Source: a virus (Duplodnaviria; Caudoviricetes). From it: DNA of 38,298 nt. A model generated the notes under the pieces. That model did not search any database and was not told the DNA's origin. It worked only from the letters and a program-made list of their open reading frames with translations. Below are positions 1 to 38,298 of this stretch, piece by piece. Within the stretch, counting starts at the first letter, position 1. Each line of letters begins with the position of its first letter. A program made the position numbers and the translations under genes. The stretch is from positions 1 through 38,298 of the IMG/VR virus record IMGVR_UViG_3300043039_000107. One strand, given 5' to 3'.

Positions 1-51
1 CTCATATTGTGGATATAACATGTTTTCGTAATCAATAGTAACTTTTAACAT
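1..51 (-). CDS. hypothetical protein, 3'-truncated by window edge (MLKVTIDYENMLYPQYE...)
   Basis: GGAGG RBS just upstream of ATG at 51; frame open to position 1. Confidence 0.6.
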   Translation of the reverse strand, partial: MLKVTIDYENMLYPQYE

Positions 52-110
52 TATTCCTCCAAAAATCAAAAAAGCCGCCCTCTATAAACACCACCGCCCA
101 ATAAAAGTTA

Positions 111-203
111 TTAGTGGGTGTTACGGTGGTGTCGCTTAGGAGATGTTACGCCTTGATCTTCATCTTCTGTTGCAGGTTCAGAATTACCACTTTCACTACT
201 CAT
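111..203 (-). CDS. putative 30-aa peptide MSSESGNSEPATEDEDQGVTSPKRHHRNTH
   Basis: Hand-translated; GGAG 11 nt upstream of ATG; TAA at 111-113. Confidence 0.35.
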   Translation of the reverse strand: MSSESGNSEPATEDEDQGVTSPKRHHRNTH

Positions 204-274
204 AGTTCAATCCACTCCGTGACTATTAGTCAAATAAAAATACGTCAAATAGATCTGGCGTATTGGACCCTTGA

Positions 275-694
275 CTACAAACGACCGACTCGCCAAAGGT
301 CGAAACAATTCCAACAAAAGTCTAGTTCAACTATCCGTACTCGCCGCTTACCGCACCCTCCACATGTGCCGATATATTTATAATCGTAATTGAATGGCTC
401 CTGACTTTTGATAAATGTTGATAATGGTGCAATTTGCAATCCCCCGTGATTAATCTTAACCCTTTCCTGTAGGATAAGTTTAAATAAAGGCACAGTATAT
501 AGTAATTGAAAGTGAGCTACAGGGTCAATATGGTCTATCGAATATGCAAGTTTGATACAATCAATACATACGTTGCAATGATCTTTTAATGCGGCCAAGC
601 AACGTTCTCCTGATGGATTTGCACATAGCTTACAATGTGCATCATCAATAGCATTTCTCAATTCACGACCTTGTAGCTCAGTTGACCAATCCAT
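275..694 (-). CDS. Cys-rich putative zinc-binding hypothetical protein
   Basis: 139-aa ORF with several CxxC motifs; GGAG RBS. Confidence 0.7.
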   Translation of the reverse strand: MDWSTELQGRELRNAIDDAHCKLCANPSGERCLAALKDHCNVCIDCIKLAYSIDHIDPVAHFQLLYTVPLFKLILQERVKINHGGLQIAPLSTFIKSQEPFNYDYKYIGTCGGCGKRRVRIVELDFCWNCFDLWRVGRL

Positions 695-697
695 GCT

Positions 698-883
698 TTA
701 CTCCAGGTTAGTGTTAGGTTTAATAGATTCTAATTTAATTGCCAACCCTTTTAAACTGCTAGCTAACACCGGGTCATCCAGAAGGTATGGCTCGGTGGAT
801 AATAAAATTATTGAGTCTTTTACCTTCCTTTCTGCATCAGTGTCCGATAATTGTTTTACAGGTACATTTGTCCATTCAGCCAT
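698..883 (-). CDS. hypothetical protein (likely start MAEWTN)
   Basis: Within ORF 698..940; ATG at 883 overlaps the end of the upstream gene. Confidence 0.55.
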   Translation of the reverse strand: MAEWTNVPVKQLSDTDAERKVKDSIILLSTEPYLLDDPVLASSLKGLAIKLESIKPNTNLE

Positions 884-1082
884 TTGTGAGCCTTTTTGAA
901 GGTGTGCCCAGAGGGATATCTCGGTAATTATCTGTGGCACTGAAGTAAGTCGTCATTTCAGTTTCAGGGTCTGGCCAATCCTCGAAACCCTCATGAAGAG
1001 GGCACTGAAAACCAAAGGGACTTACTCTTTTGTGACTTAAGAAAGTCAGACCGCAATTTCGACATATCTGATTGTTCCTCAT
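876..1082 (-). CDS. small CxxC-containing hypothetical protein (likely start MRNNQIC)
   Basis: AAAGGAG RBS before ATG at 1082; CRNC...CPLH. Confidence 0.55.
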   Translation of the reverse strand: MRNNQICRNCGLTFLSHKRVSPFGFQCPLHEGFEDWPDPETEMTTYFSATDNYRDIPLGTPSKRLTNG

Positions 1083-1248
1083 TTTTAAACTCCTTTCTCT
1101 GAAGATCAAATTTAGCCTTATTGAAGTGCCACACAAGCTTATCTGTCGTATCTTTCTCTGCACACACAGGACCCATTCCCCTTTCAACTGATTCTTTCAC
1201 CCAAATACGATGATTACACCGATTACAACGAACGACTATCATCACCAT
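991..1248 (-). CDS. DUF6011-like zinc-finger protein
   Basis: CNRC...SVERGMGPVC pattern; TAAGGAGGT RBS. Confidence 0.65.
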   Translation of the reverse strand: MVMIVVRCNRCNHRIWVKESVERGMGPVCAEKDTTDKLVWHFNKAKFDLQRKEFKNEEQSDMSKLRSDFLKSQKSKSLWFSVPSS

Positions 1249-1281
1249 ACCTCCTTAAGTTGGCTGTTAAAATAATAACTG

Positions 1282-1842
1282 CTAGAGTGCTTGGCTATTA
1301 TCTATGAAAGCCTTAATTGCAGCAATTAGAAAATCTGCATGATTTCCATTGAGAACTACAGTTTTAGCTAGTGGTTGAAACTGCAATGTACCTAACTCTG
1401 AGCTATTGGCAAGAGATGTTAATTTAAGAATAAATTGTTTTACATCATCATGTGGTAATACATGCTCAAAACAATTTGCGTCTGTCCAAGTAATAAAAGG
1501 GCATACCGTGTTATTTTGATCAATCTCTTTTTTCGTAACAATTGTTAGAAGCTTTTCAAAAGGATTAATAGCAAAACTGTTTTCTGATTTAATTGTTTGT
1601 TTTACAAGTCGTGAACGAAATAATGGGGCAGTAGGTTTGACTAGTAGCAATGCTGTATTATACTTAAAAATAATATCATTAGGGCTTACGTCCATATCAC
1701 TATTTAAGAGAACCAAAGCTGATCTGGCCATCTTATTCCATGCAGAACATGTAGCTTTTTCAGGACGTTTCAAAGATGTTGCAATTAACCCAGATTTCCC
1801 AACTTGCATATAAATACCAGTGCTATCCACACAATACATCAA
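1282..1842 (-). CDS. hypothetical protein
   Basis: 186-aa ORF abutting neighbours; AGGAG RBS. Confidence 0.7.
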   Translation of the reverse strand: MMYCVDSTGIYMQVGKSGLIATSLKRPEKATCSAWNKMARSALVLLNSDMDVSPNDIIFKYNTALLLVKPTAPLFRSRLVKQTIKSENSFAINPFEKLLTIVTKKEIDQNNTVCPFITWTDANCFEHVLPHDDVKQFILKLTSLANSSELGTLQFQPLAKTVVLNGNHADFLIAAIKAFIDNSQAL

Positions 1843-2190
1843 TTATTCTCCTGCAATAAGATTAAAAACAGTTGTAATAATACTCGTAAAACGCTTGTGA
1901 TCTACATACTTTAAGATATAGGGCATCTTAACTTTCTCCATACATTCTGCGGGAACAACGATATTTTGATCACAAAGAATCTCTTTACAATCTGCTACTG
2001 TTTGCTCAGTGAAGCGTTGTAAATGTGCTGATAAAAACTCAGATAAAGCTAAAGGTTGAGGTTCAATCAACATAGAATCTTGAAAAATGGTACTATGAAC
2101 AAAGTTCTTTAATTCTTCAAGTCTTTCCATATATCGATTATTGAAATATTCTTCAAAGTTCTTTTGAATTTCTTCGATTGTATAATTCAC
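1843..2190 (-). CDS. hypothetical protein
   Basis: 115-aa ORF; GTG start overlaps upstream TAG. Confidence 0.7.
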   Translation of the reverse strand: MNYTIEEIQKNFEEYFNNRYMERLEELKNFVHSTIFQDSMLIEPQPLALSEFLSAHLQRFTEQTVADCKEILCDQNIVVPAECMEKVKMPYILKYVDHKRFTSIITTVFNLIAGE

Positions 2191-2645
2191 TATTTACCAC
2201 TTTCCTTTTTATAGAAAGTTGATCTTCTTTTAAGTCTACTTTGAAGTTTTTCTGGAAGCTGTTTATCTGGCGTTCCTGCAAAGTCTCGGAGTTGTTTTTC
2301 CGATAGTGTGATGTTATTAGGCAACTTTTTACCTTTTCTAAGTAGCCCTAAGAGGTATCCCATATAGCGACGTTGACGTTTTGATTTAGCAGGCATCTCA
2401 TCCTCTCTTTCATCCTCCTGTTTGAAAATATTTAAATTGCCATTATTACCAATATGATAAGGCCAACTCAGATAAACACCTTTTAATTCTTTTGCTTCTT
2501 TTACGCTTAGATCTGAAACTGCATATTTAATCGCATCACAGATATAATTTGAAGAACCGTGAAGAGCTAATGTACCAGCTATCATACCCCGTTCATTCTC
2601 AATAATAACCATATGAATATTACGAATAGACTGGGACATTGCCAA
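2190..2645 (-). CDS. hypothetical protein with C-terminal DUF3008-like basic domain
   Basis: MPAKSKRQRRYMG...LSEKQLRDFAGT...LPEK resembles the DUF3008 pattern; GAGGAG RBS. Confidence 0.65.
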   Translation of the reverse strand: MAMSQSIRNIHMVIIENERGMIAGTLALHGSSNYICDAIKYAVSDLSVKEAKELKGVYLSWPYHIGNNGNLNIFKQEDEREDEMPAKSKRQRRYMGYLLGLLRKGKKLPNNITLSEKQLRDFAGTPDKQLPEKLQSRLKRRSTFYKKESGK

Positions 2646-2649
2646 CTCC

Positions 2650-3042
2650 TCATTTCTCTAACTGTTCTATATATTCAACCAAGTTACCGCTGAGCATGTC
2701 AACACGCAGCGAGAATACAAAACTAGATAGGACAGCTAATTGAATTTGCCTGAACGTACTTAGCTTATTAAAGTCAACCAGCCAGGGTGTTTTCTTATGT
2801 TTAGCATTAAATGAACCATATGACCATCCTTGGCTTCGCTTTATATCACACCATAATTGGTGTAATTCATAAACACTTTTGCAAGGATTGGTGCGGTAAA
2901 ATATAAAGTCTTCCGCAAGTCTATGCTTAACTGCTTTATGAAGTTTAGCCCAGCTTGGACGCAAACATGGTTGATTATAAGCTTTGTTTAAGAGTACATC
3001 TACATCAAACATTAATTCTACAGCTTTACTGAAAGTAAGCAT
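2650..3042 (-). CDS. RyR-domain protein
   Basis: HQLW...QGWSYG...KKTPWLVDFNKLS matches the RyR repeat signature; AAAGGAG RBS. Confidence 0.7.
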   Translation of the reverse strand: MLTFSKAVELMFDVDVLLNKAYNQPCLRPSWAKLHKAVKHRLAEDFIFYRTNPCKSVYELHQLWCDIKRSQGWSYGSFNAKHKKTPWLVDFNKLSTFRQIQLAVLSSFVFSLRVDMLSGNLVEYIEQLEK

Positions 3043-3067
3043 AATACTCTCCTTTACTTAGAGTTGA

Positions 3068-3105
3068 TTTAAAAGCCCCTCTCAGAATATATCCAAGAGG
3101 GGCTT
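3068..3105 (-). terminator. intrinsic terminator-like hairpin
   Basis: 10-bp stem AAGCCCCTCT/AGAGGGGCTT ending in a short T run on the minus strand. Confidence 0.6.
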
Positions 3106-3250
3106 CGGGGAGTACAGCTTCTTTGCGTCGGAGGCTGTACAAGTCTTTTTGAATGACATACTTAGGTCATCAGAATATTGCTTACTAAAGAGTCAAGAAT
3201 GACATCTAGCTTCCATTTCTTGGAAATACTAAGCAATGGTTCTGACTCGT
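3106..3250 (-). ncRNA. candidate structured RNA or long structured 3' UTR
   Basis: Stems 3112-3121/3131-3140 and 3153-3157/3166-3170; long stem 3170-3184/3230-3245 enclosing two inner hairpins. Confidence 0.35.
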
Positions 3251-3256
3251 CAAGCT

Positions 3257-3829
3257 CTATTCAGCGGCAGCTTCCTTGGCGGCTTTCTCAGCAGCCTTTT
3301 GCGCGCGGTATGCAGCAAGTGCATCCAAAGCTTTCTGAGGCGGCTGACGCTTAGGTTTACCTGCTTTGTAAGCTTCAAGGATTTTATCTTTATTACTAAC
3401 AATCCATTCAGCCACTTCTCGGTTGCCTTCAGCTGCAGCTGCAATGCTGTCAACGGCAACTTTGGTCTTTTCTTCATCATCCATCCGTTTAACGGAAGGC
3501 CAACGGAAAGACTCTGCAATGGCTTCTGCATTATCCGCAACAAAGGCAAAGGCAGGGTTCTTTGCTTCCTTAATAGCTTCAAGAGCTTTGTCGAGTTTCT
3601 TACGGTCAGATTTGGTTACACGCTTGATAGTGCCAACATCAAAGGAGTTTTTGATGAGTTCATCATGATCAAGCAACCATTTAGCCAACTCAGCATCACC
3701 ATTGGTGAGTTCTTTCAAAGCATCAAGAATCTTAGGACGACGAAGATAGTCCGTAACTTCTGCTTTGGAGCTGAATTGTTTGTCGCAACCTTCTACCGTA
3801 AATACCTGCTGAATTTTCGGAGTTTCCAT
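3257..3829 (-). CDS. Lys/Ala-rich phage protein of unknown function
   Basis: 190-aa ORF preceded by AAAGGA and a repeated promoter motif, followed by a terminator. Confidence 0.85.
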   Translation of the reverse strand: METPKIQQVFTVEGCDKQFSSKAEVTDYLRRPKILDALKELTNGDAELAKWLLDHDELIKNSFDVGTIKRVTKSDRKKLDKALEAIKEAKNPAFAFVADNAEAIAESFRWPSVKRMDDEEKTKVAVDSIAAAAEGNREVAEWIVSNKDKILEAYKAGKPKRQPPQKALDALAAYRAQKAAEKAAKEAAAE

Positions 3830-3854
3830 GTGTGATATAATCCTTTGTTATTTT

Positions 3855-3870
3855 GGTAGAATATTCTACC
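3855..3870. promoter_or_regulatory. perfect 16-bp palindrome, candidate operator
   Basis: GGTAGAATATTCTACC is its own reverse complement and lies between promoter motif and RBS. Confidence 0.4.
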
Positions 3871-3896
3871 CGATGAAAAGTTGGTTACTTTCAAGA

Positions 3897-3916
3897 TTAA
3901 GGGTTAATTCAACGGG
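3897..3916 (-). promoter_or_regulatory. putative phage-RNAP promoter, motif A copy 1
   Basis: CCCGTTGAATTAACCCTTAA (minus); identical 20-mer at 17640-17659 and 17/18 match at 25083-25100; all intergenic and upstream of genes. Confidence 0.7.
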
Positions 3917-4161
3917 GTTGTCGGTGGTTGTAGAATCTTCACCCACCCCCTCTCAAAATTCAGCCAAGAACATGCCAGACTGGTCCGATGACAATGCTGC
4001 CTTGTGGCCCCTGAAAGATGGCCCTGGATGATCGTCGCGAGGGTTCTTGGGCGAATTTAGTGTAGCTTCTGTTTACATCTCAGATTTCTATATTACCTCC
4101 TTTTCTGGCTTATATAAAATTTCAGCCTTTTGAATAATACCTATTAGGTATCTCTCTATCT

Positions 4162-4186
4162 CATATAAGATACCCAAATCTTCGCA
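4162..4186 (-). promoter_or_regulatory. putative promoter, motif B copy 1
   Basis: TGCG-N9-GTATCTTATATG (minus); same ungapped motif at 24064-24088. Confidence 0.55.
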
Positions 4187-4248
4187 AACAGTTACTTCAA
4201 TTTCATTGATTATAATTGATATTACTTAGTTATTTAAATATTCTTACC

Positions 4249-4608
4249 TCATTCAAGGACTAAGATACAGCGGGTATCAAGATGATCATAATAATCTCGC
4301 AAGTTTTCCAGAGCTTTTTCACGAGTATTGTATGTTTTATCGTCTAAGATAATTTTATCACAGACATCTTTATAAATATTGATATAATGCTCTCTGAGCT
4401 GTTTAATACCTTTAATATTAACTTTTATACCTTTGAAGAATAATGTTTGATTTGCACCATTTACAAATTTACCATCCAATGTGTACCTTCTAACTTCAGC
4501 AAAACGTTCAAAGCGTATAGTAATACCGCCAGATGATATATTTTCAATTATGCCAGGACCAAACACCAAATCTTCAACTTCCATTCCTACAGTTGCTTTT
4601 TGAAACAT
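4249..4608 (-). CDS. hypothetical protein
   Basis: 119-aa ORF; AAGGAG RBS; TAATG coupling to the upstream frame. Confidence 0.75.
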   Translation of the reverse strand: MFQKATVGMEVEDLVFGPGIIENISSGGITIRFERFAEVRRYTLDGKFVNGANQTLFFKGIKVNIKGIKQLREHYINIYKDVCDKIILDDKTYNTREKALENLRDYYDHLDTRCILVLE

Positions 4609-4881
4609 TATTGAATCTCCTTGAAATCACTACATTCAGATACATCGACACGAAGCTGGTACCCCATCGATTGATTGAAATTAGTGGTAAGCCATACATC
4701 TCCCATTCGGCTTGCTCCGGTTATACGATACCGTTTGCCTTTATAGGTACAGAAGAGTTTATATTTTTTGGATTTGCTTTTTAAATTTCAAAATTAAGCG
4801 AGCCTCAAGACGTGCAAGTAATAGAAAGAACGAAGCATATTCATCTGTATCAGGATCGACTATAAACTCATCAACATGCAT
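4608..4881 (-). pseudogene. frameshifted phage gene (about 90 aa if one A is removed from the A6 run)
   Basis: MHVDEF...KKQIQK continues as YKLFCTYKGKRYRITGASRMGDVWL...EIQ* in the +1 frame at 4764-4769; RBS at start and TAATG coupling at end. Confidence 0.7.
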
Positions 4882-4883
4882 TT

Positions 4884-5231
4884 TTAATTCCTTTCAATAG
4901 AGTTAGTAATAAAGGGTTTCGTGGGTATAACTTCTTCTACTTGCCATTCAGCGGTTGCAATAATATCTTTAAAAAGCTTAAGTACAGTCGCCATTTTTGT
5001 TTGGCTACGATAGATCTCTAAAAAGAAATTCTTTTCATCTTCATTTAGGGTGGCAGATATAAATCGGCTACGAGTTTGTCTGATCGGAATAGGTGGTTTT
5101 TTAAGAAACCTTTGTAACCAATTCTGCTTCTTAGTTGTATTGATTGTTTCTACGATCCTAAATGAAACTTTAAACATTTGGCCATTCTTCGAAACATCTT
5201 TTTTCTTGCCATTTTTCATATTCATAGTCAT
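4884..5231 (-). CDS. hypothetical protein
   Basis: 115-aa ORF; TAAGGAG RBS. Confidence 0.65.
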   Translation of the reverse strand: MTMNMKNGKKKDVSKNGQMFKVSFRIVETINTTKKQNWLQRFLKKPPIPIRQTRSRFISATLNEDEKNFFLEIYRSQTKMATVLKLFKDIIATAEWQVEEVIPTKPFITNSIERN

Positions 5232-5460
5232 CTTGAGAACTCCTTAAGTCAGCATAAAGTTTATCATATAATTTTACCAGTAGGACTTCAGGGCTATAAT
5301 CTATTAATGTAAGACTATTACACTTGTCTTTAAAATAATCTGATATGAAAAAATCCACATTCCAAATATTTGTAATTGCATTAATGATTATACCGTCACA
5401 ATCTTTTTCATATTCAACATCATAATTTAAACCGTTTAGTTTAATTGTTGTCTCTGCCAT
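5170..5460 (-). CDS. hypothetical acidic protein
   Basis: 96-aa ORF overlapping neighbours. Confidence 0.65.
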   Translation of the reverse strand: MAETTIKLNGLNYDVEYEKDCDGIIINAITNIWNVDFFISDYFKDKCNSLTLIDYSPEVLLVKLYDKLYADLRSSQDDYEYEKWQEKRCFEEWPNV

Positions 5461-5917
5461 AAAATCCTAGCTCCATTCCTCCAACACGCTTGCCTGACTC
5501 CCAATTATCTTTGACTTTCTTTTTCCAAGCTCTACCCGCTAATTGTGGTTCTATGAATCGATTAAAATCTAACCACCAATCCGGAGCAAGTAACCAAGAA
5601 TAATCATCAGGCCCCTCTAAAGGGCTGAGTGGGACATTATTTGCTTTACTATCAGCTCTAGAATGGCCAATTACAAGATTCCACCCTGCTTCACCGAATA
5701 GGAATTTAGCAATTTTAGCTCCTAAGATAGCATGTCCTTTATTAGATTTATTTGAAAGATAATCTATTCCAATATATCCTATATCATGTAGAAGAATGCA
5801 AATAGTCTCCATGAAATTTGGATAGCTACCATATAGTACTTTCCAAGCCTTGAATACATAATACGAATGTACAATGCTATGACATCCAAATAACCAACTT
5901 TTAGTTCCTTCTTTCAT
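5441..5917 (-). CDS. HD-domain phosphohydrolase
   Basis: H...LLHDIGY...GHA...GHS...DD metal-ligand pattern. Confidence 0.7.
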   Translation of the reverse strand: MKEGTKSWLFGCHSIVHSYYVFKAWKVLYGSYPNFMETICILLHDIGYIGIDYLSNKSNKGHAILGAKIAKFLFGEAGWNLVIGHSRADSKANNVPLSPLEGPDDYSWLLAPDWWLDFNRFIEPQLAGRAWKKKVKDNWESGKRVGGMELGFYGRDNN

Positions 5918-5922
5918 GTTAT

Positions 5923-5960
5923 CTCCATTTTAAAGGCCCTTACTTTTACATAAGGGCCTT
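5923..5960 (-). terminator. hairpin with UGUAAAAG loop next to an RBS (copy 1)
   Basis: Stem 5933-5942/5951-5960; loop identical to the hairpin at 17003-17028. Confidence 0.55.
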
Positions 5961-5970
5961 GATTTACTAA

Positions 5971-6189
5971 TTAGAACAGTCTAGGACGTTTGATAGTATA
6001 CTTATACTTTGTATCATCTAAATGCTTTGCAAGTGAAGGTCTTGCGAGGGTATCACCTTTTGTGACACGAAGAGCGCAACGATGGTTATTATTTTTATGA
6101 TACTTTTTAAATGCTTCTACTTTACTCCTGGAATTTGAATTCATAAATGCACCGCAATGCTTACAATACCATCCATACTTATTTCCCAT
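5971..6189 (-). CDS. small basic C2H2-like zinc-finger protein
   Basis: CKHC...H...H; AGGAG RBS. Confidence 0.65.
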   Translation of the reverse strand: MGNKYGWYCKHCGAFMNSNSRSKVEAFKKYHKNNNHRCALRVTKGDTLARPSLAKHLDDTKYKYTIKRPRLF

Positions 6190-6313
6190 GATTTTGCTCC
6201 TGAGTAACTATGATATAATTATAAATATCAACATATATTGAGTGTGCACAATAAATACCCATAGCAAGACATGTCGCTATAATTATCACATTGTACAAAG
6301 TTCTTAATTTCAT
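6179..6313 (-). CDS. 44-aa membrane peptide
   Basis: MKLRTLYNVIIIATCLAMGIYCAHSIYV...; TGATG overlap with the nucleotidyltransferase stop. Confidence 0.55.
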   Translation of the reverse strand: MKLRTLYNVIIIATCLAMGIYCAHSIYVDIYNYIIVTQEQNHGK

Positions 6314-7317
6314 CAAATTTCCTCAAAGATAGAATCGATTAATTGAATAATGTAGGTGGTATCAATGATAGTCACATTGTCTGTACTCTGAATAGCCTCA
6401 AGCAGCTGAGTCATATATGCTTGATCAACACCTATGAGCTGTTCTTGAAAAACGTCTCTATCAGTGAGATCTATATCATTCAATTGCATAATGATTTTCA
6501 GCATTTGTCCGGCAGTAATTCGCCAGCCTCGCTTTATAAATTTACGAATACGAAAGAGCGAAGCGATTGGATACAAACTGCCCTTGTATATCAAAGTTTT
6601 CGACAGGATTGCTTCAACAGCTTCTTGTCGAAGCCCTAATACATTACCATGATAGTCAAAATAGTTCATGCAATGAACATAGTCATAGTTATCATGAATT
6701 TTATCAGGATTACCGAAGAATCGAATTACAATTTGAATGTTATCAGACAGGCTAATAGCATTTTCAGTAAGAAATACAGGACGATACATCGGTTTCTTCT
6801 GCTTCTTATCTTTTATCAATGCTTGAGCCATTTGTACAGGATCATTTCCGTCTAGATCTACACTGGATAAAGATTCAATAAAATCTTCAGTGTGTTCTTC
6901 AGGCAATGTTTCGAAATATCGATAATCTTCACCTTCCGCTTCTGACACAACTCCGGCACTTCTAATGTAGACTACTACTCGATCTTCATTTTCACCACGA
7001 ATATTTGTTCTTTGTGTCACTTGTACTACTGGTTTATAGTGTCTTTGTACACACTTTCCATCTGCCTCACGAAGTTCAATAAACTTCTTGGCATAATATT
7101 TTGCAATGGTAAGGGTAGCATCCATTGTCTTGAAGTACAAGTCATAGTCATTTGGTGATTCACCTTGCAATAGGTTACAAATTGCACCACCCGCAACTAT
7201 TACATTCTCGGCTGCAACCTTACGAACAGTTTCATCTTCGATACTTTTAAGCCAGTGATCAATTTTGTTACGGAGAATTTTACGGATAATAGGTTTTTTG
7301 ATTCCAGTCATTTTCAA
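6313..7317 (-). CDS. nucleotidyltransferase (poly(A) polymerase/CCA-adding head-like)
   Basis: IVAGGAICNLLQGESPNDYDLYF signature (GG...DxD); later YDYVHC resembles the DFT motif. Confidence 0.75.
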   Translation of the reverse strand: MKMTGIKKPIIRKILRNKIDHWLKSIEDETVRKVAAENVIVAGGAICNLLQGESPNDYDLYFKTMDATLTIAKYYAKKFIELREADGKCVQRHYKPVVQVTQRTNIRGENEDRVVVYIRSAGVVSEAEGEDYRYFETLPEEHTEDFIESLSSVDLDGNDPVQMAQALIKDKKQKKPMYRPVFLTENAISLSDNIQIVIRFFGNPDKIHDNYDYVHCMNYFDYHGNVLGLRQEAVEAILSKTLIYKGSLYPIASLFRIRKFIKRGWRITAGQMLKIIMQLNDIDLTDRDVFQEQLIGVDQAYMTQLLEAIQSTDNVTIIDTTYIIQLIDSIFEEI

Positions 7318-7320
7318 TCC

Positions 7321-8649
7321 TTACATTTGGAGTAAACGATCTAATGTGTCTGCCTCATCTTTATCAGTACGAACTTCAAAACTCTTAGAATCTACTCTTG
7401 GGTTTTCCATTGAGTATGTTTCAGAGTTCTTTGCTTTTATAAGATCTGTAAATAATACCGGTATGATCCTATAAAGATACTTATCAAAATTCTCATTTAT
7501 TTCTTCACGTTGCTTGTCTGTGAAGCCTGAAACTGAAACTAAAAGTTGTTCATCTTCTGTTATACAAATTAGTGAACCAAATGTAGTAATATTTTTACCC
7601 TTGCCAGCATTTTTACCGATTACACGTAAGTCTGCCTCTTTCTCATCTTTTACTTTTACTTGGAATCTTGAAGTAGTATTTTGCCAGAGACCGTCTGGAT
7701 GCTTAATTACAGTACCCTCGCCGCCCTTAGAACGTATCTCTTTGAAATGTTCTATTGCTTCAGCATAACTATACACTACTCGGTTAGGAACCACCTGTAA
7801 TATGTTTCTACGCATATAGCATATTTCTTTGAGCATAGCATACCTTACGGCATAAGGTTGTCCCTTCTCTTCACCTTCAAGTACTTTAAGGCTTACAATA
7901 TCCCAAAGGTTTAGAAATGGCTTCTCATTACTCTTGAAAGAACCGCCCTTCCGTACATGGTTTAGTATACCATTACCTGTACTTCGACTTAGAATTTTAT
8001 CATCACGTATAACTAAGATTTCACCATGTGCCTGATGTTTATTTGGGAAACAAAGATCAACTGCTTCAACAATTTCTTTAAAAGACTCAGGTGCATAAAA
8101 TTGACCTTTACGTGTCATTAATTGTACACTATCATTAAATGTTACATTTAAGAATGAACCATTAAGTTTTTCTTGGCTAATAACACCAGCAAGCCAAGGC
8201 CATTCAAATATATTTGTTTCTTTCGGCAGTGAGCATCGCATATAGCCAGGTACAGGTATTAGCTTAGGGTATGCCTTGTTGATCATTTTGGCATGAAATC
8301 CAGCTTTAAGATCCTTCTCAAGAATATATTGAAAGAGAGCTCTTGAGGGTCTATTTAGCTTAGAGAATAATGTATTTATTATATCTTTTGCAGAGTTGCC
8401 TGTAATAATCCTTTTTGAGAGATCATTGAGAATCATAAATGTACCTTCATCAAAATCCTCAAAACCAGGCTCTGCTGTTACAAATGAAAGGTTATTTATT
8501 CCAAATGTAACATAAGGATCATAGGCCAGCTGAATAACTCTACGAAAATCATCATCTTCAAGTAATTCACGTAACCAGTCAATTTTATCATTATTGCTTG
8601 GTGTCTCACTGATCATACATAAGAAATTCATAATTTCTGAGCTGGTCAT
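7321..8649 (-). CDS. ATP-dependent DNA ligase
   Basis: Motif I QEKLNG, motif III HGEI, motif IV GEGTVIK, motif V KVK; C-terminal OB-like region ending ENPR...VRTDK. Confidence 0.9.
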   Translation of the reverse strand: MTSSEIMNFLCMISETPSNNDKIDWLRELLEDDDFRRVIQLAYDPYVTFGINNLSFVTAEPGFEDFDEGTFMILNDLSKRIITGNSAKDIINTLFSKLNRPSRALFQYILEKDLKAGFHAKMINKAYPKLIPVPGYMRCSLPKETNIFEWPWLAGVISQEKLNGSFLNVTFNDSVQLMTRKGQFYAPESFKEIVEAVDLCFPNKHQAHGEILVIRDDKILSRSTGNGILNHVRKGGSFKSNEKPFLNLWDIVSLKVLEGEEKGQPYAVRYAMLKEICYMRRNILQVVPNRVVYSYAEAIEHFKEIRSKGGEGTVIKHPDGLWQNTTSRFQVKVKDEKEADLRVIGKNAGKGKNITTFGSLICITEDEQLLVSVSGFTDKQREEINENFDKYLYRIIPVLFTDLIKAKNSETYSMENPRVDSKSFEVRTDKDEADTLDRLLQM

Positions 8650-8665
8650 TCTTATTTACCCTCAT

Positions 8666-10591
8666 TTAGCGAATAGGACATGCACCAGATGCGCATTCAT
8701 CAAGTGCCTCAAAATCTGCATCAGTAATATTTGTAATCAATTTTGTGGATGCTACTAACTTATCATACTCCTCCTCAGTTATTTCTTCATAAGGTGCTTG
8801 ATCAAAACCATGATCAACCCTCAATAAGAATGAAAGACTCTTATGATAATCTTTATAATGTTTCTGTAAATATGCTTTAATCTCAGGCAATTCCTCCTTG
8901 GTATAATAGATAGTGCAAGATACGCTGTTATCAGACCATTCTTCTTGCATCCTCTTAATTTCACCCAATTGACGTATTGCTGTCATATCTTTTGCAAGTA
9001 CTGTACCTTCAGGGTATTTAAAAGGAAATGTAACTACAACAGTACCATAATCCTCTGACCCATCAAAGTTACGTACATATTCTACAGGGTAGTTACTCTT
9101 TTTACATATCTCAACCAAAGGATGCTCCGATGCAATTCTAATTCTCCGATACATGAATTGTGCAATTGCCGGATGGATTCCTGGAGTTACACCTGGTAAC
9201 AAACTAAGTGTACCAGAAGGTTTTACTGTAGTCAATTTAATAGATCTGTTAAAGTTATGCAAATCTGAATACTCAATATCGAAATCTCTAAGATACTCAT
9301 ATGCCTCATTAAGCCAACTACGTTGTTCTTCAGTAGCTTGGAGGATTCCTGTCATTCCAATCCCCATACGCATATTACGATGTACGACCTCTTCAGTCTC
9401 AGGATGATGTGATGGAAGCATCAATGAATGTTTATTTACACGGTAGAGTAATTCACAAATATCAAAAAGCTCTTCTTTAGACTCTACATTAGGAAGAAAT
9501 ACTTCTGCTAAACAGCATGTCTCAAAAGGCTCTAGAGACTGTTCTGCACAAGGATTGTATCCTTGAATATTAAAATCCGGATATTGGAATTCACCGATAC
9601 GCCCACATTTGCGTGAAAGTTTAAGGTTTATTAACCCATATGGTTCTCCTTTGCCTTCATAACCTTCCCAAAAGTAATCATGCAAATCTTCAATATCATT
9701 ACATGCTACGGAGTTATTAGACATAGCACGCCATTTAGGAATATTGCCCATATCCCATCGCTTAGCAAGAAGAAACTCTACATCATCAGGGTCTCCAATT
9801 GCAATTTGAGCACTACGTCGAACATTACCGGCTACAATAATATGCCCGATAAGATTCATTATATCGAGTGCATCAATAGGTCGGATCTGACGACCTCGAC
9901 GTTTACTAAGAATTTTTGAAATTTCTGCAATACCCCAACAAAGATCTTCGGGGCCGGAAGCTACACCACCGAAACCTTTGATGGGTGTACCTTTACCTCG
10001 CACCACCATAGTGCAATATGTGAAAGTGCCTTTATTTGGTGTCTTTGACAAGAAGGCAGCTTTAAGTGTTTTACCAAGCAGTCTTACCCAACCTTCGCGC
10101 GAATCGGGTACAATAAAGTCTGCTCCAGGATCATCCACACGAGTAGGTGCTGAGAACCAATCACGTACTTTTGGAAGTTTACTGACATGTTCTCTCTGAA
10201 TATTATACCCGACACCTGAACCTAAGGCAAGCATATCCATACACCACGTAAACGGTCTGATAGGATCATCTACGACAGTGAAAGCACAATTTTGAAGCGA
10301 TGCTAGACCTAAACGATCAACAGTTTTTGTCCCTGCCTGCCAAAGATATCGACCTGCAACTGAACATTTAAGACTAAGCAAATACTCGGCCAATCGATAC
10401 TCTTCATCTTCTGTAAAACCACAGTGGAATTGATGACGACAAGCATTAAGAATACGCATTATGGTATCTTGATACTCTTCCGTTGCATCAGTACCATTTT
10501 CAAGAGGCCTTGCATATGTCCTCTTATATGTCAAATAACCGATAGTACTCCACTTAGGTTCAATCTTCGGCAAATCTTCTTTCTTAAGCAT
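8666..10591 (-). CDS. nrdJ: class II adenosylcobalamin-dependent ribonucleotide reductase, monomeric RTPR type
   Basis: LQNCAF, AGNVRRSA, NPCAEQSL, CCLAE, VKPSGT and C-terminal CASGACPIR. Confidence 0.93.
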   Translation of the reverse strand: MLKKEDLPKIEPKWSTIGYLTYKRTYARPLENGTDATEEYQDTIMRILNACRHQFHCGFTEDEEYRLAEYLLSLKCSVAGRYLWQAGTKTVDRLGLASLQNCAFTVVDDPIRPFTWCMDMLALGSGVGYNIQREHVSKLPKVRDWFSAPTRVDDPGADFIVPDSREGWVRLLGKTLKAAFLSKTPNKGTFTYCTMVVRGKGTPIKGFGGVASGPEDLCWGIAEISKILSKRRGRQIRPIDALDIMNLIGHIIVAGNVRRSAQIAIGDPDDVEFLLAKRWDMGNIPKWRAMSNNSVACNDIEDLHDYFWEGYEGKGEPYGLINLKLSRKCGRIGEFQYPDFNIQGYNPCAEQSLEPFETCCLAEVFLPNVESKEELFDICELLYRVNKHSLMLPSHHPETEEVVHRNMRMGIGMTGILQATEEQRSWLNEAYEYLRDFDIEYSDLHNFNRSIKLTTVKPSGTLSLLPGVTPGIHPAIAQFMYRRIRIASEHPLVEICKKSNYPVEYVRNFDGSEDYGTVVVTFPFKYPEGTVLAKDMTAIRQLGEIKRMQEEWSDNSVSCTIYYTKEELPEIKAYLQKHYKDYHKSLSFLLRVDHGFDQAPYEEITEEEYDKLVASTKLITNITDADFEALDECASGACPIR

Positions 10592-10611
10592 TTTTACTCC
10601 TTGAAGGGTGG

Positions 10612-12270
10612 TTATAATACGTGGAATTCTTCAGATACAGGAGCTTTACAAGCTTGTAACCTTCCGGTTTCATAGATGTATCTAGCCCCTTTAACATTAC
10701 CTGTCAAGCCAGTATAACGACATTTTAAAACTTGCATAAGAATAGTATTTCTTTCTACTTCATCTACTGCAATCATATTCCTAGCAAATGCGACAATGTC
10801 AAAGGATATCTGTTTAATGGAACCTGAACCTCTTATATCATCAATTGATGGTAACTTACCTTCCTCAAATGTTTTACCACCACCTGGTGCTTTTCTGAGA
10901 TGTGATATCAAACCAATCCAAACAGGATATCGCTTAACCAATCTCAAGAGGTCATTCATAATTTTATCTTGTGCTTCATTTCCCCGAAGATCTTCAACGC
11001 CTTCTGAAACAAGGATTGTTATATGATCTATATAAATATATTTACAACCCATTAAGCACATGTATTCTAATTGGTCGACTAAACTGTTGTCAGTTATAGA
11101 ACCGTGATGATCAAGTAGAAGGACTTTATCTTCACCAAACACTTGATCGAAGCCAATTTTTAGTTCGTCTAAAGGTATTTCTTCTTTTGCTGGATTGCGA
11201 TTGATTGCCATACCAGCTAATTTTCTAGCTGTTTCTGGTGGCCCTTCTTCTAGTGCAATTATTCCAACTTTTTCATCATTTTCAAGGTTACACTTTACAT
11301 CATCTAAAATACATTCACGAATAATTGTACTCTTACCCGATCCAGTTCCTGAGATGAACAATGTAATTTCACCAAGCCTCTTACCTTTTGTCTTGGTATT
11401 AACTCCTTCTAAACATTCTGGGAAAGCAACAGAGGCTATTGAATTGTACTCCTCTAAACTCTCCCATAATTTTTCTTTACCAATAATACCCGCAGGTACA
11501 TAAGGAGCAGCATCAAATATTACTTGATTTAACCTATCGCTACCATGTTTTACGAGTATATCATTTGGATCATTTTCAGGTAGTTTTGCTATTTTAACTT
11601 TATCGAAACCAATGATACGTATGGCTTCTGATTTGGCTTTTTCACCTGCCTCGTCTTCATCCATACATAAGACAACTTCTTTAAAAGATCTAAGCCAATC
11701 TCGATTCTCTAAAAGAGACTTAGTCATTACAGATGATGATAATGCTACTACCGGGTATATCTTACCCCATCGATCAAGTGAAGCTTGAGCAACACTTAAT
11801 GCATCAATTTCGCCCTCTGTAACAACAACACGTCTACCACCTCCGTTAAATTTATCAATACCAAATAGATTAGACGACTTATTAGCCCATACAAAATTCT
11901 TTGGAAGTTTTCTTATTTTAAAAGCTGTCCCATTATCATAAGGATAATAATGTGTATCTATCTCACCGCTCTCATTGTAAGAAACTTTAACTCCGAAAAA
12001 TTCTGTAACAGTCTTCGTAATGTCTCTCTCACGAAACCCTCTTATCGGTAATTCTTTAATTTCTAATATTGATAATTTCTTATTTAAAGACGGTATTTTT
12101 GGAACTTTTGGTGCCTTGTTTACAGGTTCAAAATCTTCATCGGCACCTTTTGGGAACCACTTTTGACATGAGAAACAAAATGATGTACCATCCTCATAAA
12201 TCTGCCTTGCATCAGATGAGCCACAATCAGGGTCTATGCAGGGTTGGTGAGCTTTTACGATTTTACCCAT
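10612..12270 (-). CDS. T7 gp4-like primase-helicase
   Basis: N-terminal Zn finger (C..DC...CFSC), TOPRIM TEGEIDA and DxD, Walker A SGTGSGKS, IDHI, RGSGSIKQ. Confidence 0.95.
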   Translation of the reverse strand: MGKIVKAHQPCIDPDCGSSDARQIYEDGTSFCFSCQKWFPKGADEDFEPVNKAPKVPKIPSLNKKLSILEIKELPIRGFRERDITKTVTEFFGVKVSYNESGEIDTHYYPYDNGTAFKIRKLPKNFVWANKSSNLFGIDKFNGGGRRVVVTEGEIDALSVAQASLDRWGKIYPVVALSSSVMTKSLLENRDWLRSFKEVVLCMDEDEAGEKAKSEAIRIIGFDKVKIAKLPENDPNDILVKHGSDRLNQVIFDAAPYVPAGIIGKEKLWESLEEYNSIASVAFPECLEGVNTKTKGKRLGEITLFISGTGSGKSTIIRECILDDVKCNLENDEKVGIIALEEGPPETARKLAGMAINRNPAKEEIPLDELKIGFDQVFGEDKVLLLDHHGSITDNSLVDQLEYMCLMGCKYIYIDHITILVSEGVEDLRGNEAQDKIMNDLLRLVKRYPVWIGLISHLRKAPGGGKTFEEGKLPSIDDIRGSGSIKQISFDIVAFARNMIAVDEVERNTILMQVLKCRYTGLTGNVKGARYIYETGRLQACKAPVSEEFHVL

Positions 12271-12464
12271 TTAGTCACCTTATAAATAACGATTGAACAC
12301 AAGGGTATTACACACGTATAGAAGATAATTAGTGTAATGAACCCTACAATAATGACTTCTATCAATGATTTAAAATTTGTATTGATAACAAGGATAGCGT
12401 TGAATAATATAGCAATTAAAAGCAGTACAATTCTTTCTACATCTTGTCTAATATTTTTCATCAA
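12255..12464 (-). CDS. small two-TM membrane protein
   Basis: Two hydrophobic segments; overlaps both neighbours. Confidence 0.6.
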   Translation of the reverse strand: MMKNIRQDVERIVLLLIAILFNAILVINTNFKSLIEVIIVGFITLIIFYTCVIPLCSIVIYKVTKWVKS

Positions 12465-12942
12465 ATATACCCCATGAGACTGCTCTTTGCAGCCGTTCTT
12501 TGTGACGTTCAGTTATTTGCTCACGTACATTCCAAGATACACTCTCCAATCTTTTATTATACCATTCTTCCTTTGTTGGTGCCTCAACTAGACATAATGA
12601 CCATGTTTCAGCGTATGTCAAGCATCCCTTGGTTTTATACTGCTCAATACATATGAACTCAAATTCATCCAGGGGCCTTTCTCTAAAAAGATCTGCCATT
12701 AATTTAGAGGATGTTTTGTAAGTCTTCCAGTTAGACTCTTTACCTCTATTGATTTTACCTGTACCTCTGAATAGTTTCTTACCTAAATAGAAACGGCGTA
12801 AGTAAGCATCTCTAATAATATAGATGAAACCTACGCCGTCTCCCATTTGTTCCGGAAAGTGCCAATGCCCATTAAGAAACTTAGGCAGGACCAACTTGTT
12901 GTTCGATTGTGAATGTGAAGTTACCTTTGGAACTTTTAGCAT
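12448..12942 (-). CDS. GIY-YIG-like endonuclease
   Basis: GFIYII...FYLGKK...ESNWKTY, later E and YN residues. Confidence 0.65.
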   Translation of the reverse strand: MLKVPKVTSHSQSNNKLVLPKFLNGHWHFPEQMGDGVGFIYIIRDAYLRRFYLGKKLFRGTGKINRGKESNWKTYKTSSKLMADLFRERPLDEFEFICIEQYKTKGCLTYAETWSLCLVEAPTKEEWYNKRLESVSWNVREQITERHKERLQRAVSWGIFDEKY

Positions 12943-13240
12943 GAAATACCTTCTTTATTGTCCTAGAGAAGGCTGAAATACCAGTAAAAGTGGGCTCATT
13001 AGACACTGACGATAATGTAACTTCGTAATCAATTGGGTTACCTTGTAATTCAAAGAGGGTATCATAAGCTTTTTCAAGATTGATGTGATACCTATCTTTA
13101 ATTACTGCAGTATTCATTGAAATCACAACGTCCGCTAGAGCCATTATCTCACTTGATATGAAATTCGCATTCTCTAGAAGTTTAAGTATCAAGCTGTCTT
13201 GAAAATAATATACAGCATTTTCCATTTTAAGTTTAATCAT
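12881..13240 (-). CDS. hypothetical protein
   Basis: 119-aa ORF; AAGGGA upstream. Confidence 0.65.
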   Translation of the reverse strand: MIKLKMENAVYYFQDSLILKLLENANFISSEIMALADVVISMNTAVIKDRYHINLEKAYDTLFELQGNPIDYEVTLSSVSNEPTFTGISAFSRTIKKVFHAKSSKGNFTFTIEQQVGPA

Positions 13241-13267
13241 TTAAGATCCCTTAATCTTAAAGTATTA

Positions 13268-14095
13268 CTAAAATACTAATTCTTGGATTATCGGCCAATG
13301 AGAGATATCCCAAAAGTCTTCGACATGATTCTGGATATTTAATAGTTTACCATTTAGAAGCAAGGCTTCATACCAAAGATCTGGACCAAATGCGATCAAG
13401 TATTGTTCAACTATAGCTTCTTGAAAAGCTTGTTCATCATTTAAATCTTTGAGTGTATTTGTAGCTTTTACAGGGCCAATTCCGGGAATTCCCGGAATAT
13501 TATCTGTAGGATCTCCTTTTAAAAGTTGTTCATAGAAATGCCTACAAGCTTCTTCTTTTGAAATTACAGATAATTCCTTTTTGGTAATATTGTAATATTT
13601 ACCAGGAATACACTTGAGATCTTTATCTGATGTACAGATGATAAAATCTCTACCTGCTGCTTTTGCTTCATTAGCCCAAATTCTAACTAAATCATCAGCC
13701 TCACGACCATGTGCATTGACTGCCAAGTCCTCAGCTACAGCCAGCTGACGAATTATTGGAACAAATGGATTTCGACCTCTAGGGTTTCGTTTACGATTAG
13801 CTTTATAGTCTGGATAGATTATGTCCCTATAGTTATCTTCGCCTTTGACAGCCATTACATAATCTGTACAAAACACATCTTCAATAAGTTCATTAAACTG
13901 AACTTGAAAGTTATGCCAGGACTTCTCCAGATACTTACGTTTATCTGGAGTTGACATTTCAGGATGGATCTGATGACCATCTGTGTCATATGTAATCACA
14001 GCAGTATCATTTTTGGCTAAGAAATCTGGACGATAGGGACAAGCATTATGACAGATTATATCACCATCAATTATTGCTAATAACCCTTTATTCAT
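13268..14095 (-). CDS. 5'-3' exonuclease (T7 gp6/FEN family)
   Basis: IDGD, YKANR, EADD, SDKDL and GDPTDNIPGIPGIG motifs. Confidence 0.93.
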   Translation of the reverse strand: MNKGLLAIIDGDIICHNACPYRPDFLAKNDTAVITYDTDGHQIHPEMSTPDKRKYLEKSWHNFQVQFNELIEDVFCTDYVMAVKGEDNYRDIIYPDYKANRKRNPRGRNPFVPIIRQLAVAEDLAVNAHGREADDLVRIWANEAKAAGRDFIICTSDKDLKCIPGKYYNITKKELSVISKEEACRHFYEQLLKGDPTDNIPGIPGIGPVKATNTLKDLNDEQAFQEAIVEQYLIAFGPDLWYEALLLNGKLLNIQNHVEDFWDISHWPIIQELVF

Positions 14096-14473
14096 TTAAG
14101 CCTCCAGAAATTTATTTGATACTAACCATTCATGTACCCTGGACCAATCAACATACGGTTTAAGAGTATCTCCAATAATTAACGGAACCCCGCATGCAGC
14201 ATCATCAATATAGAGTTCAGCATGAATTTTAGGGCTAATTGACCAATATTTTTGGCCAGGATTTTTATTAATTCCCCATAGATCAATTCCACGCTCTTTA
14301 AACCATTTTACAGCTGCCTTTAATTCTGCGCCCGTCCGCATTGTATGTAAAATTAATCTATGATTTTTTGCAATTAGCTTTAAAAGAACTTCTTCTGCTC
14401 CGATAGACTCTCCAATTTCAGGATAACAATGTTTCACACAAGTTCCATCAAAATCGATAGCTATTACTGCCAT
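14096..14473 (-). CDS. HAD-superfamily hydrolase
   Basis: IAIDFDGT, LHTMR and K..A..YIDD motifs. Confidence 0.85.
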   Translation of the reverse strand: MAVIAIDFDGTCVKHCYPEIGESIGAEEVLLKLIAKNHRLILHTMRTGAELKAAVKWFKERGIDLWGINKNPGQKYWSISPKIHAELYIDDAACGVPLIIGDTLKPYVDWSRVHEWLVSNKFLEA

Positions 14474-14500
14474 GTTGTGCTCCTTAAAATGATATATTAT

Positions 14501-14688
14501 TCAAGCATTTAGTACAACTAGGTAGATATGAAATACTTTTACGTTGTCTGTAGAATGTTTTCCGCATACGGCAACTACTGCATACTTCACAGTGTTTTTA
14601 GTGACTATTACAGTCGTGCCCAGCACAAGATGGTTTATTTCCCCTATGCGTTGTATATCGACGGTAAGCTGTAATAGGGGAAATCCAT
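14501..14688 (-). pseudogene. possible frameshifted small gene (62 aa with one extra C or a -1 slip)
   Basis: AAGGAG RBS and ATG give only 14 codons; the -1 frame is open to TGA at 14501. Confidence 0.35.
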
Positions 14689-14698
14689 ATAGTTCTCC

Positions 14699-16567
14699 TT
14701 AGTGAATCTCAAGCCAATCTTTACCAACTTTACCGTCACCATCCATGATATCTACTCCAAATAATTTCGGGCCTTCTTTAAAGGCTTTAATACCTAACTC
14801 CATTGCTCTCTGCTTGTGCTCTTCTGGTACAGCAAAATCTAGCTCATCATGCATGAAAATACATGGGAGATATGGTATATTCTCTTCTTTTAGATAACGT
14901 CTGAGAAGAAGACATGCAGCTGCACATGTAATTTTTTCGGTAGATTGCAAGAGATAAACCAAGAGTTTATGATATGAATCCACATAGATACGTGTGCCTG
15001 CAAGTGAAGGGATGTAGCCTTCGCCGCTTTGCTTAGTCTTTGAAAAGATTGCCTTAAGTTTATCGAGCAACTCTTTAAATCCTGGCACAGACTTTTGAAA
15101 TCCATTCTTAAGCTTAGCCCCCTTCTTATCATCAACGGTGTCGAAGATATAACTCCAAAGTTTACCTCCAGCAGCACCAAATAAGAAAGCATAAAGTATA
15201 CGCTTTGCTCTGGGTCTAATTACTGTATGATCTATGCCCATGGATTTTAATACTTCAGTTAATCTATCGGCATTAAATTGATGTATGTCACCATTTAAGA
15301 TTACATCAATAAATCTTTCATCTGCTATGAAATGCGCTAAACCACGTACTTGATTACCCTTAGAGTCACAACCTACAAGACTCCATCCAGGTGGACATGA
15401 GAACAATCGTCTCATCTCTGGACCCCAAGCACTATCACCTGAGGGGACGTTCACAATGATTTGGTGTCGCATCCGCATACTTGGTGTGCCTATTGTAAAA
15501 CATTCACCATGTAGATTATCATTTTCATCTACATTTTCTACCCAAGTCTTTACTACACCATATCTTGATCTTACAGTTAAGAAGTCAGTATATAATTTAC
15601 CGTCACCACCGAGAAATTCAAGACTATCTTCAGTTATCTTTGGAGATGTCTTGTATCTCTCGCCAGTCTCCGGATCATGTTTATAGTTCCATTGAGTCGG
15701 TTCCCAGCCATTACGAAATAGAAAAAGTTTAACATCATCAGTGGATGTTAAGCTTAATGGTACAAATTTAACTCTTGAATAGGGACCTCTTATGAGTCTT
15801 TCCTCACCCTCAAAGCCTGAACAAGGATGTACACCAAACCAATCTGCAGTGGACTTATGATAGAATCCTTGTTTAGTCCATTTAGGTTCCTTCCAAGGAA
15901 CCTCACCTTTGCATTTATCGACGGCTACACACTTAATTCCCAATTTTGCTGATAGAATTTCATGTGCTTTATTCATTTCTGCTTCAAGTGTACTTAATAA
16001 TGCCTTGGCATCATTTGTCTTAAAGGGCCATCCTTTTTCACGACATTCAGCACACCACCATGATACCGAATGTTCAGCTTGAAGGTACGTTTTGATACTT
16101 TGATTACGTTCTAGAATATAAAAGAATTCATCTAAAACTGTGTCATATATTCTAATATTTAAGTCAACATCAGATACACACCTCGTGTACATTTCAGGTG
16201 AATATTGTGTCCAATCTTCATGTGCCTGTTTAGGTTGTCCAAAGTGCTCACCCCAGACTTCCATACTATGGCCTTTGTTTCCAAACCTCTTATAATCAAG
16301 AACTTGTGACATAATCATGGTATCATGTACTTTTTCTTGATCATTGAGTTCAAAACCATAGACTTTCTTTAAAGCTGGAAAGTCAAAATCAATCACATTA
16401 TGACCAATTAACAAATCAGCATTTTGAAATACGTCAACCCATCCGAGGTCGCCTTCAAGCCATACTTGTTTCTTTGACGTATCTAGATCATGTGCTACAA
16501 TAATCCATACTCTTGTTAATTCATCTAACAAGCCATCTGTTTCTATGTCAAAGACAAAACGTGACAT
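14699..16567 (-). CDS. family A DNA polymerase with 3'-5' exonuclease domain (T7 gp5-like)
   Basis: Exo I FDIETDG, Exo II HN...FD, Exo III C..D; motif A GCDSKGNQVR, motif B RAKRILYAFLFG, motif C HDE. Confidence 0.95.
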   Translation of the reverse strand: MSRFVFDIETDGLLDELTRVWIIVAHDLDTSKKQVWLEGDLGWVDVFQNADLLIGHNVIDFDFPALKKVYGFELNDQEKVHDTMIMSQVLDYKRFGNKGHSMEVWGEHFGQPKQAHEDWTQYSPEMYTRCVSDVDLNIRIYDTVLDEFFYILERNQSIKTYLQAEHSVSWWCAECREKGWPFKTNDAKALLSTLEAEMNKAHEILSAKLGIKCVAVDKCKGEVPWKEPKWTKQGFYHKSTADWFGVHPCSGFEGEERLIRGPYSRVKFVPLSLTSTDDVKLFLFRNGWEPTQWNYKHDPETGERYKTSPKITEDSLEFLGGDGKLYTDFLTVRSRYGVVKTWVENVDENDNLHGECFTIGTPSMRMRHQIIVNVPSGDSAWGPEMRRLFSCPPGWSLVGCDSKGNQVRGLAHFIADERFIDVILNGDIHQFNADRLTEVLKSMGIDHTVIRPRAKRILYAFLFGAAGGKLWSYIFDTVDDKKGAKLKNGFQKSVPGFKELLDKLKAIFSKTKQSGEGYIPSLAGTRIYVDSYHKLLVYLLQSTEKITCAAACLLLRRYLKEENIPYLPCIFMHDELDFAVPEEHKQRAMELGIKAFKEGPKLFGVDIMDGDGKVGKDWLEIH

Positions 16568-16986
16568 TAGACCTCCGATAAAATTCTATCTATCTCGCTT
16601 ACATTTAGAGGTTGACACCCATTTGCTACATATGCTACTAGTGCTTTCATATACCAGAGTGCCTTCTTCAATTCTTGTAATTCAGTATCTTTTTGCCCAT
16701 TACGATCCAGATATTTTCTAACTTGAAGTTCAAGTGCTGCTTTAAATTTTTCCGGTGATTTCAATGTAGGGATTCGACTCATTGCTTCAATCCATTGTAA
16801 TTCCTCGATATATCCCTGATAATGCGATGGATTTATTGCACTTTCTATTTGTTCATTTACAAGATTTTTAAATTCTTGAGCCTTTTTGAATTCATCATGT
16901 GAAGCCTGGATACTTGTATTAATATTGTTTATAGACTTCATAGAACCTTGCGGGATATTACTCTTTATAACATCTTTATCAGTCAT
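16567..16986 (-). CDS. DUF3310 / T7 gp1.7-like protein (possible nucleotide kinase)
   Basis: INPSHY...IEA...KYLDR.G.K...ELKKALWY signature. Confidence 0.7.
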   Translation of the reverse strand: MTDKDVIKSNIPQGSMKSINNINTSIQASHDEFKKAQEFKNLVNEQIESAINPSHYQGYIEELQWIEAMSRIPTLKSPEKFKAALELQVRKYLDRNGQKDTELQELKKALWYMKALVAYVANGCQPLNVSEIDRILSEV

Positions 16987-16991
16987 ACTAA

Positions 16992-17028
16992 CTCCATTTT
17001 AAAGGGGCTACCTTTTACAGTAGCCCCT
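16992..17028 (-). terminator. hairpin with UGUAAAAG loop next to an RBS (copy 2)
   Basis: Stem 17003-17011/17020-17028 just after the SSB stop. Confidence 0.6.
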
Positions 17029-17037
17029 ATAGGTCAA

Positions 17038-17601
17038 TTAAAATGCTTTATCAGAACGCTGTGTTGCAGGGGCTTGTGGCGGTGCAGTAGGTTGTTCTGT
17101 AGTAGTCCCTTCTTCACTCCCCTCTTGAGGTTCAACATGTACAACTTCAGTCTCAATTTGTTCAAATTCATCATTAGGCGCACTATGCTGATATACAATA
17201 TGCTTCACCAACTGAATCCGCATCAAAACTGATACCAATTTCGTAGGATCTTGTTTTGACTCATACTGATAAATACGAATATTACCGATTGAACCGTTTC
17301 CGATAGTATTCGGATCTACAGGCTGTAGATTACCATCTACTACATCCGGGGCTTCTCCTTCTGTTCCATCAGCTCTATATTTACGTTTACGCAGATTCAC
17401 TTTGTAAAACGGTTTAGCATCATCTTCATCCGGAATAACTGCGCTTACTCTTAAACCGAGCTCTTCCCATTCTTTCTTTTGCTCCTTACTAGTAGTTCTA
17501 ATCTGAGCTTCCCAAGATGGATTATTTTTGTCAAATCGTGCATTAGGACGTTTCGGATCAAGTTTAGTATACCAGAGTTCTGCATTTTTAATTATAGCCA
17601 T
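17038..17601 (-). CDS. single-stranded DNA-binding protein (T7 gp2.5-like)
   Basis: IGNGS.G...L..IQLVKHI pattern, acidic C-terminal tail ending in Phe, located in the replication module. Confidence 0.75.
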   Translation of the reverse strand: MAIIKNAELWYTKLDPKRPNARFDKNNPSWEAQIRTTSKEQKKEWEELGLRVSAVIPDEDDAKPFYKVNLRKRKYRADGTEGEAPDVVDGNLQPVDPNTIGNGSIGNIRIYQYESKQDPTKLVSVLMRIQLVKHIVYQHSAPNDEFEQIETEVVHVEPQEGSEEGTTTEQPTAPPQAPATQRSDKAF

Positions 17602-17639
17602 ACGTATAAATCCTTTAAAAATTTAATCAATAAGATCGG

Positions 17640-17659
17640 TTAAGGGTTAATTCAACGGG
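17640..17659 (-). promoter_or_regulatory. putative phage-RNAP promoter, motif A copy 2
   Basis: Identical to 3897-3916; 38 nt upstream of the SSB start. Confidence 0.72.
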
Positions 17660-17672
17660 TTCAAGGTAAATT

Positions 17673-17873
17673 TTAATCGCAATCTTGAAATGCTGTATCC
17701 CAATCTTGTGGTGTAAGCCCTGTCTTTATAAATTCACGCTCATCAGCAGAAAGATTAGGCATAGCTTTTTGGATTACTAGCCCATTACGCCAAGCTTCAA
17801 GTTGTTTATGTGTAACATTTATTTCCATCGAATTTTCTTTACCAGTAAAGGGAGATATCCGAGTGATTAGCAT
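17673..17873 (-). CDS. small phage hypothetical protein
   Basis: IQKAMPNLSADEREFIKTG, a pattern recalled from many phage proteins. Confidence 0.75.
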   Translation of the reverse strand: MLITRISPFTGKENSMEINVTHKQLEAWRNGLVIQKAMPNLSADEREFIKTGLTPQDWDTAFQDCD

Positions 17874-18299
17874 TTAATTATTCCTAAGAGGTTGAGTTTC
17901 ATTGATAGACTTTTGAACATTACAGCATTTATCTGCAATTTGTCTAGGAATATAATATGAAGGTCCTCCTGCATTACTAATAATATCTAATATAAATACA
18001 TATTGACCTCCGCATACATATTCAGCGATATCATAACTACAATATGTATTTAAAAGATTATCCCATTCATTAGTATCATGGTTGATAACATGTGTAGGAA
18101 TTTCCTTTAAATCATCGAGAGTTTCGATATAATACACGTCACCCCCAAAATAAGTTTCGAATTCAAATTCTCCAGCAATATCTTCAGACAGTCTAAACGC
18201 ATTTACAGTATCTTCAATCTCCGCTTGCAAGTCAGATGGCACATTATCAATTACCTCATGTAAGAATTTGAACTGTTTCATATTGTTACCTAATACCAT
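17874..18299 (-). CDS. hypothetical protein
   Basis: 141-aa ORF; true start may be MKQFKF. Confidence 0.7.
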   Translation of the reverse strand: MVLGNNMKQFKFLHEVIDNVPSDLQAEIEDTVNAFRLSEDIAGEFEFETYFGGDVYYIETLDDLKEIPTHVINHDTNEWDNLLNTYCSYDIAEYVCGGQYVFILDIISNAGGPSYYIPRQIADKCCNVQKSINETQPLRNN

Positions 18300-18489
18300 A
18301 GTCAGAAGGGTTCAACTGAAATGTTGCTAGCTGTCTGATATCATTTACTAAATCTTCATTTTGTTGTAGATCCAGGTTATCTCCAATAGGTACCTCTGTA
18401 AAAGCTATATTATTTAACATGAGTGCTTTTGTAGTTGCAACTATTGCAACAGTATCACCTTCTTGTGCATGTAATATCACTAGTACCAT
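18286..18489 (-). CDS. hypothetical protein
   Basis: 67-aa ORF; GAGGA RBS. Confidence 0.65.
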   Translation of the reverse strand: MVLVILHAQEGDTVAIVATTKALMLNNIAFTEVPIGDNLDLQQNEDLVNDIRQLATFQLNPSDYGIR

Positions 18490-18499
18490 TTTATATCCT

Positions 18500-18718
18500 C
18501 TAGAGTGTATTTGTTATAATTTCAGCTTTGACTTCTATCTTCAATTGTGCTCCACACTTTTCGCAATAGATTAATCTATCATGTATTCCTGCGAGAACTG
18601 AAAGAGGTGCGTGTTCAGCCTTATACATATTGAAATTATTTGGACCTGTGTTTGAAACTATAACAATTGGATTAAAACAAGAATTACATACTACTACTAC
18701 TGAATCGTAACAATCCAT
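18500..18718 (-). CDS. zinc-ribbon protein
   Basis: CNSC...CEKC; TAAGGAG RBS. Confidence 0.7.
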   Translation of the reverse strand: MDCYDSVVVVCNSCFNPIVIVSNTGPNNFNMYKAEHAPLSVLAGIHDRLIYCEKCGAQLKIEVKAEIITNTL

Positions 18719-18727
18719 TTCATCTCC

Positions 18728-20983
18728 TTAACAGAAACAATACTCAGAATCTAATACTAAAGATAAATCTAAATTACCCAATACTACATTGCTCGTATCA
18801 CCTCCTATATACTTCATTATTTGAGTCAAAGGGTCATGTTTATATAACTCAACAAATGTTTCTCTGACTATTCTAAATAATGTCGGCATATCAGCCAAGA
18901 GACAACCAAAGGAATCATGAATAGTTGTTACAGGAAAATCACAAGCATTTGTGATCATAGTTAAATGTGCAGCATCTAAACTATGGATTGCATTTGGACT
19001 TGCTCCTTGTGATTGTTTTCTTTTTGATGGGATTGGTTCTTCGATGAAACAAACGTTGAGTTGCAATGTATTGTCATAATAACCAGAACTGTTTCTTTCT
19101 CCTCTTGGAGGACCATATTGTACATATACTTTTTTAATCTTTCCTTCCACATAATTTTGAACTACAGGAAAGTCTGTTACAGGTACAATCCAAGATAGGA
19201 ATTTCCCATCTGCTTCTGCTTGTTTTCCTGCTTGTTCAAAGACTGATAACAATTGCATTGGTCTTTTTAATGAAATACGACAATCTTCAAATACTTCACG
19301 ACCTAGAAAGGCACCCCATTTATGTTCCATATAGAGGAGTTGATCTATGCCATGTTTCTTTGCATCATCTATTTGTTGCTGACCCAAACCATATGCAGTT
19401 CCACCATATGGGAGTGTCATAACATTTCGCTTAACAATTTTCCTTTTGTGTTTGGCATCTGTAATTCGCATCCAATAAACAATAGAAGGTTTGTCACCTA
19501 ATTGTTTACCTTGTTCTTTCAGCAATTTAATATCATCAACTAGAGCTTGTCTTAATTCACTTCCTGATGGCTCATTATGGATTTTAATTTTTAATTCCAT
19601 CAAAGCATCAATAAACTCATTACATTTATTGATATCTTCAATAGGTATTTGCAAATATGCCTCATTTAATCGTTCCCAAACATGATCTGCGATATACTTG
19701 TAAAGATCTCCTGGAAGTGTTTGTGGAATTAAATTAACATGTGGTGCTGTCACTTCATCTTTAGTTAAAGCTGTAAGATGTTGTGAACCATTGTTAGAAC
19801 CGTCAATATAAGCTTCTAAATGGCTTTTATAAGAGTAGTCTTCAAATGGATTGTCAGGATCACCATTTATATATTGCCATTCACGTAATTTCTTTAATTC
19901 AAAACATGCGGCAAGAAATTGCCATGGTTTGTCCGCATCCATCCATCCTTGATGTATCTTAGGGGCTTCTGCATAAGATAATAAAATTTCTTCATTATCC
20001 ATTGCCCATAAATATCTATCTTTCAAAGGGATTTTATCAGTCTTGGCACCATCCTCTCTGCCTGCATCTCCAGCCCAGTTCGACGCAATGCTTACCATTA
20101 GACAGAAGAAACCCTCTGCTCCAATTGATTTACAGTCTTTTCGTAATAGTAGACCTCTAGCTAGATCTGACCCTTGTTCATGCAGATAAGCAGTCGAAGG
20201 ATACTTACGACCTCTAAAATCATAATAATATAAATGATAAAAGGTCTTGTTTAAAAATCTTTGAGCGATAGACCCAATTGCTTTTGCTTCTCTAAGTTTT
20301 GTGGTCTTAGCTTCAGGGTTTTGAGCATCCCAGATTTCAGAGAAGGCTCTTGTTTTATTACGTAAGGCCCATAAGTGAATGTTAAAGATTTCTTCATTTA
20401 TTTGCCAGCCTACTGATTGCGATTTATTAAGACTATTAAAGATTAATGGATGTGTCTTTGGATGTAGGATGTTTAATACATCTTTATTTTTTGTTTTAAC
20501 AATTGGTATTCCAGTTTCATGTTTAGATGTTACCCAGGGTGCATAAGGTGTCAATGAAGGCAATTTTTCATTTACATCTGCATCAATATTATTCCAAAGA
20601 TCATGGAGACAATCATCATCCAACATTTGAATGATATAACTTGCATGCCTGTTTTTACCCTGTCCTAGGATAACTTGTAGAATTTGAAATAGTTCAAATG
20701 AATACAATAGAAATGCACCTGTCTTTACTGCTACAGATGAATTTCGCTTTTGTCGAAGTTTATTTCTTACTGCGTGTCCTACGGCGGAAGCCACTTCAAC
20801 TAAATAAATTGTGTTATGTGAACTACCTTTTTTAGCTCGTGTATATAGATACACAGTTGCAATTACATCATCGATATACTCCTCTGGCGTAAATTTCTTA
20901 AGAAACTTTATAGGATTTTGCGGTGCAATTTCAGTATTTAATCGTTGTGTTATAGATTCAATCAATTGTGCACGCATTTGCAT
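18728..20983 (-). CDS. single-subunit T7-like DNA-dependent RNA polymerase
   Basis: DFRGRKY, PWQFLA, motif A DGSNNGSQH, motif B KRNVMTLPYG, PNAIHSLDA, motif C IHDSFG; start more likely ATG 20983 or 20977 than TTG 21052. Confidence 0.95.
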   Translation of the reverse strand: MQMRAQLIESITQRLNTEIAPQNPIKFLKKFTPEEYIDDVIATVYLYTRAKKGSSHNTIYLVEVASAVGHAVRNKLRQKRNSSVAVKTGAFLLYSFELFQILQVILGQGKNRHASYIIQMLDDDCLHDLWNNIDADVNEKLPSLTPYAPWVTSKHETGIPIVKTKNKDVLNILHPKTHPLIFNSLNKSQSVGWQINEEIFNIHLWALRNKTRAFSEIWDAQNPEAKTTKLREAKAIGSIAQRFLNKTFYHLYYYDFRGRKYPSTAYLHEQGSDLARGLLLRKDCKSIGAEGFFCLMVSIASNWAGDAGREDGAKTDKIPLKDRYLWAMDNEEILLSYAEAPKIHQGWMDADKPWQFLAACFELKKLREWQYINGDPDNPFEDYSYKSHLEAYIDGSNNGSQHLTALTKDEVTAPHVNLIPQTLPGDLYKYIADHVWERLNEAYLQIPIEDINKCNEFIDALMELKIKIHNEPSGSELRQALVDDIKLLKEQGKQLGDKPSIVYWMRITDAKHKRKIVKRNVMTLPYGGTAYGLGQQQIDDAKKHGIDQLLYMEHKWGAFLGREVFEDCRISLKRPMQLLSVFEQAGKQAEADGKFLSWIVPVTDFPVVQNYVEGKIKKVYVQYGPPRGERNSSGYYDNTLQLNVCFIEEPIPSKRKQSQGASPNAIHSLDAAHLTMITNACDFPVTTIHDSFGCLLADMPTLFRIVRETFVELYKHDPLTQIMKYIGGDTSNVVLGNLDLSLVLDSEYCFC

Positions 20984-21048
20984 TCCTACCCTTTTGTTAT
21001 TCGTGCTAAGACAGATACTACAAAAGACCATAACATAATAAACACCAC

Positions 21049-21171
21049 TCAAATACTCCTTTTATCGATACATAGGATTACACTTATAATACAACAAATA
21101 CTATAAGGGAGTGGTGTGAATAGACAGAGGAGAGCCATTACGATACAGAAATTATATAAAGATTGTTTCAT
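21049..21171 (-). CDS. 40-aa Cys-rich hydrophobic peptide
   Basis: AGGAG RBS; MKQSLYNFCIVMALLCLFTPLPYSICCIISVILCIDKRSI. Confidence 0.55.
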   Translation of the reverse strand: MKQSLYNFCIVMALLCLFTPLPYSICCIISVILCIDKRSI

Positions 21172-21194
21172 AATAGCTCTCCTATCGCAATTAA

Positions 21195-21401
21195 TTATTT
21201 CGACTTTTTATTTTCTTTTAAATAAGTATATAGATAAATAATAGCCGATGCAATAAACGTATAGAAGAAAACAGTTGATATGATGGTGGTCGTTAGAATG
21301 ATGCTCCCGAACAGTTGGGGTGCGCCTAAGACAGCTAGGATAAGGATTATTGTAAACGCTATATAAGAACGTTTTAAAGCAAGTTTAAAGATTTGATTCA
21401 T
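21195..21401 (-). CDS. two-TM membrane protein (likely start MNQIFK)
   Basis: Hydrophobic hairpin with APQLFG; GAAGGTG upstream. Confidence 0.65.
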   Translation of the reverse strand: MNQIFKLALKRSYIAFTIILILAVLGAPQLFGSIILTTTIISTVFFYTFIASAIIYLYTYLKENKKSK

Positions 21402-21855
21402 ACTTGTCACCTTCTTCCTCTTTGGCAGGTTTGATAAATTGAGTATACAGCCATACAATTCCATATGTTATCAGATAAGAAATTGTAAAGGTTAACAACG
21501 CAGGTGTAATTATAATGAAGTGACCGAATAACACTGTAGGTGCGAATATTAAACCACCCAGTAAGAGACATGCAAATATAATGACTAAATATTTAAGGTG
21601 CCACATGAGAGATGATCTTTTCCGCAACTCAATAATTTTCGGCTGATTCTTCAAGAAATATTTACCTTTAAGAAGACTCGAAGCAATCGATAGAGATATA
21701 CCTATAATTGTCCATACGATCACCACCATAAAAGATCCTGCAGTTACATACATTATGCCAAGGAAAGAAGGCGCAGTGAAGATGACAAACAAAAAGCCGA
21801 TTACACCGAATATTAGACCAGTTTTAAGACTCTTTTTTAATACGTTACTAAACAC
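21385..21855 (-). CDS. four-TM membrane protein
   Basis: Four hydrophobic segments; GTG start after AGGGAG. Confidence 0.7.
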   Translation of the reverse strand: MFSNVLKKSLKTGLIFGVIGFLFVIFTAPSFLGIMYVTAGSFMVVIVWTIIGISLSIASSLLKGKYFLKNQPKIIELRKRSSLMWHLKYLVIIFACLLLGGLIFAPTVLFGHFIIITPALLTFTISYLITYGIVWLYTQFIKPAKEEEGDKYESNL

Positions 21856-21894
21856 AATTATCTCCCTTGAGAAAGCCAATGATAAAGGTTTGAT

Positions 21895-22044
21895 TTAATA
21901 TTCTATACCATGTGCATCTAAGATATTACGTAGTCTGTCTAACTCTTTTATCGCATTTTGGTTTGCCTCCCTTCTTTTCATTTCTTTTTTCATTTTCAAC
22001 ATGCACTCAGGGCAATCACAGTAAGGGTGATGCATATCCTTCAT
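21895..22044 (-). CDS. 49-aa protein with HHPYCDCPEC metal-binding motif
   Basis: AAGGAG RBS; ATGA overlap with the upstream stop. Confidence 0.6.
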   Translation of the reverse strand: MKDMHHPYCDCPECMLKMKKEMKRREANQNAIKELDRLRNILDAHGIEY

Positions 22045-22220
22045 ATAAGATACTCCTTCTGTAATCCTATAATTACCCCTCGCATTTGACTGAGACTTAA
22101 TTCTTTATGTTTCTTCTTAATTATCCTACCAATGGTAGTACCTGCATTTTCGAAATCACCATTTTCAAGATATTCGCTAAGTAGCTCCGGTAATTCTTCT
22201 TTGAAGATATCTATTGCCAT
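22041..22220 (-). CDS. 59-aa hypothetical protein
   Basis: MAIDIFKEELPELLSEY...; fills the gap and overlaps both neighbours. Confidence 0.6.
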   Translation of the reverse strand: MAIDIFKEELPELLSEYLENGDFENAGTTIGRIIKKKHKELSLSQMRGVIIGLQKEYLI

Positions 22221-22711
22221 ATGATAGTTCCCTTCTGACGCCCGTGTTTAAGTGCCAGTTGCAGATCACCACACCAGATATCTACTGAATTAGTATATCT
22301 GGCATTCATAATATCATTTACTACAAATACGCCATAACCTTTGATAATTACTTTTGTTCCATAGCCTCCTATGATATTAAGAAGATCTCGGCTAATTGCA
22401 ATTCCACCGGGTCTAACAATTTCATTACTTGCTGTGATATATGGCGTTGAATCTGTTTCACGTATACGACTTGTATATGCTGTGATTTCTACCTCCTTTG
22501 AGAAAAATGGTTTATCAATATCCCATTCAGGGATTATGTCACTGAGTATCGATTTATAGCGATTAAGTTTTTCATTGAAGTGTGGGGCTGCAGATACATT
22601 AGTGTTTACCGCAGCCCCTGTATCTTTAGGCTTAACCTTGTCTAAGTTAATCGGAAAAATAATTAAGCACAATAGAAATACTAATATTGGATATTTCATT
22701 TGGTTATCCAT
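22211..22711 (-). CDS. 3D (Asp-Asp-Asp) domain protein with N-terminal membrane anchor, putative lytic transglycosylase
   Basis: ITAYTS...ITAS...IAISRD...YGT...VNDIM...VDIW; hydrophobic N-terminus. Confidence 0.8.
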   Translation of the reverse strand: MDNQMKYPILVFLLCLIIFPINLDKVKPKDTGAAVNTNVSAAPHFNEKLNRYKSILSDIIPEWDIDKPFFSKEVEITAYTSRIRETDSTPYITASNEIVRPGGIAISRDLLNIIGGYGTKVIIKGYGVFVVNDIMNARYTNSVDIWCGDLQLALKHGRQKGTIIWQ

Positions 22712-22959
22712 TTTTTCCTCCTGAAGAATTTTAGGACAGACTTAATAATTGATTTATGTTCAATACTATCTGGCAAAGAGTAGCTCAAATCTCTAGCGGT
22801 AAATAAAAGCATCTGGAGGTCATCTAGCTGTTGTGTATATTCTTGAAGTGTCATTTGTTCCTTACGAAGCTTACGTGACATTTCAAGGATATGTGAATTC
22901 ATTGATATCAGGATACCTTCACGGACCAATTCTTCGTTACACTTCAAGGGTTTACTCAT
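22696..22959 (-). CDS. hypothetical protein
   Basis: 87-aa ORF; GGAGGT RBS. Confidence 0.7.
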   Translation of the reverse strand: MSKPLKCNEELVREGILISMNSHILEMSRKLRKEQMTLQEYTQQLDDLQMLLFTARDLSYSLPDSIEHKSIIKSVLKFFRRKKWITK

Positions 22960-22970
22960 AATTACCTCCG

Positions 22971-23180
22971 TTAAAAACCTAAGTACCTTCGATAGACTTG
23001 TTTACTAAGCTCATTTTTACAGTCTTCTGCAACTTGTAGACATTCATTTGCAGCTTCCCAAGTTTTCTTAAGTTGCATTCTTTGTCTTTGAATAGTAAGA
23101 TGTTGTACCAAAGATAACCCTGCGAATGAGATTGCAATTAAGAGTAACACAAAGTTAGTAATTTTTAATTTCTTTTCCAT
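22971..23180 (-). CDS. membrane-anchored coiled-coil protein
   Basis: N-terminal TM segment; GGAGG RBS; TAATG overlap. Confidence 0.65.
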   Translation of the reverse strand: MEKKLKITNFVLLLIAISFAGLSLVQHLTIQRQRMQLKKTWEAANECLQVAEDCKNELSKQVYRRYLGF

Positions 23181-23512
23181 TATTTCCTCCCTGTGATAGA
23201 GTCTAGTTCAGCTAAGTTACCAAGTACTGCAGCGATATCTTGGTTATAGGCTGCTTGATAAAGCCGATCGATTACTTGATGGACATCTTCAAATAATTTT
23301 CTCTTACATAAAGCCTGAACACCTTCAAATGTACTGTCGAAGGCATCTCGTGAACTTTTAAATTTAATTCCAAGAGTAACCCGATATTGATATTCTACGG
23401 TATCCCTGGCGTGATAATCCGGTCTTGAATATAATTTAGCATCGAGGACGTCTGGCGGACATATTTCAGTAAATCGTATTCCAGTACTTATGAGCTTAAA
23501 CTCTGTTGGCAT
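23180..23512 (-). CDS. hypothetical protein
   Basis: 110-aa ORF; AGGGAG RBS. Confidence 0.75.
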   Translation of the reverse strand: MPTEFKLISTGIRFTEICPPDVLDAKLYSRPDYHARDTVEYQYRVTLGIKFKSSRDAFDSTFEGVQALCKRKLFEDVHQVIDRLYQAAYNQDIAAVLGNLAELDSITGRK

Positions 23513-23526
23513 GATAATTCTCCCTG

Positions 23527-23547
23527 GCCCCTCTGAGTAAGAGGGGC
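23527..23547. terminator. intergenic hairpin
   Basis: GCCCCTCT-gagta-AGAGGGGC, same stem as 3075-3103; no U tract on the minus strand. Confidence 0.4.
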
Positions 23548-23563
23548 TATTTGAAAGTTAAAA

Positions 23564-23791
23564 TTAAGCTTCCTCGTAGTCAACAATAACATGATTATTA
23601 TCGATCTGGCAATGAAGCAAAGTACCATCCTCAAGTTCCTCTAAATATTCACGCTGGAGAATATCAGAGGGGCGCAGCTCAACAGGAATATTAAAACCAT
23701 GAGCAAACACTTTACCATTACGAACTTCAGCAGTACAAACAATTGCCAACTCCTTCGAGGTAGACGCAAACGGTATTGTCATGGTGGGCAA
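23564..23791 (-). CDS. hypothetical protein, start uncertain
   Basis: 75-aa ORF; no clear RBS at the TTG or ATG; an internal AAGGAG precedes an in-frame ATT. Confidence 0.55.
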   Translation of the reverse strand: MPTMTIPFASTSKELAIVCTAEVRNGKVFAHGFNIPVELRPSDILQREYLEELEDGTLLHCQIDNNHVIVDYEEA

Positions 23792-23807
23792 ATGCCATTA
23801 AAAAATC

Positions 23808-23873
23808 GGCTAACCAGTCGTTGCACGCGGACTGGCCAAACTGCGGCCAGTCCGGTGAACTCAGTCGTTATAT
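23808..23873 (+). mobile_element. integron attC-like recombination site (59-base element), single, no integrase in window
   Basis: R'' GGCTAAC, 5-nt spacer, L'' GTT[G]CAC[G]CGGACTGGCC, loop AAACTGC, GGCCAGTCCG-GTGAAC L', 6-nt spacer, R' GTTATAT; two extrahelical bases. Confidence 0.8.
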
Positions 23874-24026
23874 GTCGTAAAATTCATGGCTCGTGTATTT
23901 GCACGGGATTACCCCATGCAAAACGTGCAGGAAGGCAAGCACAGCCTGACGCACGGCCTCCCTTAATGCTTTTTTTGCTACGGCAAAATTCGCCATCATG
24001 TGCTTAAAATAGGTCATCTTATACAT
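23868..24026 (-). CDS. 52-aa protein whose stop codon lies inside the attC R' box
   Basis: AGGAGG RBS; MYKMTYFKHMMANFAVAKKALREAVRQAVLAFLHVLHGVIPCKYTSHEFYDI; TYFxH...HxxHGxxP loosely recalls DUF6356. Confidence 0.7.
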   Translation of the reverse strand: MYKMTYFKHMMANFAVAKKALREAVRQAVLAFLHVLHGVIPCKYTSHEFYDI

Positions 24027-24063
24027 GATTGCCTCCTATATTAGAGTTATATTTTCTTGCTTC

Positions 24064-24088
24064 CATATAAGATACCATATTTTCCGCA
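24064..24088 (-). promoter_or_regulatory. putative early promoter, motif B copy 2
   Basis: TGCG-N9-GTATCTTATATG at the lysis/early boundary, 37 nt upstream of the first small gene. Confidence 0.6.
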
Positions 24089-24094
24089 TTTTTT

Positions 24095-24117
24095 AGTCCC
24101 TCCGAAGAGGGACTTTT
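24095..24117. terminator. hairpin with cUUCGg tetraloop (minus) after the endolysin
   Basis: AGTCCCTC-CGAA-GAGGGACT; the following T run is on the plus strand only. Confidence 0.55.
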
Positions 24118-24119
24118 GG

Positions 24120-24446
24120 TTAAACTTTACGTTGAAAATGGGGTTTATCTTTAAAGGAGTTCCAGTTACCACCCCAAGAGTTCAATGGATCGAGCTGTTC
24201 CCAGTAATCACCAAGTTCTTGAGGGTAACACAGTACACCACTTTTAGTAAAGTGAAGATCAGCGGCACACTTTTTGAGGTGCATGCTATTCATAGTTTTA
24301 GAACGACCCGCCTTGACATAAATCCTTTGCTGATCGATCGTTCTAAAGATTTCACCAATACGAACTTCATAACCTAAGTTATGAGCATAAGTTAGTAGGT
24401 CCACAAGATTACGAGTGAACTTTTCTTGATGTTTTCCTAGAGTCAT
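24120..24446 (-). CDS. endolysin, peptidase M15 family
   Basis: RT..QQ, SMH...AAD and WGGNW..FKD.PHFQ zinc-peptidase motifs. Confidence 0.9.
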   Translation of the reverse strand: MTLGKHQEKFTRNLVDLLTYAHNLGYEVRIGEIFRTIDQQRIYVKAGRSKTMNSMHLKKCAADLHFTKSGVLCYPQELGDYWEQLDPLNSWGGNWNSFKDKPHFQRKV

Positions 24447-24988
24447 TTTTGTTTACCTCCTAATGTATTTCGGAGTAATTCATCTTTTACTTCATCCTTA
24501 CCTTGAGACGACTTACTTGAACCATAAAAGAATGCAATAATTTGAGACACAATTGTACCAAGTAAGAAACCAAGAATAGTATCAGCGAAACGCACATTAG
24601 CATCAGGTATAGTACAAAATGTAATAGCAGCCACATAGATAATAGCAGCGAGTGACCAGACACAAGCAAAAATATAAATGAAGCGCTTAGAGAACTTATC
24701 GTCTTGCTTGAGTGCTTCAGTTTGCATCGACCTAGCTGATTGTGTATCTTGGATATACATCTCTTTAATAGATTTTGCCAGTTTGTCATCTTCTTGCCGA
24801 AGGCGGATAAGTTCTTCTTCATGATCCATCTCGAATTGTTTGAGTTTTAGATAATCTGCATCCGATAGTTTTTCTTGATCCAGGTCTACACCTGTTTTGT
24901 TTTTAATCCAACTCTTACCTTTAGCTAGAGCAGCATTTCCAACTAGATCAAGACCTTTTGCTATTAGCGGCATGAGAAAGGGTAACAT
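24443..24988 (-). CDS. holin-like membrane protein
   Basis: D..SAR.MQ followed by two TM segments and FFYGSS; ATGA overlap with the endolysin. Confidence 0.7.
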   Translation of the reverse strand: MLPFLMPLIAKGLDLVGNAALAKGKSWIKNKTGVDLDQEKLSDADYLKLKQFEMDHEEELIRLRQEDDKLAKSIKEMYIQDTQSARSMQTEALKQDDKFSKRFIYIFACVWSLAAIIYVAAITFCTIPDANVRFADTILGFLLGTIVSQIIAFFYGSSKSSQGKDEVKDELLRNTLGGKQK

Positions 24989-25082
24989 AGATATCCATTC
25001 CTTTTAATTAATACTATAGTTAATATAACTATAAATAATACCTGAGAGTAGGTATAGATTAGGGTAATATAGGGGACAGCTC

Positions 25083-25100
25083 AAGGGTTAATTTAACGGG
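25083..25100 (-). promoter_or_regulatory. putative phage-RNAP promoter, motif A copy 3
   Basis: CCCGTTAAATTAACCCTT, one mismatch to the other copies; upstream of the lysis genes. Confidence 0.65.
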
Positions 25101-25280
25101 TTTGTCGAGCCGTTATCGTCCAGTATCCTTATAATTGAAAACTATAAAGAAGAAAAGACTTTGAGGTGCCCAAGAGAGACTCTGCCCGTCCCCTGAGGGT
25201 GATACCATCCGGGCAGTGGCGATCGTTCCACCACCGCCCAAGACGGCCCAAATTTCACCATTTCTGGCGGTCGAAGTTGC

Positions 25281-25739
25281 TCAATTCGTGAGTCGATAGA
25301 TGAAGTAGGGGTTAGACTTCCAACCCTCTCTAAGAAGAATACGTTCAAATAAGTCCCGATTAGGTAATACACTAGAGGTTGTTACTACAGGGATTTTATG
25401 ACGTTTAGCAAACTGATACATATCTTCATGTATAGCAATTAAGGCTTTGATGGCGATAATTCCTTTTAATCCACTATGATACAGAATTTGGCCTAGAGCT
25501 CGCGTGGAACTATAGGGCATAGGTTCTGTAATATCTGCCAGAATCCATGCACATATTTCACCTTTATACTCTAAGACACGAAAATATTTAGCACGTCTTG
25601 AAAGGGTCATTATATTATTTGCACATTTAATATTATCCACCTTAAATCCTTCAGGGGCATATCTATCGAAATTAGAATGAGAAATTTCAAGACATTTACG
25701 AAGCTCCTGATTATTGCGTATTTTTCGAATTATAAACAT
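25281..25739 (-). CDS. GNAT-fold acetyltransferase-like protein
   Basis: IRK start, VLEYKGEICAWI beta-hairpin, FAKRHKI and LLREGWK end, typical of GNAT topology. Confidence 0.55.
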   Translation of the reverse strand: MFIIRKIRNNQELRKCLEISHSNFDRYAPEGFKVDNIKCANNIMTLSRRAKYFRVLEYKGEICAWILADITEPMPYSSTRALGQILYHSGLKGIIAIKALIAIHEDMYQFAKRHKIPVVTTSSVLPNRDLFERILLREGWKSNPYFIYRLTN

Positions 25740-25747
25740 ATTTACCC

Positions 25748-28700
25748 TTACGCTATCGCAATCCAGTTAACTACACCTGCATTATCCAACACCTGTGCAC
25801 TCGACAATACAAAAGAAGCATTTGCCAAGTTTACCGTATTCACAGCGGTACTATTATTAGAGGCAAGTTTACGCGTATAGATAGTGGCATGTAAATTTCG
25901 TGCTCTAATTTTTGCTTGGCCACTTACGTTTGAGAATGTAGCAGAAGCTTCAGCTTTATAACCGATAGAGGTTAGATAGTTTGTTGTCTCAAAAGAATGA
26001 GATCGATAATCAGGATAACTTGATGCATCATCATTATATGACTCATTCACGTCTGGATCAGATGCAGAAAGACAAGAAAGATAATCTAACTGAGTACCTG
26101 TAGGTAGAGATACTTTAGCTGTAGATCGATAATGAAAGCAATATAGCTTCCAAGCTAACTCAAAATCATATACAACACGATATATCTCATAAGGTGAAGT
26201 CGGTGTATAGGCGGCTAGCGTCATAAACTCTTCGTCAGAATCATTTACTTGAGTAGTACTTGACGAATAAGCGTTGGCATAAGCTTCTGCAAATAATGAC
26301 AGATTAGATCTTTCTACTGTCGGCCCTTCTTCATAAGATGTACCACCGGCTTCAAAGGTACCACCCATATCAGCCCATACTATACCCAAATAGTAATCAT
26401 AGGTATCACTAGTTAGAGTTCCTGTTTCAATAAACAAGGTATCGGCTGTCAAATCATCACCATTTGCAACTACAGTGGAAACCGAATCATATGGGTCTGA
26501 AGAACCATTCGGTCTATAATAAAGGGTAACTGTAGCTTTCCGATAATAATAATCAGGAACAGTCCCGGTACCACGAATACTGTTTATTGAACCATTTATC
26601 GAAATCTTCGTAGTATTTGCAGGAGTTGTGTTTACATTTGTGGTATAGTTTGAAGCTCCTTGGTAATAATCCGATAAAGGTGTTGTCGCTGCACCACTGT
26701 CTAATGTAAGCATACATTTAGGTGTGAATGAATACGTTCCATCCCCATTATCTATAACACCTTCATGGTATACTTCCCATCGTTGATTTTGATTCGCATA
26801 ATTCGCATCGTATGCTCGAAGGCTACTTAGAGATACTAATACTTTTGGAATTCTATCAAAATTTTGAAGAGTAACCTCATTATTACTCGTAGCTTGGCCC
26901 GTTAGTATTTGTTTAAGATACTTATATGCTTCATAATTCTTATAAAATACTAAATCCCCTTGTGTAAGCAAGCTATATGTGCCAGGCGTACCTGTCTCAG
27001 ATCTTACATCTGTACCGAGAGTACCCACAGTAATAGCATCTGCATTAAGATACTTGACATAGGTAGCAAAGTTTGATTCATTAATCTCATCAACAGTTGC
27101 AAAAGCCCCTTGATTCACGATAGAGGCAGCCACATTGTCGCCGGTAATATCTGCACCCTGCTCACACCAACCTTCAGTATAATTTTTAGCTGCAGCTTCA
27201 GCAGCATCAGCTTTAGCTTGAGCATCTGCAATAGCCCTAGCTTCTTCATCAGACACAATGCCATCTGCATAAGCATTTGCTTCAGTCTTTTTAAGATCAG
27301 CATAAGCATTTGCAGCAGCTGTTGCAGCTAACTCGGCAGCATCTGCGACACCATCAGCATAAGCCTGTGCCTCTACCTTTCTGGCATCAGCATATGCTTC
27401 AGCGGCAGCAATAGCGGCTAATTCAGCATCATCCGCTACACCATCTGCGTATGCTTCTACAGTAGTTTGCAATGCAACATTAGCTGCATCTGTATAAGCT
27501 TGAGCAGTATCTATTGCAGTTTGTTCAGACTCAGTGACAATCCCATCCGCATAAGCTTTAGCGGTTGTTTCTGCTAACATTGCTTTAGCATCTGAATAGT
27601 CTTGAATTGCTGTCTCAAGTACGGCAGAAATACTAGCACTTACTTCAGCAACAAGTGTTTCTAATGCTGCATAGTATGTTTCTGCAAAATCAACTAAAAG
27701 ACCATCGGAGATATCTACAGATGTTTCTGTATCAGACCAGACACCAATAGCCACTAGGTAAGACTCAAATTGATCTTTACTATTAACTACATCAAAGTAT
27801 ATAGTTTCAGATGTATCGACGCCATTAAGTGTTGCATAAGACAAAAGTGAGCTATGCTCAGATTCTAATTGATCCCATTGAGACCTTATTGTAGCTTTAT
27901 CAGCTGCCGTAAGAGTATCATCTGCAATCATATCATCAAACAACGAGAGTGCTTGAGTTGCATCTGCAGCAACACCATCTACTGTACCCGAAAGTGTATC
28001 AATCATTGATTGTGCACTTGCCAAGGCAGCAGCGGCTGAGCCTACAGGATCACTTGCGGCTTTAGCTGCAGCTTCAGCTGCATCAGCCTTTGCTTGAGCA
28101 TCTGCTATCGCTCTAATCTCTTCGTCTGATACGATACCATCGGCATAAGCTAATGCTTCAGTCTTCCTTGCATCAGCATAAGCCTGGGCACTTGCTATGG
28201 CAGCCGTTTCTGCATCATCAGCTACACCATCCGCATATGCTTCTATAGCAGTTTGTAAAACAACATCTGCAGCATCTGCATAAGCTTGAGCAGTATCTAT
28301 TGCATTCTGTTCAGCAGCTGTTACGATGCCATCTGCATAGGCGTTTGATGTTGTTTCAGCTAACATTGCTTTGGCTTCAGAATATTCTTCAGCGGCATCT
28401 TGAATTACGGCACTAATAGCTCCCGAAACTTCAGCGGTAAGTGTTTCGACAGCATTATAATAATTAGACGAAAGAGTAGATAAGGTATTATCAGTTTCAA
28501 AAGAATTATCTGGATCGGACCAACCACCGGCAGCTATTAAATAATTCTCAAGTGCAGTTTTTGACAACTCTAAATCAGTGTAGACAGTTTCAGTTGTATC
28601 AATACCATTAACTGAAGCATAGTATAGTAACCCAAAATACTCAGATTCAAATTGCGACCATTGTGACCTCAATGTAGCTTTATCAAGAGGTGACAGTGTA

Positions 28701-31700
28701 TTATCATCTGAAAGCTCTGCTATACTATTCATTGCGCTTGCTACATTCAAAGTAGCAGTATTTGCAATAGTTTCCACATCATCTATAAGAGCTTCTGCGG
28801 ATGCTAAGGCAGCATTAGCTTTTGTGGTTGCATCAGCTGTTTGAACTGAAGTCCAATCGTCAGCAGAATAAGATTGCTGAGAAGTTTTAGCAGTATAACA
28901 CCGCTTAATGTCGGTCCCTGTATCCCATAGATCACCAATATCATAGGGCACAGTAGGCGTAGCTACAAAGACTCTACGTTTAGAGTCTGCAACATCTAGT
29001 GCATTTGATGCCAAAGAAATTGCTTCAGTAATATCTGAATCTGTAACTAAAACCCAAACATAATTTGGATCATCAAAAGTGAAACGATAACAATAACCTG
29101 TATCACCATCGTAATATAAGTCACCTAGATGTGCAATTTTTAGAGCTTCAGTAGTCCAGTCTACAGCCGGTGCATTAGAAAGTGTAGGAATACCTGTTAA
29201 GAACCATGATGTAATATTACCATCAATCTGCGCCTGAATTGCTGCAAGGTCTGCATCATATGTAACAGCATCAACAAAATTAGCATCTACATAAGCTTTA
29301 GCAGCAGCTTCAGCGGCATCTGCTTTCGCTTGAGCGTCTGCTATGGCTCGTGTTTCCTCTGCATCTACTATACCATCTGCATAAGCTAGTGCTTCAGTCT
29401 TTTTAAGATCAGAATAAGCTTGAGCAGCATCTATAGCAGCCTGTTCAGCTGTTGATACAATACCATCTGCATAAGCTAGTGCTTCAGTCTTTTTAAGATC
29501 AGAATAAGCTTGAGCAGCTACAATAGCCGCTTGTTCAGCATCAGAAGCCGCACCATCAGCATAAGCTTGAGCCTCTGTTTTCTTGAGATCGGCATAAGCA
29601 TTTGCACTAGCAATAGCTGCTGTTTCAGCTGCATCAGCCACACCATCTGAGTATGCTTCTAGAGTAACCTGGAGAGCAGTATCAGCAGCATCAGAATAAG
29701 CTTGGGCAGTATCTATAGCAGTTTGTTCTGCAGTTGTTACGATACCATCTGCATAAGCTTTTGCAGTTGTTTCTGCAAGCAATGCTTGAGCTTCTGCATA
29801 GACTTCGCGAGCTTCTTGAATTTCAGCGCCTATTTCTTCAGCAGCAGCATTAAGGATATCTTGCAAAGATTGGGTATAGTTATCTGTTAATGTCTCAAAA
29901 GTATCGTCTGTTAAGACAAAAGCCACATCAGGTTCAGACCAAACACCGATTGAGATGAGATATGATTGTAATTTCAAATAAGCTAAATTGAAATCTTGAT
30001 AAACAGATTCTACAGCTGTTACACCATTTAAAATAGCATAATTAATTACATCATTATATTCTTTTGTTACGGTTTCCCATTGAGCTCTCAGTTTAGCTTT
30101 GTCAAATGATGTAATAACACCATCATCAGCCATTTGATCTACACGTGTAATTATTTCTGTTGTATCTGCTACAAGAGTTGCCGCTGCAACACCTGCTACA
30201 GCAGCTGTATCCGCAGAGATATTTTCAGAAGTAACATCTGCATTATCATCTGGTTTATTTCCATCATCTTGGATATTAGACCATACAGGTGACGATGCGT
30301 CGAGATTAAAGGCTCCATCAATTAAGAGTGTGCCGTCAGGCGCATATATCTCTATATCTGTACCAATAATCTTACCATCTTTTGTAATACGCCATCCTGT
30401 ACAAGATTCGCCTATAACAAGATTAAAGTTATTACTTTGAATAAGATTACCGATATTTTCATTCTCTACTACCGCCTTACCAAGTACAGCAGTCCCAATT
30501 GCAGCATTAGCCTGAGCATTCCACGCTATCTCAAAGCTTGTACCTAAATTAGTAGCGATTTGCCATACATGGTTTACAGGATCAAGGATACCTTTAAAGG
30601 TTTCCTTATCATTCACATGGAGATAATTATTAGGATTAGTATCTTTACTCCAATACACATATGCATCAGTGGTTGATCCTGCTGCAATTATATATTCAAT
30701 ACCTTGATACCAAACCGAGTGTTCATTCCATGAAAGTGTTCCTGCATCTACTGAGAAACTATCACCTTCTAGAACAGGAACAGTATATGCCTTACTAAAA
30801 CCTTCTGCAAAGTCTATCGCATTTGTAGTAGATGAAGATGTATCAATAGTAAACTCGAATGCACTTGAATAACTTACATTACCATTACCAAAGGCATCGT
30901 ATGCACCAACCTTAAAATAGTAAGTACCATCCGACGTTAAATTAATTGGCAGGCTATTGCTGTTATTTCCAACAATTGCATGTAGTGTTTCAGTTGATGG
31001 TATGAAATCTGATGTCTGTGATACATGAATTTCATATCCTTTTAGAGCTACTTCATCGACAGGCGTCCAATACAACTCAGCAGTACCGAAAGAAACATTT
31101 GCACCAAGGCCAACAACTTGTGCCGCTTGATTATTCACAGGAGATATTTGAGTAGGTGATCCTACATCACCATCTGTATCAACAGAATGAACTAATACAT
31201 CGAACTCTCGCAGTGGACCACCAGTGATACCAAGATTCTTAGCAAATGTAAATTCAAATACAGTATTCTTGCCAGTTGTCTCTGAATATAATACATTAGC
31301 TGGAATCTTCTCAGCATCTTTAGCATATACTTCTATCAGATAATGTTTCAACCAATCAAGATTTTCCCATATACCTGTTGGAGCATCCCATTCGATAATA
31401 CAATCATGATCAACAAAAGTAACGCCATCACCTGTTGAATTTTGTACTTTTAAATTTTCCACACCAACATTCATGTATGGAATAGATGAATAGAAAATAT
31501 CTACAGCTGCAGAATAAGCTATAGTATTCTCAATATATTGGACTTTGATTGTTTTAGATGTCGTATCAGTAAAACTATTCAGAACTAGTGAAGTCCCATT
31601 TTCACCCTCTTGCAATACACCATCAACATACCATGTGATCTCAGGTGAAACAAAATCATTCGAGATTGCATTTATTGTGATTGTTTCAGGGGTGATATTA

Positions 31701-34231
31701 CCTGGAGTTACTTCTTTAAATTGATTAGTGTCTACAATTAATGTTAAACTTCTATCCCAAAAGTTAGGAAGAAGTGTTGCTGTAGTTTCACTAGTATACT
31801 GCATCTTAGATTTAGCACCAGAATCTGAATAAGCTTGTACAGCAAAGATCGCAGACGGTGCTTCTAACGCAGGTAAAATAAAGAAAGGTTCCGTAGTTCG
31901 ACCTATCTCAGTAAATAATGGGAGATTAGTGTCTGTCTCACGAGGATCACCTGCAAGATGCGCATATACAATATATCCTGCAATAGTTTCATCGCTAACT
32001 GGATCCCAAGTAAGTTTACCAGACGAATTATAAATATTTATCGAGTCAGTTGAATATACAAGATTTTGGGGACGTGAAATAAAAGATTGATAGAGACTTC
32101 TTGGCCGAATATACTCATCATCAACTATATTCCATGCTAATTGAGTATAATCGAATCTTTCACCATTAACCTCACAAGTTTTGTCTTCATCTACTTTTAC
32201 ACTATTTACTTTAATGTAAAGTGGATTCTCAGGTGAACCAATTCCCACACGAGAACTTACTAACTTAATGAAGTCACCTGGCTCTAGATATTTATCACGT
32301 AAGACATATTTAAACTTAATTGTAAAAGCAGACCGGCTAGTTCGTACAGTTTCTTCTGCTTTAGCTAGTGCATGGTAGTAGTCTGTGATACCTTCAGCAA
32401 ATATCTCAGTCTCCATCTCAATATAACTATCTTCTTCAAGCATTTCTGAATAGACAGTGTCATCGAGATTCTTAACAATAAAGCTGTCATAATTAGGTTC
32501 ACGAGTAGTCCAGAGATACATACCACCTTGACTAATTGCTGCTGCCGCACATTTCTTCTCAGGATCTGTACTTGTATTGTGAATGACAATATCAATTTGG
32601 TAAACTTTATCAGCTACAACATCCCCAAGATTGACATCAGCAGATGAAGGCGCGCTGGTATAATCTGTAACATTATTTTGCGTTACTTCTTCTTGAGCGG
32701 CAACATCTGTAATAGTGACACTAACAATATCACCACCGTATTCAAGTTTACAAGTACCTGTATTTTCTTTTCGTACTACAAATTGATATGAGAGAGTTGC
32801 ATCATCAGTACCGTCCCAGACACCGAAAGATTCCTTAAATTGACCCAGAGCAGTATCGCCCCAAGAGCCAGTTTGAAGTCTGTAATAGGAACCACCAACA
32901 CCTTCAAAGTATGTCTTATTATACTTAGGTGGCCATGAGACAGAGTCTTCTTTGAATTCTTCACATTCATTATGATACTTTATAGTACAAAAATTTAATC
33001 GATCACTAGCACTTGGCCAAGAGATTTCAATATCTTGTTCTAGGCAGAGATCATCATCAGTAATCTCAATTACATTTTCAATTACATCATTAGATGAAGG
33101 ATACTGAAGTGAAAGTTTATACTTACCACCAGACCAAACTAATCGGGCATCACCCATTGTAGCAAGGATTGCCTCAACATTTTCACGAATAGGTTTGGTT
33201 GTATCAACAATCAGATTACACTCATAAAGAGGGATATCACGTTGAGTAATATAGCGTGTTTCATCAAAGGGCTGGTAGAACCAGCCGCCTACTGCTGCAT
33301 CTTGCTGTACAATCGTATCACATACTGCTGCAGCTGCTTCAAAAGATGCTAGGTCAATCTCTGATACAGGTATTCCCTTCCCTGAGATATTGTCCATCAA
33401 ATAGTCTAAGAGACACCACGCAGGGTTATTAGAATATGCAAATTCTGTACTTAAGACACCGCCGACAACTGTTCTTACCAACTTACCTTCAATCAGAAAC
33501 TGAACATCTGGAACAGAATTAAATTGAGGATCATCTCTATCCAGGCGTACAACCATTGATGCATAAGCCATATCATCAAAAGTTGCTTTCTGTCTTTCTG
33601 AGAAGTTTACGCCTGCAATAGCATCAGCGGTACCACCATTATTATGAACATCGATACGGAAAGCAGCCTTAGGGTGTCTAAAATTGTCCTCATAAGTACC
33701 GATATCATCATCTTTTAATGACCTTGATTCATCAATGACTACATCGTAACAATTATGAATTGGCCCTTGACATAAAGCTTGCTGTACAAAAAGGAATTCA
33801 TGGCGCTTACCGTCAAGATTTCTACTTAAGAGACCACCGTCACTCCCTGAGTATGTATGCTCAACCGTCTTAATTGTAGGACGTCTTACCCCAAGAGAAT
33901 CATATTCAGCATTATCATAATCCCATTCAAATGTAGTAAAAGTTCCAGATTGTCTTTGACGCGGACCCGCCTGTAGAACTTTATCTGCATTTGATTCAGT
34001 GTATTTAAATTTATTCCTAGATTTATGAAATACACGAACGCCACCAACCTTTGCTCTACCATACACCAGTGGTAGATTACTTGGTTCACCTTCAATCGGT
34101 ATTTCATAGCCCTTGCGAGCATCAGCTGCCTCTTTAGCTTTTTTCTTTGCCTTTTTAGCCTGTTTCATTTGATAGGCAACTGAGGCAGCAACGAGAACCA
34201 TCTGAATTACAAAACCAACTACTGAACCCAT
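25748..34231 (-). CDS. giant tail tip / central fibre (host-specificity protein J-like), 2827 aa
   Basis: LPLVYG..KVGG, NNPAWCLLDYL and YECN motifs of tail-tip proteins; FN3-like domains; long Ala-rich repeats; follows Dit and hub genes. Confidence 0.88.
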   Translation of the reverse strand: MGSVVGFVIQMVLVAASVAYQMKQAKKAKKKAKEAADARKGYEIPIEGEPSNLPLVYGRAKVGGVRVFHKSRNKFKYTESNADKVLQAGPRQRQSGTFTTFEWDYDNAEYDSLGVRRPTIKTVEHTYSGSDGGLLSRNLDGKRHEFLFVQQALCQGPIHNCYDVVIDESRSLKDDDIGTYEDNFRHPKAAFRIDVHNNGGTADAIAGVNFSERQKATFDDMAYASMVVRLDRDDPQFNSVPDVQFLIEGKLVRTVVGGVLSTEFAYSNNPAWCLLDYLMDNISGKGIPVSEIDLASFEAAAAVCDTIVQQDAAVGGWFYQPFDETRYITQRDIPLYECNLIVDTTKPIRENVEAILATMGDARLVWSGGKYKLSLQYPSSNDVIENVIEITDDDLCLEQDIEISWPSASDRLNFCTIKYHNECEEFKEDSVSWPPKYNKTYFEGVGGSYYRLQTGSWGDTALGQFKESFGVWDGTDDATLSYQFVVRKENTGTCKLEYGGDIVSVTITDVAAQEEVTQNNVTDYTSAPSSADVNLGDVVADKVYQIDIVIHNTSTDPEKKCAAAAISQGGMYLWTTREPNYDSFIVKNLDDTVYSEMLEEDSYIEMETEIFAEGITDYYHALAKAEETVRTSRSAFTIKFKYVLRDKYLEPGDFIKLVSSRVGIGSPENPLYIKVNSVKVDEDKTCEVNGERFDYTQLAWNIVDDEYIRPRSLYQSFISRPQNLVYSTDSINIYNSSGKLTWDPVSDETIAGYIVYAHLAGDPRETDTNLPLFTEIGRTTEPFFILPALEAPSAIFAVQAYSDSGAKSKMQYTSETTATLLPNFWDRSLTLIVDTNQFKEVTPGNITPETITINAISNDFVSPEITWYVDGVLQEGENGTSLVLNSFTDTTSKTIKVQYIENTIAYSAAVDIFYSSIPYMNVGVENLKVQNSTGDGVTFVDHDCIIEWDAPTGIWENLDWLKHYLIEVYAKDAEKIPANVLYSETTGKNTVFEFTFAKNLGITGGPLREFDVLVHSVDTDGDVGSPTQISPVNNQAAQVVGLGANVSFGTAELYWTPVDEVALKGYEIHVSQTSDFIPSTETLHAIVGNNSNSLPINLTSDGTYYFKVGAYDAFGNGNVSYSSAFEFTIDTSSSTTNAIDFAEGFSKAYTVPVLEGDSFSVDAGTLSWNEHSVWYQGIEYIIAAGSTTDAYVYWSKDTNPNNYLHVNDKETFKGILDPVNHVWQIATNLGTSFEIAWNAQANAAIGTAVLGKAVVENENIGNLIQSNNFNLVIGESCTGWRITKDGKIIGTDIEIYAPDGTLLIDGAFNLDASSPVWSNIQDDGNKPDDNADVTSENISADTAAVAGVAAATLVADTTEIITRVDQMADDGVITSFDKAKLRAQWETVTKEYNDVINYAILNGVTAVESVYQDFNLAYLKLQSYLISIGVWSEPDVAFVLTDDTFETLTDNYTQSLQDILNAAAEEIGAEIQEAREVYAEAQALLAETTAKAYADGIVTTAEQTAIDTAQAYSDAADTALQVTLEAYSDGVADAAETAAIASANAYADLKKTEAQAYADGAASDAEQAAIVAAQAYSDLKKTEALAYADGIVSTAEQAAIDAAQAYSDLKKTEALAYADGIVDAEETRAIADAQAKADAAEAAAKAYVDANFVDAVTYDADLAAIQAQIDGNITSWFLTGIPTLSNAPAVDWTTEALKIAHLGDLYYDGDTGYCYRFTFDDPNYVWVLVTDSDITEAISLASNALDVADSKRRVFVATPTVPYDIGDLWDTGTDIKRCYTAKTSQQSYSADDWTSVQTADATTKANAALASAEALIDDVETIANTATLNVASAMNSIAELSDDNTLSPLDKATLRSQWSQFESEYFGLLYYASVNGIDTTETVYTDLELSKTALENYLIAAGGWSDPDNSFETDNTLSTLSSNYYNAVETLTAEVSGAISAVIQDAAEEYSEAKAMLAETTSNAYADGIVTAAEQNAIDTAQAYADAADVVLQTAIEAYADGVADDAETAAIASAQAYADARKTEALAYADGIVSDEEIRAIADAQAKADAAEAAAKAASDPVGSAAAALASAQSMIDTLSGTVDGVAADATQALSLFDDMIADDTLTAADKATIRSQWDQLESEHSSLLSYATLNGVDTSETIYFDVVNSKDQFESYLVAIGVWSDTETSVDISDGLLVDFAETYYAALETLVAEVSASISAVLETAIQDYSDAKAMLAETTAKAYADGIVTESEQTAIDTAQAYTDAANVALQTTVEAYADGVADDAELAAIAAAEAYADARKVEAQAYADGVADAAELAATAAANAYADLKKTEANAYADGIVSDEEARAIADAQAKADAAEAAAKNYTEGWCEQGADITGDNVAASIVNQGAFATVDEINESNFATYVKYLNADAITVGTLGTDVRSETGTPGTYSLLTQGDLVFYKNYEAYKYLKQILTGQATSNNEVTLQNFDRIPKVLVSLSSLRAYDANYANQNQRWEVYHEGVIDNGDGTYSFTPKCMLTLDSGAATTPLSDYYQGASNYTTNVNTTPANTTKISINGSINSIRGTGTVPDYYYRKATVTLYYRPNGSSDPYDSVSTVVANGDDLTADTLFIETGTLTSDTYDYYLGIVWADMGGTFEAGGTSYEEGPTVERSNLSLFAEAYANAYSSSTTQVNDSDEEFMTLAAYTPTSPYEIYRVVYDFELAWKLYCFHYRSTAKVSLPTGTQLDYLSCLSASDPDVNESYNDDASSYPDYRSHSFETTNYLTSIGYKAEASATFSNVSGQAKIRARNLHATIYTRKLASNNSTAVNTVNLANASFVLSSAQVLDNAGVVNWIAIA
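27180..30130 (-). repeat. intragenic repeats: AYxD coiled-coil units and three DD..DKA.LR.QW domains
   Basis: 59-bp identical segments at 29370-29428 and 29460-29518 (90-bp period); domain copies near 30100, 28680 and 27900. Confidence 0.85.
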
Positions 34232-34815
34232 TATTCTTTACCCCACTTGAGTACAGATTTATTGGAACCTTCATATATTTGATCACAGCAAGTGTCTTCA
34301 GGATTTCTACGCTTAACTGCATCTTTACTCAAATATAAATTCTTCTTCAAATCTAAGTCTGACATAGGACTCGAACAAGTTATTTGAAGAATTGATTCAC
34401 CAATTTCATCTGTCTCTAATTTATAAGCATTAGCATCAATACGACCAACATAAGATGTTAACACCTCATTATCATTTAAAAGAGGCTGATTATTTTCAGG
34501 GTTTATAAAGCCAATATGTACAGCTACACGTTTACCTACTAGACCATTATCTGCAAATTCACCGGTAGTAAATAAGGGATCTGCAATATTTATCTTATAT
34601 TGCTCTCTATCTACAGTAGAGCTTAATTGCGGTGGGTCAATAGAGACAAGAGCTGCATTAGCTTCATATACATTATCTTGAAAAGTTATTTCATTAAAAT
34701 ATGTTGTAATACAATAGATTGTATTATCATTGATATCATAGATTCGCACCAGATAAAAATACTCTAATGCAGGCTGCATCAAAATATTTTGAAGAGTTTC
34801 ACTAAATTCAATCAT
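34231..34815 (-). CDS. minor tail / baseplate hub-like protein
   Basis: Lies between Dit and tip genes; Y.GRID, I.CSSPMSDL and LKWG motifs. Confidence 0.7.
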   Translation of the reverse strand: MIEFSETLQNILMQPALEYFYLVRIYDINDNTIYCITTYFNEITFQDNVYEANAALVSIDPPQLSSTVDREQYKINIADPLFTTGEFADNGLVGKRVAVHIGFINPENNQPLLNDNEVLTSYVGRIDANAYKLETDEIGESILQITCSSPMSDLDLKKNLYLSKDAVKRRNPEDTCCDQIYEGSNKSVLKWGKE

Positions 34816-35405
34816 ACAATTCGCTCCACCATTTTAATAGTTCCAGGACTCATTAACATCCCATCCTCGTAGACCATGCCTGTAACCACATCTGTATCAT
34901 AAAATACAGACATTAGCACATCATCACGATGATAAACAGTATCTAATGTGACATCTGATCTCAAGATAGGAAATATATACATAAGTCCCTCATCTGTTAA
35001 ATCTTGAGTAAGCATATAGATTTTACTATGATTATTAAATTTTACGAAGGTTCCCTTAGGAATTAATCCAACATTGTTTGTAATATTTACAAATGAGCTA
35101 CCTGCTGTACCCGTAGCTGCAGGAATTGAATTAGAGGTTCGTTTACGAACAACACCCATATTCTGTGGCATTTGTACCATTACAGTCTCAGAATGACCCT
35201 TTGTAACTAAACTGACAAGGAAGTCATTAGCGTCCTCCAAGAGAGGCACAACGGCAGTTTCGATTTCCCACCGCTGTGCCGTACTCTTTGATACTTGTCG
35301 TTTAAGAGAAAGGGTATCTGAAACAGAAATAGGCACATTACTTCGCACAGTTAAAGGTGCGGCAAATTCAGCAATTACACTTCCATTTTCATAGATACCG
35401 TACAT
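34812..35405 (-). CDS. distal tail protein (T5 pb9-like)
   Basis: Directly after the tape measure gene; AQRWEI...V.MPQ...G.FVKF.NH.KIYM...IFP.LR recalls T5 pb9. Confidence 0.7.
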   Translation of the reverse strand: MYGIYENGSVIAEFAAPLTVRSNVPISVSDTLSLKRQVSKSTAQRWEIETAVVPLLEDANDFLVSLVTKGHSETVMVQMPQNMGVVRKRTSNSIPAATGTAGSSFVNITNNVGLIPKGTFVKFNNHSKIYMLTQDLTDEGLMYIFPILRSDVTLDTVYHRDDVLMSVFYDTDVVTGMVYEDGMLMSPGTIKMVERIV

Positions 35406-35407
35406 AA

Positions 35408-38298
35408 CTATCCCTTATAACCTGTTTCTTTGTTATGAGCATTTACTCCATTAGCAATACTTGGGAGCATTCTGAAGACTTCTGCTCTAGTTTGACGTGA
35501 TACGTCACCTGTAATGTTAAGATTAATAACTTGCTGTGGTGTATCCTTTACTTTGCGCTTGGTCGGTTTAGCATCATTTCTCATCGGTAATGTAGAATTG
35601 ATACCAGTTACAGGACCACCTGTTGCGAAATGTGGAATAAGGCCACGATTAATGTTCTCGAGGAGTCTGCGATGTTTCTTGGTTTGCTTGGCATTAATAA
35701 CATATTCGCCATTTGACAATCTAGCGTAGATAGAATCAGAGGTACCAGTACCCGGACCAGTAATATAACCACCTGTAGCGGCAGCCACACTATTTCCAAA
35801 GAGCCCAGAGACAAATGTCATAGCAGTCCCAAAGAAACCACTTAGACCACTACCGGCAGACATCAAAGCATCACCAATACCTGTAACAATCCCAGAGAAA
35901 AAGGAAAATACTTTTGAGCCTAAACCATCATTTTGTGTCAAGGTATCACTGATCCCATCAAACATTCCTTTAAAAACGCCTGAAACGTTCTCATAAAGAC
36001 TTGATCCAAAAGATTGGAGGCTTTCTGTAAGTTTACCATTTTCACCAGTCAATGGATCTAACATGCCATTGATAAATGTATCAATTATGCTATTAGTAAG
36101 TGTACTGGCGATATTGGCAACAAAATCTCCTATATCATTTTCACCTTTAAGGAGACCCTGGAAAGCACTAGTAAGGCCTGAATGGACTGAAGTAGCCATT
36201 TCAATACCAGCTTGTTTAATTGACTCTAATCTAGACAGCTTAGGATCTTTTGAAGATCTCTCAATTTCATCTTCAAGATGCCGTTTAGCTGTATTTACCA
36301 AAGATTGTGCTGCACGTTTCTCTTGGGGCGAAGCACCTTCAGCTTGCATTATTGCTGTTTGTTCTTCAATGGTCTTTAAAAGACCGGCAATCTTAGACCG
36401 TCCTGCCATATCGATCATATTAAATGCAGAATCTTCAATATTGATACCAATATCATTTAATGCAAATTTAGTCTTTGCACCAAAATCTTTCTTGCTAACA
36501 GCTATAAGAGCATTTTCAATAAGTCTTTGCATGTCATCTGCTACTTGTTTTGCAGTTTTGTTACCTGCACCGACATCTTGAAGTTTACGTTCTTGTTGAA
36601 TATCTAGCGCAGCATTATACAATTGCTGTAAATCAACCAAAGATAGCTGTTGAAGCTGTTCTTTCATTTCAGATAGTTTCGGTACCACTCCTGTAATTGT
36701 GTCAACAACTTCAGAAGTTTTCATTGTACTAAAGCTATCCTTTGCTAAGATTGCGCTTACACCACTTTGGAGATATTGAAGTTGTGTTGCAAATGATGCT
36801 TCACGTTGTTCTTTGAAAACATTCATAGCATCATTAAGTGGTTTGCTAAAATTGACATCCGAAGATTTAGCTGAGTTTTGATCTGATTTATCTTTAGCTG
36901 AGTTTTGATCTGATTTATCTTTAGCTGAGTTTTGGTCTGATTTATCTTTAGTGAGATTTGTACCCAGATATTTTGTTAAGGTACCATCTAATTTATCAAG
37001 CATTGTCCTAGCACTATCTGCCAGCTGAATCTGCAGTTCTTCAGGTAACATTGCAAATTCTTCTTTAGACAAATTAAGACTGAAAGCCTGATTAATCGAA
37101 TCAAGTTTACCAGCAAAGGTATCGAATATCTTTTGCATTCGATTTAGAATCGTCTCAGCTTCATCCAACTCAGCTACAATTTGCTCAAAAGGCTTAGTTT
37201 TATCACCGGATTCAATTAGATGATTAAGATAAATGACGCTTTTCTGTGCATCAATTATTTGCGTACGCATTTCTTTTGGAATGGCAAGCAATTTCTTATT
37301 ATCAGAGAATCCAGCATCTTTCAATAATTGGAATTGGCTTGAAATAGTCTTTCCAAGATTATTAAAGAAAGATTTAAAAGCAAGCCTAGCGGCCTTAATC
37401 TTATTCGTAAGAATTTGATCAAATTCAGCCTTCGATACTACTTCATCAGTCTGTGACATTGACTTATTAATATCTTTGACTAATGTGTTAGCTTCGACTA
37501 GATTATTTAAACTAGACTTATCCATTGCAGCGATATCTTCAAGGGATATATTAATGCCCAGTGAAGATATATTACTGATAAATGTTTGCAGATCAGTTGG
37601 GGTTTCACTCAAAGCTTCACGAATATTATACAACCTTTTATAAAGTGATTCAATACCACTGGTATTCCCTGAAAGCTCTGCTTGATAGATCTTATCTTGA
37701 ACTTCCTTGAAATCTTTCAAGAGACTTAAAGATCTATCGAACCCCTTAGAACGAACTACTTGGCTAAGATCAACGCCTGCCATTCCAGCAAGATCATTTG
37801 ATAAAAGTACTTGATTTGTATCGTTAAATAACTTAAGAATCTTTTGATCGATATTCTTTTTATCACGCTCGATCTTAGCATACTGCATAAGATAATCACG
37901 TTCAGTGGGTGCCATTTGTGACATCAATCGAGTTACAAATTGACGAGACTGCGCAGGACTGATACCCATCATCTTAGTGTATCTATTCTCTTCACCATTA
38001 AATAATGCTGAAAGATTTTCCATAAAGGATTTTTGATCTACACTAACACGTCGCAAGAAAAAGAGACGATCTCTATCAGAAGGTGCAAGATTTTCTAAGA
38101 GCTCTTTATGTGCCTTGTCATAGGTAGTTCCAATATTAGACAGAGTACTAGGAAATTTAGTTTGTAAAAGTTCAGAAGCTGTTTGAATCTTAGTCATCTC
38201 AGCGAATAATTGCTGAGCTACCTCATCACCAAGACCTCTAAAAGATCTATCAGATGCCCAGTTAATACCTATAGATTCTGCTAAAGACTTAAGCTTGA
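35408..38298 (-). CDS. tail tape measure protein, 5'-truncated
   Basis: Frame open from the window edge; C-terminal ATGGYITGPGTGTSDSIYARLSNGEYVINA; long helical body. Confidence 0.9.
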   Translation of the reverse strand, partial: KLKSLAESIGINWASDRSFRGLGDEVAQQLFAEMTKIQTASELLQTKFPSTLSNIGTTYDKAHKELLENLAPSDRDRLFFLRRVSVDQKSFMENLSALFNGEENRYTKMMGISPAQSRQFVTRLMSQMAPTERDYLMQYAKIERDKKNIDQKILKLFNDTNQVLLSNDLAGMAGVDLSQVVRSKGFDRSLSLLKDFKEVQDKIYQAELSGNTSGIESLYKRLYNIREALSETPTDLQTFISNISSLGINISLEDIAAMDKSSLNNLVEANTLVKDINKSMSQTDEVVSKAEFDQILTNKIKAARLAFKSFFNNLGKTISSQFQLLKDAGFSDNKKLLAIPKEMRTQIIDAQKSVIYLNHLIESGDKTKPFEQIVAELDEAETILNRMQKIFDTFAGKLDSINQAFSLNLSKEEFAMLPEELQIQLADSARTMLDKLDGTLTKYLGTNLTKDKSDQNSAKDKSDQNSAKDKSDQNSAKSSDVNFSKPLNDAMNVFKEQREASFATQLQYLQSGVSAILAKDSFSTMKTSEVVDTITGVVPKLSEMKEQLQQLSLVDLQQLYNAALDIQQERKLQDVGAGNKTAKQVADDMQRLIENALIAVSKKDFGAKTKFALNDIGINIEDSAFNMIDMAGRSKIAGLLKTIEEQTAIMQAEGASPQEKRAAQSLVNTAKRHLEDEIERSSKDPKLSRLESIKQAGIEMATSVHSGLTSAFQGLLKGENDIGDFVANIASTLTNSIIDTFINGMLDPLTGENGKLTESLQSFGSSLYENVSGVFKGMFDGISDTLTQNDGLGSKVFSFFSGIVTGIGDALMSAGSGLSGFFGTAMTFVSGLFGNSVAAATGGYITGPGTGTSDSIYARLSNGEYVINAKQTKKHRRLLENINRGLIPHFATGGPVTGINSTLPMRNDAKPTKRKVKDTPQQVINLNITGDVSRQTRAEVFRMLPSIANGVNAHNKETGYKG
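36866..36951. repeat. 27-bp tandem repeat, 3.2 copies (KDKSDQNSA)
   Basis: TTTAGCTGAGTTTTGATCTGATTTATC three times with one substitution. Confidence 0.95.

Follow-up and report, generated by a model that had tools for sequence, protein, structure and literature searches.

How does a single integron attC-like site come to lie in a phage genome with no integrase, and does the phage use it to gain or shuffle genes through a host IntI acting in trans, as the initial annotation of this locus suggested? We analyzed a linear viral contig (IMG/VR record IMGVR_UViG_3300043039_000107; the window is its whole 38,298-nucleotide stretch) that is ~56% complete. Its T7-type RNA polymerase, replication, and siphovirus-type tail genes are all encoded on the minus strand. 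The polymerase finds its best cultured match in roseophage DSS3_VP1 (35% over 89%); DSS3_VP1 and roseophage DSS3_PM1, the closest known counterparts of the backbone, are too remote for the likeness to identify either the phage or its host. The site, attC1, is flanked by the endolysin on one side and the early genes on the other. The features of the locus are as follows.

23564 to 23742, minus strand: interrupted phage early gene, codons ~3 to 60, with its start codon at 24024-24026
23739 to 23807, minus strand: cassette A remnant, a cut piece of a bottom-strand gene, with the left insert end at 23739-23743
23808 to 23873, plus (top) strand, minus denoting the bottom strand, the expected folded substrate for IntI cleavage: attC1, crossover at 23867/23868
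23851, plus strand: extra T, private to this phage by alignments and folds
23868 to 24023, plus strand: cassette B body, own attC absent here, truncated and ending 1 to 6 bases before the cleavage point of cassette B's R'' box
23868 to 24026, minus strand: gene B, 52 codons, the phage ATG and the cassette's 49- to 50-codon gene in frame, with the stop inside the attC1 R' box
24032 to 24036, minus strand: phage ribosome-binding site GGAGG by sequence, now serving gene B and at the same position before the 60-amino-acid (aa) gene of the closest relative
24064 to 24088, minus strand: conserved promoter-like motif, putatively functional, at the head of the early region

Anatomy and model score of attC1

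We read attC1 base by base and found exactly the 66-bp layout that had been described. The R'' box (23808-23814) and a 5-nt spacer are followed by L'' from 23820, with unpaired G residues at 23823 and 23827, a 10-bp stem (23828-23837/23845-23854) closed by a 7-nt loop, L' to 23860, a 6-nt spacer, and the R' box (23867-23873). The element thus has the R'' and R' boxes with the conserved AAC and GTT, L''/L' pairing, an extrahelical base in L'', and the 5- and 6-base spacers of an attC site. The R'' and R' 7-mers recur in IntI-linked sites (L125, L132, and L134; L129). Spacer lengths and the extra base in L'' assign the plus orientation to the top strand, and the layout is that of a near-matching site in a bacterial array (L014) whose genes are on the top strand. 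Folding of the 66 bp gave a z score of about -3.6 for both strands, with equally good shuffles in 0/200 and 1/200 cases. A geometry scan of the window returned attC1 as the single match with a stem requirement and two matches without it.

We built a covariance model for attC sites from regions adjoining intI at 20 loci of one bacterial class, in which the geometry scan printed 53 matches, duplicates and chance included. The training set was reduced to 25 nonredundant sites that were ≤81 bases long, lay on the expected strand, and lacked the central motif of the window. With this purpose-built model, which is not that of IntegronFinder, attC1 scored 33.3 bits on the minus (bottom) strand (E = 1.8e-6, a rough calibration), and the other two matches in the 38,298 bases scored 12.8 and 7.5 bits. 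Sites of six bacterial arrays scored 18 to 65 bits, training sites included. Model score and anatomy together support the classification of the 66-bp element as an attC site, a classification made at the level of sequence and predicted structure.

A profile search for integron integrases found no match to IntI or any other tyrosine recombinase in the contig and nothing in the closest whole relative, G002 (98% complete); the same profile also detects ordinary tyrosine recombinases, as it did in 14/14 control genomes. The description of a single attC site without an integrase therefore holds for the window. An attC scan of relatives was negative for 22 loci from 19 related records, of which 5 records had shown cover of the lysis-to-early junction, and for 4 whole records. 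A 102-aa plus-strand open reading frame (ORF) across attC1 had no family match, and we took it as a shadow frame.

A 280-bp insert in a phage early gene

The closest whole relative shows the locus without attC1. Its corresponding locus, L001, is 79 to 82% identical to the window in nucleotides around the tail and lysis genes and has no insert; the promoter-like motif and ribosome-binding site run directly into a 60-aa gene, with neither hairpin nor gene B. From residue 19 onward, window ORF 23564-23791 shows 51% identity over 57 aa with this intact gene; the gene interrupted in the window is likely the first early gene of the phage. When 280 bases were removed in silico, we obtained a gapless 60-codon frame with 30 to 31/60 residues identical to the L001 gene, so no net phage sequence was lost. 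We found no near-identical empty allele, and the insert ends are therefore fixed only to ~5 bases; either of the two best placements has one mismatch with the donors. The promoter-like motif at 24064-24088 is identical in L001 (71/71 bases), occurs in 1 to 3 copies in the early region of 11/11 relatives examined, and was not picked up by a sigma-70 consensus scan. The motif may help to identify the host.

The insert spans ~280 bp (about 23739 to 24023) and consists of the tail of cassette A, attC1, and the body of cassette B, with 48% GC versus 37% on each flank. We mapped its ends by comparison with contigs from 8 of 24 listed sequencing runs. At the left end, contigs of 8/8 runs match the window from 23739 rightwards and carry unlike sequence leftwards. 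At the right end, contigs of 7/8 runs follow the window as far as 24018-24023, where they enter the start of a second attC site, the one that lies behind cassette B in two other records, L143 and L144. Contigs of run X1, which may be the window's own source sample, bridge the left end (record 1, no differences) and attC1 with the right end (record 7, no differences and no gaps). The phage flanks had no contig cover in runs X9, X13, X15, and X17, and we did not count these as evidence.

In the R'' box of cassette B, the right end stops before the AA|C cleavage point by 1 to 6 bases, and the left end falls in the middle of a gene, so the insert is not a clean IntI product. Base 24019 differs from 3/3 donor copies. 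The position of the right end within this R'' box is nevertheless suspicious as a hint of IntI involvement. Outside contigs of this phage, we saw none in which cassette A, attC1, and cassette B are contiguous, and the existence of a donor array is thus a deduction; a related attC site precedes cassette B in runs X2 and X3.

These comparisons bear on whether the hairpin is an attC site at all. A phage RNA element (an RNase III site, terminator, or stabilizer) or a chance palindrome would agree with its location on the transcribed strand, flanked by early genes, and with the perfect stem that the extra base creates; for these reasons attC1 may have a secondary RNA role. As an account of its origin this explanation is refuted by the absence of the element from relatives and by its mapped foreign source. 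Terminator and sigma-70 scans found nothing at attC1, which has no T tail; the two weak Rfam matches are both far below the gathering score; and the attC model score and the exchange of partners at G|TT described below also count against it. We regard it as highly improbable. It had been allowed that the element might prove invariant in all relatives and act as a terminator; relatives lack it, and the scan did not call it as a terminator.

The slot behind the early promoter motif is hypervariable, and close strains in runs X2, X3, and X4 (~99% identical over the endolysin) switch sequence at 24052. Other features of the backbone were apparent. A ~20-base motif occurs three times on the minus strand (3894-3923, 17637-17666, and 25078-25107), is found also in 10/11 relatives examined, and is likely the promoter of the phage's own RNA polymerase. 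The RNA polymerase gene of L001 is split (532 + 203 aa) at ~11030-11860 by an insert with a 198-aa ORF, probably an intron or homing element. A 2,827-aa tail protein (25748-34231, minus strand) contains long Ala/Asp-rich repeats at 27170-29790. A 110-aa ORF (23180-23512, minus strand) had no tblastn match in relatives, and by eye L001 seems to have only a short remnant there.

Cassettes A and B and related sequences in phages

Most donor contigs have 155 more bases at 23799/23800 of cassette A, and run X17 also has the short form. We found no matching cassette start (GTTAGCC or TTAGCC) within 8 kb to the left of attC1, so the window holds no whole cassette A; the remnant is too short for a protein search. 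The cassette A pattern was absent from viral contigs, and its carrier may therefore be a bacterium.

Cassette B is 96 to 99% identical in three other records, two of them viral. It matches L144 at 157/159 and L143 at 164/170 positions, and a whole attC site follows it in both. L143 is a complete 91.6-kb phage (100% complete) with no IntI and only one attC match, and L144 is a metagenome contig in which three attC sites form an array, interspersed with small genes of phage families; the neighbors of cassette B in both match phage families. The first 37 codons are also present in L151. A blastn search of the insert against cultured phages and plasmids returned no match. At 4274-6198 of L143, cassette B lies beside tRNA-like sequences and an IS605-family tnpB, near the phage end and behind a half attC site.

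Cassette B begins with the six bases that follow G23867, and these complement the R'' box of B as found in L143, L144, and L151. The poor pairing of the R'' and R' boxes of attC1, which had been attributed to recombination with another site, is accounted for in this way: the R' bases belong to the start of cassette B, whose partner is the R'' box of B itself. At least six different sequences precede cassette B, most breaking at 23864-23867, and at least six follow attC1-type sites; taken together, most breaks fall at 23864-23874, a mobile boundary with exchange at G|TT. Because its attC site is lost, cassette B could not be excised as a cassette here.

Gene B encodes a small His-rich protein with 19 homologues at E ≤ 0.001 and an invariant Y/H/N/H/H/P/T/H pattern, and judged by this conservation it is a real small family. 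Likeness to DUF6356 is distant (E = 0.3 for the window gene, and above the cutoff in 1 of the 19 homologues). We ruled out that gene B, with its stop in the box, belongs to an ordinary top-strand cassette by the spacer and extra-base geometry of attC1; the initial annotation had missed the position of the cassette genes on the bottom strand. In one 141-aa protein (P0027, considered with P0001 and P0026), a 71-aa protein family is fused to gene B, and the connecting linker matches the N-terminal extension seen in P0001. P0027 is apparently read through an attC site on the bottom strand, and cassette order may create fusions.

The attC1 core is present in 8 other viral contigs in 4 distinct contexts, with 53 to 58 of 59 bases identical. 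Each of these contigs has a different gene before the core and a different sequence after it, and the partners change at or near G|TT (23867/23868). We found no IntI in 5/5 tested records that bear the core, two of them complete, and none in the 10 other viral records tested overall. The swapping of partners at or near G|TT in records without IntI indicates that the integrase is supplied from outside somewhere in the pool.

In phage-type arrays the genes are on the bottom strand, opposite to those of bacterial integrons. A bottom-strand ORF with a ribosome-binding site just after R'' was present at 11/20 phage-type sites versus 0/14 bacterial sites (Fisher P = 0.0007), a tally that uses a crude ORF rule and hand-picked sites, several from the same locus and thus not independent. 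Five more viral records without an integrase (L005, L006, L007, L156, and L157) have 2 to 4 attC sites between small genes. There appears to be a gene-cassette pool common to phages. In a literature search that most subscription papers lay outside, we found no paper on inverted cassettes common to phages, and the accessible part of PMC8618304 makes no statement on them.

We considered whether the fragment was instead copied from a bacterial chromosomal integron with inverted cassettes, with phages as occasional recipients. Sedentary chromosomal integrons typically have near-identical attC sites in front of many different genes (according to the portion of PMC9892861 available), donor pieces occur at high depth in several runs, and cassette A is missing from viral contigs. 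Against such a source, a scan of 185,579 species representatives, one genome per species and with arrays that assemble poorly, gave 11 matches to the general motif and the attC1 core in 0/11, though the pattern would catch this allele; the core is in 8 viral contigs, and the neighbors of cassette B in L143 and L144 are of phage families. Among the 11 genome matches, L014 is a shown cassette array with intI on another contig of that genome; L008, L010/L011, L017, and L018 are attC-like by eye; and the remainder look like chance. The unpublished genomes G044, G146, and G301 support none of the claims made here. We consider a bacterial integron an unlikely source.

Condition of attC1 and origin of the fragment

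The extra T at 23851 pairs with A23831, so the bottom strand loses its extrahelical T. The extra T is absent from 8/8 other aligned sites, from 8/8 viral contigs with the core, and from nonphage contigs of the runs compared, and a search of viral contigs for the window allele gave no match. The distal T of the bottom strand is present in at least 90% of the 25 training sites and unpaired in 8/8 other aligned sites, and the window lacks this feature. With the extra base, the stem is perfectly paired and gains ~3.4 kcal/mol of stability as DNA.

Canonical attC sites such as the VCR2/1 studied by Bouvier et al. in 2009 (PMC2727003), insofar as the accessible text describes them, resemble attC1 in the conserved AAC and GTT, the unpaired central spacer, and the extrahelical bases on the R''-L'' arm. 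The sister alleles have three extrahelical bases at 4-base steps, like G16, T20, and T24 of VCR. The sites differ in the bases themselves, which on the bottom strand are C, C, and T in the sister alleles and only C and C in the window, and in the direction of the cassette genes, which face the other way. According to the same text, in attC × attI recombination of VCR inversion of the distal T costs 3.6-fold and removal of all three unpaired bases costs 6.2-fold, and in attC × attC recombination removal of all three costs >100-fold. Since the T is not essential for recombination there, we count its absence as a derived loss, not as a failed definition, and the attC × attI figures predict a mild loss of function. 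By analogy with VCR, we predict that attC1 retains recombination activity at a level somewhat below that of its sister alleles. With no second attC site, it could accept cassettes but not excise them. Decay of attC sites in phages does happen, as the R' GTT is lost in the sister alleles of L152 (3980-4044) and L153. Changed R' GTT sequences in six phage sister alleles (L152, L153, L154, L155, L158, and L159) mark likely dead sites.

These properties bear on how far the phage itself may use attC1. If the phage keeps the site as an active landing pad, host IntI would add or swap cassettes behind the early promoter. The intact GTT/AAC core and L boxes, the position directly behind the conserved promoter-like motif, the divergence of close strains at 24052 in a highly variable locus, and the recombination by IntI1 of 5/6 phage attC sites tested by Qi et al. 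(PMC9892861, from the part accessible) would all suit such a role. The site is single, though, and none was found in the related loci and whole records scanned; no contig of the 8 runs, contigs being prone to drop rare variants, joins the phage left flank to another cassette; the extrahelical T is privately lost; and sister alleles L152 and L153 lack GTT. We find this role improbable. The suggestion of a host IntI acting in trans is thus upheld in part: changes of partner near G|TT among records without IntI agree with it, but use of attC1 by this phage is not borne out, as cassette A is cut mid-gene, cassette B has no attC, no relative scanned has an attC site, and one unpaired base is lost.

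The insert, its ends to within ~5 bases, the donors of its parts, the gene orientation, and the frame are shown by comparison of sequences. We think it probable that attC1 is a passenger in a 280-base fragment of an inverted-cassette array circulating among unrelated phages, and that gene B is likely the selected part. IntI would have made the A/B junction at G|TT in the donor array, as the partner changes suggest. Sequence comparison places the fragment of cassette A tail, attC1, and cassette B body inside the likely first early gene, only a few bases from its start and without net loss of phage bases, and this puts gene B in frame behind the phage ribosome-binding site and likely promoter. 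For this last reason gene B, not attC1, is likely to have been selected. We infer that the donor was a phage and that gene B is expressed and selected.

The fragment may have been captured in a single illegitimate insertion, or IntI may have inserted it and trimming come afterwards; we hold the two about even. The illegitimate route requires the fewest steps. The IntI route, with a G|TT target and later loss of the attC site of B and most of cassette A, also fits the right end, where base 24019 departs from the donors, but the left end needs further changes. A more extended reading, which we put forward tentatively, is that phages of oil fields and similar habitats that lack an integrase share bottom-strand cassettes with near-identical attC sites, shuffled by host IntI. 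The locus would then be an IntI insertion of two cassettes at the start of the first early gene, with the attC site of B removed, attC1 decaying, and the gene fixed under the early promoter; TT at 24019-24020, unlike the sequence in all three donor copies, would represent what the phage contributed to the G|TT target.

We return to the passenger fragment to compare the locus with published systems. With one site in the window it lacks the two or more clustered attC sites of a CALIN, and with no intI match it is not a complete integron. SALINs were defined in bacteria by Loot et al., whose accessible text describes G|WT targets, imprecise excision, attC deletion, and cassette domestication. From that text, the locus resembles a SALIN in having one attC site with no integrase nearby (in a contig that is 56% complete, and with no IntI in the whole relative either), insertion into a gene, and cargo behind a resident promoter. 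It differs in that a SALIN is a whole cassette at a G|WT attG site in a bacterial genome, and here the attC site is in a phage, in the middle of a two-cassette fragment. No whole cassette with its own attC lies at an attG site: cassette A is cut, cassette B has no attC, and the ends are not G|WT crossovers. The locus works like a SALIN yet fails the whole-cassette feature, and it is not a CALIN.

In 2023, Qi et al. found 17 CALINs in 10,705 phage genomes with a screen that required at least two sites and described TJE1 and PH101 as having typical cassette structure (PMC9892861, in the portion available). The window resembles those phages, as described there, in that the attC sites are in virulent phages without an integrase. 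Compared with the CALINs of that portion, this locus has one site and bottom-strand genes, its empty counterpart is mapped, and its cassette and attC site recur in unrelated phages.

Published work documents attC sites in phages and the recombination of some of these by IntI1, but its accessible portion gives no before-and-after case (PMC9892861). Because attC1 looks like a remnant, the interest of this one locus is limited. What this locus contributes is a before-and-after case, in which an empty relative, mapped ends, and near-identical donor copies from unrelated phages trace a cassette gene reaching a phage early operon. The window and sister alleles also form a natural pair of attC sites with and without one extrahelical base. 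These results point to cassettes as a route of gene exchange between phages without integrases.
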